From positions 3,808,001 through 3,872,000 of the forward strand of contig OY764159.1 in NCBI GenBank assembly GCA_963668175.1: a stretch of DNA of 64,000 bases. Reading direction: 5' to 3'. This DNA comes from Syntrophales bacterium (GTDB lineage: Bacteria; Desulfobacterota; Syntrophia; Syntrophales; PHBD01). The number at the start of each line of letters is the position of its first letter. Position 1 is the stretch's first letter. A model generated the notes under the pieces. The model made no database searches. It had not been told where the DNA came from and saw only the letters and a program-made list of their open reading frames with translations. A program made the translations under genes and the position numbers. Of the stretch, positions 1 through 64,000 are shown piece after piece.

Positions 1-68
1 AGGGTTAGCCCCTCCTCCTCGATCCGGCGAAGGTCTTTTGTCGAGTAGGACAGGGCCGGTTTAATCAT
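1..68 (-). CDS. N-terminus of a gene running off the left edge, possibly DUF4301 family
   Basis: ATG at 68 gives MIKPALSYSTKDLRRIEEEGLT..., which resembles the 'KDLxQIEExGxT' start of DUF4301 proteins. Only 22 codons are visible. Confidence 0.45.
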   Translation of the reverse strand, partial: MIKPALSYSTKDLRRIEEEGLT

Positions 69-183
69 TGGTTTTCTTCTTGAAGGTTTTCACTTTGTCG
101 TATCGCTCCGGCTTGACCTTTTTTTTCTCCCGCAACAGCCGGGAAACGTCCTTCTGCCTTCTGGTAATGCGTTCCTTTGACAT
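61..183 (-). CDS. Small basic protein, 40 aa (MSKERITRRQKDVSRLLREKKKVKPERYDKVKTFKKKTND)
   Basis: AGGGG RBS-like motif upstream of the ATG. Its stop overlaps the next ATG (ATGATTAA). Below the ORF-track cutoff. Confidence 0.5.
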   Translation of the reverse strand: MSKERITRRQKDVSRLLREKKKVKPERYDKVKTFKKKTND

Positions 184-479
184 AATTTCGCCCCTGATAT
201 ATCTCTTTCAACGATATGGGGTTGCTTGCGTGCTTAACGGCCGGGGTCACGGCCTTGATATGAAATGTTAACATACCCGTTTCAAATAATGAACAGCCGC
301 TCTAACTCTTACAAAGGATCTTTTTTGTCAAGCGGAAAAGGATGATAATATCTTCAAGGCATAAAAAAGCGGCGAATCAAACCTGCGGGACACCATGAAT
401 AAGGATTGATATTTCCCGGATAACAGGCTATGGTGTCGCCCCGGTTGACACGCAAGTTTTCGATAATTAAAGGTTTTAT

Positions 480-1823
480 ATGATGTCCGAGATGAATGAA
501 CGCCCCTTCAAACCCCTGGTAGCCATTGTAGGGAGGCCGAATGTCGGAAAGTCTACCCTCTTTAACCGTCTTTCCGACCGGAAAAAAGCCATCGTCATTG
601 ACGAACCGGGAGCAACGAGAGACCGGAATTATACCGATGCGTCCTGGGGCGGCAAGGGATTCATGCTTGTCGATACGGGTGGCTTCGAACCGGCCAGCAA
701 CGAAAAGATCCTCGTTCAGATGCGCGAGCAGACAAATCTGGCCATCGAAGAGGCGGACATCATCATTTTTCTTCTGGACGGCAAGGAAGGGTTGACCCCT
801 TCGGATCTCGAAATCGCCCGCATGCTGCGCCAGATCAATAAGCCCGTATTTTACACCGTTAACAAGATCGACGGGCCGAAGCACGAGGCCCTGGCCCTGG
901 AGTTCTACCGTTTAGGCATCGAAACGTACTATCCCATCTCCGCCCAGCACGGCGGTGGCGTGGCGGAACTTCTGGACGACGTCGTGGCCTATGTCGAAAC
1001 AACCGAGGGAATGGAAGAAGATGAAGAAGACGAGACCGTCCGGATCGCCGTCATCGGCAAGCCGAACGTCGGCAAATCGTCTCTCGTGAATAAAATTCTG
1101 GGCTTCGAGAGGACGATTGTCAACCCCCTCCCCGGAACCACGCGCGACGCCATCGACACGCCCTTCACCGTCAACGGCCGCAAGTATCTCCTGATAGACA
1201 CGGCGGGCATCCGCAAAAAGAGCAAAGTGAGCCTCGCTCTGGAGAAATACAGCATCATTCAGGCCCTTAAAACCCTGAACCGCTGCGAAATCGCCTTGCT
1301 TATGATCGATGCCGGGGAAGGCATCACCGAGCAGGATGCGAAGATCGCGGGGCTGGCTTTCGAAAGGGGCGTCGCCTGCATCGTCGTCATCAACAAGTGG
1401 GACCTCGTGGAAAAGGACAACAGCACGGTCGGTATTTATGTAGAGGAGATCAAGGATCGCCTGAAATTTCTCGATTATGCCCCGATCATTTTCGTTTCCG
1501 CCCTTTCAGGGCAGCGGGTCATGAAGATATTCGACCTGGTGGACGCAGTCCACGGCCAGTATATCAAAAGGATAGGTACCGGCGAATTGAACCGCGCCGC
1601 CAGGGAATACATCGACCGGAACCCCCCGCCCCGCCTGCAGAACAGGCCGAATACCTTCGGCTATATCACCCAGGTATCGGTCAAACCGCCCACTTTTGTC
1701 CTCTTTGTACGAGACCCCCGGGCGATCCATTTCTCCTACGAACGATACCTTACCAATCGCCTGCGGGAGCATTTCGGCTTCGATCACTGCCCCATTCGCC
1801 TTTTCTTCAAGAAGAACAAGTAA
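480..1823 (+). CDS. der: Ribosome biogenesis GTPase Der (EngA)
   Basis: Two tandem G domains (GRPNVGKS/DTGG/NKID and GKPNVGKS/DTAG/NKWD) plus a KH-like C-terminus (YERYLTNRLRE..CPIRL). Confidence 0.97.
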   Translation: MMSEMNERPFKPLVAIVGRPNVGKSTLFNRLSDRKKAIVIDEPGATRDRNYTDASWGGKGFMLVDTGGFEPASNEKILVQMREQTNLAIEEADIIIFLLDGKEGLTPSDLEIARMLRQINKPVFYTVNKIDGPKHEALALEFYRLGIETYYPISAQHGGGVAELLDDVVAYVETTEGMEEDEEDETVRIAVIGKPNVGKSSLVNKILGFERTIVNPLPGTTRDAIDTPFTVNGRKYLLIDTAGIRKKSKVSLALEKYSIIQALKTLNRCEIALLMIDAGEGITEQDAKIAGLAFERGVACIVVINKWDLVEKDNSTVGIYVEEIKDRLKFLDYAPIIFVSALSGQRVMKIFDLVDAVHGQYIKRIGTGELNRAAREYIDRNPPPRLQNRPNTFGYITQVSVKPPTFVLFVRDPRAIHFSYERYLTNRLREHFGFDHCPIRLFFKKNK

Positions 1824-1922
1824 TTTTTCACCTTGACCCACCGACCCTTTTGCAGTAGTTATGCGCTGACTTTGACCGGATATTTTCCGATCCGCATCAT
1901 TATTTAGCAAGGAGGACAAAAT

Positions 1923-3041
1923 ATGCGACGTGGATTTTTCTCTTTCCTGGCTACGGTGGTGTTTTTCATGTTCGCGGCGAACATGTCTCTGGCCGCCGAT
2001 ACGATCAAGATCGGGGTTGCAGGCGCCCACAGCGGTGATCTGGCTTCCTACGGCCTGCCGACCGTGAAGGCGGCGGAACTCGTTGTCAAGGACGTCAACG
2101 CCAAAGGAGGCATCCTGGGCAAAAAAGTCGAACTTCTCATCGAGGACGACGTCTGCAAGCCCGAAGTGGCGACCAATACGGCCACCAAACTCATATCGCG
2201 GGGCGCCCATGTCATCCTGGGCCATATTTGCAGCGGCGCCACCAAAACGGCGCTGGGCATTTACAAGGATTCCAAGATTATCGTCCTGTCACCCTCCGCA
2301 ACCAGCCCCGAACTGACCCAAAGTGGCAAATACCCGACTTTCTTCCGCACGATCGCCCCGGACGACTCCCAGGCCAAACTGGAAGTCGACTTCGCTCTCA
2401 ATACCCTCAAATTAAAGAATATCGCCGTCCTCCACGACAAAGGGGATTACGGCAAGGGGCTCGCCGAATACGCCAAAAAGTTCCTGGAGGATTCCAAAAA
2501 AGCCAAGGTTGTTCTCTTTGAAGGCGTCACCCCCGGTGCCGTGGACTATTCCGCAGTTGTCCAGAAGATCAGGCAGTCCAAAGCGGACGGCGTCATTTAC
2601 GGCGGGTACCACCCGGAGGCAGCCTCGATTGTCGGCCAGATGAGAAAAAAGAATATTAATATCCCATTCATCTCCGACGACGGCGTTAAGGACGACACCT
2701 TCATTAAAGTGGCGGGCAAGTATGCCGAGGGGGTTTACGCCTCCGGCCCGAAGGACACAACCAAGAATCCCCTGGCCGTTGCAGCCGTCGCCGCCCATAA
2801 GAAGACCTACGGTTCCGACCCCGGCGCCTTTTTCCTGAACGGCTACGCCGGCACCCTGGCCCTGATCAACGCCATCGAAAAGGCCAAATCGACCGAATCC
2901 AGCGCCGTCGCCAAGGCTTTGAGGACCTACGATGTGAATACGCCTCTGGGTAAGATCAAGTTCGACAGAAGAGGCGACGCCATCGGCGTCGGTTTTTCCA
3001 TGTACCAGGTGAGGAACGGCACTTACGTCGAAGTGAAATAG
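1923..3041 (+). CDS. livK: Branched-chain amino acid ABC transporter substrate-binding protein
   Basis: Signal peptide, IKIGVAG, DDVCKPE, GHICSG, SPSATSPELT; GGAGG RBS; first gene of the liv operon. Confidence 0.93.
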   Translation: MRRGFFSFLATVVFFMFAANMSLAADTIKIGVAGAHSGDLASYGLPTVKAAELVVKDVNAKGGILGKKVELLIEDDVCKPEVATNTATKLISRGAHVILGHICSGATKTALGIYKDSKIIVLSPSATSPELTQSGKYPTFFRTIAPDDSQAKLEVDFALNTLKLKNIAVLHDKGDYGKGLAEYAKKFLEDSKKAKVVLFEGVTPGAVDYSAVVQKIRQSKADGVIYGGYHPEAASIVGQMRKKNINIPFISDDGVKDDTFIKVAGKYAEGVYASGPKDTTKNPLAVAAVAAHKKTYGSDPGAFFLNGYAGTLALINAIEKAKSTESSAVAKALRTYDVNTPLGKIKFDRRGDAIGVGFSMYQVRNGTYVEVK

Positions 3042-3054
3042 ATTTTCCGACAGG

Positions 3055-3083
3055 AAAAGGGCATGCTCGCCATGCCCTTTTTT
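3055..3083 (+). terminator. Stem-loop with U-tract after livK (terminator or mRNA-stabilising hairpin)
   Basis: AAAAGGGCATG-ctcgc-CATGCCCTTTTTT. Confidence 0.7.
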
Positions 3084-3098
3084 ATGTAACAGACATCC

Positions 3099-4001
3099 AT
3101 GGATTATTTCTTTGAACTATTTTTCGGCGGCCTCACGCGGGGAAGCATCTATGCCCTGATCGCCCTCGGTTACACGATGGTGTACGGCATCATCGAGTTG
3201 ATCAACTTCGCGCACGGCGAAATCTACATGATCGGTGCGTTCACTGCCCTCATCGTCGCGTCGGTCTTGACGATGTCGGGCTGGACGGGACTCCCCGTTC
3301 TCATTCTGGCAGCCGTCGTCGCCGTTTTCTATTCCGCCGCTTACGGATTCACCGTGGAGAAGATCGCCTATAAACCGATCCGGCGGGCACCCCGCCTTTC
3401 TCCGCTCATCAGCGCGATCGGGATGTCCATTTTCCTCCAGAATTACGTCATGCTGGCGCAGACGTCCGATTTTCTCCCCTTCCCCAATCTTCTTCCCGAA
3501 CTGCCTTTCATGCAGCCCTACGCCCATATTGTCGGCTCGACGGAGGTTATCATCTACGCCACGACCACGGTGATCATGATTCTCCTCACGCTGCTCATCA
3601 AATTCACCCGCATGGGCCGGGCCATGAGGGCCACGGCCCAGGACAGGGACATGGCCATGCTGGTCGGCGTGAACGTCAACCGGGTCATATCGAACACGTT
3701 TATCATCGGCTCGGCGCTGGCGGCCGTCGGCGGCGTCCTCATCGCTTCCCATGTCGGCAGGATCAACTTCTTCATCGGCTTCATCGCGGGCATCAAGGCC
3801 TTCACCGCCGCCGTCCTGGGCGGTATCGGCAGCATCCCGGGAGCCGTTCTGGGGGCATTGATCCTGGGATGGACGGAGAGTTTCGCCACGGGCTATATCG
3901 CGAGCGACTATGAAGACGTCTTTGCCTTCGCCCTCTTGGTGTTGATCCTTATTTTCCGGCCCTCGGGAATCCTGGGCAAGGGAACGACGCAGAAGGTGTG
4001 A
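3099..4001 (+). CDS. livH: BCAA ABC transporter permease
   Basis: YALIALGYTMVYGIIELINFAHGE and KAFTAAVLGGIGSIPGA motifs. Confidence 0.95.
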   Translation: MDYFFELFFGGLTRGSIYALIALGYTMVYGIIELINFAHGEIYMIGAFTALIVASVLTMSGWTGLPVLILAAVVAVFYSAAYGFTVEKIAYKPIRRAPRLSPLISAIGMSIFLQNYVMLAQTSDFLPFPNLLPELPFMQPYAHIVGSTEVIIYATTTVIMILLTLLIKFTRMGRAMRATAQDRDMAMLVGVNVNRVISNTFIIGSALAAVGGVLIASHVGRINFFIGFIAGIKAFTAAVLGGIGSIPGAVLGALILGWTESFATGYIASDYEDVFAFALLVLILIFRPSGILGKGTTQKV

Positions 4002-5227
4002 CGGTGACTCCCATGAAGATACTGGATGAATTGAAACAATCGCTTGTCATATCGGTCTGGTTCATGTTTCTTACCATGCCCATCATGGTCGTCCGGGTGA
4101 ACACGATTGAAAAGATCGTCGAATGGCGCTGGCAAAACATGATATACATCGGCATCGGCAGCTTTTTGCTATCCTTTGTCTGGCGGTATATGCTCGCAAG
4201 GAAGGAACACACCCGGAAGCGGAAAGAAGTCGATGATGCGCCCGAACAACCCTTACTTCAGAAAATCACCGACAACAGGAGGATACGGCTTCCGGCCCTA
4301 GTCGTTGTCGCCGTCTTCTGCCTTCTCTTTCCCTTCTTTTTCTCGACGTATCAGACCGGTATTATGACCACGGCGCTCATGTATGTCATGCTCGGTCTCG
4401 GCCTCAATATCGTGGTCGGTCAGGCAGGCTTGCTTCACCTGGGTTACGTCGCCTTTTACGCCGTTGGGGCCTATACGTATGCCCTTTTGAACTACCATTT
4501 CGGCATCGGTTTCTGGACGGCGCTCCCCCTGGGAGCCATTGCCGCGATGATCTTCGGCTTCCTGCTCGGATTTCCTGTCCTGCGGCTCCGGGGGGACTAT
4601 CTCGCCATCGTGACCCTGGGATTCGGGGAAATCACCCGGCTCGTCCTGGAGAACTGGAACGACTTTTCCTTCGGCCCGAGCGGGATTGCAGGTATCCCCC
4701 GGCCGGGATTTTTCGGACAGGAACTAAGCCTGAACGAGGCAACCGTTTATCTCTATTACCTCATGATCGTCCTTTGTCTCGTCACCATCTTTGTCGTCAA
4801 CCGCCTTCAGAATTCCCGTATCGGCAGGGCCTGGCTAGCGTTGCGGGAGGACGAAATCGCCTGCCAAGCGATGGGCGTCGATACGACCATGGCAAAACTG
4901 ACGGCCTTCGCCCTCGGGTCGACCTGGGCGGGACTTGCCGGCGTCATTTTTGCGGCCAAGACCACCTTCGTCAATCCCGCGAGTTTCACCTTTCTCGAAT
5001 CGGCGATGATCCTTTCCATCATCGTCCTCGGGGGCATGGGTTCCATCCTGGGGGTTGCGATCGGGGCCTTTATTCTTATCCTGGTTCCTGAGTACCTCCG
5101 GGCCTTCAGCGACTACCGAATGATCCTTTTCGGCATGATCATGGTCCTGATGATGGTCTTCCGGCCCCAGGGCATCGTGACGGGAGTGCGGCGGATATAC
5201 CAATTTACGGATCGGAAGAATGGCTGA
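3998..5227 (+). CDS. livM: BCAA ABC transporter permease
   Basis: GLNIVVGQAGLLHLGY and LRLRGDYLAIVTLGFGEI; GTGA overlap with livH. Confidence 0.95.
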   Translation: MTVTPMKILDELKQSLVISVWFMFLTMPIMVVRVNTIEKIVEWRWQNMIYIGIGSFLLSFVWRYMLARKEHTRKRKEVDDAPEQPLLQKITDNRRIRLPALVVVAVFCLLFPFFFSTYQTGIMTTALMYVMLGLGLNIVVGQAGLLHLGYVAFYAVGAYTYALLNYHFGIGFWTALPLGAIAAMIFGFLLGFPVLRLRGDYLAIVTLGFGEITRLVLENWNDFSFGPSGIAGIPRPGFFGQELSLNEATVYLYYLMIVLCLVTIFVVNRLQNSRIGRAWLALREDEIACQAMGVDTTMAKLTAFALGSTWAGLAGVIFAAKTTFVNPASFTFLESAMILSIIVLGGMGSILGVAIGAFILILVPEYLRAFSDYRMILFGMIMVLMMVFRPQGIVTGVRRIYQFTDRKNG

Positions 5228-6035
5228 TACACGTGCAACATCCCCGGCGGATCCCGTTCTGGAAGTTCGTGGCCTGACCATGGACTTCGGGGGATTAAGA
5301 GCCCTGGATCAAATCGACATGCACGTCGGGCAGGGGGAGATCGTGGCCCTCATCGGACCGAACGGCGCCGGCAAGACGACTTTCTTCAACTGCATCACCG
5401 GAATCTACAGCCCGGCCCGCGGCGATATCTACATTGCCTCGCCTGGCAAAAAGAGTGAAAGGATCAACGGCCTCAAAGTCAACCGGGTCACGGCTCGGGG
5501 AATGGCCCGCACCTTCCAGAATATCCGTATTTTCCCCGACATGACCGTTCTCGAAAACGTGATGGTCGGGCGTCACTGCCGATCACATGCCGGCGTCGTC
5601 GGCGCTATCTTCCGGGACAAGTCGACCCGGAATGAGGAACAGTCCATCGTCGACGTAAGTTATGCCATCCTGGAAAAGATCGGCCTGGCCGGACAGGTGA
5701 ACCTTCTTGCCAAGAACCTCCCTTACGGCGACCAGAGGCGCCTGGAGATTGCCCGCGCCATGGCGACCGATCCCTTTCTCCTGCTTCTCGATGAACCGGC
5801 GGCGGGCATGAATCCCCAGGAGACCAAGGACCTGGACGAATTGATCGTCCGCATCCGCAGAGAGGAGAAGATATCCATCCTGCTCATCGAACACGACATG
5901 AAGCTCGTCATGAGCCTTTCGGACCGCATCGTCGTCCTCGATTACGGCAAGAAAATAGCCGAAGGGACCCCTGCCGAGATCCGGGAGAATCATACCGTCA
6001 TCAAAGCCTATCTGGGAGAGGATTCCGATGCTTGA
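5220..6035 (+). CDS. livG: BCAA ABC transporter ATP-binding protein
   Basis: GPNGAGKT, RTFQNIR, LPYGDQRRLEIARA, LLLDEPAAG, VIKAYLG. Confidence 0.95.
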   Translation: MADTRATSPADPVLEVRGLTMDFGGLRALDQIDMHVGQGEIVALIGPNGAGKTTFFNCITGIYSPARGDIYIASPGKKSERINGLKVNRVTARGMARTFQNIRIFPDMTVLENVMVGRHCRSHAGVVGAIFRDKSTRNEEQSIVDVSYAILEKIGLAGQVNLLAKNLPYGDQRRLEIARAMATDPFLLLLDEPAAGMNPQETKDLDELIVRIRREEKISILLIEHDMKLVMSLSDRIVVLDYGKKIAEGTPAEIRENHTVIKAYLGEDSDA

Positions 6036-6735
6036 GTTGAAGGACATCCAGACGGCATACGGCAATATCCGCGTCCTGAAGGACGTATGTCTCAAGCTTT
6101 CTGCCGGGGAGATTGTCACGCTCATCGGCGCCAACGGAGCAGGAAAAACAACTACCCTGATGTCGATATCGGGTATCGTGGCCCCCCGGTCGGGCGAGAT
6201 CCTTTTCATGGGCAGGCCGATTCAGCATCTGAGTCCCGACCGGATCGTCTCGCTGGGGATATCCCAGGTGCCCGAGGGCCGTCGCATCTTCCCGCGACTG
6301 ACCGTCAGGGAGAACCTGGAGATGGGGGCCTTTCTCAGGGAAGACAAGGCTGCCATCAAGGCCGACCTGGATCACGTCTTCGCTCTCTTCCCGCTCCTGG
6401 CGGAGAGGCGAAACCAGCAGGGCGGCACGTTGAGCGGCGGGGAGCAGCAGATGCTGGCCATATCGAGGGCATTGATGGCGAGACCGAAACTGCTGCTGCT
6501 GGACGAGCCTTCATTGGGGCTCGCCCCTCTCGTCGTCAAGCTCATTTTCGAGATCATCAGGAAGATCAACTCGGAGAGCGGAACCACCATCTTCCTTGTG
6601 GAACAGAACGCCAATATGGCCCTCAAGGTCGCCCATCGGGGTTACGTCATGGAAAACGGCCGCCTGACGATGGAAGGCACGGCATCCGAACTCCTGAACA
6701 ACGAGGATGTCCGCAAGGCCTACCTGGGAATGTAG
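6028..6735 (+). CDS. livF: BCAA ABC transporter ATP-binding protein
   Basis: GANGAGKT, VPEGRRIF, LSGGEQQMLAI, VEQNA, VRKAYLG. Confidence 0.95.
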   Translation: MLELKDIQTAYGNIRVLKDVCLKLSAGEIVTLIGANGAGKTTTLMSISGIVAPRSGEILFMGRPIQHLSPDRIVSLGISQVPEGRRIFPRLTVRENLEMGAFLREDKAAIKADLDHVFALFPLLAERRNQQGGTLSGGEQQMLAISRALMARPKLLLLDEPSLGLAPLVVKLIFEIIRKINSESGTTIFLVEQNANMALKVAHRGYVMENGRLTMEGTASELLNNEDVRKAYLGM

Positions 6736-6745
6736 AACGACCCGT

Positions 6746-8707
6746 ATGATCTTCGTCAACAATATCCATCTCTCCTTCGCCACCAAAGCCATATTCGCCG
6801 GCATCAACTGGACCATCGGCGACAGGAGCCGCATCGGCCTCGTGGGCGACAACGGAACGGGCAAGACCACGTTGCTTCGCGCCATCATGGGACAGATCGA
6901 CCTGGACGAGGGAACCATCGAGATCGCCGGCCGCAAGAACAGGACCGTCGGATATCTGCCCCAGGACCTGATCGAACTGGAGCCGGTACCGCTCATCGAT
7001 TATTTAAAGAACCGCTGCGGGATCTCCGATCTGGAAAATGCCCTCAGACGGTACGAAGAGGCCATAGCGGCCGGCGGCCAGGGAGACCTGAACTACGACC
7101 TCCTTAAGAATTATGAGAATACCATGGCCGAATTCAACGCCCGGGAGGGTTATGCCTTCGAAGCGAGGGCCAAGCAGGTCCTGAACGGTATCGGCTTCAG
7201 GGACGACGAGTTCCACAAGAGGTGCTCCGATTTCTCCGGCGGCTGGAAGATGCGCATCCTCCTCTCCGTCATCCTTCTTTCCCGTCCTGATATCATGCTC
7301 CTCGACGAACCGACCAACCATCTCGACACGGAGAGTATGGAGTGGCTGGAAAGTTATCTGAAGGACTATCCGGGAACCATCATCACTATCGCCCACGACC
7401 GTGTCTTTCTCGACCGGATCGTGAGCCAGATCGCCGAACTCGCCAACGGCAATATCACGATCTATAAGGGAAGCTATTCTTCCTTCCTGAAGGATAAGGA
7501 ACAGCGTCTGGAGGCACTGAAGAGAGAGACTGCCCTGCAGAAGTCGGAAATCAAACGGACCCAGGAATTCATCGAACGCTTCCGCTACAAGGCCACGAAG
7601 GCCAAGCAGGTCCAGAGCCGGATGAAGGTTCTGGAGCGCCTGGAGGTTGTCCGGGAGCAGGAATCGTCCCGGACGGTCCGTATCAAGTTTCCCGAAGGCC
7701 CGCAGAGCGGCCGGGAAGTGGCCGCCATCCACGACGTATCCAAATCCTACGACGGTTTGCCCGTTCTGAAGCATATCCAATTCCATATCCATCGGGGCGA
7801 GAAGATCGCCCTGGTCGGCATGAACGGGTCCGGCAAGTCCACATTGTCCCGGTTGTTGGCTAAGACTGAAGAGCCGACGGTGGGATCGGTCCGTTACGGC
7901 CTGAATGTCGCCATGAGCTTCTTTTCCCAGGAAAGCGCGCAGAACCTGAATTACGAGATGACCGTCTGGGAGGACATCAATACGGTGGCCACCATGAGCA
8001 ACGATCAGGAAAAGCGCAACATTCTCGGCGCGTTCCTTTTTTCCGGGGACGACATCCACAAGCCGGTATCGGTTCTCTCCGGCGGCGAAAAGTCCCGCCT
8101 GGCCCTGCTTAAGATACTCCTTACGGAATCCAACTTCTTGATTCTGGACGAGCCGACCAACCATCTCGACCTGCGCACGAAGGAAATCTTCCAGAACGCT
8201 CTCCTGAATTATCGCGGCACGCTGGTCATTGTCTCCCACGACCGGTTCTTTCTCGACCACCTCGTCCACCGCGTGATCGAAATACGGGAACGCGGGATTC
8301 AAGATTACCCGGGCAATTACTCCTACTTCATCGAGAAGCGGAAGCAGCTGATGGAGGAGCAGAGCACTTCCGAAATCCAAAAGCAAGCGGATGCATCCGG
8401 GAAAATCGTTTCGGCCGTGAAGACCAAAGAGGAAAAGCGCCGGGAGGCCGAAGAGAGAAACCGGCTGTCCCGCACGCGCCGGGCGATGGAAAAGGATCTA
8501 CAGGGCGTGGAAGCGGACATTACGGCCCGGGAAACCCGAAAGGCGGAGATCGAGGCCCTGCTGTGCAATCCGGAAACCTTGAAAGACGGCGGCAGAATCA
8601 AGGCATTGAACATGGAGTTGAAAACCGTCGTCCTTTCCCTTGAAGCCGATTACCTGCGCTGGAACGACCTCGCCGCCCGGATTGAGGACATGAACGGCCA
8701 AGGTTGA
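6746..8707 (+). CDS. ABC-F family ATPase (YheS/Uup-like ribosome-associated factor)
   Basis: Two ABC cassettes (GDNGTGKT..FSGGWKMR..DEPTNHLD; GMNGSGKS..LSGGEKSR..DEPTNHLD), a linker with KATKAKQVQSR, a C-terminal coiled coil and no TM segments. Start moved to ATG 6746. Confidence 0.92.
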   Translation: MIFVNNIHLSFATKAIFAGINWTIGDRSRIGLVGDNGTGKTTLLRAIMGQIDLDEGTIEIAGRKNRTVGYLPQDLIELEPVPLIDYLKNRCGISDLENALRRYEEAIAAGGQGDLNYDLLKNYENTMAEFNAREGYAFEARAKQVLNGIGFRDDEFHKRCSDFSGGWKMRILLSVILLSRPDIMLLDEPTNHLDTESMEWLESYLKDYPGTIITIAHDRVFLDRIVSQIAELANGNITIYKGSYSSFLKDKEQRLEALKRETALQKSEIKRTQEFIERFRYKATKAKQVQSRMKVLERLEVVREQESSRTVRIKFPEGPQSGREVAAIHDVSKSYDGLPVLKHIQFHIHRGEKIALVGMNGSGKSTLSRLLAKTEEPTVGSVRYGLNVAMSFFSQESAQNLNYEMTVWEDINTVATMSNDQEKRNILGAFLFSGDDIHKPVSVLSGGEKSRLALLKILLTESNFLILDEPTNHLDLRTKEIFQNALLNYRGTLVIVSHDRFFLDHLVHRVIEIRERGIQDYPGNYSYFIEKRKQLMEEQSTSEIQKQADASGKIVSAVKTKEEKRREAEERNRLSRTRRAMEKDLQGVEADITARETRKAEIEALLCNPETLKDGGRIKALNMELKTVVLSLEADYLRWNDLAARIEDMNGQG

Positions 8708-8846
8708 TTCTTGCCCTGCAAGATTGACTCGTAGCTCTATCGGTTTATCCTTCCGTTTACAGATCATTCGGTCGAATCCGGACCGAGAATGGTTCAGCTA
8801 GAATGAAACGGCACGATCAATCCAGCTATCGCGGACGACTTCCATA

Positions 8847-8874
8847 TTGACAGAGGCTGGAAATTCGATAAAAT
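8847..8874 (+). promoter_or_regulatory. sigma70-type promoter upstream of the HhH protein gene
   Basis: TTGACA-N16-TAAAAT. Confidence 0.65.
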
Positions 8875-8900
8875 AAGAAATAAAATGAAAGGAGTACAGC

Positions 8901-9221
8901 ATGAAAAAACATCTTTTACTGAGAATCTCGACCGTCTTATTTGCCATTCTGTTTGTAACCGGCCTGTCCTATGCGGCCGACATGAAAGCCAAGGCAGCAG
9001 ACCAGCTGAAAACGGCCGCCAAGGCCGAACTGATCGACATCAACACGGCAACCGATCAGCAGCTCAAGTCATTACCGGGCGTCAGCGATGTCTACTCCAA
9101 GAAGATTATCGACAACCGCCCTTACAAGAAGAAGGATCAGCTTGTATCGAAGAACGTCATCCCCAAGGGAACCTACGACAAGATCAAGGATCTGATTATC
9201 GCCAAACAGCCCAAGAAGTGA
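8901..9221 (+). CDS. Exported helix-hairpin-helix DNA-binding protein (ComEA-like)
   Basis: Signal peptide, then IDINTATDQQLKSLPGV..KKIIDNRPY; AAGGAG RBS. Confidence 0.88.
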   Translation: MKKHLLLRISTVLFAILFVTGLSYAADMKAKAADQLKTAAKAELIDINTATDQQLKSLPGVSDVYSKKIIDNRPYKKKDQLVSKNVIPKGTYDKIKDLIIAKQPKK

Positions 9222-9239
9222 GCACGTTTTCGCTCTTCA

Positions 9240-9275
9240 AAGAACCCCTCGGTGTGCCGAGGGGTTCTTCTCTTT
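9240..9275 (+). terminator. Rho-independent terminator
   Basis: AAGAACCCCTCGG-tgtg-CCGAGGGGTTCTT followed by a CT-rich tail. Confidence 0.75.
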
Positions 9276-9398
9276 CACTTGCCATAGATAACCCCGGAGA
9301 AACCGAAAGGGAGGATAGCGGCAGATTCTTATCGCCGGTTATTCAGGTTCCCCGGACCTTCATTCTTTTCCGGGATTAATGAAGTTTACCGCGCAACG

Positions 9399-9695
9399 AT
9401 GAAGCATTACGAAAGAATAAACGTGGAATGTTACAGCGGCTATAAAGCCAACGAGCGTCCCACGGCTTTTATCCATCGGGATCGACGATGGAAGATAGAA
9501 GCGATCATCGACCGGTGGTATGAAGGAGGGAGGGACCCGCAACAGCCGGCCGTCGACTATTTCAAAGTCAGAACCTGCGAAGGGATGGTCGTGATCCTTC
9601 GCTATCTCGCCCTCTTCGATTCATGGTCCATACTGACGGACGACCAAACGCTTCACAAGAACCCTATTGAAACTCCACAACGACAGGGTAGTTAA
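9399..9695 (+). CDS. Conserved hypothetical cytoplasmic protein (DUF6504-like)
   Basis: VECYSGYKANERP..F..R..W.IEAIIDRWY..YFKV pattern, recognised as a recurring small protein family. Confidence 0.65.
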   Translation: MKHYERINVECYSGYKANERPTAFIHRDRRWKIEAIIDRWYEGGRDPQQPAVDYFKVRTCEGMVVILRYLALFDSWSILTDDQTLHKNPIETPQRQGS

Positions 9696-10572
9696 GCTCC
9701 AGTCTGAAGCCGGGAAGGCCTTTCAGTAATGTTTTCGTCTCTTCGACCGATTGCGGCTTGGCCTCGTTCATCTTCTTGAGAAGTTCGTAGTCGCCGACAA
9801 TTTTGCCGAAATCGATCTCCATGAGGGTGAGCGTCGTACCGTCCCGGTAGGTTGCGTTCGTCCGGGTAATAGTCCCGACAATAGACAGCGAGATACTCAG
9901 CTTCATGTCCTGGAACATCGCTTTCAACATGTCGAGGCTTTCTTTCTCCGGCGGCTTGCCGGTACTATCCCCAATACCCTTCGTTTTCTCATCAGCAGAT
10001 GATTTCTCGCCGCCTATACCCTTCAATTCCGGAGAAAGAACAGTGAGCCGGGAGGGCGAACCCTTTTCAAATTGGAAGGATAGGGTTTCCTCCTTTTTTA
10101 CACCACCGTTATTTTTACTTTTATCGCCTTCGACCTTGTCCCCGGGATTCTGATTGACCCGGATCATGTTGATGTCCTTGAACGAATACAAGGCCGTGTA
10201 GCCCCCTGCCGTTTCCGTCTTGAACGGTTTGCTCTCGATGAATGTCACGGCGCCGCCGAATTGTCTCACCTGCTTGCCGGCGTCTTTGGCCATATCGCGT
10301 ATGATATCGTCGCGGGTCTTCTTGACCGGCTTCGGCGGACTTCCCTGGGCTCCATTCGATTCCTTGTTCGGAGTATGATCGTCCTTGTCACCGGGATTAT
10401 CCATCTGCGCCATGGAGACCATAAAGTCCAGCATCGTATTCGAATAGAGGACCGTTTCCCTGATGAATCCGCTGCCGTCGGGATGGACTTGAATAACGGT
10501 GTCGTTCTGAATGCAGCCGGAAAGCAAACCGGCGAGCAGAGCGGCCAGGACCTTCATTTTGATATGCTTCAT
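9664..10572 (-). CDS. Hypothetical lipoprotein
   Basis: GGAGG RBS before ATG 10572; lipobox LLSG-C after a hydrophobic stretch. Confidence 0.8.
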   Translation of the reverse strand: MKHIKMKVLAALLAGLLSGCIQNDTVIQVHPDGSGFIRETVLYSNTMLDFMVSMAQMDNPGDKDDHTPNKESNGAQGSPPKPVKKTRDDIIRDMAKDAGKQVRQFGGAVTFIESKPFKTETAGGYTALYSFKDINMIRVNQNPGDKVEGDKSKNNGGVKKEETLSFQFEKGSPSRLTVLSPELKGIGGEKSSADEKTKGIGDSTGKPPEKESLDMLKAMFQDMKLSISLSIVGTITRTNATYRDGTTLTLMEIDFGKIVGDYELLKKMNEAKPQSVEETKTLLKGLPGFRLELNYPVVVEFQ

Positions 10573-10968
10573 GCGTCTATCCTCCGGATCGTGCAACTTC
10601 ACTTGTTAACGGTTATTCTCATACTTAAAAGCATTTCAGAACCCCCACTCTTCTTGCCGATACGGATACGATGAGCCGACGGATTCACTCTGCTGATCAC
10701 AAAGCGGAAAGTCAAGGAATTCTTCCCAATACACCTTCTTTACAGATCATTACCGCCGATAAATCCCAAGATAATCGATCCGTCGGAATAATCCTCACTA
10801 ACAGCCGCATCGACGCCTGCCGCGCTGCACAGCGGTATGATCGCCGGGAAATAAAACCGTAGCCCACATCCCGACGCGGCGACCGGTCTTGGCGGATCAT
10901 CGTATATTCCTTCTCTGACCGGAGGCATTCTTATTGATAATCGGAAAGGGCTCTGTTATTTTAAGAGA

Positions 10969-11892
10969 ATGTCATCTGCTTTTCGCTTTAAAGATCTTGT
11001 ACTCGTTTTCGTTATTCTGGCCTCCATGACCGTCGGAATCGCATTCCCCCGTTTCGGAGAGTTGTTTCAGGATTTTCCGATTTACTGCATGATGTGCGTC
11101 TTCTTTCTCAGTTACCTGTCCATCGAGCTGAACACGGTCTGGCGGATGCTGAAGGCGCATACGGGCAGGATCCTGGGTTTCACCTTCCTCAAAAGCATCC
11201 TGATGCCGATTCTGATATACTATGCCTTTCTCGCGATTGCGCCCGATTACGCCCTTTCCGCCTTGCTTCTCACGGGTGTATCCACGGGGGTCGCCGCACC
11301 GTTTGTATCCAATATGGTGAAAGGCAACAGTTCGTTCGTCCTGGTTATCGTCGTGACGACATCCTTCCTGGCGCCTATCACCTTGCCTTTTCTCATCGAC
11401 ATCATAACCGTCAAAAAGTTGGAAATTTCCCTGCTAGGCATGATGCGGATGCTGGCGATGGTCATCTTCGTTCCGACCCTGGCCGTCGAGGTCTTGAGGC
11501 GTTTCTCCCCGGGCCTGCTGCAGTACGCCCGACGTCGGCACTTTTCTCTTTCGCTCGTCTTGTTCGCCGTTATGAATCTCGGCATCTTCTGGCGCTATTC
11601 GCCTCTTCTTCGGAATGATCCCGGGATGATCGTTACGGCATCGTTGGTCGCCATGATCCTGTCCGCCGTATACGGCATCTTCGGCATTCTTTTCTTCAGC
11701 AACCAAAGCCTGGAGAATCAAATGGCCGGAGCCGTCATGATGTCCAATATCAACAATGTCCTCATCGTCGTCTTATCCGCCAACTTTTTCGGGCCGCTGG
11801 AGTCGATTGTCGCCACCATGTATATGATCCCTTTTTTCGGTATCGTGATCCCCCTTCGCTATTACTATAACCGAAAAGCGACCGTCGCCTGA
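10969..11892 (+). CDS. Bile acid:sodium symporter (BASS) family membrane protein
   Basis: About 10 TM helices; GVSTGVAAPFVSNMVKGN and TSFLAPITLP motifs. Confidence 0.8.
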   Translation: MSSAFRFKDLVLVFVILASMTVGIAFPRFGELFQDFPIYCMMCVFFLSYLSIELNTVWRMLKAHTGRILGFTFLKSILMPILIYYAFLAIAPDYALSALLLTGVSTGVAAPFVSNMVKGNSSFVLVIVVTTSFLAPITLPFLIDIITVKKLEISLLGMMRMLAMVIFVPTLAVEVLRRFSPGLLQYARRRHFSLSLVLFAVMNLGIFWRYSPLLRNDPGMIVTASLVAMILSAVYGIFGILFFSNQSLENQMAGAVMMSNINNVLIVVLSANFFGPLESIVATMYMIPFFGIVIPLRYYYNRKATVA

Positions 11893-12191
11893 CGGCCGGT
11901 TCCATATCGGGATTACCTATTCTCCCTTTCGGGCGGTCGCCGCCTGCGGTCCTGAAATGCCTGCCTCATTTTCCGCGAATTCCGGCCAACCACTCGATTA
12001 TCCGGTGTCGGCACGCCCATGCACTGAGGCGACCGGATCAATCAGTCCTTGTTTCTTGTATTTTCATGATTACATTATAACTAAGGAGAAGACGCGTCAT
12101 GGTTGGGATGAGAAGCCATTTACACCGGCGAGCAGGATGACCCAATACTGTGGAGCCGGTCGCTTGCGCGGGCAACCGAAAGGAGTGGCCT

Positions 12192-12368
12192 ATGAAAAAG
12201 GATATTCTGAAAAAGATCGTTCGCGATCCTTCGTATGGTGTGCCGATCCGAAGCCGTAACGAGGAGGAAATGGTCGAGACAGCCGTAATGCAAGCTGAAC
12301 AATTCCATAGAACGGACCTGGCAATCAAGGATATCAGGGCCTTGGTTGAAGATGCCAAGAATGGATAA
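12192..12368 (+). CDS. Small hypothetical protein, 58 aa (MKKDILKKIVRDPSYGVP...)
   Basis: AAGGAG RBS before ATG 12192; a shared terminator follows. Confidence 0.6.
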   Translation: MKKDILKKIVRDPSYGVPIRSRNEEEMVETAVMQAEQFHRTDLAIKDIRALVEDAKNG

Positions 12369-12472
12369 CGGGAAAGGCTACCGAGCGAGCGTGCTTTCGA
12401 GATAGCATGACTTCAGGGGGGATCGACCGCCGCGCATTAAACAGCAATGCAGAGGTTGGAGAAGAAGCGGAT

Positions 12473-12511
12473 AAAAAAAACCCCGGGGGCTGACGCTCCC
12501 AGGGTTTTCTT
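12473..12511. terminator. Bidirectional terminator between convergent genes
   Basis: A8-CCCCGGGGGC-tgac-GCTCCCAGGG-TTTT. Confidence 0.7.
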
Positions 12512-12534
12512 ATTGAATGAATGGTTTATAAAGC

Positions 12535-13869
12535 TTATTTGCTGCTCTTTCTCCAAATATTCATCTTCTGCGCGTCCTTGACCAATTCATCCCGCAGGTC
12601 GGGATGGGCAATACCGATCAGGGCTTCGGCTCTCTGCCAGGTGGATTTTCCTGCGAGGTCCGCGACACCGTATTCCGTTACGATCATATGGGCCTGGGTA
12701 CGGGGAACGGTCACGATCGATCCCTGGGGAAGCATCGGGGTAATGCGGGATTTCACATTGCCCTGTTTGTCCTTGTAGGAGGCGTTGCAGCAGATGAAGG
12801 ACATGCCGCCGTTGGACATATAGGCGCCGGTCGCATAGTCCAGCTGTCCGCCGGTGCCGCTGATGTGCCGCGGGCCGGAAGATTCGGACGAGATCTGCCC
12901 GAACAGGTCGACCTCGACACAAGCATTGATGGAAACCATATTGTCATGCTTCGCCATGATATGCGGCGCGTTGGTGTAGGATACCGGGTACGATGCCAGC
13001 GACGGGTTCAAGTCCATCCAGTCATAGAGGAACTGGCTGCCGGCGGCAAAGGCGTAAGCGCTCTTGCCTTTATCCAAACCCTTCTTCTTGTTGGTCAGCT
13101 TGCCCGCTTCATGCATATGGTAATAGGCGTCAACCAGCATCTCCGTATGGCAACCCAGGTCCTTGATATCCGATTCTGCGAGCATCGTGCCGACGATATT
13201 GGGCAGACCGCCGATGCCCAATTGGATGCAGGCGCCGTCCGGAATCATGGGAACGACGTGCCCGGCGATTTTCTTGTCGATTTCCGTCGGCGCAGCCGGG
13301 GGAATGACCTCGACCTTGGACTCGTGCTCGACGATATAGTCAACCTCGGAAACATGGACGACTTCATCACATCCGCCCATCGCCCAAGGAAGGAGGGGAT
13401 TCACTTCCAGGATAATTTTCTTGGAAATATCGAGGGCGGCGCGCACCGAGGCATTTCCCATATGGAAACTGAAGAATCCGTCCTTGTTCATCTTGGTCAC
13501 CCGGATCATCGACACATCCACGCTCTTGATACTTTTCTTGTAAAAGAGCGGCTGATTACGGAAGATCATCGGATGATAGTAGGCCCTGCCGCGGTCATGC
13601 AGCTTGCGGACGTATCCACTGAAATGCCAGTCTTGCAGGGTGAATACGTCGCCTTCGGGATCGGCCTCGATACAGGCCTGGGGGGTCAAGGTCAACGTGT
13701 GCCTGATGTTGATGTTCTTGAGCTCATCTTTGCGGGCTGCGAGGGCCTTGTCAAGTGCGACCGGCTTGGTGTGGCCGAATCCGTACTCAATCCAATCTCC
13801 ACTCTTCACCACTTTCACTGCTTCTTCGGGGCTAACAAGTTTCCTGCGATACTCTTCTGCGTGTGACAT
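12535..13869 (-). CDS. Acetyl-CoA hydrolase/transferase family CoA-transferase (butyryl-CoA:acetate or 4-hydroxybutyrate CoA-transferase-like)
   Basis: EEAVKVVKSGDW, QLGIGGLPN, HTEM (catalytic Glu), ISGTGGQLDY, STWQRAEALIGIAHPD. Confidence 0.92.
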   Translation of the reverse strand: MSHAEEYRRKLVSPEEAVKVVKSGDWIEYGFGHTKPVALDKALAARKDELKNINIRHTLTLTPQACIEADPEGDVFTLQDWHFSGYVRKLHDRGRAYYHPMIFRNQPLFYKKSIKSVDVSMIRVTKMNKDGFFSFHMGNASVRAALDISKKIILEVNPLLPWAMGGCDEVVHVSEVDYIVEHESKVEVIPPAAPTEIDKKIAGHVVPMIPDGACIQLGIGGLPNIVGTMLAESDIKDLGCHTEMLVDAYYHMHEAGKLTNKKKGLDKGKSAYAFAAGSQFLYDWMDLNPSLASYPVSYTNAPHIMAKHDNMVSINACVEVDLFGQISSESSGPRHISGTGGQLDYATGAYMSNGGMSFICCNASYKDKQGNVKSRITPMLPQGSIVTVPRTQAHMIVTEYGVADLAGKSTWQRAEALIGIAHPDLRDELVKDAQKMNIWRKSSK

Positions 13870-14321
13870 CGAACTACCTCCTATTTTTTTTTATGCCTCT
13901 GGTATAGGTGGCGCGTCTGTCCAAAAACGACTTCGATTTGTATAAGAATATGTCTGCCGAAAACGTTTTACATGTTTAACCCTGCCTCACCACACCACCT
14001 AAACAAAATGCAGTGACAGCTATCATATCTGCCATCAAAAAGCAATCGTGAATTGTCAGCCTGTAATCGTCGTCTTTTTAGTTTATTTTACAAGCAATTG
14101 GCGACTTGTTCGACGGAAATATCACCGATTCTCGACGATGCACGGGACCGCCATGCGAGCTGCCCCGTCAACCGTTATGTAACGATTAACCAATCGACGA
14201 ACACACCACAGCAATTTATATGTAATTGATTTTTCTACCGATTGAATGGGACAAAGATACGGTCAAGGAATTGAACGTATTATATTGTTATGCGCTTGAG
14301 GTTTTACGGTCATCATGAATC

Positions 14322-14354
14322 GACAAAAAGAGGCTGCCCGATCAGGGCACGCCT
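14322..14354 (-). terminator. Terminator downstream of the small-peptide pair
   Basis: Minus strand AGGCGTGCCC-tgatc-GGGCAGCCT followed by CTTTTT. Confidence 0.6.
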
Positions 14355-14521
14355 ACGAGGCCCATCGCTCTTTTCCGCAGTCTTCCCAACGGCCAGATCT
14401 GAATAGACAGCGGGCTCGCCTCTTTTGTCAGGTTGTGCGATTCCTCCTCAAGATACTTTAAACCAGGAGCACTCGACTCGCGCGGCGCTCAATCCACTCC
14501 CTACCCCTGAGAGAAAGGTGT

Positions 14522-14632
14522 TTAGTGCATAACGTCGTTCACAAGAGTCGACTCGTAGCATTCCAGAGTTTCCTGCTTATCGGCATATTTATCTTTGCTT
14601 TTTCGATCTATAGGTTTGTCTTGCTTTTTCAT
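14522..14632 (-). CDS. Small peptide, 36 aa (MKKQDKPIDRKSKDKYADKQETLECYESTLVNDVMH)
   Basis: AAGGAG RBS about 8 nt upstream of ATG 14632. An in-frame GTG at 14704 with GGAGGAGG is an alternative start. Confidence 0.55.
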   Translation of the reverse strand: MKKQDKPIDRKSKDKYADKQETLECYESTLVNDVMH

Positions 14633-14826
14633 CGCTTTTCTCCTTTCGTTGTTTTTCGTCTTCACCTTAAAAGAAACGCTCCCGATCCATGATCCTGCGA
14701 TCACTTTCTCCTCCTCCATTCGTTCATGGACGGGGGCGCCCCCCCGCCTATAAACGAATGTTAGGAGATAGTCAGTGTCGTATTGCAGAATATACGATGA
14801 CTGACCAAGAGCTTCCGGAAATATTG

Positions 14827-14919
14827 TTACCTGAACATCGGGCCGCACATGGGATCGACCCACCGCTTCGCATCCAACTGTTTTTCTCTTTTGACTTCCT
14901 TCTTGATCGCCTTTCTCAT
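14827..14919 (-). CDS. Small peptide, 30 aa (MRKAIKKEVKREKQLDAKRWVDPMCGPMFR)
   Basis: Full-length AAGGAGGT RBS just upstream of ATG 14919; not in the ORF track. Confidence 0.6.
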   Translation of the reverse strand: MRKAIKKEVKREKQLDAKRWVDPMCGPMFR

Positions 14920-15374
14920 GACGCCACCTCCTTAGGGTTGAACATCGATGATATTTAAGGGGCCCGATTCACGCCTTTCCAGGCCCCGCCCTTCTTCCGT
15001 TGATGCTATGCTATCACACCGTCATTTAAAAAAAATCCGCAGCAGTCTGAAATCTCAATCAGACGTCCATCATTAAATCGCTCGGAATAGACGGCACCAG
15101 GCCATCGGACATTGTCTGATGCGATCCCGGAAAACGTTTAAGTATCCAGGCTATATTTCCGTCTTCCATCTACACCTGAGACATTAAATGTGGCAGGACG
15201 CCCCGCCGCAGATTCCGCAAAAAAAAGACTTGAGGTAAATCCTCTTCAATGCTTAAGTAAAATGAAGAGAGCTGACGACCGAGTTTCACGCCGAGTTCCA
15301 GGATATCCATCTTCTTACTCATCATTTCGAAGCAGTTGACTTTTGGTAATAAACTTTATCCTCAACCAATCGTT

Positions 15375-16670
15375 ATGACCGTCGACACAAAGCCGAACAA
15401 ATTGATGACCCGCGAACCCTTTCTGTCAATAACGCAGGCAGACAAGGGCTTCCTGCCGCTTTTGGAGGAACTGAGCAAAGCCGAGCAGGAAAAATCGGTC
15501 ATTCTGGACGCCATGACCGAACTCGTCCTGTACCTGGACAAAGACCTGAGGGTTATCTGGGCCAACAAGGCGATGCAAGCCGCTTTCAGCCTGGTTCCCG
15601 GACAATTGAACGGGAAATACTGTTTTGAAGTACTCCACAAGAGGAACAGGCCGTGCAGCAGTTGCCCGGCGGAAAAAACCCTGAAGACCGGCGAACCCCG
15701 CGAGGTCGTCAATCTTACTTCTTATAAGAAAAACTGGGTCTTGCGCAGTTACCCCGTTCGGGACGAAAACGGGGAGCTTTCGGGCGTCGTGGAAATCGTC
15801 ACGGACATCACCGAAAGAAGGCGCGCCGAAGAGGCTTTGAGAAAGTCGGAGCGCAAGTACCGGGAACTTTTCGAAAACGCGAACGACATCATTTTTATAC
15901 TGGATTTCACCGGCAAGATCCTGTCCAGCAATACGGCCTTTTCCAAGACATTCGGTTACGAACCGGAACAGATCAGAGGGCAAAGCATCGAACATATCCT
16001 TCATCCGGACGATGTTCTCCTGGTCCGTCAATTCCTGCAGAAGAAAGCGAGCGAGATCTACGTTCAGAACCCCCTTGAATTCCGGACGATGACCAGTTTC
16101 GGAGAAACGATCTGGCTGGAAGTCAACGCCAGGATCGTCAAGGAAGACGGCAGACAAGTCTCCATTCACGGCATTGCCCGCAATATCACGGAAAGGAAGA
16201 GAATGGAGGAAGCCCTGAAGAGGAGGGAACGGGAACTGGAAGAAAAGTCGAGGAACCTGAAAGACGCCAACACGGCACTTAAGGTCCTCCTGAAACGCCG
16301 TGAAGAAGACAAGACCGAACTCGAAGAGAAGGTCTTGTGCAACATGAGGGAACTGATCCTGCCTTACATCGAGAATCTTAAGCTTGCCACCGTCGACAGC
16401 CTGCAGCGAAATCAACTGAAAATCATCGAACGGAACATCAACGAGATCATCTCCCCTTTCCTGCGCAGCCTCTTCTCGAAATATCCCAACCTTACACCCA
16501 CGGAGATCAAGATCATCAATTTTATCAAAGAAGGACGAACAACCAAGGAAATGGCCGATTTTCTCAATGTATCGGCACGGACCGTCGAGGTTCACAGGGA
16601 CAACATCCGAAAAAAACTGGGGTTGAAAAACAGGAAGGCCAATCTCCGGTCCTATCTTATGTCCATCTGA
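15375..16670 (+). CDS. PAS-PAS-LuxR (HTH) transcriptional regulator
   Basis: Two PAS/PAC domains (DITERR, NITERK), a coiled coil and C-terminal LTPTEIKI..GRTTKEMA..SARTVEVHRDNIRKKLGL. Start codon uncertain. Confidence 0.92.
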   Translation: MTVDTKPNKLMTREPFLSITQADKGFLPLLEELSKAEQEKSVILDAMTELVLYLDKDLRVIWANKAMQAAFSLVPGQLNGKYCFEVLHKRNRPCSSCPAEKTLKTGEPREVVNLTSYKKNWVLRSYPVRDENGELSGVVEIVTDITERRRAEEALRKSERKYRELFENANDIIFILDFTGKILSSNTAFSKTFGYEPEQIRGQSIEHILHPDDVLLVRQFLQKKASEIYVQNPLEFRTMTSFGETIWLEVNARIVKEDGRQVSIHGIARNITERKRMEEALKRRERELEEKSRNLKDANTALKVLLKRREEDKTELEEKVLCNMRELILPYIENLKLATVDSLQRNQLKIIERNINEIISPFLRSLFSKYPNLTPTEIKIINFIKEGRTTKEMADFLNVSARTVEVHRDNIRKKLGLKNRKANLRSYLMSI

Positions 16671-16686
16671 AGCCCGATCGCGGCTC

Positions 16687-16727
16687 TACATAGCATATTT
16701 ACGTAGATAATAAGTATTTTTTCCGTA
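16687..16727 (+). promoter_or_regulatory. Putative LuxR-type operator: TACGTA-like hexamer repeats
   Basis: TACGTA(16700)-N5-TAAGTA(16711)-N5-TCCGTA(16722), 11-bp phased, plus TACATA(16687); lies between the regulator and the downstream operon. Confidence 0.45.
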
Positions 16728-16838
16728 TTGCATCTTCATTCAATCGGTGTTTCTATCAACCCCAAAAGGATAATGCCGATTGTCGGATGCAGAGACAGCC
16801 AGCTCATTTTGACCGAATTCCATAAGGAGGTGTAACCT

Positions 16839-17381
16839 ATGACACGAGAAGAAAAGATTGAGGAAATACGCCAGCGCGCCCGGAAGAATTTTTCCCTGGG
16901 GTACAATTGTGCCGAATGCGTGACCGAAGCCGTTTTAAGTCTCGTTGACACGGGACTCCCGCCTGAAGTGAAGAAAGTGGCTACAGGGTTTGGCGGCGGC
17001 ATCGGGCTTTTCGGAGATACATGCGGAGCCTTGGCGGGGGCCGTTATGGCCGTAAGCGCCGTTCACGGAAGGGCATCTCTTCCCGAGGGAGCAGACCCCA
17101 AGGAAGTCGCCATGAAATCAAAACAGAACTTCTATGGCAAACCGGGCGTTTACAGGATTTTCAATCAGGTGCCCAACCGCTTCATGGCCAAGCACGGCAA
17201 GACCCTGTGCCGGGAATTGACGGTTTTATGGCAGGACTCCTGGCTTTGCAAGGAGCACGCCCTTTTCTGCCGGGAATTGATCACCGACGCCGCAGGCATC
17301 GCCGCGGACCTCATCCTTTCCGACAAGGCGGAACTGTCCATGAAACCGTTCGGAAAAAACGTGGAAAACCTGAAAGACTGA
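16839..17381 (+). CDS. C_GCAxxG_C_C family putative redox-active protein
   Basis: YNCAECV, ATGFGGGIG, TCGALAGA, LCRELT, FCRELI; AAGGAGG RBS. Confidence 0.9.
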   Translation: MTREEKIEEIRQRARKNFSLGYNCAECVTEAVLSLVDTGLPPEVKKVATGFGGGIGLFGDTCGALAGAVMAVSAVHGRASLPEGADPKEVAMKSKQNFYGKPGVYRIFNQVPNRFMAKHGKTLCRELTVLWQDSWLCKEHALFCRELITDAAGIAADLILSDKAELSMKPFGKNVENLKD

Positions 17382-17584
17382 AGTCTGTCCGGTGAATACC
17401 TGAGGCGTAACGAGATAAAATATAGCGAGTTACATCCTTCGGAAGCATACCGGAGGCCTGAGCGCAGAGGTGTTGAATCGTTGCGCATGCAAGGATCCTT
17501 CCGGGACGTCGCGGAGTTTTCGAAGACGACACCCGGAAGACATCCGGCAGCGACGAGAAAAAACAGAAGGAGAATGCAGGAGAC

Positions 17585-18919
17585 ATGGGACGTAAACTGG
17601 TAGTAATCGGCGGCGGTGCGGCAGGCCCCTCTACGGCCGCGGAAGCGAAGAGAAGAGACAAGTCGCTTGACGTTACGATGATTGAAGGAGGCAACTTCGT
17701 CTCTTACGCGGCCTGACCGATGCCTTATTACATCGGTGATGTAATCAAAGATTACAAGCGGCTGGTGATCCGGACACCCGAAGATTTCGAAAAAACGGGC
17801 GTCCATGTGAAAATCAATACCCGCGCGGAAGACATCGACGCCCAAAAGGGCCTGGTCCGCTTATCCGACCAATCGAGCCTGCCTTACGACATTCTGGTCA
17901 TGGCCACCGGAGCCGCAGCGCAACGCTTGAACATTCCGGGCGCCGACATGGAAGGTGTTTTCGTTCTCAGAGATCTCGGCGATGCCCTTAAGATTAAAGC
18001 CTACTTGAACGAGAAGACCTGCCGTAAAGCCGTTCTTATCGGCGCCGGCTACGTCGGGATGGAAATGTGCGAGGCATTGCGGAATCTCGGTATCGAGACG
18101 ACCGTTCTCGATATCCTTCCCCGTCCTGTTGTTCGCTGGGATGCGGAATTTTCAAAACTGGTCCTCGAAGAACTGGGAAAGAACAACGTCCCTTTCCTGG
18201 CGGAGACGAAACCCCTTGCCATCGAACCGGGGAAAGAGAGCCGCCTTATCCTGAGAACCGACAAGGGGGACATGGATGCGGACCTTATCTTAATGGGCGT
18301 CGGCACCCGTCGGGATATGACACTGGCAAAAGCCGTGGGCATCGAGGCGGGCGCCAGCGGCGCCATCAAAGTGGATTCCCGGCAGCGGACATCTATTCCC
18401 GATATCTACGCCGTCGGCGACTGCTGCGAGGTCTTTCACAAAGTAGCCAACCGCTGGGTCTATTTCCCTCTGGGCGACATCGCCAACAAGCAGGGTCGCG
18501 TAGCCGGCCAGAACATCGGCGGAAATCCCGCCGAATTCCCCGGTATCGTTGGCGCCCAGTCTTTCAAGGCGTTCAACCTTGAAGTCGGGGCCACGGGACT
18601 TACGGAAGACGAAGCGACATTGTATGGATTCCAGCCTGTAAGTTCCCTCATCTGGGGGCTCCCCATCGGGCGGCCGATGGCAAAAGGCGAGAAACTGGGG
18701 ATAAAACTCATAGCAGACAAGACCACGGGAAAGCTTATCGGTGGTCAATGCATCGGTGAAAAAGGGGCCATTCAGCGCGTTTTCGCCTTGTCCGTAGCAC
18801 TATGGTCGGGTTTGCACATCGATGAAGTCGGCTACCTGGACTTTCCTTATGCACCGCCTTTCGGCGGCGCCTGGGATGCCATTCACATCGCCGCCCAGGA
18901 TCTGGCGAGAAAGATATAA
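17585..18919 (+). CDS. Selenocysteine-containing CoA-disulfide reductase / NADH oxidase family flavoprotein (444 aa, Sec44)
   Basis: ATG 17585 (AGGAG RBS) gives MGRKLVVIGGGAAG...SYAA-TGA(17714)-PMPYYIG, in frame with the 17720 ORF. The TGA sits at the SYxxC(G)LPY redox Cys. Also GAGYVGME, IYAVGDC and YAPPF motifs. Confidence 0.9.
17727..17745 (+). promoter_or_regulatory. Bacterial SECIS-like hairpin
   Basis: ATTACATC-ggt-GATGTAAT, a perfect 8-bp stem with a G-containing loop, starting at +11 after the UGA. Confidence 0.8.
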
Positions 18920-18980
18920 CAAGCATAGGCCTCACGGGGGACAGGTCGCAGGTTACACAAGAACATTCAGGAGGTCGGCA

Positions 18981-19301
18981 ATGGCGGCAAGTGCGTCGGG
19001 AGTAGAGATGATCGCAATAAGTATGGACGGTAAGGTACACCGTGTCTATCAGGGTTTGTCCGGTACCTTTGCCGGTCTGTCTTATTGCTGCGTCGATAAA
19101 AGGATGCTGCCCGGTTTTTTCGAGAAAGACCTGGTTGCGGAAGCCGCGTTAAAAGACCGGAAGCTTTCCCTTTCGCTTTCGGGACATCTCTCCAGATCGG
19201 AATTGCTGGAGATATTGGAAACAGCTTTACTGAACATGGTGGCCTTCCCCCTCCCGGGGAGCAAGGCCGATTTCTTCATAGAGGCTAAATCCAACAAATA
19301 A
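18981..19301 (+). CDS. Hypothetical protein, 106 aa
   Basis: AGGAGGT RBS before ATG 18981; ends 12 nt before the next gene's ATG; contains a CC pair (LSYCCVD). Confidence 0.7.
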   Translation: MAASASGVEMIAISMDGKVHRVYQGLSGTFAGLSYCCVDKRMLPGFFEKDLVAEAALKDRKLSLSLSGHLSRSELLEILETALLNMVAFPLPGSKADFFIEAKSNK

Positions 19302-19312
19302 GGGAGGTCATT

Positions 19313-20761
19313 ATGGCATTAAAGACGGCGAACGAATTTTTGGACAGCATCAAAAAAATGAAGCCCCGTGTATACTGCGGAGGGAAATGGGTCACGAATC
19401 TCTTGGACAATCCCGTTACCCGATCGATGGTCATGGCCAACTCGGCAATCTACGGACTGGCGGAAGACCCGAACAACAAAGAGGTCATGGTGGCGACATC
19501 CCACTTGACGGGGGAACCGATCAACCGTAACCTTAACGTGGCCAGAAACATCCACGACCTGGATATGCGCCAGGAAATGGCCCTGCTCACCAGCCAGACC
19601 GTCGGCACCTGCAACTACCGCTGTGTCGGCTGCGACGCCTTAAACAGCCTGGCTGCCACGACATGGGAAATGGACCGCGATCTGGGCACGAAATATAATG
19701 AGCGATTCAATAAATGGCTCACCTATGCGCAGAACAACGACCTGGCCGTTTCCGGCGCAATTACCGACGCCAAGGGCGATCGCAAGAAGAGGCCTTCCCA
19801 GCAGGACGACATCGATACCTATATCCACTTAAACGAAAAGCGCGACGACGGCATCGTGGTAAGCGGAATCAAGGTCAGCCAGAGCGGAGCCATCGGTTCC
19901 CATGAAACACTCGTCCTCCCGGGCGGTGGAATGAAGGAAGGAGAGGAAAAATTCGCCTTGGCCTTCGCCGTTCAGAACAGTGCTCCAGGCGTGACGTATA
20001 TCTGCCAGTACAACGCCTACTCGGCGGAACGGGCTGCATGCGACAGCGAAGACGAACTGGGAAATCCGATTTACGGCCAGCGGGAAACTTCGACGATGGT
20101 CTTCGACAACGTCTTTATCCCCTGGGAGCGGGTCTTTCTTTGCGGCGAAACGAAATACTGCGGCAAGATGGTTACCCGCTTCGCCAAGGCCCATCGCATG
20201 AACTGCGGCGGCGCCTGCAAGGTCGGATTCGCCGACCTGATTATCGGCGGCGCCATGATGGCAGCCGAATTAACGGGTGTTGAAAAAGTCCCGCACATCC
20301 AGGAAAAAATCATCGATATGGTCCGTTTCAGCGAAACCTCCCACGCTTGCGCCATCGCTGCCGCCATGCGGGGCAGAGAGGAGCCCAAGGGTTCGGGCGT
20401 CTACCTCCCGGACGATCTCTTCGGCAACGCCGCCAAGCTGAACATCGCCCACGGCTTCTGGGAAATACTGAAGAATGCCGGGGATATCGGCGGCGGGCTC
20501 GTCGTCACCATGCCGAGATTGAAAGACCTGGACAACCCGGAAGTCGGTCCGATGTTGAAGAAGGCATTTACAGCCGCCGGTCCGGCCGATCAGCGCTTAA
20601 AAGTCGCCAAGTTCCTGCAGCACTGGACGGCAGGCCTGCACGGGCCGGGGACATGGCATGGCGCCGGCGCGCCCCAGTCTCAGCGGGTCATGTTTACGGT
20701 CCTTACGGATTTCGAAACAAAGAAGAAAATGGCCAAGAAACTGATGGGCATGAAGGAATAA
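19313..20761 (+). CDS. 4-hydroxybutyryl-CoA dehydratase (AbfD)/HpaB-family protein, divergent paralogue 1
   Basis: SHLTGEPINR, GTCNYRCVGCD, ITDAKGDR, FDNVFIPWERVFLCGE, HRMNCGGACK, HGAGAPQ. Confidence 0.88.
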   Translation: MALKTANEFLDSIKKMKPRVYCGGKWVTNLLDNPVTRSMVMANSAIYGLAEDPNNKEVMVATSHLTGEPINRNLNVARNIHDLDMRQEMALLTSQTVGTCNYRCVGCDALNSLAATTWEMDRDLGTKYNERFNKWLTYAQNNDLAVSGAITDAKGDRKKRPSQQDDIDTYIHLNEKRDDGIVVSGIKVSQSGAIGSHETLVLPGGGMKEGEEKFALAFAVQNSAPGVTYICQYNAYSAERAACDSEDELGNPIYGQRETSTMVFDNVFIPWERVFLCGETKYCGKMVTRFAKAHRMNCGGACKVGFADLIIGGAMMAAELTGVEKVPHIQEKIIDMVRFSETSHACAIAAAMRGREEPKGSGVYLPDDLFGNAAKLNIAHGFWEILKNAGDIGGGLVVTMPRLKDLDNPEVGPMLKKAFTAAGPADQRLKVAKFLQHWTAGLHGPGTWHGAGAPQSQRVMFTVLTDFETKKKMAKKLMGMKE

Positions 20762-20769
20762 TCAGGAAC

Positions 20770-20810
20770 AAAAACCCCGGACCGTTTCTTCGGATGGTCC
20801 GGGGTTTTAT
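20770..20810. terminator. Bidirectional rho-independent terminator
   Basis: AAAAACCCCGGACC...GGTCCGGGGTTTT between convergent genes. Confidence 0.8.
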
Positions 20811-20829
20811 TCCCCGATGAAACGTTGTC

Positions 20830-23800
20830 TTATACCCTACCGTCCAAAACGTCCCGGACAATCCTGCCCAGGTCCTTTTTCGCAAAGGGCTTCATGATAA
20901 AAGCCCTGATTCCAAGTACCTTTGCCCGTGTTTCATCGATATACTCGCTGAATCCCGTGCACAGTATAATGGGTATATCCGATCTGATTTTCATGATTTC
21001 TCTTGCCAGCTCACTTCCCGGCATTGTCGGCATCGTCATATCCGTGATGACCAGATCGAATTGCGCAGGATCGGCGATAAACATCTTTAAGACCTCCACG
21101 CTGCTTGTCCCCGCCGTTACTTTATAACCGAGAGATTCGAGGATCATTCGGGCCAGATCAAGGAGTATCTTGTCGTCATCCGCATACAGGATATGTTCGT
21201 GTCCACGGGAAATGGTTTCCTCGCCGGCTATCTCCATTTCTGTGTCCTCTTTCTCGATTGAGGGAAGATAGACGTCGAAAATCGCGCCTTTCCCGCTTTC
21301 GCTGGTTACGTAAATCATACCGTCGTGATTCTTAACAATGCCGTAAACGACGGAAAGCCCAAGACCGGTCCCTTCTCCCGTCGCCTTGGTCGTGAAGAAA
21401 GGTTCGAAAATGCGTTCCTCGACGGCAGGATCTATCCCCGGTCCCGTATCGGCCACGCTCAATTTGATATAAAAACCGGGTCGAAAATCGGAATGGCCGG
21501 GTAATTTTTCAACCCGCAGATCCGCCTGTGAAAGATCGACCGTAAGGATACCCCCCTTCTCTCCCATAGCCTGGGCGGCATTTGTGCACAGATTCATGAT
21601 GATCTGGTGCATCTGGGTAATATCCGCATTGATCGTGCAGGAGGCATTGGTTATCTTCTGACGGATTTCAATTGTTGTCGGGAAGGTGGAACGGATGAGT
21701 TTGAGGGCCTCTTTCGCAATCGGTCTCAGATCGACGGGTTTCTTTTCATAGTCCGTATGGCGGCTGAAGGTCAGGATTTGCTTGACGAGGTTCTTCGCTC
21801 GGCTGGAGGCATTCAAAACTTCACTGAGTTTGCGACGGCGGCTTATGGGATCGTGTTCATCGAGCGACAACTCCGTGTAGCCGATAATCGCCGCCAGGAT
21901 GTTATTGAAATCATGGGCGATACCCCCGGCCAGCGTACCGATGGCTTCCATTTTCTGGGCTTGATGGAACTGCGTTTCTAAGTGGACACGTTCCGTTATA
22001 TCCTGGACCGTCTGAACAGCCCCGGCTACTTTTCCGGCCGGATCGAAAATTCTCGCCGCCTGAATGGATACGATCCTCTCTTCGCCATCCGGCCAGATCC
22101 TGCCGGTACTCTCGAATCGTCCGGAGAACTGGGCATTCTTCAGAATCCCCCGGTGACCGAATTTTGTCATGACTTCATCGTCCGTCATGTTCAGAAGGAG
22201 TTCGGCAAGGGATGGATGCGCTTTTCCCTTGAAAAGATGGCTGATATCCAATTCTCGTCCCATGACGTCCTCTTTTGACTTCCCCATGAAGATTTCGCTG
22301 CTCCGGTTCCAGAGGACAACTGTCCGGTCGCGGTCGATGACAAAGGCGGAAATGGGAATCCTGTCAAGGATGGCCACAAGGCGGTCGTGTTCTTGGGACA
22401 AGGCCTCTTCCATCCGGCGCCTTTCGGTGATGTCCCTGATTGATTCAATGGCGCCGACGATGGCGCCCCTTGTGTCATAAAGAGGCGCGGCCGTTCCGAG
22501 CAGGTACGCCTTTCGTCCCTGCAGGTTATGTATGTATGCCTCCCCGATGATTAAATCGTCCTGTCTTTTGATACCTTCATATTTGTTTTCAAGGCCTTCC
22601 CGAGGTTCAAACACCAGGTCGATGAGTATCGGCCTTTTCACACCATAAAAGGGGATTGCGTATTCATAATCCCCTTTCCCGAGGATATCCACGGCCATGA
22701 ATCCGGTCAGGGCTTCTATGGCCCGGTTCCAGGCGATCACCCTTCCTTCTCTGTCGATGACCATAGTCGCATCCGGCAGGAAGTTGATAATGTCGGAAAG
22801 GCGGCGTTCGCCTTCATGCAGAGCCTTTTCCGCCTGCTTACGCCGGGTGATATCAATGATAGTTCCTGAAACCAAGTTCTCTTCAAGAACGCAGGAAGTC
22901 AGGATAAATTTTGTTTCCCCGGATTTCGAAAGAACCTCTATCTCGTAATTCAGGACACGGCCATATTGCTGAAGCGACTCAAGGAATTTTCTCCGGTCGT
23001 TCCAGTCCTTATACAATGTTACGGCGTTCACTCCTATCATCGCGTTTGCCGACTCATATCCGAATATATCGGCATAGGCCTGGTTCGCGAATAATATCCG
23101 GCCGTCCGCACTCGCCTGATAAACACCGACAGGTGTATTGTCGACGAGATCCCGGTACTTCTTCTCGGAACGCCTCAGATCTTCTCCGATTTTCTTGCGC
23201 TCCGTATTGTCCCGGATACATTCGATCGCACCGATGATCTCGCCCTTCGAATTGCGGAGGATTGATGCCGTGGCGGAAAGATGGGCCCCTCGGCTCCCCT
23301 GCAGGGCCGGCGTATAGGATTCTCCGAAGAGAATCTCACCTCTTCTTTCGAACGTCGTATATTGCTTCTCAAGCTCCTCATCGGGATTCAGAACGAGATC
23401 GATAAGGGTCGGACGTCTCACACCGTAGAAAGGAACGCCATGTTCATAATTTCCCTTACCGATCATGTCTTTGGAATCGACTCCTGTCATGTCTTCCATG
23501 GCCCGGTTCCAGGCGATCACCTTTCCCTCCCGGTCGATAACCATGGTCGCATCCGGCAGAAAGTCGATAATGGTAGCCAGTTGCCGCTCGCTTTCCCGAA
23601 GGGCCTGTTCGACCTTCTTCCTCTCGGTAATATCACGGATCGACTCAATGGCCCCCGTCAGGGCGCCTTTACTGTCGTATAAAGGGCTGGCGATGCCCCA
23701 GAGGATACATGGCCTGCTTTCGGTGGACACGTCCGCTTCGGCCAGGAGCGAGCCGTCTTCGCTGCGCTGCACAAAAAGATACCTTTTTTCAATATCTTCT

Positions 23801-25332
23801 TCGGTTTGAAAGACGAGATCGATCAGAATCGGTCGCCGAACCCCGTAAAAGGGCAAGGCATATTCGTAATTCCCCCTGCCCAGCATTTTAGAAGCGCCGA
23901 TTCCGGTCATTTCCTCAATGGCCCTGTTCCAGGCGATGACACAGCCTCCTTTGTCGATGACAAAGGTCGCATCGGGCAGAAAATCAATGATATGGGCGAG
24001 CCGCTGCCGGGATTCCCTCAACTCGTCGTCGGCCTTCTTGCGCTCGGAGATGTCCCTCCAGGTCGTGTATAGAAGCCTTTTTCCCTTTACCTGAATCGAT
24101 GTCAGCATAACATCCAGATAAAGCTCCGTTCCATCCGGACGCTTGCGAACCCATTCGAAGCGGTTCGATCCCTCGGCAAATGCCAGATTGATCATCTTCT
24201 TCGCCTTTTCCGACGACAGCTCCCCATCTGGTTGCCTGTAAGGGGATATATCCTCCGGCGTCAAACCGAGAAGCTGCGATTTGTCCGAAAAACCTGCAAT
24301 TCTCAGGGCGGATTCATTGCAGTCGACGTAGCGGACCCCGTCCGTGATCAGATTGGCGTCGCCGGATTTTTCAAAGAGAAGACGGAAGACCTCCTCGCTT
24401 TCCCTCAGATGATCCTGCATCCGGATTTGCTCGGTAATATCGCGGCAGGTTCCTTCATAATAGAGAATGCCGCCCTGATCGTCGCTGACAGATCTCGCGT
24501 TAACGGCCACCCAGATTTTGCTCCCGTCTTTGCGGCGTACCTGATATTCGATGTTATCGATCCGCCCGTGCGCTTTAAGGAGACCGGAAAATCGCTCTCG
24601 CTCGACAGGATCGGCGTAGTACTCACGGGATATATCCGAAATCGCGTCGATCATCTCCTGTGGCGAGTCGTACCCGCACATGGCGGCCATGGCCGGGTTG
24701 ACCCGGATGAACCGGCCCTCCGGCGTGCTGTGGTAGATACCGACGAGCATGTTTTCATAGATGCTCCGGTAACGCACCTCGCTTTCTCTTAGTGCCTCGT
24801 TTGCCTTCAAAAGGGCAGCCGTCCGTTCCTCGACCTGCATAGACAGTCTTTCCGTAAGCTGGACAAGCTCGGCTTCCGTACGTTTCTTCTCGGTAATATC
24901 GATCGTATTGCCCAGGACGGCTCTCTTGCCCTGGTACATAATCGAAACCACTTTTTCCAACAGCCATCTGACGCTGCCGTCTTTGCAGAGGATTCGATAC
25001 TCATAAGGCGTCGGGTCTCTGCCCTTCAGCATCCCGATACCTGCGGCCCTGACCCGTATCTGATCCTCCGGATGAACAGTGTCGCTTATCAGGGAGAGTT
25101 TCAAAAGTTCTTCTTCGGAATAACCTGAATAGGAGGAAATGTGCGCATTGGTGAAAACGGTTCTGCCGTTCTGGACGATGTAGATACCGGCCTGCACACT
25201 GTCGGCGATGATCCTGAAGACGTTATCCTCCAGGTTCGACAGGGACATATCCTTCCTCAGACTATCAATCTGCAGCCGCAAGCGGGATACTTCCTCAATA
25301 AGTTCTTTTTTGTCTTTTTCGCCGTCGCGCAT
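20830..25332 (-). CDS. Cytoplasmic multi-PAS hybrid sensor histidine kinase (about 8 PAS, HisKA, HATPase, REC)
   Basis: Repeated PAS/PAC domains, [10 protein letters not shown]-box, NLCTNA, DTGPGI, FFTTK, GTGLGL, and a REC domain (DDD, ITDMTMP, KPF). Start ATG 25332 assumed. Confidence 0.95.
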
Positions 25333-25465
25333 CGAAAAGTCCCGCCGACCGGAAAGATAGAACAAGGGATAGACACCCCGGCGGACGGACCCGAAACGTC
25401 CGTTCGGTATCCCTTGTAATTTGAAGGCTGGTTGATAATCGCCAAAGTATCTGATGAATCAACTA

Positions 25466-25481
25466 TGAAAGAAACATGCCA
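25466..25481 (-). promoter_or_regulatory. Putative sigma54 promoter for the multi-PAS kinase
   Basis: Minus strand TGGCAT-N5-TTTCA (-24/-12; variant -12). Confidence 0.5.
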
Positions 25482-25802
25482 TGAACCAGCCGGACATCAC
25501 AGGCGATTATTATTCAGTATTTACAAAGAGATAAATGTAAGACAAGAAAAATGGGAACGACAGGGAAGGCGTTCATATCTTTTATCCCGGACGGGGCAGG
25601 AACAAGGGTCTTGGAATCAAACATCTTTCCGGAACAGAAATACGACCTTCACATCGCGAGAAAGGTCTTCACCGTATTGACTGGTATGTTTTGTCTGTTC
25701 CAAGAGGCCTTTGTCCCTCTATGACGGCGATCTCATCGGAAAGACTGCTATTCATACCGATAGTCCTGTGCTATAATCCTTCCGCAGTTCTTTTTGGGGA
25801 TC

Positions 25803-27509
25803 ATGCCCATGAAGATTATCTACCTTGCCGATATCCATGGCGACTTTGACCGGGTTAAGAGGCTCCTGGCCTCGACCGACGCCCAGGTTTACATCGTCGC
25901 CGGCGACCTCATCGACCGGCCTTTCTTCTCGGAAGCGATGGCGGCCAGGTACAGAAACTTGCAGTCCTCTTTTTCTTCCCTCCAGGGCCGATGGAAAGAC
26001 GATTCGGCCGACTTGGACGATTTTATCGATACCCTTTTGAAACATACGGACCTGGCCGTCGATATCCGGGAACAGGCTGCGGCATACCGGGAGACAACGG
26101 TCCGGGCCCGGAGAAGCATGCAGCAGAAATATAAGATTCTCGAGAGTATCCTGTTTCTGAAAGGTACGTCCCGGATTCTCTGTCTGCCCGGCAATTACGA
26201 CATGGACCTGCAGTATACGTCCCTCCACGGAAGAGATCTGCACCGTCATTGGTATCATGTGGCTGAGCTTCGGATTGCCGGTTACGGAGGGGCCGATGTG
26301 ACCACGCCGGGTATCCCCAATCGATATGCCGTACCCTATAACGCCGATCGCGGTTCAAGCGAAATGACCCGGTTTTTCGCCGAGACATGCCCCGACATCA
26401 TCGTAACGCACAAACCAGCCCACGGGATCCACGATCACGTATCTCCCATGGGGGAAAGCGGATCACCGGAACTGCGAAGATTCTGCGAAGAAAACCAGGT
26501 ATTGTTGTGCCTGACGGGCCACATCCACGATCAATGGGGATTCGAAGAATTCGAGGGAACGATCTTTATGAACCCGTCGAATTTCGGTGCCGTACCGAAG
26601 CCCGGCGGACAGGTGGCCGAAGGCGGGTTCTTTTACGACATTGACACCAGGGATCGGCAGATCATATCGGTTACATTAAGCAAACTGGTGGGCGACAAGG
26701 TTCACGATATCGTGGTTCATGAATCTACCGGGGGGCAATGGAACAAAGATATCGTTGACCGGGAGCGCTTTGGGGCATTGCTTTCGGGCAAGAACTGCGA
26801 CCGGCGGGAGGAAGATGAAAATCGCGTCCCGAAGAGCGACATAGTGCAGAAAATGCGACTGTTTTTTCCGGAACTGGCGACAGCCGGGGCAACAGATGCG
26901 CTCGCAGAGGATGTGGAACGTATTGCCGCCCGGATCGAAAAACAATTCGGCGTGGCGGTTGCCGTGGACCTCCTGGGCGAAGACAGATTGACGACCTCCC
27001 GTGCCTCTTCGGTCCTGGAGGTCGTCGTCTATTTGCGTCGCGATGGAGATAAGACGGGAGGAAAGCATCCGGAAGAAGGCATCGGCCGGCCCGGATGCAA
27101 CGACATTCTGCTGGCTTTGCAGGACGCTTTTTCATCCTTGCCGCGTATACGCGTCGCCGACTGGATCGATCTCAACCGGACAGCCGGTGCCATACAGACT
27201 CACGACTATGAATGCGACGTTGCCCAGCGCTTCGCGGCCTACAGGGCGCTCGCCCGACCCCTCTGCGGATCGGCAGCGGACCTCGTCGAGCGGCAGCTAC
27301 AGGCATCCCCGGCATACCGGAGCGAAATAGAGGGAACCGGCTGTGCCTACATGGAAATATTCCGGAATCTGGCCGGCCGGGCGAAGGACATGAAGGTCTT
27401 CGAAGCCCGCCTGCGGGAACTGGGCATCACGGCACCCCCGGCCTTCAAAAAGAAGATCGAGGCAATCCTTTATGGCCGTAACGAAACGCAAGATCAAGAA
27501 TGTGATTAA
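25803..27509 (+). CDS. Calcineurin-like metallophosphoesterase fused to an uncharacterised C-terminal domain
   Basis: DIHG, GDLID, GNYD, THKP and GHIH motifs in the first ~300 aa, followed by a ~230-aa extra domain. Confidence 0.85.
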   Translation: MPMKIIYLADIHGDFDRVKRLLASTDAQVYIVAGDLIDRPFFSEAMAARYRNLQSSFSSLQGRWKDDSADLDDFIDTLLKHTDLAVDIREQAAAYRETTVRARRSMQQKYKILESILFLKGTSRILCLPGNYDMDLQYTSLHGRDLHRHWYHVAELRIAGYGGADVTTPGIPNRYAVPYNADRGSSEMTRFFAETCPDIIVTHKPAHGIHDHVSPMGESGSPELRRFCEENQVLLCLTGHIHDQWGFEEFEGTIFMNPSNFGAVPKPGGQVAEGGFFYDIDTRDRQIISVTLSKLVGDKVHDIVVHESTGGQWNKDIVDRERFGALLSGKNCDRREEDENRVPKSDIVQKMRLFFPELATAGATDALAEDVERIAARIEKQFGVAVAVDLLGEDRLTTSRASSVLEVVVYLRRDGDKTGGKHPEEGIGRPGCNDILLALQDAFSSLPRIRVADWIDLNRTAGAIQTHDYECDVAQRFAAYRALARPLCGSAADLVERQLQASPAYRSEIEGTGCAYMEIFRNLAGRAKDMKVFEARLRELGITAPPAFKKKIEAILYGRNETQDQECD

Positions 27510-28476
27510 GATGGGGGATCTCCTTTGCGCCTCTTTCAACCTGGAAGAGGCCTACGGCGTCATCGGACAGGAGATGCCCCGCCTTTTTCCCGCCGGCGCC
27601 TGTTATCGCTTCGACCATGCAAGGAATCTCCTTGATGCCGCCGTGTCATGGGGCGACGGGCCTCTGGAAACCGTATTCGCACGAGACGATTGCTTCGCCG
27701 TCCGCAGAAGCCGGCCCCATCTTGTTGTCGGCACGGATGAAGGAATCCCCTGCCCCCATATCTCCCGCAGGATGCAAGACCGGGCTTCCATCTGCGTACC
27801 CATGAACGTCCATGGCGTATTCATGGGCCTTATGCACATCCTGTTCCCTTACCCCTTAAGCGCAAGCAACCGTCTGGAAAAAGAAAAACTGGGAGCCGAC
27901 GAGCAACTCGCCCTCATCGCAACACGGCAAATAAGCCTGGCCCTGCGGAACATCCAACTTCGCGAAGAACTGAGCAATCTATCGACCATCGATGCCTTGA
28001 CAGGGCTGATCAACCGCGGCCATCTGGAGGAAAAATTGAACCGGGAGTTGAAGAAGGCCCAGCGGGAGGAAAAACCCCTCAGCATCGTCTTTATCGATAT
28101 CGACCATCTCGGTCAATTCAATCGCATGCACGGCCTGGAAGCAGGAGAAAGAGTGATTCAGGACCTGGGACACTTTCTGGGCGAGCAAATCAGGGAAACG
28201 GAGATCGCGTGCCGCTGGGGGGCCGATGAATTCGCGCTGATCCTACCCGGGTCAACGCTTGCCGCAACGCAAAGGCGTGCCGAGAACCTCAGGGAATTGC
28301 TGAAAGATCACGCCGCCTATGACGATCACAAACAGATGAGGCGTGTCACGCTTTCCATCGGAGTGGCGTCGCTCCCGGATCATGGAGAAACGGCGGGCGA
28401 CCTTCTTCAATCCGCCAGATCCGCAGTAAAAAGGGCCAAAAGCGAGGGACGCGATCGGGTCCGTATTGCCGATTGA
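27472..28476 (+). CDS. GAF + GGDEF-domain protein with a degenerate active site
   Basis: DALTGLINR, DIDH, RWGADEF, VTLSIGVA, AKSEGRDRV; N-terminal GAF. Overlaps the upstream gene. Confidence 0.88.
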   Translation: MAVTKRKIKNVIKMGDLLCASFNLEEAYGVIGQEMPRLFPAGACYRFDHARNLLDAAVSWGDGPLETVFARDDCFAVRRSRPHLVVGTDEGIPCPHISRRMQDRASICVPMNVHGVFMGLMHILFPYPLSASNRLEKEKLGADEQLALIATRQISLALRNIQLREELSNLSTIDALTGLINRGHLEEKLNRELKKAQREEKPLSIVFIDIDHLGQFNRMHGLEAGERVIQDLGHFLGEQIRETEIACRWGADEFALILPGSTLAATQRRAENLRELLKDHAAYDDHKQMRRVTLSIGVASLPDHGETAGDLLQSARSAVKRAKSEGRDRVRIAD

Positions 28477-28734
28477 CGAGGAAACATGGCGGCATGTCGG
28501 GACACAAAACCGCAGCCAGCGCTCCCTCGAATAGGTCATCATTTCAATCCATCGACAAATCCCGGTTCACCGGAATCCAATCGTCCGGCGCACCCGCTAT
28601 TTCCGGTCGAGCCGGACCCCATCCGTAAAAAACGTAGGACAGGATTCTGCTTCGCATGTGTTACCCGCCCAATACCTCGCTGTTCTTAGCACTTGCGTGC
28701 ATGACCACAAACTCCGAGCGAGCGTAAACTCGTA

Positions 28735-28750
28735 TGGCATAAACTTTGCT
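28735..28750 (+). promoter_or_regulatory. sigma54 promoter upstream of the chemoreceptor gene
   Basis: TGGCAT-AAACT-TTGCT matches the -24/-12 consensus. Confidence 0.7.
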
Positions 28751-29055
28751 GCCTACATAATGCTTTCCCGGATTGGCTGGTTCTCGTGTTCTGCTGATAT
28801 TCTGTAATAACGCCTCTATAACCCTCTCTCTTTCCGATGATACGCAACCGGATTGCCTGCCTCGTCGCGAATTCCTCCGGCAGGTGAAGCAAATATGTCA
28901 TGAGTGCGGGAGCAAGATACAACGCATTATTCCGAAACACGGAATCGGCAAGGCATCATGAAGCAAAGACCGGCGCAAAAATCATGAAGTGACTTAAAAC
29001 CCGGGGAATTGCCGGTGTATTGGACTTAAGAGTAATCGGACAGGAAGGAGAAATT

Positions 29056-30606
29056 ATGCTCAAGAAGATGAAATTAGGAACAAAAATAACGGGCGGTTTT
29101 ATCGTCATCATGGTGATCACGGCTTCCATCGCCTATGTCGGCTGGGACAGCCTGCAAGTCGTCACCGACCGGTTCTTCAAAGTGGATGACCTGGACTGCA
29201 TCACCAAATGCATCCTGCAGGCAAGGCGACACGAAAAGAATTTCATCATCCGCAATGACAAGCAATATATTGAAGAGGTCAATCAAGCGGTCGGGAAGCT
29301 GAAGACAACGGCCAACAATCTCAAGACGAAGCTCAAAGACCCGGCGAATGTCCGTCAGATGGATGCAGTTCTCGCCGCCGCCGCTTCCTATGAAAAGACG
29401 TTCGCGGACATGGTCTCTTTTCTGGGCAAACCGGGTATCACAACTGCCGAAAAGGATGAGAAGCTGAAAGCCTTCGACAGTCAGCTGCGCGACGCCGGCC
29501 GGGCCGTGGAAAAGGAATGTACTGAAGCCAAGAACGGCCACTTCGAACGCCTCAAATCCCAGATCGCCGGCGCCAATGCGTACATCGTCGGCGGAACCAT
29601 CGCCGCCATCGTGCTGGGACTTATTTTCGCCGTCGTCATGACCCGGATGATCACCAAGCCCATCCACCTCGTCATCGAAGGTCTGAATAATGGGGCCGAT
29701 CAAGTAACGGCGGCATCGACGGACGTGGCGACGTCAAGCCAGTCTCTCGCGGAAGGAGCCAGCGAACAGGCGGCGGCCATCCAGGAAACGTCCGCCTCCC
29801 TTGAAGAGCTTTCGTCCATGACCCGCAGGAACGCCGACAATGCCGCCCAAACAAGGGTCATGATGAAGGAGGCAAAGGAGGTTGTCGAAAAAGCAAGCTC
29901 CGAGCTGAATCAGATGATTATCGCCGTCGAAGACATCGCCAAGACAAGCGAACAGATTGAAAAGATTATAAAAACGATAGACGAGATCGCATTCCAGACC
30001 AACCTTCTGGCGCTCAACGCCGCTGTAGAAGCGGCGCGGGCGGGCGAAGCCGGGGCAGGATTTTCCGTCGTGGCCGAAGAAGTGAGAAACCTAGCCATCA
30101 GGGCCGCCGAGGCGGCGAAAAGCACCAATACGTTAATCGAGAATTCCATCAAGTCGGTGAAGCGCGGCAGCGAACTGACGTCTTCCACTCAGGACGCCTT
30201 TACGGCCAACAAGGACATCTCCATGAAGATCGCCAACCTGATCGACGAAATAGATACCGCCTCACAGGAACAGGCCAAGGGAATCGAGCAGATCAACAAA
30301 GCGGTCGTGGAAATGGATACGGTGATACAGAGAAATGCGTCCAGCGCCCAGGAAGCGGCGGCAGCCTCGGAAGAGTTGAATGCCCAGGCGGTAGAAACGA
30401 AGACCCATGTACAGAACCTGATGGCGGTTATCGGCATGTCGCAGGCCGACAATCGCAGCAACGGGGAAAAGGCGGTGAATCTGCACGCAGGCCAGGCTCA
30501 CGGCATTATGAAACCCACCGGGAAAAAGGGGAAATCAACGAACAAGGCTTTTCACCCGTCTCAGAGACTTTTGAGCCGGGATACTGAGGCTGCGCACGAT
30601 TTTTAA
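29056..30606 (+). CDS. Methyl-accepting chemotaxis protein
   Basis: Two TM helices and [47 protein letters not shown]. Confidence 0.96.
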
Positions 30607-30629
30607 GTGCTTCAATTAAGGAAGTCTGT

Positions 30630-33600
30630 ATGCTAAAAACGATTTCATCCTGGTCCATAAGGGTCCATCTGATCATTCTGGTCATCGTGGCCATCCTGCC
30701 GGCCCTGGCGATCATCGTCTTCACGGGGATGGAGCGCAGGCAGGCGGCTATTGAGGACGCCAAACGCGCCATCAGGCAGTTAACCCTGGGCGTGGCAATC
30801 CAGCAGGAACAACTGACCAACAGCACCCGCCAGTTGCTCATGACGCTCGCCCAGGTTCCGGCGGTGCGGGTGCGGGACGTTCGCGCCTGCAATCAATTTC
30901 TGAAGGTTCTTTTAAAACAGAACCCGTGTTATGCGGCAATCAGCATTGCAACCCCCAACGGAAAGGTCTTTGCCAGCGCTCCCAGTATACAGCCGTTCAG
31001 TATCGCCGGACGGAAGTATTTTAAGGATGTATTGACCAGGAAGGAGTTTTCCGTCGGCGAATACGTCCTCAGCCACTCCGCTGGCCGCCCCGTTTTGCAT
31101 TTCGCCTACCCCGTTTTGGACGAAGGCAATCGTCTGATCGGCATTATCATGGCGGCGTTCGACCTCTCTTATTATAAGCAATCCTTTGCGACGGCCAAAC
31201 TCCCCGAAGGATCGGCGCTGGCACTGACGGACAGCGGCGGCGTCCGTCTCTACCGTCACCCCGATTTCGAAAAATACGCCGGCTTGAAGGATCTCCCCGA
31301 AATGATCACGCGAATGACCTCCGGAGAGCGGGAGGGAAGCTTTTTCGCCCCCGGTGTCGACGGCAAGAGGCGCCTCTACGGTTTCAAGCGTATGTATCTG
31401 ACGAAGGGCGCAGAACCCGATCTCTTCATCCGCGTCGGCGTGCCGGAAGCCGTCGTCCTGTCTGAAGCCAATCGCAACATCACAAGAAATATCGGAATTT
31501 TAGGATTGGCCGCGCTGTTGGCCACGTTCCTGGCCTATACGATAGGCAACTATCTCATTGCCCGTCCCCTGAATCTGATGGTGAAGGCATCAAAAAGGAT
31601 TGGGCGGGGCGATCTTACGACCCGTACGGAATTGTCGCATGGCTATAATGAAGTCGGCCAGTTGGCCGGATCGCTCGACGAGATGGCGTCTATGCTGGCA
31701 TATCGCGAGTCCGAACGGAAATGGGCGGAGTCCAGGATCGAACAGTTGAGGTTGGAAAGGGAACAAATCCTGAATTCGGCGGGGGAAGGGATTATCGGAC
31801 TAAATGCCGACGGCGAACATATCTTCGTCAACCCTGTAGCGGCAAAGATGATGGGCTACGACATCGCGGAACTTATCGGCCGGAAGAGCCATTCCATCCA
31901 TCATCATACGCGGACGGACGGCAGCGATTACCCGGAAAGCGAATGCCCTATCTATAGCTCCTACCGGGAAGGAAAGATATTCCAGGCATCCGATGAAATT
32001 TTCTGGAGGAAAGACGGCAGCCATTTCCCCGTCGAATATACGAGCACGCCGATCATGGAAAACGGGCGGCCGACAGGTGCCGTCCTGACCTTCAAGGACA
32101 TTACCGATCGCATCCGGACTGAAAGAATGCTTCGTAAGGGTTTGGAACGGGGGAACGCCCTTCTGAAACTCTACGAAGAAGCCCCCAAACTGGATGAAAA
32201 AGAACTCTACGATTTTGCCCTGGAGCTGGCAGTCAAGTTGACGGACAGCTCCATCGGCTTCTTTCATTTCGTCTCGGACGACCAGCAGAACGTCGTTTTA
32301 ACGACATGGAACCAAGAGGCCCTTGAGAGCTGCTCTGCACCTTTTGAAACGCATTATCCTATAGATCAAGCAGGCAACTGGACCGATTGCATCCGTCTGA
32401 AAAAACCTGTCGTCTATAACGAATTCTCCAGCGCTCCCAATAGAAAGGGGCTGCCGGAAGGGCACATACGCATTGAAAGGTTCATGTCCATTCCCGTGCT
32501 GGAGAAAGGAAAGGTTTTGATCATCTTCGGCGTCGGCAACAAGGCGGAACCGTACGACGATCACGACGTTCTCCAAATACAGCTTGTGGCGAACGAACTT
32601 CACAAAATCATGCGGCAGCGCAAATCCGATCAGTTTCTGAGAGAAAGCGAGGAACTTCATCGAATGCTGGCGGAAAAATCCATGGCCGGGGTTTATATCG
32701 TCCAAAACTCCAAATTTAAATTTCTCAATGCCAATGCCGCATCCTACGCCGGTTACCTTCCGGAAGAGCTGATCGGCCGCGATGCGATGTTGATCATTCA
32801 TTCCGAAGACCGGACGAAAGTGAAGGAAAACGCCGCCGCCATGCTCAAGGGGGAGAGGATGGCTCCTTATGAATTCAGGATCATGTGCAAAGACGGAAGC
32901 GCGCGGTGGATCATGGAATCGGTAACCCATATCCAATACGAGGGCAAGCAGGCCGTTCTCGGCAACTCCATGGACATCACGGAGATTATCCTCGCCAAGC
33001 ATGAGTTGGACTCCAGGAAGGCCCTCGAACTATCCATTCTGGACGCCATCCCTCATGCCGTGATCGGTCTTGAGAACCGCAAGATCATCTTTGCCAACAG
33101 CCATGTGAAAGAAACGTTCGGATGGTCGCCCGAAGAGTTAATCGGCAAGTATACGAGGGTTCTATACAAAAACGATGAAGACTACGAAGAGATAGGCCGA
33201 TCCATCTATCCTGTTTTATTAAAACAGAGGACCTACAGCATGGAGTGCATTTGCCGCCGTAAGGACGAACAGGATATCGTATGTCTCCTGAACGGGGCGG
33301 TGATAGGAGAAGCGCTCGTCGACGGAAGAGTCGTCGTGGTCTATGAGGATATAACGGCCTTAAAACGGACCGAGAACGAAAGCCGTAAAATGGAAGCACA
33401 ACTCAGGCAGGCCCAGAAAATGGAGGCACTGGGAACCCTGGCAGGAGGGATCGCCCATGACTTTAACAATATCCTTGGAGGCATCATCGGTTATGCCGAG
33501 CTCTACAAAGATCAGGTACACGATCGTCCCAATGTGTATCATGGCATCGAAGAGGTGCTGAACGCATCCAACCGTGCCAAGGATCTCGTCCAGCAGATAC

Positions 33601-34580
33601 TCACATTCAGCCGTCAACGAGAGCAGGAACGTGTTCCTATCAAGCTGTCGCCGATTGTTAAAGAGGTTACAAAATTCATGAGAGCGTCTCTCCCGGCAAC
33701 GATTCAGATAAGGCATCATATCGATGCAAAGTGGGACAAAATCACGGCCGATGCGACCCAGATTCACCAAGTGCTCACGAATCTCTGCACAAACGCCGGA
33801 CACGCCATGAAGGACGCCGGGGGTATATTGGAGATCACGCTGGAACAAATCGACATCAGCGGTAACAATATGTTTAATCTGAGGTCATTGCAGCCCGTGC
33901 CTCATCTTAAGCTGACGGTTTCGGACACCGGCTGCGGCATTACGGAGGAAAATCTCGAGAGGATATTCGAACCGTACTTCACAACCAAGGAAATCGGGGA
34001 AGGGACAGGCCTCGGACTTGCCGTCGTTCACGGAATTATCAAGAGTCACGGCGGTGAAATCAAGGTTTACAGCGAAGTCGGCAAGGGAACGAAATTTCAT
34101 GTGTACATACCCCTGTTGAAAGAACAGACGGGAACCGATCAAGCGGCTCAACCGACTCCCTTGCCCAGAGGAAAAGAAATAATCCTTTTTGTGGATGACG
34201 AAAAGATGCTCGCACAAGTGGGAAAATTATCATTGGAAAAGCTTGGTTACGAAGTCGTTGCCGAAACGGACCCCATCAAGGCCGTTGATCTGTTCAAAGA
34301 GGAAAAGGATCGCTTCGATTTGGTCATAACGGACAAAACCATGCCTAAAATGACGGGGTTCGATCTGGCCAGGGACTTGAAAAGGATACGGCCCGATGTC
34401 CCCGTTATCCTGTGCTCGGGTTTTCAGGAGAAGACCGACGAAGCGGAACTTTCCGCCGCCGGCATAAGCCACTTCATCAGCAAACCGATTGATATCGGCA
34501 TAATGGCAAGAGCCATCCGCGCCGTTCTGAAAGAGAACAAGGATACATATCCCGTAGCCCGAACGGCCGAGAAGCACTAA
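30630..34580 (+). CDS. Membrane hybrid sensor histidine kinase (Cache, HAMP, PAS, GAF, PAS, PAS, HisKA, HATPase, REC)
   Basis: TM-Cache(RKYFK)-TM-HAMP(NEVGQLA), [23 protein letters not shown] (VDDE, ITDKTMP, SKP). Confidence 0.95.
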
Positions 34581-34763
34581 TGGTTCTCGCATCGCAAGAT
34601 CGAAACCATAGCCAAATCTTTGACTTAACACCGGAGATACCGAGCGGATTTCAGGCAACACCTATCCCTCAGGCCTATTCGGTCGGAAGAACAGGTCTTT
34701 AGGTGCGGGGGAACACGACGTTCTTTGACCGCGTTCAGTTATGTATCTTCACAGGAAAGATTG

Positions 34764-35978
34764 CTAAAGGACGCCTTCTTCCTTCAGTTGTTTCACTTCT
34801 TCCTTGTCGATATTAAGATATTTTTTCAGGATCGCCTCGTTGTGTTCGCCGACCAATGGCGACGGCCGATCGATTGAACCGGGTGTCTCCGACATCTTAA
34901 ACGGCATCCCGGGAACTCTTGCCTTGCCGATAATCGAGTGATCGACCTCCACGAAGTAACCGCGTTCCTTGAGATGGGGATCTTCGGCAACCTCCTTGAT
35001 GTTGAGGATGCGGGACGTAGCTACGCGTCCGTTCTCCATCATCTTCTCCACCTCGTTGACCGTCATGTCGGCGGTGATCTTTTCGATCTGTTCCTGAAGG
35101 ATGTGCCTCTTGGCCCAGCGGAGTTTCTTGTTGGCGTACCCCGGGTCTTCGATCCACTCCGGCTTGCCCAGGGCCCGGCAGAACCGATGCCAGTGCTCGT
35201 CGCCCACCGTACAGATGATAATATAGCCGTCCTTGCACTGATAGGCCTGCATGGGCGCATCGTTCGGGTTGGCGGAACCGATCGGTCCCATGACTTCGCC
35301 GCCGATGGTATAACGCACGATGGCGTTTTCCAGAATCGAGATCATGGCCTCCTGCATGGAAAGATCGATATGCTGGCCTTGCCCCGTCCGCTGCCTGTTC
35401 CAGAGGGCGAGCATGGCGGCGAATGCTCCGTGAACCCCCGCATTCACATCGCCGAGGGATGTTCCTGCTTTCGTCGGAGGACAGTTCGGGTGCCCGGTCA
35501 GGGAGATGAAACCGCTCATCGCCTGGGCAACGACGTCGAAGGCCATTTTGCTCGCATAAGGGCCGTTCTGGCCGAATCCGCTGATACTGACCAGAATAAT
35601 ACGCGGATTGAGATCGCGAAGCTTCGGATAGTCTATTCCCAGCTTCTTCATAACGCCGGGCGTGTAATTCTCGACGACAATATCCGCTTTTTTAACCAAA
35701 TCATTGAAAATCTTGAGACCCTTCGGGCTTTTAAGATTCAAGGTCATTCCATACTTATTGCGATTGAGACCGAGAAAATAGCCGCTCCTGTTCCGCTCAT
35801 TCGGTCCGCCTTTCCCGTTCTCCACCCAAGGGGGGTTATCCCTCATGGGCTCGCCCCCGAGAGGTTCGATCTTAATGATTTCCGCTCCGTAATCGCCCAA
35901 CAGCGTCGTGCAATACGGACCTGCGTAGAATCTCGTCAAATCGAGAACTACAATACCTTCCAATGCTTTCGATGACAT
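34764..35978 (-). CDS. CoA-transferase family III (CaiB/BaiF/Frc-like)
   Basis: VLDLTRFYAGPY, LNRNK, DIVVENY, SISGFGQNGPY, AFDVVAQAMSG (catalytic Asp); GGAGGAG RBS. Confidence 0.93.
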   Translation of the reverse strand: MSSKALEGIVVLDLTRFYAGPYCTTLLGDYGAEIIKIEPLGGEPMRDNPPWVENGKGGPNERNRSGYFLGLNRNKYGMTLNLKSPKGLKIFNDLVKKADIVVENYTPGVMKKLGIDYPKLRDLNPRIILVSISGFGQNGPYASKMAFDVVAQAMSGFISLTGHPNCPPTKAGTSLGDVNAGVHGAFAAMLALWNRQRTGQGQHIDLSMQEAMISILENAIVRYTIGGEVMGPIGSANPNDAPMQAYQCKDGYIIICTVGDEHWHRFCRALGKPEWIEDPGYANKKLRWAKRHILQEQIEKITADMTVNEVEKMMENGRVATSRILNIKEVAEDPHLKERGYFVEVDHSIIGKARVPGMPFKMSETPGSIDRPSPLVGEHNEAILKKYLNIDKEEVKQLKEEGVL

Positions 35979-36130
35979 AAACTCCTCCATGGACCATAGA
36001 TTTTATTCAAAAAGCAGCAGACCCAAAAACAAATGAGAGATGGATCAGATTGCCAGAAGAATCAGAGCATGCAATCATCGATCCATCTCTCGGGGGTCTT
36101 GCTATCTTTTTTCTCTTCACTGTAAATTCA

Positions 36131-37354
36131 TCATCCGCCGCCGCCCATCAGCTTAATCGTTTCCTCGACGGCCTTTTCCGCAAATATAGCATCGTTGATA
36201 TGGGCATCGATCTCTTTCACTACGACATTGCTCCGCAGGTAACTTTTGATGGCCTTGATGAAGGTCGCATCCCGCTCGGGATCGCACAGCGGTTCACCCT
36301 CATGGCAATACATCGAAAAGCCTTTCAGTGGAATGAGCAGCAATACAGGGCCTTTTGCCTTGTTGAGCTTCTCGGCCATTACGCCGGCGATCCGTTCCAT
36401 CTCTTCAGGCGTGGTGCTTACAAGGGAACAGGCGGGATTGAATTTATACTTCTTACGCTGTTTGAATTCAGGGGCCAGGTTGTCGATCGGGCCCTTGAGA
36501 ATAAAGTCGACGCATCCCGGCACGACAACCTGGGGAATACCTTTCCTGGCGGCGGCCTCCAACCTGCTCGGCCCGCCGGCGTGAAAGCCGTCATAGAGCC
36601 AATCGGTAATCTCGTGGGTCGTCAAATCGAAAACGCCGTTGAAGAGCCCCTGTTCGATCAACTCTTCCATGCACATCCCGCCCGTGCCGTTGGGATGGAA
36701 GACGACAACCTCATAACCCTTCTCTTCGAACTTCTGTTTGGCCACCATGGCGGCCGGCGTCGTGTTGCCGTACATCGTCATTGCAACGACTTTCTTACCC
36801 TCAAGCTTGGTGCTCACATCCATGTCCAACATACCGCAGATGGCCCCGACAGCCGTTTTGAAGACCTTGCGGCTCACTTCGTTGACACCGAAGATATCGA
36901 TGACGGAATGCATGATGACCATATCGCTTGTGCCGACAAAATCCCCGAACGTCTGTTTTCCCTGGGCGACGGGGGTGAGCAGAAACTTCGGCACACCCAG
37001 GGGAAGCGCCCGCATGGCGCCCGACGCAAGAAGCGCGCCGTCGAACCCCCCCAGTGTCATGATCGCCTGAAATCTACCCTCATTATACAGCTGGCTTACG
37101 ACTTTGACAATGCCGGGAATCATTGTTTCGATGGCTTCCCCGCGCCCCATGGCCGAAAGGGTTTCCATGTCGATCTTCGCGGCCTCCAGAAGAACGTTCC
37201 TGCTGACATCGCAGCAGATGCCTTCTCCCGAGCCCCGCAGACTCATGTCCAGCACCATCGCCTGTGTTCCCTTTGTCTCCAGCTGTTCTTTGATGTAATT
37301 GACTTCCGCCCCCTTCGTATCGAGGGTCGCCATGATCAGGACTGTCTTTCCCAT
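36131..37354 (-). CDS. Tm-1-like ATP-binding domain protein (UPF0261)
   Basis: ATLDTKGAE, MRALPLGVPK, SVIDIFGVN, TMYGNTTP, VFHPNGTGG, DLTTHE, IPQVVVPGCVD, HIND. Confidence 0.9.
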   Translation of the reverse strand: MGKTVLIMATLDTKGAEVNYIKEQLETKGTQAMVLDMSLRGSGEGICCDVSRNVLLEAAKIDMETLSAMGRGEAIETMIPGIVKVVSQLYNEGRFQAIMTLGGFDGALLASGAMRALPLGVPKFLLTPVAQGKQTFGDFVGTSDMVIMHSVIDIFGVNEVSRKVFKTAVGAICGMLDMDVSTKLEGKKVVAMTMYGNTTPAAMVAKQKFEEKGYEVVVFHPNGTGGMCMEELIEQGLFNGVFDLTTHEITDWLYDGFHAGGPSRLEAAARKGIPQVVVPGCVDFILKGPIDNLAPEFKQRKKYKFNPACSLVSTTPEEMERIAGVMAEKLNKAKGPVLLLIPLKGFSMYCHEGEPLCDPERDATFIKAIKSYLRSNVVVKEIDAHINDAIFAEKAVEETIKLMGGGG

Positions 37355-37398
37355 AACATTACTCCAATCTCACCACGCCGCCTGCCACTTCTCCGGCC

Positions 37399-38700
37399 TT
37401 ACAACAGAAAAGTGATGATTTGCGGGAAGACCATCATGAGGGGCATTCCCACGCACATGATGATGAAATAGACCATCGAACCGGCGAACACGTCCTCCAG
37501 GGAAACATCCGGCTCCGCCACGGCCTTGACGGTGAAGACGGACAGACCGAAGGGCGGCGTGATGATTCCGATCTGCGAGGCGTAGATCATGAACACGGCA
37601 AAGAAATAAGGATCGATCCCCAACTCGGTGATGATAGGATGGAGGATCGGTATCGTGATGGTCAGCATGGACGTCGAATCCATCAGGCAGCCGAGGATCA
37701 GGTACACGAAGGCCAAAATGGACAACAGGACGTAATTGTTCAGCTGGGCCTCGACAATGGCCTGAACGACGGCGTCGCTGAGGCCCGTCACTACGAGATA
37801 GCGGGAGAAGACACAGGCACCGGCCATGGTGAGAAAGATCATCGCCGATGTCGTCGCCGTCTCCTTGATCCCGTCGACGATATGGGGAATGCACGCCTTC
37901 TTCATCGTCACGATGAGGAGGATCAGGATGACCACCGTGGCCACCGCGGAGGCCTCCGTGGGACTGAAAATACCGCCGAAGATGCCGCCGAAGATAACGA
38001 CCGCGGTCACGATGACCGGCCAGAAGCTCGGGATGGTCGCGAGTTTCTGCTTGAACGTATAGTCGGGCATTTCCTGGGGTGCGATCCGGTCCGGACGATA
38101 ACGGGCCGTATAATAGACGTGGATGCACATGAGGGCCGTGAGCATAAGTCCCGGTCCGATGCCGCCCAAAAGGAGCTTGCCGACGGAAAGGCCGGTCAGG
38201 ATGCCGTAGATGACCGCCAGGATGCTCGGGGGGATGAGCATGCCGATCATGCCCGCCGACGCCGTAATACCGTAGGCGATCTTCTTATCGTAGCCGTGTC
38301 GCCTCATCTCCGGCGAGCTGACCTTGGCGAAGACCGCCGCTGTGACGATGGACGACCCGCATACGGCGCCGAAAGCGGCACAGCCGAGAATCGTGGCGAT
38401 GCCGAGGCTGCCGCGGATCTTCCCGGTCCAGACGAGCAAGCCGTCGTAGAGCCGTTTGCTGATGCCGCCCGCCGCGCCCCAGAGCCCCATGAGGATGAAG
38501 AGGGGCAGCGTAACGAGGGCGTAGTTGGCGTTGTTGAAATACATGCTGCTCGTGGCGAGGTTGAAGGCATTGTCCAATCCCATGAGCAGCGCCATGCCCC
38601 CTATCCCGACGATGCCCAGGGCGATGCCGACGTGCACGCCGACAGCAATTAAAATCAAGAGGACGAATATCCCCGTAATACCGATGGCCATTGGGTCCAT
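37399..38700 (-). CDS. dctM: TRAP transporter large permease
   Basis: LPLFILMG, FGAVCGSS, LIPPSI, SPTEA, ITPPFG. Confidence 0.93.
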   Translation of the reverse strand: MDPMAIGITGIFVLLILIAVGVHVGIALGIVGIGGMALLMGLDNAFNLATSSMYFNNANYALVTLPLFILMGLWGAAGGISKRLYDGLLVWTGKIRGSLGIATILGCAAFGAVCGSSIVTAAVFAKVSSPEMRRHGYDKKIAYGITASAGMIGMLIPPSILAVIYGILTGLSVGKLLLGGIGPGLMLTALMCIHVYYTARYRPDRIAPQEMPDYTFKQKLATIPSFWPVIVTAVVIFGGIFGGIFSPTEASAVATVVILILLIVTMKKACIPHIVDGIKETATTSAMIFLTMAGACVFSRYLVVTGLSDAVVQAIVEAQLNNYVLLSILAFVYLILGCLMDSTSMLTITIPILHPIITELGIDPYFFAVFMIYASQIGIITPPFGLSVFTVKAVAEPDVSLEDVFAGSMVYFIIMCVGMPLMMVFPQIITFLL

Positions 38701-38714
38701 ATTGAAGATCCTCC

Positions 38715-39245
38715 TTATAATGCACTAGAACGGCCGGATAGACTCAGGACCGTGTCTAAGAAATTGACGATGTACTGGAGCGTGAAAAACAGGAAGCCCA
38801 GCGGCATGGCGAATTTGCCCACATACCAGGGCAGCTTGATGACGGCGAGCATCTCTTCGCGAATCTCTAACGAGTGCATGAAGAAATCCCAGGCGTAATA
38901 GGTCACCATCGCGCAGAAACCGGCCCCGAGGACGGCGGCGAACAAATCGAAGTAGGGTTTTGCACCCTTGGGAATGTATTCGAAAAGGACGGTGACGCGG
39001 ATATGCAGCCCCAGCGAAAGGGTGTAGCCCAGGGTAAGAAATACGATGTACGCCATGAGAAGTTCCGACACCTCGACGGTGGCCGGAAGCGGAGCGTTGA
39101 AGGCAAACCGGGAGAACACGTCGTAAACGATCATGAACGTCAGGATCACAAGGGCGATCCCCGTAAGCAGATTGAGGACGTTGTCGATGTATCCGAGAAC
39201 TTTTTTAACAGGTTGTAAAAAGTTTGCAGTTTCGTTTTGAGTCAT
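38715..39245 (-). CDS. dctQ: TRAP transporter small permease
   Basis: Four TM helices, DVFSRFAFNAPL, HIRV; GGAG RBS before ATG 39245. Confidence 0.9.
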   Translation of the reverse strand: MTQNETANFLQPVKKVLGYIDNVLNLLTGIALVILTFMIVYDVFSRFAFNAPLPATVEVSELLMAYIVFLTLGYTLSLGLHIRVTVLFEYIPKGAKPYFDLFAAVLGAGFCAMVTYYAWDFFMHSLEIREEMLAVIKLPWYVGKFAMPLGFLFFTLQYIVNFLDTVLSLSGRSSAL

Positions 39246-39385
39246 CTTATTTACTCCTTCTCCAATGATGGGGGGAGACGGATAGCTGCGGCGCATACGG
39301 CTCAGAGTGCGGCGGTGTCGCAAAAGGCCCGCCGCCGCACCCGTCAACCAACAATACGGAGAGCAACGAATCCCGATTCAGACTG

Positions 39386-40459
39386 TTATTTCTTGACCCC
39401 CCATTGCCGTATCCATTTGTGTCCCATGCCGGCGGTGATTTCCTGATACCGCTTCACGATTTCCCAGCCGGGATATCCCATGGCCGTCACTTCGGCGGCC
39501 CACTCGGCCGGTGTGTCCGGACAGGCCTGGGCCCACTTCTTGCGGTCCGCTTCCGACATCTTGACGAACGTATAATTGGGCGTCTTCTTCCAGTCCGCAA
39601 AGATCTTCTTTTCCCAAGCCGGGTTGATCTCCTTGGCGGCCATGATCTCCAGCTTCTTGCCCGACTCCAGCATGATCTTCTGCACATCGGGCGACATGCT
39701 CTTGAACTTGTTCAGGTTCATCCACGTGCCGACCCAGTTGGTCGTCAGCAGTTCGGGATGAAAAACATGCGGGGCCTGCTCGATGATCTTGAAGGCGTAC
39801 AGCAGGTCGGCCGTGTCCATCGCCATGTCGATAACGCCCGTCTGCATCATCGTATAGACTTCCGATCCGGGAGCCGCGACGGGCCCCATTCCCAGCGGGG
39901 TCAGCCACTTGCCGAAATAACGGCCGATGACCTTGCAGCGTTTTCCTTTCAACTGATCCAGGCTCGTGACTTTATCCTTCGTCAGGAAGACTTCCGTAAT
40001 ACCGGGGCTCTGGAACATCTTCACGATGTTGTTGCGCTCCATGTCCTTCCGGAACTGGGGGAACTCTTCATAAATCTGGCGCATCGCCTTGGTGAGAATG
40101 AGGGGATCGGTGGGGCCGAAGGGGAAGGCGTAATCGTAGTCTTCCAGAGGAAGATCCTTCGGCGTGTACCAGCCGTAACTGACCACGAGGTCGACAGCGC
40201 CGGTCTTCACGAGGGAAAGATGCTCGGCCGGCTTGCCGAGGGCGCCGCCGTAGTAATTCTTGAACGTTACCGCGCCGCCGGTCTGCTGTGTGACCATTTT
40301 TTCCCAGGCCACCAGATGGGCTGTCGCCAGAGAACTCTCAGGAGGCGGATAAGGAGTTGCGACTCTCAAGACGACGGACTTCGGGGCCGCCTGAACCGGA
40401 AGGGCGCATACGGCCATCATCAATACCGCACTGATAAACAGATAGATGCATTTTTTCAT
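39386..40459 (-). CDS. dctP: TRAP transporter substrate-binding protein
   Basis: Signal peptide, YYGGALGK, GAVDLV, LKGKRCKV, EVYTMMQTGVID. Confidence 0.9.
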   Translation of the reverse strand: MKKCIYLFISAVLMMAVCALPVQAAPKSVVLRVATPYPPPESSLATAHLVAWEKMVTQQTGGAVTFKNYYGGALGKPAEHLSLVKTGAVDLVVSYGWYTPKDLPLEDYDYAFPFGPTDPLILTKAMRQIYEEFPQFRKDMERNNIVKMFQSPGITEVFLTKDKVTSLDQLKGKRCKVIGRYFGKWLTPLGMGPVAAPGSEVYTMMQTGVIDMAMDTADLLYAFKIIEQAPHVFHPELLTTNWVGTWMNLNKFKSMSPDVQKIMLESGKKLEIMAAKEINPAWEKKIFADWKKTPNYTFVKMSEADRKKWAQACPDTPAEWAAEVTAMGYPGWEIVKRYQEITAGMGHKWIRQWGVKK

Positions 40460-40477
40460 GTCGATTTCCTTTCTCGA

Positions 40478-41410
40478 TCAGAAGGGTCTGTAGGTCCTGC
40501 TCCAGTACTCGCGATTCTTCACTTCACCCGTCTTGAACTTCTTGACGTCTTCAAGGAACTCCGCCATCAGCTTCGCCTTGGCGTACAGCATTCTCTTTCC
40601 CTTGTCCGCCGTTGCCACAAAGGGGTTGCCCGGACAGCCGATCAGGCCGTTGTCGCTGTATTCCTGATGTTCCATCGGAACCCAGGCCAGGTCCTTACCG
40701 TCCATCTTGATGTAAGGCGAGCCGTTGTTCTTCGTGTATTTCTTGCTCACGTCGGAGGCCCATTTCGGCGCGTGGGTGTAATCCTTCGTCGCCCGCTCGA
40801 TATGAACGATCTTCTTGCCGTAAAGCTGCTCGAAATAGAGGCATTCGGAGGCCTCGATCTCGCTGCCGTGCCAGCCGGGACATTCCTCGGGGGGACACTC
40901 GTAAATACCCTGGTCTTTGAAGAGATCCGGAGCGGCTTCCGCATCGTTCCTGACGCAGCAGACGAACGCGTTGGTCTCGTAACGCAGGGCGCGCATGGCC
41001 GGGTCGATCGCCTTCATGTTCGAGGTATGACCGGTGGCATAAACGAGCTTGTTGAACCCGTTGTGGATCAGGCAGCGGCCGATCTCGTAAATAATGTTCT
41101 GATAGGTGCTGGAACTGAAGGTGATGGTGCCCGAACCGATACCGGCCGGATGAAGATGCTGGGGGGAATAGCCGATCGGCATGGTCTGCACGTAGGGCAC
41201 ATTGGCCAGTTCGGCTGCAAGCTGGCAGGGAATTTCCGTGGCAATCGTGTCCGTACAGACCGGACAGTGCTTGCCGTGCTGCTCCGTACTACCGAGAGGG
41301 ATGATAACGACATCCGTCTCTTTCAGCCATTCCCGAACCTCGACATATGTGCAACGAAACAAATTGTAAATCTTTTCAACTTTTACTTCTTTTTTTTCTT
41401 CCCATTCCAT
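40478..41410 (-). CDS. Creatininase/creatinine amidohydrolase family protein
   Basis: PLGSTEQHGKHCP..TD, GYSPQH, GTIT, GHTSN, WHGSEIE metal-ligand motifs. Confidence 0.9.
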   Translation of the reverse strand: MEWEEKKEVKVEKIYNLFRCTYVEVREWLKETDVVIIPLGSTEQHGKHCPVCTDTIATEIPCQLAAELANVPYVQTMPIGYSPQHLHPAGIGSGTITFSSSTYQNIIYEIGRCLIHNGFNKLVYATGHTSNMKAIDPAMRALRYETNAFVCCVRNDAEAAPDLFKDQGIYECPPEECPGWHGSEIEASECLYFEQLYGKKIVHIERATKDYTHAPKWASDVSKKYTKNNGSPYIKMDGKDLAWVPMEHQEYSDNGLIGCPGNPFVATADKGKRMLYAKAKLMAEFLEDVKKFKTGEVKNREYWSRTYRPF

Positions 41411-41510
41411 GACACAAAACCTCCAATCAAATTTTCATTGAACTGTTTTCTCTTGCTTCTTGGAGAACGATCATCTTCACATTCGGGGCAACCCGATTTA
41501 TTCAATCTTG

Positions 41511-41981
41511 TCATGCTCCCGATTTTGAGAAGAACAGATTCATTCCCACGATGACAAACAGAAGTCCCGTCAACCGCAACCCCGTGATGGGAATCTTGGA
41601 CACTGCAAACCACCCCGTCGCGTCAAGGACGAGAGAGGCGGCAAACTGGCCGACGAGGATGGCCGAAAATGCCGCGGCGACCCCCATTTTGGGCGCCACG
41701 TAGATAACGCTGCCGACAAAGACGGCGGCAGCAACGCCGCCCAGATAGCTGTACCAGGGCGCACTGAACCATCCGCCTCCGGGGCTGGAATCTGAAAACC
41801 CGCTAACCACGGCCACAGCGACCAGGATGGTCAACAGTCCGACGGCAAAGGGGGCAATAACCGCCTTCAGGACGCCGACATGATGGCCCAGCAGAGAATT
41901 GAGGCTTCCTTCGACGGCTACGCATACGCCGCCTACAATACCTACGAGTACATACAGCATTGTTTGTGCGTCCATTTTCAT
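41511..41981 (-). CDS. DMT family small transporter (YdcZ/DUF606-like)
   Basis: Five TM helices; NSLLG, PWYSYLGG, LVGQ..SLVLD. Confidence 0.85.
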   Translation of the reverse strand: MKMDAQTMLYVLVGIVGGVCVAVEGSLNSLLGHHVGVLKAVIAPFAVGLLTILVAVAVVSGFSDSSPGGGWFSAPWYSYLGGVAAAVFVGSVIYVAPKMGVAAAFSAILVGQFAASLVLDATGWFAVSKIPITGLRLTGLLFVIVGMNLFFSKSGA

Positions 41982-42003
41982 CCCTTCGTCTCCCTGTTTT
42001 CCG

Positions 42004-43545
42004 CTATTTTAGTTTGGCCAGTACGGCAAAATCCTCTTTCACGTGTTCATAAATGCTCTTGTAGACGCCGAAGAGATCGGCGTACCTTCCCGCGTATTCC
42101 CGGCGGGGCTCGACGACGCGCTCGATCTTGATCACCTGCTTCGCCGCAGAGGCCATATCCTTGTGGATGCCGACGCCGAAACCCGCCAGGATGCTGTTGC
42201 CGATGGCCTCGCTCTCTTTGACCTTCACGACATTCATTCTCTTGCCTGAAACGTCGGCATGGATCTGCTGCCAGATTCTGCTCTTGGCGCCGCCGCCGCT
42301 CAGGTTGACTTCTTCCATTTTCACGCCCAGCGCATTTTCGAACAGGTCGATATTATGAGCGAAGGCGAAGGCCACGCCTTCCAGGATCGCCCTGATGACG
42401 TCCGAGCGCTTGTGGCTTCCCGAAAGCCCGAAGAGAACGCCGCGCGCATACGGGTCCCAGATGGGAGAACGCTCGCCGTTCAGGTACGGCAGATAGATGA
42501 TCCCGTTGGCTCCCGGAGGAGAAAGTTCCGCCTGCTCGTCGAGGTAATCGAAGGCATTGGTCTTCGTGAGGGCGGAAAGGCTCACTTCCTGCTGCCCGAA
42601 CAAATCCCGGAACCACTTGATGGACGATCCCGCGTTTTCCAGGACGCCCAGGGAGAACCAGCAACCGGGAACACCATGGCAGCAGTTGACCACCCGGGGA
42701 TCGAAGACCGGTTTGTCGAGAACGACACAGGGACGCGCCGTCGTGCCGATAACGTGGCAGGTGGCCCCCGGCATCACGGCGCCGGTTCCAATGCCCGCCG
42801 CAGGCGTATCCGCCATGCCGCCGACAACGGGCGTGCCTTTCGCCAGACCCGTGATGGCCGCCGCCTTGTCCGTGACCTCCCCGACAACCTGCCAGGACGG
42901 ATAAAGCGTCGGCAGCTTCTCCATGGGGATGTCCATCTCGCTGCACAGCTCGGCAGACCATTGCTGCTTCCCACCCGTCTCGAACAGGCATGTCCAGCTC
43001 GCCCGCGACCATTCCATCGTGAAGTTTCCCGTCAGCTTGTGGACGACAAATCCACCCGGCCACAGGAATTTGTGCGTCTTCGCGAATATCTCCGGTTCGT
43101 TTTCCTTGATCCATAAAATGATGGGGGCGCTGGTGCCGCTCGCCGCAGGCTGGTTGCCGGTGATCCTGATGACCTTCTCCCCGACCTTCGCCTTGATCCT
43201 GTCGACTTGAGCAATGGTCCGCTTGTCGAACTGCATAATGGCCGGCCGCAGAGGATTACCCTCTTTATCGACCGCCACCAGGGCATTCGTACAGCTGATG
43301 GAGACACCCTTGATCTCTTTGGCGTCGATGCCGCTCTGCGCCAACACTTCCCGCGTCGTATCGACCGTTGCCTGCCACCACCCCGTTTCGGCATCATGCT
43401 CCACCCATGAAATACGCGGGTAGATCAGCGGGTATTCCCGATAGGAACGGGCGACGGTATTGCCCTCGACATCAAGCAGTTCCGTCTTGCATCCCGTCGT
43501 CCCGACATCGATTCCCAACAAAAAAGGCGCACTGAATTGATTCAT
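42004..43545 (-). CDS. FGGY family carbohydrate kinase (xylulokinase-like)
   Basis: LGIDVGTTGCK, GGMAD, YLPYLNGERSPIWD, ILEGVAF, SGGGAKSRIWQQIHAD. Confidence 0.92.
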   Translation of the reverse strand: MNQFSAPFLLGIDVGTTGCKTELLDVEGNTVARSYREYPLIYPRISWVEHDAETGWWQATVDTTREVLAQSGIDAKEIKGVSISCTNALVAVDKEGNPLRPAIMQFDKRTIAQVDRIKAKVGEKVIRITGNQPAASGTSAPIILWIKENEPEIFAKTHKFLWPGGFVVHKLTGNFTMEWSRASWTCLFETGGKQQWSAELCSEMDIPMEKLPTLYPSWQVVGEVTDKAAAITGLAKGTPVVGGMADTPAAGIGTGAVMPGATCHVIGTTARPCVVLDKPVFDPRVVNCCHGVPGCWFSLGVLENAGSSIKWFRDLFGQQEVSLSALTKTNAFDYLDEQAELSPPGANGIIYLPYLNGERSPIWDPYARGVLFGLSGSHKRSDVIRAILEGVAFAFAHNIDLFENALGVKMEEVNLSGGGAKSRIWQQIHADVSGKRMNVVKVKESEAIGNSILAGFGVGIHKDMASAAKQVIKIERVVEPRREYAGRYADLFGVYKSIYEHVKEDFAVLAKLK

Positions 43546-43568
43546 AACTTCATCTTCTCCTCGTTTGA

Positions 43569-44333
43569 TTAAGCAGCCAGCCAGCCCCCGTCGACATTGA
43601 TGACATGACCCGTAATGTAATCGGATGCCGCTGAGGCCAGAAATACAACCGCGCCCTTCAAGTCTTCCGCATCACCGGTTCTGCCGATGGGGATCTTTCC
43701 GAGAACCCATTTGGCCCTTTCGGGATCCTTGAAGAGGGCCGCCGTCAGCTCCGTGATGAAATATCCCGGCGCAATGGCATTCACCTGGATGTTGCTCTTT
43801 GCCAATTCGATCGCAAACTGGCGCGTCATGGAGACGACACCGCCTTTGCTCGTTCCGTAGATGCTGATGTTGCTAAGCCCGATAAAGCTCGACAGGGATG
43901 CGATATTGATGATCTTTCCCTTCTTTTTTTCCACCATCGCTTTCGCCGCCGCCTGGCTCAAAAAATAGATGGATTTCAGATTCACGCTCATCAGGTAATC
44001 GTAATCTTCTTCCGTCATCTCAAAGATAGGCTTGCGAACCTGGGTCCCTGCGGCGTTCAGCAGGATATCGATCTGGCCGTAATGTCCGATGGTGTCTTTT
44101 ATAACCCGCTGGGCCTCGCTGCTTATGGACAGATCGGCGGGCACAACCAGCGCTTTGGCTCCTGTCTTCTTAATCAACGATGCCGTCTCTTCCAATGCGG
44201 AGCCGGTCCTGGCCACCAGCGCCACATCCGCGCCGGCTTCGGCAAGAGCAAGGGCCATTCCCTGGCCCAAGCCCCGGCTTGCACCCGTTACCAGAGCCAC
44301 ACTTCCTTTTAAGTTAAATTTATCCAGAATCAT
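43569..44333 (-). CDS. SDR oxidoreductase (KduD / gluconate 5-dehydrogenase-like)
   Basis: TGASRGLG, NAAG, IINIAS, YGTSK, NAIAPGYF, VDGGWL; AGGAGG RBS before ATG 44333. Confidence 0.9.
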   Translation of the reverse strand: MILDKFNLKGSVALVTGASRGLGQGMALALAEAGADVALVARTGSALEETASLIKKTGAKALVVPADLSISSEAQRVIKDTIGHYGQIDILLNAAGTQVRKPIFEMTEEDYDYLMSVNLKSIYFLSQAAAKAMVEKKKGKIINIASLSSFIGLSNISIYGTSKGGVVSMTRQFAIELAKSNIQVNAIAPGYFITELTAALFKDPERAKWVLGKIPIGRTGDAEDLKGAVVFLASAASDYITGHVINVDGGWLAA

Positions 44334-44412
44334 TTTTTCCTCCTTTAAAGACCGCCTACAGCCGTTGCTATTTATGTAGCGCATACGTGCCTTTAGCTGC
44401 CATGTCTAAAAT

Positions 44413-44467
44413 GTTGCATACAATTTGGGTTGACAATATTGCTATGATTAATTGTATTAATTGTCAA
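44413..44467 (-). promoter_or_regulatory. Promoter (-35 TTGACA) with overlapping GntR/FCD-type boxes for the SDR-TRAP operon
   Basis: TTGACA at 44467-44462 (minus strand); GTTGCATACAAT (44413), TGGGTTGACAAT (44426), ATTGTATTAATT (44451). Confidence 0.6.
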
Positions 44468-44608
44468 GGCCAAATTTACCCTTTCCGCCTCACTGCACCT
44501 TGCAAAAAAAGGCCCACTTGCACGCATAAACAGCAGATATCTCTAGTCTTTATGATTGCATGACCGGGTTCGGATCGTTGATAGGACAAATCAGGGGAAT
44601 ATCGGTAC

Positions 44609-45490
44609 TTATTGTGGCTTGCTGTATCGAAATTCGGAAGGACACATCAGGCAGTGCTTCCGGAAGTAACGAGCAAAATAGGAGGGATCTTCAAAGTTCA
44701 GATAATAGGCTATTTCGGACACGGACATATCGGTGTATCGCAAGAGCCTTTTCGCCTCGATCAGGATGCGGTTCCGGATCACTTCACCCGCCGATCGATT
44801 GATAGTCTTACGAATGGATTCACAGAGATGTCCGGTCGTCACGTGCAGTTGTCTTGCATAATCGGATACAGACGAATTCTTCAGGAAGTCCGTCTCGACG
44901 AGACTCAAGAATCGGCGGGCCAGAGGAGCGCATTTATCATCCAGCGACATCAAGCGCAAATCGTTTGCTATCCGCAATGATTCAATCAGCCATAGCCTTA
45001 AATAAGCGCGCAGGGCCTCTTCTCTGCCCAGTCTTGATATCAAATATTCACCCTCCATCATTCGGGCAATGGACTCGAACTTTTCGAACTGCTCCCATTG
45101 CAGATGTATGACCGGGCTGCCCCCGATGGTGATGAAGATATAGAGTTCTGGGGAATAGGTCGTGTTCATTTCGCCGGAAAGGAGGAACTCAGAGGAGAAC
45201 CTTATCATCATTCCCGAACGATTCCTTGATTTTTCCCAGGAATGAACCCGGCCCGGGGCGAAGAACAGAAGTTGCGGCGTGGTCAAAGGGTAATCTTCAT
45301 AATCGATGGAAATCGCTCCTTCGCCTCCGGAAAGAATAAAGGTCTCGTAAAAATCATGTCGGTGCGGACCGACAACGTTTTGTTTCGCCTTTTCGAACGC
45401 CGCTTCAAGAGACAATACCTCGAAGTAGGGGATTTTATCTCCTATGGCCACATCCGTAATGTTGTAGATAGGAATACTCTTCTGCTTCAT
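44609..45490 (-). CDS. AraC family transcriptional regulator with cupin sensor domain
   Basis: PHRHDFYE, PGRVH, and a C-terminal double HTH (EIAYYLNFEDPSYFARYFRK..PSEFR). Confidence 0.92.
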   Translation of the reverse strand: MKQKSIPIYNITDVAIGDKIPYFEVLSLEAAFEKAKQNVVGPHRHDFYETFILSGGEGAISIDYEDYPLTTPQLLFFAPGRVHSWEKSRNRSGMMIRFSSEFLLSGEMNTTYSPELYIFITIGGSPVIHLQWEQFEKFESIARMMEGEYLISRLGREEALRAYLRLWLIESLRIANDLRLMSLDDKCAPLARRFLSLVETDFLKNSSVSDYARQLHVTTGHLCESIRKTINRSAGEVIRNRILIEAKRLLRYTDMSVSEIAYYLNFEDPSYFARYFRKHCLMCPSEFRYSKPQ

Positions 45491-45830
45491 ACGCCATAAA
45501 ATGAAACAACGGCCTATTTTTGTCAACTTTTTTTGCAGTCCTGTTCATATTGTCAGGTATGCCGAAGCTATGCTGCGGAGCTATCTTATCCTTTTTCAGA
45601 CGCGGTTGAAACGGAGTATCAGAATTTATTTTTTGATTCAACGGGTAGGGGAATATTCCGGCGCCTTCACTGCCGAAGAGAAAAAAAGGATACTGCCTGA
45701 AATGCATGAAGGCCTTCCCCCCCATCGGGGGATAAAGCCCTCATGCACATGAATATCTGCTTCAAACCGCGGATTCCTATCGGATGAGACGATAGAACAC
45801 ACCGGCGGCGGATGACTATCCGCTCATATA

Positions 45831-46388
45831 TCATACGTACTCGAGTACAACGGCCATATGATCGGTCAGTTCCACGAGAATTTCGAGGTCATCCAAACAA
45901 AAAGCCGACGGCCTGTCGCTGTCGACAACAAGAACGCCTAAGACATTTCGTTCGCTTATGATCGGTACGGCCAGCTTCGATCTGATACCCGGGATGTATT
46001 CGATATAACGGGGCTCGTCATAAATATCGGCAATCAGTAGCGGTATTCCATGAGCAGCAGCGCAACCGGCAATACCTTCACCTATCCTTATGCTGAACTT
46101 TTTAACGTCGATTTCCTCGCCGCGCCCGATATGAAGAACGATTCTTAAATGCTCCCGGGCCGCTATGAAGAGCGTACATACAGACGCGTCGGTCATCTTC
46201 ATGACACTCTTCATGACGGCTTCAATGCGTTTATCCAGATTTAACTTGGATACCGTCTTTTGGGTATCTTTAGGAAACGTCAATATCCTGGCATGCTTCC
46301 TCTGATATCGTCTTTTATATTCTGTATTTTCAGAACTATCCGATAAACATTCCACTGCCGATGCATCGGAGATACTGTTGACATTCAT
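45831..46388 (-). CDS. Stand-alone GAF domain protein
   Basis: GEGIAG..G.PLLIADIYDEPRY, RSKLAVPI, GVLVVDS..AF. Confidence 0.85.
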   Translation of the reverse strand: MNVNSISDASAVECLSDSSENTEYKRRYQRKHARILTFPKDTQKTVSKLNLDKRIEAVMKSVMKMTDASVCTLFIAAREHLRIVLHIGRGEEIDVKKFSIRIGEGIAGCAAAHGIPLLIADIYDEPRYIEYIPGIRSKLAVPIISERNVLGVLVVDSDRPSAFCLDDLEILVELTDHMAVVLEYV

Positions 46389-46504
46389 TTTTTTCAGTCA
46401 CGCCTTCCACACGACACAACCGTGATATCGCCTAAAGGCCCTTTTTTGCTATAACCTGCCTCAGTTTCAAAATCATCTTTGAAACCATATAATTCACCAG
46501 ATAA

Positions 46505-47284
46505 CTACTTCTTCGCCGCCCTGGCTGCCGCAAGCTTTGCCTGGAGGGCATCGATGCGCTGGTGGTTGTCCTCGGAGCCGATATACGTCCTGAACAGCCA
46601 TTCCTGGACCTTCATGGCGCCGTCAAGGTCTTCGTCCAGAATGTGGTTCGCAAGCTGCTTCGTCTCCTTCAGGCACATACGGTCGTAGGAGGCCATCTCC
46701 TTCGCGATCGCCATGACAGACGTCAGCAACTGCCCTTCCGGGAACACCTTCGTCACGTAGCCCATCTTCTCCGCCTCGTACGCATCGTAGATACGGCCCG
46801 TCAGCGCCACTTCCTTCGCACGGCCCAGACCGATGATACGCCACAGCGGGTCCATGATCGGCGTCAGCGACAGAACGATTTCCCGCTGACCGAACTTCGC
46901 CCGTTCGGACGCATACCGGATATCGCACATCAAGGTCAGGTCGAATCCGCCCGCGATGGCCGGCCCGCCAACGGCGCAGATCACCGGCTGCTCGCAGAAC
47001 ATGATCGCACGGTACGCTCGGTGGAACAGCGCCGTGTAGTCCTCGTTCGAGACCTTCTCCAGCTTCCGGATGATCGTGAGATCGAAGCCCGCCGAGAAGT
47101 ACTTCTCGCCGCCCGTGAACACGACCACGTTCACGTCCTGACGCTTCGCGATCTCCGTAAAGATATATTCCACTTCCTGAAGAACCTCGGGCGCCAGCGC
47201 ATTCCCCTTGTCCGGACGATGGATCGTCACCGTCGCCACCTTGTCTTCCACATTCAACAGCAGATACTTCATGTCCATAAGCAT
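46505..47284 (-). CDS. Enoyl-CoA hydratase/isomerase (crotonase superfamily)
   Basis: VATVTIHRPDKGNAL, FSAGFDL, AIAGGFDL (Asp at the first Glu position), FGQRE. Confidence 0.9.
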   Translation of the reverse strand: MLMDMKYLLLNVEDKVATVTIHRPDKGNALAPEVLQEVEYIFTEIAKRQDVNVVVFTGGEKYFSAGFDLTIIRKLEKVSNEDYTALFHRAYRAIMFCEQPVICAVGGPAIAGGFDLTLMCDIRYASERAKFGQREIVLSLTPIMDPLWRIIGLGRAKEVALTGRIYDAYEAEKMGYVTKVFPEGQLLTSVMAIAKEMASYDRMCLKETKQLANHILDEDLDGAMKVQEWLFRTYIGSEDNHQRIDALQAKLAAARAAKK

Positions 47285-47301
47285 ACTCCTCTATTCTATG
47301 A

Positions 47302-48441
47302 TTAGCGCAAATACTCCGCCGCAGCCATGATACGCTGGATCTCGTTTACGCCCTCGTAGATCTCCGCCAGCTTCATGTCGCGGAAGATCCGCTCCACGTT
47401 GAACTCCTTCGAATACGAAAACGCGCCCAACACCTGCATCGCATTGCTCGCCACACGATGGCACGCCTGCGACACAAACAGCCGCGTCCGCGCAGACTTG
47501 AACAGGATGTCCTGCTTCTGGGACTTGTGGTACGCCGTCGCATACGTATAGTAACGCGCCGCCTCCACATCCGAAGACATCTCGCCCAGAAGCCACTGGA
47601 TCGTCTGGAAACTCGTGATCGGCTTGCCTCGCTGCACGCGCTCCTTCGCATACTTGATCGCCTCTTCGAACGCGCCCTGGGCCATGCCCACGCATTCCGC
47701 GGATATGCCCAGCTTGCCGATCGCGATCTCCGTCGTCAGGATCTTGAAGCCCTTGCCGCGGTTCGCCTCGCCGCCCGTCGTGTTCTCGATCGGCACCCGA
47801 ACGTCTTCAAGGACCACATCGGCCACTTCCATCCCGTTCATGCCCATCTTCTCCACCAGCTTCGGCGTCGAATAACCCTTCGCATCCTTCGGAACGATAA
47901 TGTTCGTCACCTTCCCGTCCTTCGCCACGTCCTTGCAGAATACAACGATGTAACCGGGAAGCGTCGAGTTCGTGATGAAGATCTTCTCGCCGTTGATCAC
48001 CCATTCGTTGCCGTCCTGAACGCACGTCGTCTTGATGTTGTCCGGGTCCGATCCCGTCGACGGCTCCGTGAAGGCAAAACTCCCCACAGCCTCTCCCGCC
48101 ACGATCTGCGGCAGGTACTTCTTCTTCTGCTCCTCCGTCCCGAAGTCGTTGATCGTCCCCGCACAGAGGCAGTTCACCGAGATGTGGCCGCCGATCGAAC
48201 AATACACCCGAGACAGCTCCTCGATCACCATCACGTACTCCAGGTACGTGCTCCCCACCCCGCCGTACGCAGCAGGGTACTGTATCCCGTAAAAGCTCAG
48301 CTCCCGCATCTTCTTGATCAGCTCGCGGGGAGTACGCTTCTTCTCCTCCATCTCCGGGATCAAAGGGCGAATCTCCGTCTCCGCGAACTTCCGCGCGGTA
48401 TCCCTGAACATCACTTGTTCTTCCGTCAAACCAAATTCCAT
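47302..48441 (-). CDS. Acyl-CoA dehydrogenase
   Basis: FAFTEPSTGSD, INGEKIFITN, KMG, RVQRGKPITSFQ, IYEGVNEIQR. Confidence 0.95.
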   Translation of the reverse strand: MEFGLTEEQVMFRDTARKFAETEIRPLIPEMEEKKRTPRELIKKMRELSFYGIQYPAAYGGVGSTYLEYVMVIEELSRVYCSIGGHISVNCLCAGTINDFGTEEQKKKYLPQIVAGEAVGSFAFTEPSTGSDPDNIKTTCVQDGNEWVINGEKIFITNSTLPGYIVVFCKDVAKDGKVTNIIVPKDAKGYSTPKLVEKMGMNGMEVADVVLEDVRVPIENTTGGEANRGKGFKILTTEIAIGKLGISAECVGMAQGAFEEAIKYAKERVQRGKPITSFQTIQWLLGEMSSDVEAARYYTYATAYHKSQKQDILFKSARTRLFVSQACHRVASNAMQVLGAFSYSKEFNVERIFRDMKLAEIYEGVNEIQRIMAAAEYLR

Positions 48442-48486
48442 AGATTCCTCCAGTTATATGTTTAATCCAGATTCGATCCTTTTCTC

Positions 48487-49959
48487 TTAATACCAGGAAC
48501 GCTTCGCACGGAAGATCCCCTTCGTCGATTCCTTCACCGGAATCCCCGCCAGCTTCTTCACCAGGTTCTTCGAATGCTCGATGTTGTGGTCGCGGTAGAT
48601 AGCCACCTTCTCGATCACGGGCGAACCCCCGCCGTGCAGCGCGTCGATCAGCTTGTGGCCGCCCCACGTCGACGTCATCATGTCCTGGAACAGACGGAAC
48701 GCACGGTGCTGATCCTCGCCCGATACATCCGGATTCCTCATGATGTATTTCTCCAGGAACGGACCGATCTTCTTGTCCGCAAAATCCTCCTCCGCAGGCA
48801 GCGTACAAGCCAAACCGCCAGCGATCGCCGCCAGGTGCTCGTACTCCTGGTAGATCGACTCGCCCGCCAGCATCCGGCCCGCGTTCACGTAGTTCGTATC
48901 CGGTACGTACGTCCCCGAATCCGCACGCGTCGAATGGATCGCCGACGCAATCCCCGCCGCATAGATCAAATCCACGATCTGGATCATCTCCGCCAACGTA
49001 TGACGAACATGGCCCGCATTGCCGATCCCGTTGTACTCCGCCGCCAGCGCCGTCGCTCCCAGAACAACCTCGGAAAGCGCCGCCTTGCAGCCCGTGTAGC
49101 TGTGTCGGTGGAACAACGCAAAATACAGCGCCGCCTTGCCCGCCTGCTCCGTCTCGCCGCACAAAAACACACGCTCCCACGGCACAAACACATGGTCCAA
49201 TATCGTCAACGAATGCGAAAAACCGATGTTCGAATGCGGAGCCATCAGCTTTTGACGCTGAGGTGGATGGAACGGCGCATTCACCAGCGTCACGCCCTCC
49301 GCGTCCGCCGGAATCGCAAACGCCACCGCCCAGTCCGACTCGTCTTCCATCATGTTCCGGTAAGGCAAAAAGATGATCTCGTCCGCATACACCGACGCCG
49401 AGTTGTGCGCCTTCGCCCCGTTCACGATGATGCCGTCCGGCCTCTTCTCCACCACACGCACATACAAATCCGGGTCCTTCTGCTTCGCAGGACGCCACGC
49501 ACGGTTACCCTTCGCGTCCGTCTGCGCACACACCAGACACAGGTCCTCTTTCTGCACCTTCTTCAGGTATTCCAGAAACCGCTTGTTGTACTCCGTCCCG
49601 TGCTTCTGGTCCGCATCGTACGTCGCAATCGACAGCGAGTTCAAGCCGTCCACGCCCATGCAGCGCTGGATGCAACCGCCCACTTCCTGGCAGTACAGAC
49701 GCGTCATCTTCTGCTTGTTCAAAAGGTCTTCCACGCTCTGATGGATATGCGTGTAGCGGTTGATCGTCTCGCCCGTCAGATGCGACTTCGTCACACCCAC
49801 GCTCTCAAAATCCGGGTCCTTCACAAAATCGTACGTCGTCGTCATGACGTTGATGCCCCCGACGATCGACGGATCGAACCTGTCCACAAACTGCCCTCTC
49901 TGAAATACATTCCGCCGCATCTTTGCAATGCGCTCCCTGTATTGCTTTCCCGTTATCAT
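48487..49959 (-). CDS. 4-hydroxybutyryl-CoA dehydratase (AbfD)-family protein, paralogue 2
   Basis: SHLTGETINR, GGCIQRCMGVD, QTDAKGNR, VFVPWERVFLCGE, HRHSYTGCK, HGGGSP. Confidence 0.9.
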   Translation of the reverse strand: MITGKQYRERIAKMRRNVFQRGQFVDRFDPSIVGGINVMTTTYDFVKDPDFESVGVTKSHLTGETINRYTHIHQSVEDLLNKQKMTRLYCQEVGGCIQRCMGVDGLNSLSIATYDADQKHGTEYNKRFLEYLKKVQKEDLCLVCAQTDAKGNRAWRPAKQKDPDLYVRVVEKRPDGIIVNGAKAHNSASVYADEIIFLPYRNMMEDESDWAVAFAIPADAEGVTLVNAPFHPPQRQKLMAPHSNIGFSHSLTILDHVFVPWERVFLCGETEQAGKAALYFALFHRHSYTGCKAALSEVVLGATALAAEYNGIGNAGHVRHTLAEMIQIVDLIYAAGIASAIHSTRADSGTYVPDTNYVNAGRMLAGESIYQEYEHLAAIAGGLACTLPAEEDFADKKIGPFLEKYIMRNPDVSGEDQHRAFRLFQDMMTSTWGGHKLIDALHGGGSPVIEKVAIYRDHNIEHSKNLVKKLAGIPVKESTKGIFRAKRSWY

Positions 49960-50052
49960 GTTTCAAACTCCTTATTCGTTTTGATATTTTATTTGTTTAA
50001 TGACGATATTTTTTTCTTCATCCGCTCTATGCCGATCCGCCGGCAACAACGT

Positions 50053-50109
50053 ATTGTCTATAATATTGTCGACACTATTGTATGTACCTCTCCGGAGTAC
50101 CATTGTCAA
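50053..50109 (-). promoter_or_regulatory. Promoter with three tandem 12-bp GntR/FCD-type boxes
   Basis: ATTGTCTATAAT-ATTGTCGACACT-ATTGTATGTACC (50053-50088) downstream of TTGACA (50109-50104, minus strand). Confidence 0.7.
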
Positions 50110-50425
50110 GTGTTTTTTAGCCGTTACGGAAGAAATGCGAATCAGGGGTGGATTCGTGTAATACAATATAATAATTAGCGATTGACGGCATTCCGCTTAG
50201 GCATAGGCAGGGACTGCTTCAAAATACCGCCTTGTCTGGTCATCGTGAATTGGTGAAATGATATGGGGCCTGGTCCGGTTGGTATCCGGAAGGTGCTCTT
50301 CTTCTGAAAAGAGAAGATGATGTTCAAAATCCTTGCAGGAAATGACTTGGAAACTATAACCGACGAATTTTTCGACTGATTTATGTACCTTTACCTTAAT
50401 TTTTGCGGAGGAACCCGTGAATCGT

Positions 50426-51097
50426 TTAGAGAAGCAAATTTCTGCCTATGGACAGCGACTCGATGACAAAACGTTTCGTCGTCCGCACGTGAAGGATCAT
50501 GCTCTGCTCGGCGGAGTCCGCCTCTTTCTTCTTACATGAATCCAAGATGGCCGCATGATGTTCTATGTACGTCTCGAATGCCCTCTCATAACTTACCGAC
50601 ATGTTTTGATAATGATAAGTCCTTCGTTTCAGCATGACGATCAACTGGCTGATCGTTTCATTTCCCGCCTTCTCACGGAAATAGCCGTGAAACTGGGCAT
50701 TGTTCTGCAGCCACAAAGGAATATCCTTGTCTTTGGCCGCTTTGATCAACTTCCTATGAATGTCGGATAGGTTTATGATATCCTTGTTATCCATCCTGTC
50801 GACGCTGATTCGGACTGCGTATCCCTCCAGCAACGCCCGCGATTCATAGATGTCTTCAATCTGGTTTATGGACAGTTTCCTGACCTCGATCCCTTTGTTC
50901 CTTTCGAAACTGAGCAGTCCTTCGCTTTCCAACTGTCTCAATGCTTCTCGAATCGGGCTCCGGCTGACGCCATAAATATCCGACAGTTTTTTTTCCGTCA
51001 GCCTTTCGCCGGGCATGAGGTTCCCGTAGGTTATATCATCTCTTATTCTCTCATAAATGTTCTGCCGTATCGATTTATCACTTTGTCCTTCGGCCAT
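50426..51097 (-). CDS. GntR family (FCD) transcriptional regulator
   Basis: PGERLTE..GVSRSPIREALRQLESEGL wHTH; FCD domain with NAQFH, EHHAAIL, MILHV. Confidence 0.95.
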   Translation of the reverse strand: MAEGQSDKSIRQNIYERIRDDITYGNLMPGERLTEKKLSDIYGVSRSPIREALRQLESEGLLSFERNKGIEVRKLSINQIEDIYESRALLEGYAVRISVDRMDNKDIINLSDIHRKLIKAAKDKDIPLWLQNNAQFHGYFREKAGNETISQLIVMLKRRTYHYQNMSVSYERAFETYIEHHAAILDSCKKKEADSAEQSMILHVRTTKRFVIESLSIGRNLLL

Positions 51098-51184
51098 TTT
51101 CGTGCCTGTCCTATTCTTTTATTTTATTGAGTTGCCCACGGGTTCTGCGATTGCCATAAAAATCTATATGTTACAACACGAAAT

Positions 51185-51226
51185 ATTGTATACGCTGCTA
51201 TTAACATCACACCTATCCGCTGTCAA
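51185..51226 (-). promoter_or_regulatory. gntR promoter with putative autoregulatory box
   Basis: TTGACA (51226-51221, minus strand) and ATTGTATACGCT at 51185-51196. Confidence 0.55.
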
Positions 51227-51258
51227 GGTAATATGGAATTGATTTTTCTTCATTCAAA

Positions 51259-51954
51259 TCATGCAATTACCGTCTCTCTAGCTATTTTCTGCAACTGTGT
51301 CGCCTGTGAAACGGATAGGTCGCTGAGTATTTCCCCTCTGTTTATCAACCTGCCGGATAACCCTTCCGGGGAGGCACCGTAGATAGAAGCATAAAAAACG
51401 CAGGCTGCCAGATATGCCCCTATCTGATTGGAATGCCGCCCATCTTCGTCGTATAGATCCAGATCGGGATACTGCATCAGAGCATTCTCCCAAGCCAGTC
51501 CTACCGGCACCAATTTTGCTCCGAGTCCCGAAGCCGTTCTCTCATAGGCTTCCGTAATGTCTTTCTGTGTCTCACGGCGATTCCGGTTTGCCCATGTCAT
51601 GTACAGGGCCACTCTTCCTCTGTTTCTTAATATCTCATCGTTCAGTCTGCTCGCATTCAGAAGCATTTTATCCGGATCATCGAGAGGACCGGAACTCTTT
51701 TCCTGAAGGACGACATAGTCCCATATTCCCTGTGCAATGAACGACCGGCTTCGCTCATTCTGCCAATGCCATTCAAGACTCACACCGGCACCTGCATTGA
51801 CTTCGACTTCCAGGTCTTTCCCTGAATCCGACGCCCTGACCAGAGAAACCAACAGTCTCGGGACATCGTGTCTGTATGTGTGACTGTTACCCAAAAACAA
51901 TATTCTGCTGCAACATGCAGGTCCATCCATACCGACCTTCTGTACCTTACTCAA
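51259..51954 (-). CDS. SGNH/GDSL-like hydrolase
   Basis: ILFLGNSHT, WDYVVLQE, PVGLAW, DGRHSN..GAYLAAC. Start uncertain (51954 TTG or 51930 ATG). Confidence 0.8.
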   Translation of the reverse strand: MSKVQKVGMDGPACCSRILFLGNSHTYRHDVPRLLVSLVRASDSGKDLEVEVNAGAGVSLEWHWQNERSRSFIAQGIWDYVVLQEKSSGPLDDPDKMLLNASRLNDEILRNRGRVALYMTWANRNRRETQKDITEAYERTASGLGAKLVPVGLAWENALMQYPDLDLYDEDGRHSNQIGAYLAACVFYASIYGASPEGLSGRLINRGEILSDLSVSQATQLQKIARETVIA

Positions 51955-51970
51955 ATATGTCCATGCGTCA

Positions 51971-52771
51971 CTAAGAACACTTTACCAAGGATTCGAGGTC
52001 CGCGGCGATGATATTCACCGGCGGATGCCAAGCCTCGGCTTCTTCCCGTGACGAAACACCGCTCAGCACCAGAGCTACCGGACATCCGGCTTTCTGCCCC
52101 GCCGCAATATCCGTATCTAATCGATCGCCGACGACCAATACCCGCTCCCTCGGCAGCCCCAGGCGCCGACAAGCGAGGTCTATCAGCGCAGGAGAAGGTT
52201 TACCGGCATAAATGGGACATATTCCCGTTGCCGTAGATATTACGGATATCCAGGAACCGGCTCCCGGGATCTTGCCGCGCGGCGTCGGAAAAGTCCTGTC
52301 CGGGTTCGTGGCATAAAACGGAAGGCCGCTCTGCACCAATAAGGCGGCTTCGGAAAATTTCCTGACAGTAAGATGCCTATCCATTCCTATCGCGACGGCC
52401 TGCGCCTTTTCAGCCTCTTCAAGGGACAGAGTAACAAAATTCCTATCTTTCAAGGCTTCGATCAGACCCGACTCGCCAACCGCAAAAACGTTTCCCCCCT
52501 GAGGAAATCTTTCACCCAGCATATGAGCCAGAACAAGGGATGATGTAATGATTTGCCTTTCCTCCACTTTCAGGCCGAATCCATCCATCCGCTTGACGTA
52601 CTCGCGGGGAGTCCGGGTACCGTTGTTTGTAGCGAAGACCGTCTTAAGCCCGCGCGTTCTTATTGCGTTGAAGATGGCCGTCAAATCCCCGATGGGTGAA
52701 TCCGATTTCCATAAAACGCCGTCCATGTCCAATATTAACGCGCGTATATCATCCGGTATGGTACAAATCAT
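51971..52771 (-). CDS. HAD-IIA family phosphatase (NagD-like)
   Basis: LDMDGVLW, ATNNG, ATNPD, AGKP, VGDRLDTDI. Confidence 0.92.
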   Translation of the reverse strand: MICTIPDDIRALILDMDGVLWKSDSPIGDLTAIFNAIRTRGLKTVFATNNGTRTPREYVKRMDGFGLKVEERQIITSSLVLAHMLGERFPQGGNVFAVGESGLIEALKDRNFVTLSLEEAEKAQAVAIGMDRHLTVRKFSEAALLVQSGLPFYATNPDRTFPTPRGKIPGAGSWISVISTATGICPIYAGKPSPALIDLACRRLGLPRERVLVVGDRLDTDIAAGQKAGCPVALVLSGVSSREEAEAWHPPVNIIAADLESLVKCS

Positions 52772-52982
52772 AGAGAAACGATATCCCAAAACCGGATCGA
52801 TTCGCACGTACTACGCTCATTTTTGCCGTAAATCCCACCGGTAATAGTATTCACCATTCTAAGACAATATTTCATACAATTCTGTATCACTTATGCAGAC
52901 GTTCAGCAAGTCTTTTTTGTATGACAAAACCGCTGAGACAGGAACTGGTATAGAAGATTCGAGAAATATGTGGAGACTGTTG

Positions 52983-53009
52983 AAAAAGGGCTTCCCTCGG
53001 GAAGCCCTT
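52983..53009 (-). terminator. Terminator after tRNA-Arg
   Basis: AAGGGCTTCCC-ga-GGGAAGCCCTTTTT on the minus strand. Confidence 0.85.
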
Positions 53010-53013
53010 GTAA

Positions 53014-53090
<77 letters not shown>

Positions 53091-53163
53091 ATGTCCAATG
53101 ATATGTGTAAAGAAAGAGCGTCTTAACCCCTTTTGACCGCTTTTGTCAAGATATCTTGTCGGT

Positions 53164-54897
53164 TCAGCGAACATAGCCCGCTATCCCGTCGAAGCGGTAG
53201 CCTTTCTGCCTCATTCCTTCACCAGAAGGATCTGTCGTGTAAAAGTGGTTCCCCCTGGAAGGATTGTACCACCGATACAGTTCCTTGGTTCCGGTCAAAC
53301 GCGACGAACCGATATTGCCGATGACACCTTCATAAATATAACCGTTCAAGGATTTCCCGCCGCCCTTAAGGTCATAGGAATAGAAACGGTCGCCTTTCTG
53401 TGGGTTGTACCATCGGTGAAAATTCGTGGTTCCTGGTGTGCCTGGTACAAAAAGCCGAAAGGCGATTCCCTGCTTCTGGTAGTTGCCGGCCTGTATGCTC
53501 TTCGCCTCTGCCTGGGGGTTGCTCGTAAGAAAATAGTCGTATCCGCGGACGAAACGGTACACGTCAAGGATCTTCGGCATATTTGACAACCCGACCTCGA
53601 CGGAAACCTCGACCATTTTCCGACCGCCGTTGGAGGTGAAAAGAATATTTTCCGTATAAGACCCGGGACTCATGGACTGCGGGTTTACTGTGAGGGTAAT
53701 GTAGTCGGTTTCCCGAACCGTCCTTCCACTGATCGGAAACGCCTTCAGCCAGCCGGGGGGTCCTTTCATGAATTCTTTACCCAAAATCCGAACGCCTTCG
53801 ATGGCAACGTGCCCCTCTTTGCTCATCAGGGTCAGGGTATGTTGACCGTCCGGAAGGCCTTCGACGACGGCAAATTCCGCTTCTTCCTTTTGTTCGCTCA
53901 ACGATTCGGCGCGGCTGACAAATTTATCATCGATATATGCCGACAGGTTGCCCCCGTCGGGACCTTTCCAAAACAGAACGGAAATTCCCGTCCCGCTGAA
54001 TTGGTAGCGAAGCGTGCTATTCGGTGCCGCTGCTACGGGATAGCCGTTATCCTCCGACCATAAGCCGAACGTTTCCACGCTGTCTTTCAACGGTATCGGC
54101 AGGACGTAGGCCCGGCTTCCCCTGACGGCTTCGTTTATGAAGGAAACATAACGCCCTTTCCTGGCCGGTCCCGCCTGGTCTCCGGCCTGTGTATTCGGCG
54201 CAACCTTCAGCGTCCACCGGAGAATATCCTTTCCTTTATTGGCCAATTCAAGTCTTTTGGTAACCGTGGCATTCCCGCTGATATTGCCGAAATCCACCCG
54301 GGACGGGAAGACTTCCAGAATGGGCTCCGTATCCACCGGCGTAATTTTAAATTTCAGAAAAAGACTTCTCACAATGCCGCTGGAACTGATTTTGAGACTC
54401 TCCCGGTAGAATCCCGGCATCATCTCCTTCCGGCACGTCATGGTCATATTTTCTATCGTCAGGCTGAGAATCATGGTCCCGAAGTGATTTTTCGGCCGGG
54501 AACTATTCTCTTCGCCGTTGGCCTTTACATACTTAAGCATGATACGCATGGGGACGATTGAACTTTCCAGGTTGCCCTTCAGCATTTGATCGTCTGTACA
54601 GAACCAGCCTTCGGGCTTGCTTATCATCCAGTTCATGCTGCCGCTGCCAAGATTCCGCAGGGAAATCGTGCTTGACGCCTCCGCGCCGGGTGAAATTGTA
54701 CCGAGATCCACTTCTTTGGGCGATATCGACAGAATAGGGCGCATCACGTTATACTGATCGTTGCCCCGGGCGGCGGAAAGGATCAATTTGCCGTCCCTGC
54801 CGTAAACGGTCCCGGATAGGGCCAGGCACAAGAGAAGGGCCGCCCAAACATGTAATAGTTTCCTTGCCATGCCTGAAATGAACTCCTTTCGTGGCAT
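53164..54897 (-). CDS. Secreted multi-domain protein (Ig/BACON-like domains, a beta-sandwich, C-terminal DUF5648-like repeats)
   Basis: Signal peptide; repeated 'P..VD[LF]G.I....L.N.G...[ML].W' modules; C-terminal RWYNP..[DH][RH]FY[ST]..GY.[YF][ED]G repeats. Confidence 0.75.
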   Translation of the reverse strand: MPRKEFISGMARKLLHVWAALLLCLALSGTVYGRDGKLILSAARGNDQYNVMRPILSISPKEVDLGTISPGAEASSTISLRNLGSGSMNWMISKPEGWFCTDDQMLKGNLESSIVPMRIMLKYVKANGEENSSRPKNHFGTMILSLTIENMTMTCRKEMMPGFYRESLKISSSGIVRSLFLKFKITPVDTEPILEVFPSRVDFGNISGNATVTKRLELANKGKDILRWTLKVAPNTQAGDQAGPARKGRYVSFINEAVRGSRAYVLPIPLKDSVETFGLWSEDNGYPVAAAPNSTLRYQFSGTGISVLFWKGPDGGNLSAYIDDKFVSRAESLSEQKEEAEFAVVEGLPDGQHTLTLMSKEGHVAIEGVRILGKEFMKGPPGWLKAFPISGRTVRETDYITLTVNPQSMSPGSYTENILFTSNGGRKMVEVSVEVGLSNMPKILDVYRFVRGYDYFLTSNPQAEAKSIQAGNYQKQGIAFRLFVPGTPGTTNFHRWYNPQKGDRFYSYDLKGGGKSLNGYIYEGVIGNIGSSRLTGTKELYRWYNPSRGNHFYTTDPSGEGMRQKGYRFDGIAGYVR

Positions 54898-55025
54898 TAC
54901 CTAGCGTATACCCGTGAAGAAAGCAAAGGTTTTTCGCAAAACTGAAAATACTTGACACCCCATAAAAATCCGATATATCGTCGCGCGGTTTTTCATTGAC
55001 ATACATTTATGTGATACTATCGAAT

Positions 55026-56171
55026 ATGACCGATAGCGAAGACAAATACTGGCTTGCCCTGAAATCGATCGACGGGGTGGGCAATGTCGGCATGAAAAAA
55101 CTGGTGGATGCCTGCGGATCGGCCCGCCGGGTTTTTTCCGCGCCTGTCGGAAATTTGAAAACAATAGGAGGAATTGGCTCCACAATCATTGCACGGATCA
55201 AGGCCTTTGACGACTGGGATAAGGTGGATGGCGAACTCGAAAAAGTGGCCAAGCTTCAGGCTTATATCCTTAATTATCAGGATCCTATTTATCCGGCCGC
55301 CCTCCTCAATATATACGATTTTCCGCCTTTTCTTTACGTAAAGGGAAGATTGGACCCTGACGACGTTTACATAGCCGTCGTCGGTTCGAGAATGGCCAGC
55401 AGTTACGGTCGATATACGACGGAGAGACTGTGCAGAGAAATGGGGATGAAAGGCATTACCATCGTGAGCGGCATGGCCAGGGGTATCGATTCAGCGGCGC
55501 ACCGCGGAGCCCTGACGGGGAAAGGAAGAACGGTTGCCGTTCTGGGTTGCGGACTGGATATCGTCTATCCGCCTGAAAATGCAAGTCTCATGGAAGAAAT
55601 AGCCTCACACGGCGCCGTCATCACGGAATTTCCCTTGGGAACGCAACCCAACGGACCCAATTTTCCCGCCCGTAACCGGATCATCAGCGGCATGTCTCTC
55701 GGTGTGGTCGTCGTCGAAGCAACGGACAAAAGCGGTTCTCTCATCACGGCAAGAATGGCCCTGGAACAGGGCCGGGAAGTTTTCGCCGTTCCCGGCAGCA
55801 TCGACGCCAGCGGATCGAAAGGCACAAACCGTCTGATCAAAGACGGGGCAAAACTTGTAGAAAGTGTCGATGACATTCTGGAAGAGCTTCTGCCCCAGAT
55901 CGCGGGAAGACGGGAACAAGAACCTCTTAAGGAAACGGGTACGAAAAAGACGGAAAGGGCAAGCACGAAGGCCTCCGCCCCTGATGACGGTCTGATGGAG
56001 GAAAACGAGAGAATTCTATATAGGATGATCTCGACCGATCCGGTCGATGCCGACAGCCTGATAGCCTCTTCGGGTCTCGGGACGGGCATTGTGTTGACGA
56101 CCCTCATGAACATGGAGTTGAAGGGCCGCATCCGGCAATTGCCGGGCAAAACATTCATACGCAAGGAATAA
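55026..56171 (+). CDS. dprA: DNA-processing protein DprA
   Basis: AVVGSR, IVSGMARGIDSAAH, FPARNRIISG, SGSLITA, GREVFAVPG. Confidence 0.96.
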   Translation: MTDSEDKYWLALKSIDGVGNVGMKKLVDACGSARRVFSAPVGNLKTIGGIGSTIIARIKAFDDWDKVDGELEKVAKLQAYILNYQDPIYPAALLNIYDFPPFLYVKGRLDPDDVYIAVVGSRMASSYGRYTTERLCREMGMKGITIVSGMARGIDSAAHRGALTGKGRTVAVLGCGLDIVYPPENASLMEEIASHGAVITEFPLGTQPNGPNFPARNRIISGMSLGVVVVEATDKSGSLITARMALEQGREVFAVPGSIDASGSKGTNRLIKDGAKLVESVDDILEELLPQIAGRREQEPLKETGTKKTERASTKASAPDDGLMEENERILYRMISTDPVDADSLIASSGLGTGIVLTTLMNMELKGRIRQLPGKTFIRKE

Positions 56172-56173
56172 AC

Positions 56174-58582
56174 ATGTCAACATCTCTTATCATTGTGGAA
56201 TCGCCGACCAAGGTCAAGACGATCAAGAAATATCTGCCCGCCAGTTTCGAGGTCGTCGCATCGGTGGGACACATCAAGGATTTACCCAAGAGCAAGCTCG
56301 GGATCGACGTGGAAAACAATTTCGAGCCGACCTATCTGGTTCTGGAAAGCAAGAAGAAGGTCATCAGCGATCTCAAGAAGGCAGCCAAGCAAGCCGATCA
56401 TATCTACCTGGCGCCGGACCCGGACCGGGAGGGCGAAGCCATCGCCTGGCATATCGCCGAAGAGGTCAAAGCCAAGGGCAAGACGATTGAACGTGTTCTC
56501 TTCAACGATCTCACGAAAAACACGATTCTCGAATCGCTCCGGCACCCCCTGCAGCTCAACTTCAACAAATACGAGGCCCAGCAGACGCGCCGCATCCTGG
56601 ACCGCCTGGTCGGCTATACGATCAGTCCCATCCTCTGGGAAAAAGTGAAACGGGGGCTTAGCGCCGGGCGCGTCCAGTCGGTCGCCGTCCGGCTGATTTG
56701 CGACCGGGAAGCGGAGATCAGAAAATTCGTGGCCGTCGAGTACTGGAATATCAACGTCCTTCTGGAAGGTTCGGTACCGCCGACGTTCGAGGCCCGGCTT
56801 CTCAAGATAGACGGAAAAAAGGCCAAAGTCGAAAACGAGGCCCAGTCCCAAAATATCGTAGAGACCCTGGAAAAATCGACCTTCATCGTCCGAAAGCTGG
56901 AGAAGAAGGAGGTCAGGAAGGCACCGCCGCCGCCGTTTACGACGAGCAAGCTCCAGCAGGAAGCGTCCAGGTGGCACCGGTTTTCCGCCAAGAAGACGAT
57001 GAGCGTGGCCCAGAAACTGTACGAAGGCATCGAATTAGGCAAGGAAGGCCCGGTAGGGCTCATTACCTATATGAGAACGGACTCGGTTCGTATTGCCGAA
57101 GACGCCCTGAAGGAGGTAAGGGAGTATATCGTCGCGACCTACGACAAGAGCTATCTGCCGGACAAGCCCCGCCTGTTCAAGAACGCCGCGGAGGCCCAGG
57201 ACGCCCACGAAGCCATCAGGCCGTCGTCCCTGGCCTACAAGCCCCAGGATATCAAACAATACCTGACTCCGGATCAATTCAAACTGTATCAGCTCATCTG
57301 GAACAGATTCGTCGCGAGCCAAATGAATCCAGCCGTATTCGATCAGACGACGATCGACATCGGCGCCGGGATATACCTGTTCCGTGCACAGGGACTCGTC
57401 ATGAAATTCCCGGGTTTCACCGCCCTCTATACCGAAGGCAAAGAGGACAACGGGAACGGCGGCGATCCGGAGACGGGCAAGATACTTCCGGCCGTTGCGG
57501 AAGGGGAGATCCTCAAGCTTCTCTCCATTACGCCCGAACAGAAATTCACCCAACCGCCCCCCCGGTTTTCCGAGGCATCCCTTGTCCGGGAACTGGAAGA
57601 GAAGGGGATCGGCAGACCGAGCACCTATGCCGCGATTCTCAGTACGATCCAGGACCGGGAGTATGTGCGTCTCGACAAGAGCAAATTCTTCCCCACCGAA
57701 CTGGGAGAACTGGTCAACGAACTTCTCGTAAACAATTTCCCGAAAATCCTCGACGTGGCCTTTACGGCGTCGCTGGAGACGCAACTGGATATGATCGAGG
57801 AAGGCAAAACGGGCAGGCAGGAAACCCTGAAGGGTTTTTACCAGCCCTTCGAAGAGGAACTGAAAACCGCCAAGACTCAGATGAGAAAGGTGAAGGGGGA
57901 AGAGACGCCGACCGATCTGACTTGCGACAAGTGCGGCAGCCCCATGGTGATCAAATGGGGAAAGAACGGAAAATTCCTGGCCTGCTCCAACTATCCGGCC
58001 TGCAAGAATACCATGAACTTTACCCAGGACGAAAACGGCAAGATCGTCCACGAAGAAACGCCAAAGACGGAGACCGTCTGCAACAAATGCGGTAAGCCCA
58101 TGGTCGTCAAGAGAGGCCGGTTCGGTCAGTTTCTGGCCTGTTCGGGCTACCCGGATTGCAAAAACACAATGAACATCGCCGGCGGCACGGCCGAAACACA
58201 ACCGGTTGCCGAAGAAGTCACCGATATCAAATGCCCCAAATGCGGCCAGCCCATGGCCGTAAAAAAAGGCCGGTTCGGAAAATTCCTCGGCTGCACGGGT
58301 TATCCCGCCTGCCGGAACATTATGCCGATAAGCACCAACATCCCCTGCCCGGAAGAAGGCTGTACAGGCTTCCTGACGGAGAAAAGATCCAAGACAGGCC
58401 GGTCGTTCTACAGCTGCTCCCGATATCCCCAGTGTAAATACGCGATCTGGAACAAACCGCTGCCCGAACCCTGCCCCAAATGCGGCGCCCCGTTCATCGT
58501 AGAGAAATATTCGGCCAAAACGGGAAACACCAAGGAATGTATTAAAAAAGGGTGCGGGTACAAGGAACCCATAGCGCCGTGA
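56174..58582 (+). CDS. topA: DNA topoisomerase I with C-terminal zinc ribbons
   Basis: [46 protein letters not shown], and several C4 zinc ribbons. Confidence 0.98.
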
Positions 58583-59898
58583 CCACAGGTCGCCCCATCA
58601 GTGTGATCGGCGGCGGGCTTGCCGGAACGGAAGCGGCCTGGCAGCTTCTCAAGCGCGGTCACGCGGTGGACCTCTTCGAAATGAGGCCCGCTAAAAGTTC
58701 ACCGGCCCACAAAACCGCCCTGCTCGCCGAACTCGTGTGCAGCAACTCCCTGCGCGCGAGCAGCCGAGAAAACGCCGTCGGCCTTCTTAAAGAGGAGATG
58801 CGCCTCCTAGGGTCCATCATGATCGATTCCGCCGCCAAGGCGGCCGTCCCGGCCGGTCGGGCCCTGGCCGTCGACCGCCGGCTTTTCTCCCTTTTCACGG
58901 AAAACCAGCTCCTGTCCCGGGAACGATTCCGCCTCATCCGCCGGGAATGTACAGAAATACCGGATACTGCGCCCGCCATTATCGCCACGGGCCCGCTGAC
59001 TTCCGACAGTCTCGCCGCCAACATCGCTTCACTCACCGGCAACCGCGACCTCTATTTCTACGACGCCATTTCGCCGATTATTGAAACGGATTCCATCGAT
59101 TTCGATCAGGTCTTCCCGGCCTCACGATATGACGACGAGGACGGCGGGGATTATCTGAACTGCCCTCTGGAAAAGGAAGCGTATGAGCTTTTCTGGAACG
59201 CCCTCGTGGCGGCTGAAGAAGTACCTCTCCGGGATTTCGAAGACGCGAAGTTCTTCGAGGGCTGCCTGCCCGTCGAAGTTATCGCCAAAAGAGGAATAGA
59301 AACGCTTGTTTTCGGGCCGATGAAACCCGTCGGCCTCAGGGACCCGAGAACCGGCAAACAGCCCTATGCCGTCGTCCAACTCCGGCGGGAAAACCGTGAA
59401 GCCACCCTTTACAACATGGTCGGCTTCCAGACCAAGTTGACCTGGCCGGAACAGAGACGAATCTTCAGGATGATTCCGGGACTTAAGGAGGCGGAATTCG
59501 CCCGGCTCGGGTCCATTCACCGCAACACCTACATCAACTCGCCCGTCCTCCTCGATCAATCCCTCCAATTGCGCACCAGACCCGGTATATTCTTTGCCGG
59601 ACAGATTACCGGCGTGGAAGGCTATGTCGAATCGGCGGCCATGGGACTGCTCGCCGGTTTGAGCGCCGCCCGTCTTGCGGAAGGAAGGCCTTTTTTGCCG
59701 CCCCCTCCGACAACGGCCCTGGGCGCCCTCCTGCGTTACATCACATCGGCGGAAAGCCGGACATTCCAGCCGATGAACGTCAACTTCGGTATCTTTCCGC
59801 CCATCACCGAGAGAATTCGCCGCAGGGAGAGAGGTGCATATCGGGCCGAACGGTCCCTGGCCGATCTCGGTCAATGGAAGGAAGCCTGCGGATACTGA
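58579..59898 (+). CDS. trmFO: tRNA (uracil-54)-methyltransferase TrmFO
   Basis: [58 protein letters not shown] start overlaps the topA stop. Confidence 0.96.
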
Positions 59899-59998
59899 TG
59901 CCTCCCCTGTCACCGGCATACATTCATGCCATTGCTGTGCAGACCGACAGGAAAAACAACGAATGCAATCGAGGGATTTTGACTAGATTCAGCCGGCG

Positions 59999-60775
59999 TC
60001 AGGCCTTGGCATCCCGGTACAGCTGGGTGATCCGCGAAATATACGTGCGGGTCTCCGCCGGAAGCTTTTGCGGATATTTCTCGACGTTGCCCATGCCCCA
60101 GTTATAGGCGGCGAGGGCAAGAGAGACATTGCCGTTGTATCGTTTCAGGAGTCCCTTCAGATATCGCGTCCCGGCCATGATGTTCTCCTCGGGATCGCAG
60201 GCATTCTTAACCCCCAATTCCCGGGCCGTATCGGGCATCAACTGCATCAATCCCATGGCCCCCTTGGGAGAAACGGCATTTGTATTGAAATTGCTTTCCG
60301 CTTTGATGACGCTCCGGATCAGATCGGCATCGATCTGGTAGGTGTCGGCGGCGCGCTCGATGATCGGCTCCAACTCTTTTTTGGAAAACGGAACGGCAGT
60401 TTTTTGATGAGACCGTCGGGATTTTGACGATACCGAAAGATTTTCGGAGGAAAGGTTTTCCGACAGGGCCAAGAGAGACGAAAGAAACGAATTCGAAGGC
60501 GTTTCGTCTTCCTTGTCGCTGACAACGGACAGCCAGAGACGTGCGCTCATCTCCATCTGCATCCTGTTGAGCAGGTTTTCGATTTCCGTCTTGGTTGGGG
60601 GAGATGACGGGCTATTGGAATCCTGCCCGCTTTTCCCTGCAACAAGGACCTCTTTCAGCAGGGCATCGAACCCATTCTCTCTTTTCGCCGTACCGGCACG
60701 CACATCAGACTTAAAACTCGCCTGCTTTTCAAGAGTTATCCAATGTTGGATTCCCCTACCTGATGGTATGGACAT
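59999..60775 (-). CDS. Lytic transglycosylase (SLT domain)
   Basis: VIKAESNF, SPKGAMGLMQLMP, ALAAYNWG, ETRTY; no signal peptide. Confidence 0.93.
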   Translation of the reverse strand: MSIPSGRGIQHWITLEKQASFKSDVRAGTAKRENGFDALLKEVLVAGKSGQDSNSPSSPPTKTEIENLLNRMQMEMSARLWLSVVSDKEDETPSNSFLSSLLALSENLSSENLSVSSKSRRSHQKTAVPFSKKELEPIIERAADTYQIDADLIRSVIKAESNFNTNAVSPKGAMGLMQLMPDTARELGVKNACDPEENIMAGTRYLKGLLKRYNGNVSLALAAYNWGMGNVEKYPQKLPAETRTYISRITQLYRDAKA

Positions 60776-60807
60776 GCATCACCTCGACGCGGAGATGATA
60801 AATATAA

Positions 60808-60823
60808 ATCAAATTCCATGCCA
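60808..60823 (-). promoter_or_regulatory. Putative sigma54 promoter for the lytic transglycosylase
   Basis: TGGCAT-GGAAT-TTGAT. Confidence 0.55.
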
Positions 60824-60894
60824 TCGTTTAAAAATCGTATGCGATGATTGAATCGGAGGGCTTGGACCGGTACGGTCGATCGGACAGGCAGACC

Positions 60895-61104
60895 TTACGA
60901 TTTTTTCGGAATGAGGTCTTCCCAGGTATAGGCATTTTTTACCGGTGTCTCGTCATGGATGTCGGTTTTTACGGATATCGTCACAACGTCCACAAACTTC
61001 TCCTTCGTGCCGCTTTCAGATACGACAGGGGTTCTGAGGCGCACTTTGTTTTGTTTGCTGTAGGCCTCAACACCGGTATTTATGGGATAGGTCGATATGG
61101 TCAT
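60895..61104 (-). CDS. Small protein resembling FlgM-associated (DVU0524-like) proteins
   Basis: MTISTYPIN..VEAYSKQ and DVVTIS motifs; GGGAAG RBS-like motif. Confidence 0.55.
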   Translation of the reverse strand: MTISTYPINTGVEAYSKQNKVRLRTPVVSESGTKEKFVDVVTISVKTDIHDETPVKNAYTWEDLIPKKS

Positions 61105-61144
61105 AAGAATTCTTCCCTATACTATAACTTGCATATACGCCTGT

Positions 61145-61160
61145 TGAAACCCTTTTGCCA
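61145..61160 (-). promoter_or_regulatory. Possible sigma54 promoter
   Basis: TGGCAA-AAGGG-TTTCA. Confidence 0.4.
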
Positions 61161-61366
61161 TCCTTTTTTTATTCCGGCCGGCCATGCCACTTTTATATAT
61201 TATCCTCATATCATTTTTATAATTGAGCGAAATATTCCCTTATGAACCATTTTTTCCCTAACGATGGACTCTTTTTTGCTAAGGATTCAGAAAGCTACCG
61301 GAAGATACGGAGTATCGCGCTTCTTATGCCGGCTTGAAAGATTTCCCGGCCCGGAAGAGAAAAATT

Positions 61367-61393
61367 TAACATTTTCTTTAAAAATGCCGATAA
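61367..61393 (+). promoter_or_regulatory. sigma28 (FliA)-type promoter
   Basis: TAAC-N15-GCCGATAA (perfect -10, near-consensus -35). Confidence 0.65.
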
Positions 61394-61492
61394 ACATACT
61401 ATATCATACGAGACCGTCGATCTGTAACGTATCATAACGATCCGGTCGGGTATCGCGATACGGCGTGCGGGAAAGGGGATGTACTTATCGGT

Positions 61493-62704
61493 ATGGCTTC
61501 ATTATCTGATATTCTGGCACTGAACAGCAGCGACGGCATAGCGTCGGCGCTTCTAAGCCAGCAGACCACAAGAACGCAGCTTGCGAACAACGCCCTCAGT
61601 ACCGGCATCTCGCTGTATCAGGACGGGAAGACAGAGAAGGCCGTTGAGGCGTTCAAGACGGCAGCGGCCTACAACCCGTCGCTCTCCACGGCCTATAAAT
61701 ACATGGGCATGGCCTATTCCAAACTGGGGGATTTCGAATCGGCCATCGAAGCCTACAAAAAGCCCGTTCGGCTCGATCCCGCCTCGACCGAAGCGCGGAC
61801 CGACCTTGCCAATGCGTATATCGACAACAAACAGTATGACGAGGCAGAGGCCCAGTTCAAAGAGGAGATCAGGCTCAATCCCAGATCCGACACGGCCTAT
61901 TACTCGCTCGGCCAGCTTGACCTGCAGAACGGCAAATACGACGACGCCGTAGATGCCTTCAAAAAGGTCACCAGTCTGAAGCCGGATCAGTACAACGGTT
62001 ATTACGGATTGGGGCTTGCGTACAACAAACAGAAAAACTACGCCGCCGCCGTAGACCAATTCCAGAAGTCTATTACCCTGAAGAAAGACTTCGCCTATGC
62101 CTACAACGACCTCGGATACGCCTATGCCGGTTTGGGGGAGACAGACAAGGCCAACGAGCAGGTGAACACCCTCTACAACATGAACACGGCGCAGAGCTAC
62201 TCACTTGCCGCCGAACTCGAGCTTTCCCTCTATACACCCAAGATCGCCGGTATCGATATGTCGTCGTCCAACAACACCTTCACCACGGGTTTCGGCCCCG
62301 ACACGAGTGTCGCTTTTCTCGATCCGTCGCTGTGGACTCCCGGTGCGTCGCATACCTTTTCCGTCGTTATTCAGTTCAACCAGGCCATGGACATATCATC
62401 CGTTCAAAACACGCTCAACTGGTCGATCAGCCAGGCCCAGGGCGGAAAGGGCGGTTGGTACAACAACGGCATCACCATGCATGCCGACAAGGAAATATCC
62501 ATTCCTCCCATGCCCCTCTACGTCGCCTACGATCCTTCAACCTATCAGGCAACCGTATTCTTTAAGATCAATCAGAACGCCACCGGGGATGGGGTTACCG
62601 ATCCGTCCCATTGGGTCTTCAAGTTCACCGGCACGGATATCAGCGGCAATGCCATGGATAAAACCGGAGATGAATACGACAGATTCGCCAATGAGTCCTT
62701 CTGA
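61493..62704 (+). CDS. TPR-repeat protein with C-terminal Ig-like beta domain
   Basis: About 6 TPRs (AYKYMGMAY, AYYSLG, GYYGLGLAY, AYNDLGYAY), a Ser/Ala/Leu-rich N-terminus, and a C-terminal FNQAMD..SV..GTDISGNAMD pattern. Confidence 0.85.
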   Translation: MASLSDILALNSSDGIASALLSQQTTRTQLANNALSTGISLYQDGKTEKAVEAFKTAAAYNPSLSTAYKYMGMAYSKLGDFESAIEAYKKPVRLDPASTEARTDLANAYIDNKQYDEAEAQFKEEIRLNPRSDTAYYSLGQLDLQNGKYDDAVDAFKKVTSLKPDQYNGYYGLGLAYNKQKNYAAAVDQFQKSITLKKDFAYAYNDLGYAYAGLGETDKANEQVNTLYNMNTAQSYSLAAELELSLYTPKIAGIDMSSSNNTFTTGFGPDTSVAFLDPSLWTPGASHTFSVVIQFNQAMDISSVQNTLNWSISQAQGGKGGWYNNGITMHADKEISIPPMPLYVAYDPSTYQATVFFKINQNATGDGVTDPSHWVFKFTGTDISGNAMDKTGDEYDRFANESF

Positions 62705-62787
62705 TGCCGTCCATTCGGAAGTTTGCTGTGAGAAAACGAAACGTCGACGAACCTCATCGTCAGGTATCCCTTCCCCTGCCCCGCCAT

Positions 62788-63735
62788 TCAGATGACAAGT
62801 GAACCTTTGCCGTCGATCATCAGCAGACTTTTAATACGCCTTCCCCAGCGCCGCCACAAGGACAGCGCATCGTCAATATGAACCACGGCCTGGCGGGTTG
62901 CACGTTCGCCCTCACGGACGAGCTCTTCAAGGTGCGAAAAATCCGTCCAGTGCCATCCGCCGACATGAGGACGGATGACCACATCGGCGTCCTTCAGTTC
63001 GTATCTCTCCAATTTGTCGGCCGTAATCTCACCGGCCCGGTAATAGATATCCTTGGCGGTCTTGTTTTCGTCCCAGACAAGGATATCCCGGTCCACAACG
63101 ACGGCAACGACGACATCCGCCCCCTGTTCCCGCAGGACATGCACGGGGACCAGGCTGACAATCCCGCCGTCCGCCAACAGCCGGTGACCCTCCCTGATCG
63201 GCTCAACCGCCCCGGGAACCGCGCAGCTGGCCAAAACGGCCTTCCGCAGGGACCCTTTGGAAAAAGTGACCCGTTCTCCCGTCATAAGATCCGTTGCCAC
63301 GGCATAAAAAGGAATCTTCAAATCCTCGATGCGGATGTCGGGAATAAAATAGTCGATCATCATCTGGAAATCCGCCGCGGGAAGGATACCGGGCCTGTAC
63401 ATCGTCCGCGCCATATAGAAACGTCCTTTGAAAAACCGGGCGATTTTCTTTGACAGCTTTTCTTCTGCCGGCTCCGGCAATTCGGATATGGCACGCACGG
63501 GAGAATTCTGGAACGACGGGCTATTAATGAATTCAGTCACTTTCCGCTGCAATTCCGAAGATTTCATTCCCCCGGCATAGGCTGCCCCCATGACGGCCCC
63601 CATGCTCGTCCCGGCGATCATATCGATTTTCACATTCTCAGCTTCCAGGGCATGGAAGACCCCGATGTGGGCGAACCCCCGGGCGCCGCCACCCCCCAAA
63701 GCAAGACCTACCTTCTTATCCGTCCACTTAGACAT
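62788..63735 (-). CDS. Patatin-like phospholipase
   Basis: LALGGGGARG, GTSMG, ASCAVPG, DGG; start ATG 63735 assumed. Confidence 0.92.
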   Translation of the reverse strand: MSKWTDKKVGLALGGGGARGFAHIGVFHALEAENVKIDMIAGTSMGAVMGAAYAGGMKSSELQRKVTEFINSPSFQNSPVRAISELPEPAEEKLSKKIARFFKGRFYMARTMYRPGILPAADFQMMIDYFIPDIRIEDLKIPFYAVATDLMTGERVTFSKGSLRKAVLASCAVPGAVEPIREGHRLLADGGIVSLVPVHVLREQGADVVVAVVVDRDILVWDENKTAKDIYYRAGEITADKLERYELKDADVVIRPHVGGWHWTDFSHLEELVREGERATRQAVVHIDDALSLWRRWGRRIKSLLMIDGKGSLVI

Positions 63736-63879
63736 GATTTTTGCTCCAACCGCTATCCGGCGCAATCGCCCGGATCGTACCTTAACGACAAAAAGCCCGG
63801 CAGACACTCATCCGGTGTTCTGCCGGGCTCCTTCGAACGTCATGATAATCCGCCATTAGGATCTGCGCATGAGAAAATA

Positions 63880-64000
63880 TTACGACTGGGGTGATCCGGC
63901 CTTTTCCTCTTTGAAAGCCTCAACACCCGCCTCGATGGCTCTTCTCAGCCGTTCCTTCTTTTCGGCGTAGGCTTCCTTGCCGTGGCTGCCCAAATCTTCC
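63880..64000 (-). CDS. C-terminal fragment of a YtxH-like protein (runs off the right edge)
   Basis: ...EDLGSHGKEAYAEKKERLRRAIEAGVEAFKEEKAGSPQS*; the AIEAG.EA[FY]KEE ending is typical. Confidence 0.6.
   Translation of the reverse strand, partial: EDLGSHGKEAYAEKKERLRRAIEAGVEAFKEEKAGSPQS

Follow-up and report, generated by a model that had tools for sequence, protein, structure and literature searches.

A predicted selenocysteine at the catalytic position of a CoA-disulfide reductase-like flavoprotein, a usual form in its bacterial order

Published accounts describe a Geobacter selenoprotein, termed 'NADH oxidase' or CoA-disulfide reductase (CoADR), whose motif is given in these sources as UGxP (PMC1794560, PMC9312934, PMC13188914). 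For the decoding signal, the rule set out for E. coli places the upper stem-loop 11 nt from the UGA, with G23 and U24 described as critical (PMC8659212). Here we report that a gene of a Syntrophales bacterium, situated in the 64-kb stretch of DNA analysed (hereafter the window), is a new member of this published selenocysteine (Sec) family, with a UPMP motif. The preliminary description of the locus had stated that the class was not new, which the cited descriptions of a Sec CoADR/NADH oxidase bear out.

Positions 17585-18919 of the + strand constitute a single gene of 444 codons that belongs to the CoADR/Nox/Npx flavoprotein family and is interrupted solely by a TGA at 17714-17716. The features of the gene are as follows.

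17567..17582, + strand: Shine-Dalgarno-like words, AAGGAG at 17567-17572 and AGGAG at 17578-17582
17585..18919, + strand: predicted selenoprotein coding sequence, complete, 444 residues with Sec at residue 44, start ATG 17585
17609..17626, + strand: FAD-binding GxGxxG, GGGAAG, residues 9-14, from the translation; absent from the 399-aa open reading frame call
17714..17716, + strand: UGA, predicted selenocysteine, residue 44, at the catalytic Cys position by alignment with solved homologues
17727..17745, + strand: candidate SECIS hairpin, with 5' arm 17727-17734, loop GGU 17735-17737 and 3' arm 17738-17745
18041..18058, + strand: second dinucleotide-binding GxGxxG, GAGYVG, residues 153-158, for NAD(P)H, from the translation
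18422..18427, + strand: Cys280-Cys281 within a GDCC motif, identified by conservation

Directly after the TGA stands a CCG codon, and next comes the ATG at 17720, the start of a 399-aa open reading frame ending in the TAA at 18917-18919. As had been pointed out, this shorter frame is without the FAD-binding GxGxxG and the missing 43 codons lie in frame upstream, split off by the TGA. Translation with TGA read as U yields 444 residues with a single altered codon, U44. The resulting protein matches PF07992 (Pyr_redox_2, 193.4 bits, beginning at residue 4), PF00070 (Pyr_redox, 67 bits, residues 148-219) and PF02852 (Pyr_redox_dim, 39.4 bits), in each case above the cut-off. G9 and G14 of the first glycine motif are present in 121 of the 123 rows from the order (the remaining two being partial), and G153 and G155 of the second are invariant in the alignment of homologues. 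No sampled member of the family lacks Cys280 (123/123 rows in the order and 40/40 outside it), while Cys281 is found in 109/123 and 21/40 rows, respectively. The start at ATG 17585 was assigned from alignment with full-length homologues. The AGGAG ribosome-binding site proposed for it is present as a word, but lies merely 2 nt before the ATG, with the AAGGAG 12 nt before it; neither spacing is ideal.

The best solved homologue of the 444-residue protein is 6ruz (E 4.3e-87, residues 1-439, 295.9 bits), and 6pfz scores 242.5 bits; the predicted fold can be regarded as already fixed by solved homologues at E 4e-87. Residue 44 falls opposite the Cys of VSYGACGLPY in the alignment with 6ruz, and opposite the counterparts of that Cys in 6pfz and 4fx9, in the S-x-x-x-C-x-x-P-Y context of the CoADR/Nox/Npx branch. 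This Cys is established as the catalytic one, and the alignment agrees with the original placement of the UGA at the catalytic Cys.

Sampling of the order gave 123 matches in 115 of 151 genomes, and 121 of these genes cover the catalytic column (two partial rows fall short of it). The column reads TGA in 100 genes, TGT in 13 and TGC in 8, with no other codon, and identity to the window protein among the TGA genes extends down to 48%. Judged by this codon, the enzyme of this order usually takes the Sec form, which is present in 97 of the 151 genomes and in 18 of the 20 families having a match. A further 40 genes, chosen as TGA-bearing from other orders of the phylum and 34-48% identical to the window protein, all carry TGA at the same column. 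Thus the alignment of homologues that had been suggested as a check returned TGA, TGT or TGC and nothing else across 161 genes (121 from the order and 40 from outside). The TGA-bearing genes of both sets have a single stop each and a frame intact on both sides, and the natural full-length Cys forms read SYAACPMPYYIG at the catalytic site. As to the base calls, contigs from two public runs are identical to the window over 17500-17740, with neither TGC nor TGT at 17714, as the preliminary description would have it; these runs may be the source sample and hence are not independent. Two further runs gave no sequence over 17500-17900.

The proline that follows U had been called unusual. It departs from the published UGxP, yet it is the rule within its order, where CCN follows TGA in 98 of the 100 Sec genes; Pro also follows Cys in 20 of the 21 Cys genes. 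In the 40 genes picked outside the order this position is unconstrained, with E, S, L, G, A and D all occurring next to U.

The perfect 8-bp hairpin reported at +11 is present at 17727-17745, comprising ATTACATC (17727-17734), GGT (17735-17737) and GATGTAAT (17738-17745), with its first base the 11th after the TGA. Numbered from the U of the UGA, the stem pairs positions 14-21 with 25-32 around a loop of G22, G23 and N24. An 8-bp hairpin is not by itself beyond chance, because the + strand of the window holds three perfect ones with a 3-nt loop and 13 with loops of 3-8 nt; its position and conservation, however, are. With a single exception, the 100 Sec genes of the order keep all eight pairs. 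The 21 Cys genes, conversely, keep eight pairs in 4 cases, seven in 5, six in 6 and five in 6. Similarly, codon +9 is GTA in 99 of the 100 Sec genes versus 12 different codons among the 21 Cys genes. The third loop base, position 24, is free, with all four letters (U, C, G and A) occurring among the Sec genes.

Over 117 distinct rows, 99.5% of stem cells are paired, compared with 14-69% in slid controls. Two stem pairs show double changes (U-A to C-G in 12 rows and C-G to U-A in one row) and four of the eight pairs never vary. None of 500 shuffles equalled the observed pairing or covariation score, a statistic that is overstated as the rows are mostly related. In other clades, a second hairpin type occupies the same place, is 95% paired and has double changes at three pairs. 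The selD gene of the same genome, serving as a positive control, possesses a UGA followed by 9 nt, an 8-bp stem and a GGA loop. A search of the 64-kb window against Rfam at gathering thresholds returned one tRNA as the sole match and no SECIS-type family.

Wherever the UGA is kept, the seven codons under the hairpin are frozen, synonymous sites included; wherever it became UGY, a switch that the tree needs at least 11-12 times, the same codons drift in sequence and amino acid. Because the hairpin lies within the codons for YYIGDVI, it would also freeze that peptide in the Sec forms. The frozen synonymous sites, the compensatory changes and the decay in Cys forms support the assignment of the 8-bp GGU hairpin as the putative SECIS element.

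The genome encodes the machinery that such a gene would need, as the preliminary description had asked of it. Profile matches were obtained for selA (605.8 bits), selB (386.7 bits) and selD (391.4 bits, itself of the Sec type with its own in-frame TGA), together with a tRNA-Sec of anticodon TCA (77.4 bits). Matches to selA, selB, selC and selD all exceed their curated cut-offs. By the established bacterial mechanism, SelB-GTP with Sec-tRNA(Sec) would bind the hairpin at its GGN loop and upper stem while the ribosome holds the UGA in the A site, so that SelB would outcompete release factor 2. We conclude that 17585-18919 very probably encodes a 444-residue, homodimer-type CoADR/Nox/Npx flavoprotein whose single redox-active residue, position 44, is a predicted selenocysteine. 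The TGA column, the conserved hairpin and the Sec machinery uphold the earlier proposal of a Sec44 enzyme cut short by standard callers, and none of the objections raised alongside it held.

The function of the enzyme was approached through NCBIfam models for CoADR (NF007123 and TIGR03385) and for the H2O-forming NADH oxidase (NF046103). Scores against the CoADR equivalogs were 361.5 bits (cut-off 458) and 356.5 bits (cut-off 578.8), respectively, and NF046103 gave 227.1 bits (cut-off 600). Because the scores lie under the curated cut-offs, the gene is filed as predicted CoADR-like and not as a CoADR equivalog. The CoADR scores below cut-off and the naming of the best solved homologue as an NADH oxidase both weigh against a firm substrate assignment. 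By family chemistry, NAD(P)H would reduce FAD, and FAD would in turn reduce Sec44, present either as a selenenylsulfide with CoA (Se-S-CoA) or another thiol, or as a selenenic acid. The scores of the CoADR models, compared with that of the oxidase model, lean towards a CoA-type disulfide or persulfide, which we tentatively prefer as the substrate class at a little short of an even chance.

Ranked next, and less probable, is an NADH oxidase/peroxidase that would guard a strict anaerobe by reducing O2 or H2O2, working through a selenenic acid cycle and not through Se-S-CoA. Both 6ruz and 6pfz are named NADH oxidase, although the names of solved entries are depositors' labels. The first Sec member to be published is likewise named NADH oxidase in the source (PMC1794560). 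Additionally, a rubrerythrin gene adjoins the Sec gene in one distant locus (L190), and two genes downstream in the window is encoded an enzyme of the 4-hydroxybutyryl-CoA dehydratase type (19313-20761), a type that is sensitive to oxygen. Against this stands the higher score of both CoADR models than of the H2O-forming oxidase model.

The surroundings of the gene were surveyed in 29 close loci, with flanks of 1.5 kb, and in 40 distant loci. Its neighbours in the window are as follows.

15336..16670, + strand: PAS-PAS-LuxR(GerE) regulator upstream of the cassette, from domain matches
16839..17381, + strand: C-GCAxxG-C-C family putative redox protein in its Cys form (PF09719, 85.1 bits), with a normal TGA stop
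18981..19301, + strand: small 106-aa open reading frame with a CC motif and an AGGAGG ribosome-binding site, of no known family
19313..20761, + strand: 4-hydroxybutyryl-CoA dehydratase/vinylacetyl-CoA isomerase family gene, with HpaB_N and HpaB domains

The C-GCAxxG-C-C protein also matches TIGR01909 (62 bits, cut-off 47.4). Its gene lies directly upstream in 26 of the 29 close loci and in 2 of the 40 distant ones, these being the two next-closest. The PAS-PAS-LuxR regulator was found in 18/29 close loci, though the 1.5-kb flanks set a limit to this count. Downstream, the 106-aa reading frame occurs in 16/29 close and 0/40 distant loci; it has no match in Pfam or NCBIfam and no usable match in the ESM Atlas. 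The dehydratase-family gene occurs downstream in 15/29 close loci, and its product in the window aligns with the solved structures 1u8v (E 1.7e-106) and 6vjr (E 4.5e-96). In the 38 distant loci that lack the C-GCAxxG-C-C gene the context is of a housekeeping kind, with the series thioredoxin-reductase-like gene, lgt, Sec gene and SpoU methylase. A scan of 16600-21000 for promoters and terminators gave no more sites than shuffled sequence (2 versus 2.7 and 5 versus 5.6). One terminator-like site was observed at 20788-20804, after the last gene of the cassette.

This arrangement might suggest that, in the clade of the window, the Sec enzyme serves specifically to reduce, at the expense of NAD(P)H, the C-GCAxxG-C-C protein, the 106-aa CC protein or both. 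The close association with the C-GCAxxG-C-C gene, which extends to the two next-closest loci, favours such a role, as do the four Cys that are invariant in 23 aligned homologues of that protein and the conservation of the CC reading frame in the close set. Furthermore, the C-GCAxxG-C-C family is described as a selenoprotein family in other organisms (PMC13188914). However, 38 of the 40 distant loci retain the Sec enzyme without this neighbour, and adjacency does not equal binding; we therefore consider a dedicated partner role unlikely. Equally doubtful is a wider scheme whereby the C-GCAxxG-C-C protein, the Sec enzyme, the CC protein and the dehydratase-like enzyme constitute a PAS-LuxR-controlled cassette in which the Sec enzyme would drive a thiol/selenol relay via NAD(P)H and protect the dehydratase. 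Were this true, the relay would keep CoA or partner proteins reduced, and so protect or re-activate an oxygen-sensitive CoA-ester dehydratase of syntrophic metabolism.

Two further alternatives concern the decoding of the UGA and are both very improbable. Insertion of Cys or Trp in place of Sec, through near-cognate read-through or a reassigned code, has nothing specific to recommend it beyond the chemical workability of Cys, of which the 21 natural Cys forms are examples. A reassigned code is opposed by the use of TGA as a stop elsewhere in the genome, given that TGA (17379-17381) terminates the neighbouring upstream gene, and the conserved hairpin, the full Sec machinery and the Sec-type selD argue against Cys or Trp decoding in either form.

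The second concerns which RNA structure is the functional SECIS. The claim that the 8-bp GGU hairpin plays this part stood as regards its conservation and the G in its loop; it is not, however, the minimum-free-energy fold of the local RNA. ViennaRNA favours a CCGAUG...CAUCGG hairpin, with an additional stem UGUAAUC-AAA-GAUUACA, at -17.8 kcal/mol over 60 nt and -21.4 kcal/mol over 68 nt (z = -1.95, an energy that 7 of 200 shuffles attained), whereas the 8-bp hairpin alone has -5.7 kcal/mol. The CCGAUG arm nevertheless varies without compensation (CCG gives way to CCC, CCA or CCT in 28 of the 100 Sec genes, and 12 of the 100 have an altered ATG), the downstream GATTAC of the second stem is not conserved, and the arm, beginning right at the UGA, would lie inside the ribosome during decoding. 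The energy-favoured fold was rejected as the SECIS on these comparative grounds, in favour of the 8-bp GGU hairpin.

That the TGA is a nonsense mutation or sequencing error in a pseudogene, as might be read from the splitting of the frame by standard callers and from database lengths of 399-400 aa for 112 of the 120 best homologues, is refuted by its conservation at one column with intact flanking frames in the order and beyond, and is also opposed by the identical contigs of the two runs, with the reservation already given as to their source. Equally negligible is a genuine 399-aa product from Met46 (17720), with the upstream 43 codons a separate small reading frame or untranslated: an ATG does stand two codons past the TGA, but the product would have neither the FAD-binding GxGxxG nor the catalytic residue, no Shine-Dalgarno word precedes 17720, and every homologue conserves the protein sequence of the 43 codons, which in the natural Cys forms run on unbroken into the remainder of the gene.

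For annotation, the consequence is that public protein collections represent the enzyme of this order almost exclusively by 399-aa entries that are truncated at the N-terminus and make no catalytic sense (the 112 of 120 best homologues mentioned above). The arrangement of UGA at the catalytic residue is itself known and is routinely truncated by gene callers. Because the entries are truncated, redox and metabolic reconstructions of syntrophic Desulfobacterota miss a selenium-dependent enzyme. The seven codons that are frozen with UGA and drift with UGY also constitute a natural experiment on the constraint exerted by RNA on protein. In addition, the design shared with selD (8 bp, a GGN triloop and a spacer of 9-10 nt) provides a search pattern for further selenoproteins in these genomes. 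The known picture of Sec decoding is unchanged by these results.

Among Cys-type relatives, full-length alignments were obtained with 6ruz, 6pfz NoxA-3, the CoA-disulfide reductases 4fx9, 3kd9 and 5l1n, the 1nhp-type NADH peroxidase and 1yqz CoADR (E 4.3e-87 to 5.8e-47). These share the same three domains and a catalytic Cys aligned with residue 44, but differ from the window protein in having Cys for Sec and, in the alignments with 6ruz, 6pfz and 4fx9, no Pro after the catalytic residue. Cys280 of the GDC motif is found in 6pfz and is absent from 6ruz and 4fx9. Mammalian thioredoxin reductase is a Sec-using pyridine nucleotide-disulfide oxidoreductase in which Sec lies in a C-terminal extension and receives electrons from an N-terminal Cys pair; in the window enzyme, by contrast, the predicted Sec is the flavin-proximal redox residue itself.

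The hairpin resembles the E. coli fdhF SECIS, as described in the cited account, in the placement of the upper stem-loop 11 nt after the UGA and in the G at position 23. It differs in having no bulged U, a perfect 8-bp stem and a 3-nt GGN loop, with position 24 free in the order, and its design is that of its own genome's selD.

The closest described system remains the Geobacter Sec NADH oxidase/CoADR, which in the published descriptions belongs to the same COG0446/TIGR03385 family and likewise has Sec for the single catalytic Cys. Genes with U-G-I-P at the same column occur within our sample from other orders. The motifs differ, being UGxP in the published accounts and U-P-M-P in the window, and the UGxP-type genes sampled outside the order are 34-39% identical to the window protein and bear a different hairpin, shifted by 4 nt and with a 4-nt loop. 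The published example WP_011365774.1 is compared with the window gene here through its description in published tables. Finally, the table of 2006 lists a single member, whereas the predicted Sec form is found here in 97 of 151 genomes of one order.

The reading frame on the + strand opens with ATG at 17585 and proceeds for 43 codons to a TGA (17714-17716), which is followed by CCG, a second ATG at 17720 and, finally, TAA at 18917-18919. A standard caller, as represented by the ORF list, sees two pieces here: 17585-17716 (43 aa) and 17720-18919 (399 aa). Reading the TGA as selenocysteine (Sec, U) yields a single protein of 444 residues with one altered codon, U44. GGGAAG, at residues 9-14, lies in the 43-codon upstream piece, and Pfam analysis of the 444-residue protein gave three matches above cut-offs: Pyr_redox_2 over residues 4-284, then Pyr_redox and Pyr_redox_dim. 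The frame, the U44 translation and the Pfam assignment thus confirm the proposal of the preliminary description that the missing N-terminus lies in frame upstream of a single TGA. The ribosome-binding site it had named, AGGAG, is present at 17578-17582 but ends just 2 nt 5' of ATG 17585; a second word, AAGGAG, lies 12 nt 5' of the same ATG.

The protein aligned end-to-end with solved members of the CoADR/Nox/Npx family: a 'NADH oxidase' (6ruz, E 4.3e-87), NoxA-3 (6pfz), CoA-disulfide reductases (4fx9, 3kd9, 5l1n, 3cgb), NADH peroxidases (1nhp and relatives) and 1yqz. The catalytic cysteine had been suggested as the position of the UGA, and in three alignments with solved homologues residue 44 does indeed face the Cys of S-Y-G-A-C-G-L-P-Y and equivalents. 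This cysteine is the single redox-active residue of the family. A further cysteine, Cys280 of the GDC(C) motif (18422-18427, + strand), was conserved without exception in the 163 family members examined, whether of the Sec or the Cys form.

The closest NCBIfam models were those for CoA-disulfide reductase (361.5 and 356.5 bits), with the H2O-forming NADH oxidase model more distant (227.1 bits against a cut-off of 600). Since the former scores fall below their cut-offs of 458 and 578.8, we describe the protein as CoADR-like rather than as an equivalog. By analogy with family chemistry, NAD(P)H would reduce FAD, which would in turn reduce a mixed selenenylsulfide or selenenic acid at residue 44.

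Among the best 120 matches in a protein collection, whose source names were Syntrophales, Syntrophaceae or Deltaproteobacteria bacterium, 112 were 399-400 aa long and began at the Met after the TGA, while the 8 full-length entries (438-479 aa) read SYAACPMPYYIG. A six-frame search of 151 Syntrophales genomes (E <= 1e-100) returned 123 matches in 115 genomes, all of which were taken as read-through translations and aligned. The expected alternation between Cys and TGA was borne out: the residue-44 codon was TGA in 100 matches (Sec genes), TGT in 13 and TGC in 8 (Cys genes), with no other codon in the order and two partial rows falling short of the column. By genome, 92 possessed the Sec form only, 5 both, 16 the Cys form only and 2 partial rows only; Sec forms were present in 18 of the 20 families having a match.

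A FastTree tree was computed from 118 full-length rows, omitting the columns around the residue-44 site. It required 12 changes between Sec and Cys, 11 of them forced by well-supported branches, with the Cys rows forming small groups nested in Sec clades. The simplest reading is that the ancestry was rich in Sec forms and that Cys replaced them repeatedly, the tree being unrooted and giving no direction. Across the phylum Desulfobacterota, 126 of 401 genomes matched at E <= 1e-80, many with one TGA. In a hand-chosen, non-random sample of 40 TGA-bearing genes outside the order (34-48% identity), the TGA stood at the residue-44 column in all 40, and the residue following U was E, S, L, G, A or D.

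An error at the TGA had been raised as a point to check. Contigs from two public sequencing runs matched 17500-17740 with zero differences, although these runs are possibly of the genome's own sample and hence not independent. The assembly graphs of public runs X1 and X3 break at the SECIS, and several other contigs in them, of other depth, share only 35-42 bases within 17711-17752. The shortness of this shared stretch between contigs of differing depth means that the SECIS acts as a between-organism repeat in one sample, which is consistent with this conserved word being present in other organisms there.

The hairpin itself, ATTACATC-GGT-GATGTAAT, occupies 17727-17745, its first base being the 11th after the TGA, as previously described. 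The minimum free energy structure of 68 nt is another fold (-21.4 kcal/mol, z = -1.95, with 7 of 200 shuffles doing as well), and the 8-bp GGT-loop hairpin by itself amounts to -5.7 kcal/mol. The + strand of the window contains 3 perfect 8-bp hairpins with a 3-nt loop, or 13 when loops of 3-8 nt are allowed. As such, the hairpin is within chance, and the case therefore rests on its position and conservation.

Of the order's 100 Sec genes, 99 formed all eight stem pairs and one formed seven; among 21 Cys genes, 8 pairs were formed in 4, 7 in 5, 6 in 6 and 5 in 6. Downstream of the UGA, Sec genes used TAT (97 of 100), TAC (97), ATC (100), GAT (100) and GTA (99), together with a GGN codon in which all four bases occur at N. 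In Cys genes the same codons drift, the Val codon being replaced by 12 different codons for V, L, A, I, Y or T. Thus, the RNA element constrains the peptide YYIGDVI only where the UGA is kept. The energy-favoured rival hairpin was rejected as the SECIS: 28 of the 100 Sec genes have CCC, CCA or CCT in place of its arm CCG, and 12 depart from ATG, with no compensation.

Covariation was assessed in 117 distinct rows, of which 113 had the complete motif and 4 a 7-bp version. Paired cells made up 99.5%, with G-U in 4 rows and 5 cells unpaired. Slid registers paired just 14-69% of cells, and none of 500 shuffles reached the score observed for pairing or for covariation. These figures overstate independence, since the rows are related and four of the eight pairs are invariant. 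Compensatory changes were seen at pair 15-31, where 12 rows have C-G instead of U-A, and at pair 18-28, where a single row has U-A instead of C-G. A second hairpin type, shifted by 4 nt and comprising 8 bp with a 4-nt loop, was found in 15 genes of other clades with U-G/A; it was 95% paired, with double changes in three pairs. Loci L163-L179, from other orders of the phylum, have this second-type SECIS at the same column, with an 8-bp stem from 15 nt after the UGA.

In the genome that contains the window, the hairpin word is found once only. When one genome per species was scanned for the pattern TGA, 9 nt, hairpin, the window-type element was located at no fewer than 119 loci; among the matches listed were Syntrophales, Syntrophaceae, Smithella/Smithellaceae, Syntrophus, Syntrophobacterales, Desulfarculaceae, Desulfobacteraceae and three Acidobacteriota MAGs. 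The last of these (loci L224, L231 and L236) carry the exact UGA-plus-hairpin word under their Acidobacteriota label, which could reflect gene transfer or a binning error.

The window sits in one 4.57-Mb contig (G000:C1), and a search of that genome for Sec machinery, a check proposed at the outset, found every component sought.

Sec machinery of the genome
selA: same genome, 605.8 bits
selB: same genome, 386.7 bits
selD: G000:C1:4129230-4130159, + strand, 391.4 bits, one in-frame TGA (GAG-U-ACK)
tRNA-Sec: same genome, 77.4 bits, anticodon TCA by ARAGORN

The selD gene served as a same-genome control: its UGA is followed by 9 nt and an 8-bp stem, AUAGGUCC/GGACCUAU, with a GGA loop, the same design as that of the Sec-gene element. 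TGA is otherwise an ordinary stop in this genome, since the gene just upstream of the Sec gene ends in TGA (17379-17381). Two further model matches were recorded: a second hit to the tRNA-Sec model at G000:C1:1026000-1026093 (+; 47.9 bits, just above the gathering score of 47), which may be either another tRNA-Sec or an ordinary long-arm tRNA, and a translation-factor-like selB match at G000:C1:1043967-1045136 (+; 182.7 bits, residues 2-345) with one in-frame TAG.

The Sec gene lies within a run of same-strand genes (15336-20761).

Neighbours of the Sec gene
15336-16670, + strand: PAS-PAS-LuxR regulator
16839-17381, + strand: C-GCAxxG-C-C protein, TIGR01909 'family (seleno)protein', 62 bits against a cut-off of 47.4
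18981-19301, + strand: 106-aa ORF with a CC motif and a good ribosome-binding site (AGGAGG); no Pfam or NCBIfam family
19313-20761, + strand: 4-hydroxybutyryl-CoA dehydratase/vinylacetyl-CoA isomerase family member (1u8v, E 1.7e-106)

At the 29 closest loci, where 1.5-kb flanks limit the counts, 26 had the C-GCAxxG-C-C gene directly upstream, 18 the regulator, 15 the dehydratase-like gene and 16 the small ORF, which is located between that gene and the Sec gene. At 40 more distant loci (2.5-kb flanks), the C-GCAxxG-C-C gene was present in 2, both of the window gene's clade, and the small ORF in none. Inspection of the 20 same-order loci among these 40 revealed a recurring housekeeping context of a thioredoxin-reductase-like gene, lgt, the Sec gene and a SpoU-type methylase. 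The cassette is therefore specific to a single clade rather than general to the family. The housekeeping genes stand in that order in a clade of approximately 55% identity (L187, L191, L192, L198, L199, L202, L203 and others). In one genome, a 580-aa paralogue of the Sec-enzyme family fused to a rhodanese domain adjoins the Sec gene (L188:4037-5776, - strand). Beside the window's cassette, 20830-25365 (-) encodes a hybrid sensor kinase of 1511 aa that combines at least six PAS domains with HisKA and HATPase domains and a receiver; the sole RNA gene found in the window is a tRNA-Arg (anticodon TCT) at 53014-53090 (-).

Overall, the preliminary finding is real and its interpretation, a Sec44 enzyme of a known class, is right. 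No new type of mechanism is involved; the finding is of value because it corrects a truncation that is systematic in databases and gives a clear contrast between Sec and Cys forms in RNA constraint. Searches for literature joining selenoproteins or selenocysteine with CoA-disulfide reductase or NADH oxidase gave, apart from unrelated papers, surveys only, whose full texts or supplements may list more members. In the available text of a 2006 survey, the selenoprotein family 'NADH oxidase' has one member, from Geobacter metallireducens, and is not included among the 19 selenoproteins of Syntrophus aciditrophicus (PMC1794560). The selenoprotein family is therefore already published, and what is new is a member with a lineage-specific motif and SECIS. 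In E. coli, according to the available text of PMC8659212, an upper stem-loop at a distance of 11 nt from the UGA is essential, with G23 and U24 critical; in that numbering, the loop of the window gene is G22 G23 N24. Compared with the Sec NADH oxidase/CoADR family, as far as the available published text describes it, the window gene belongs to it and has Sec at the same position but differs by its UPMP motif and its hairpin type.
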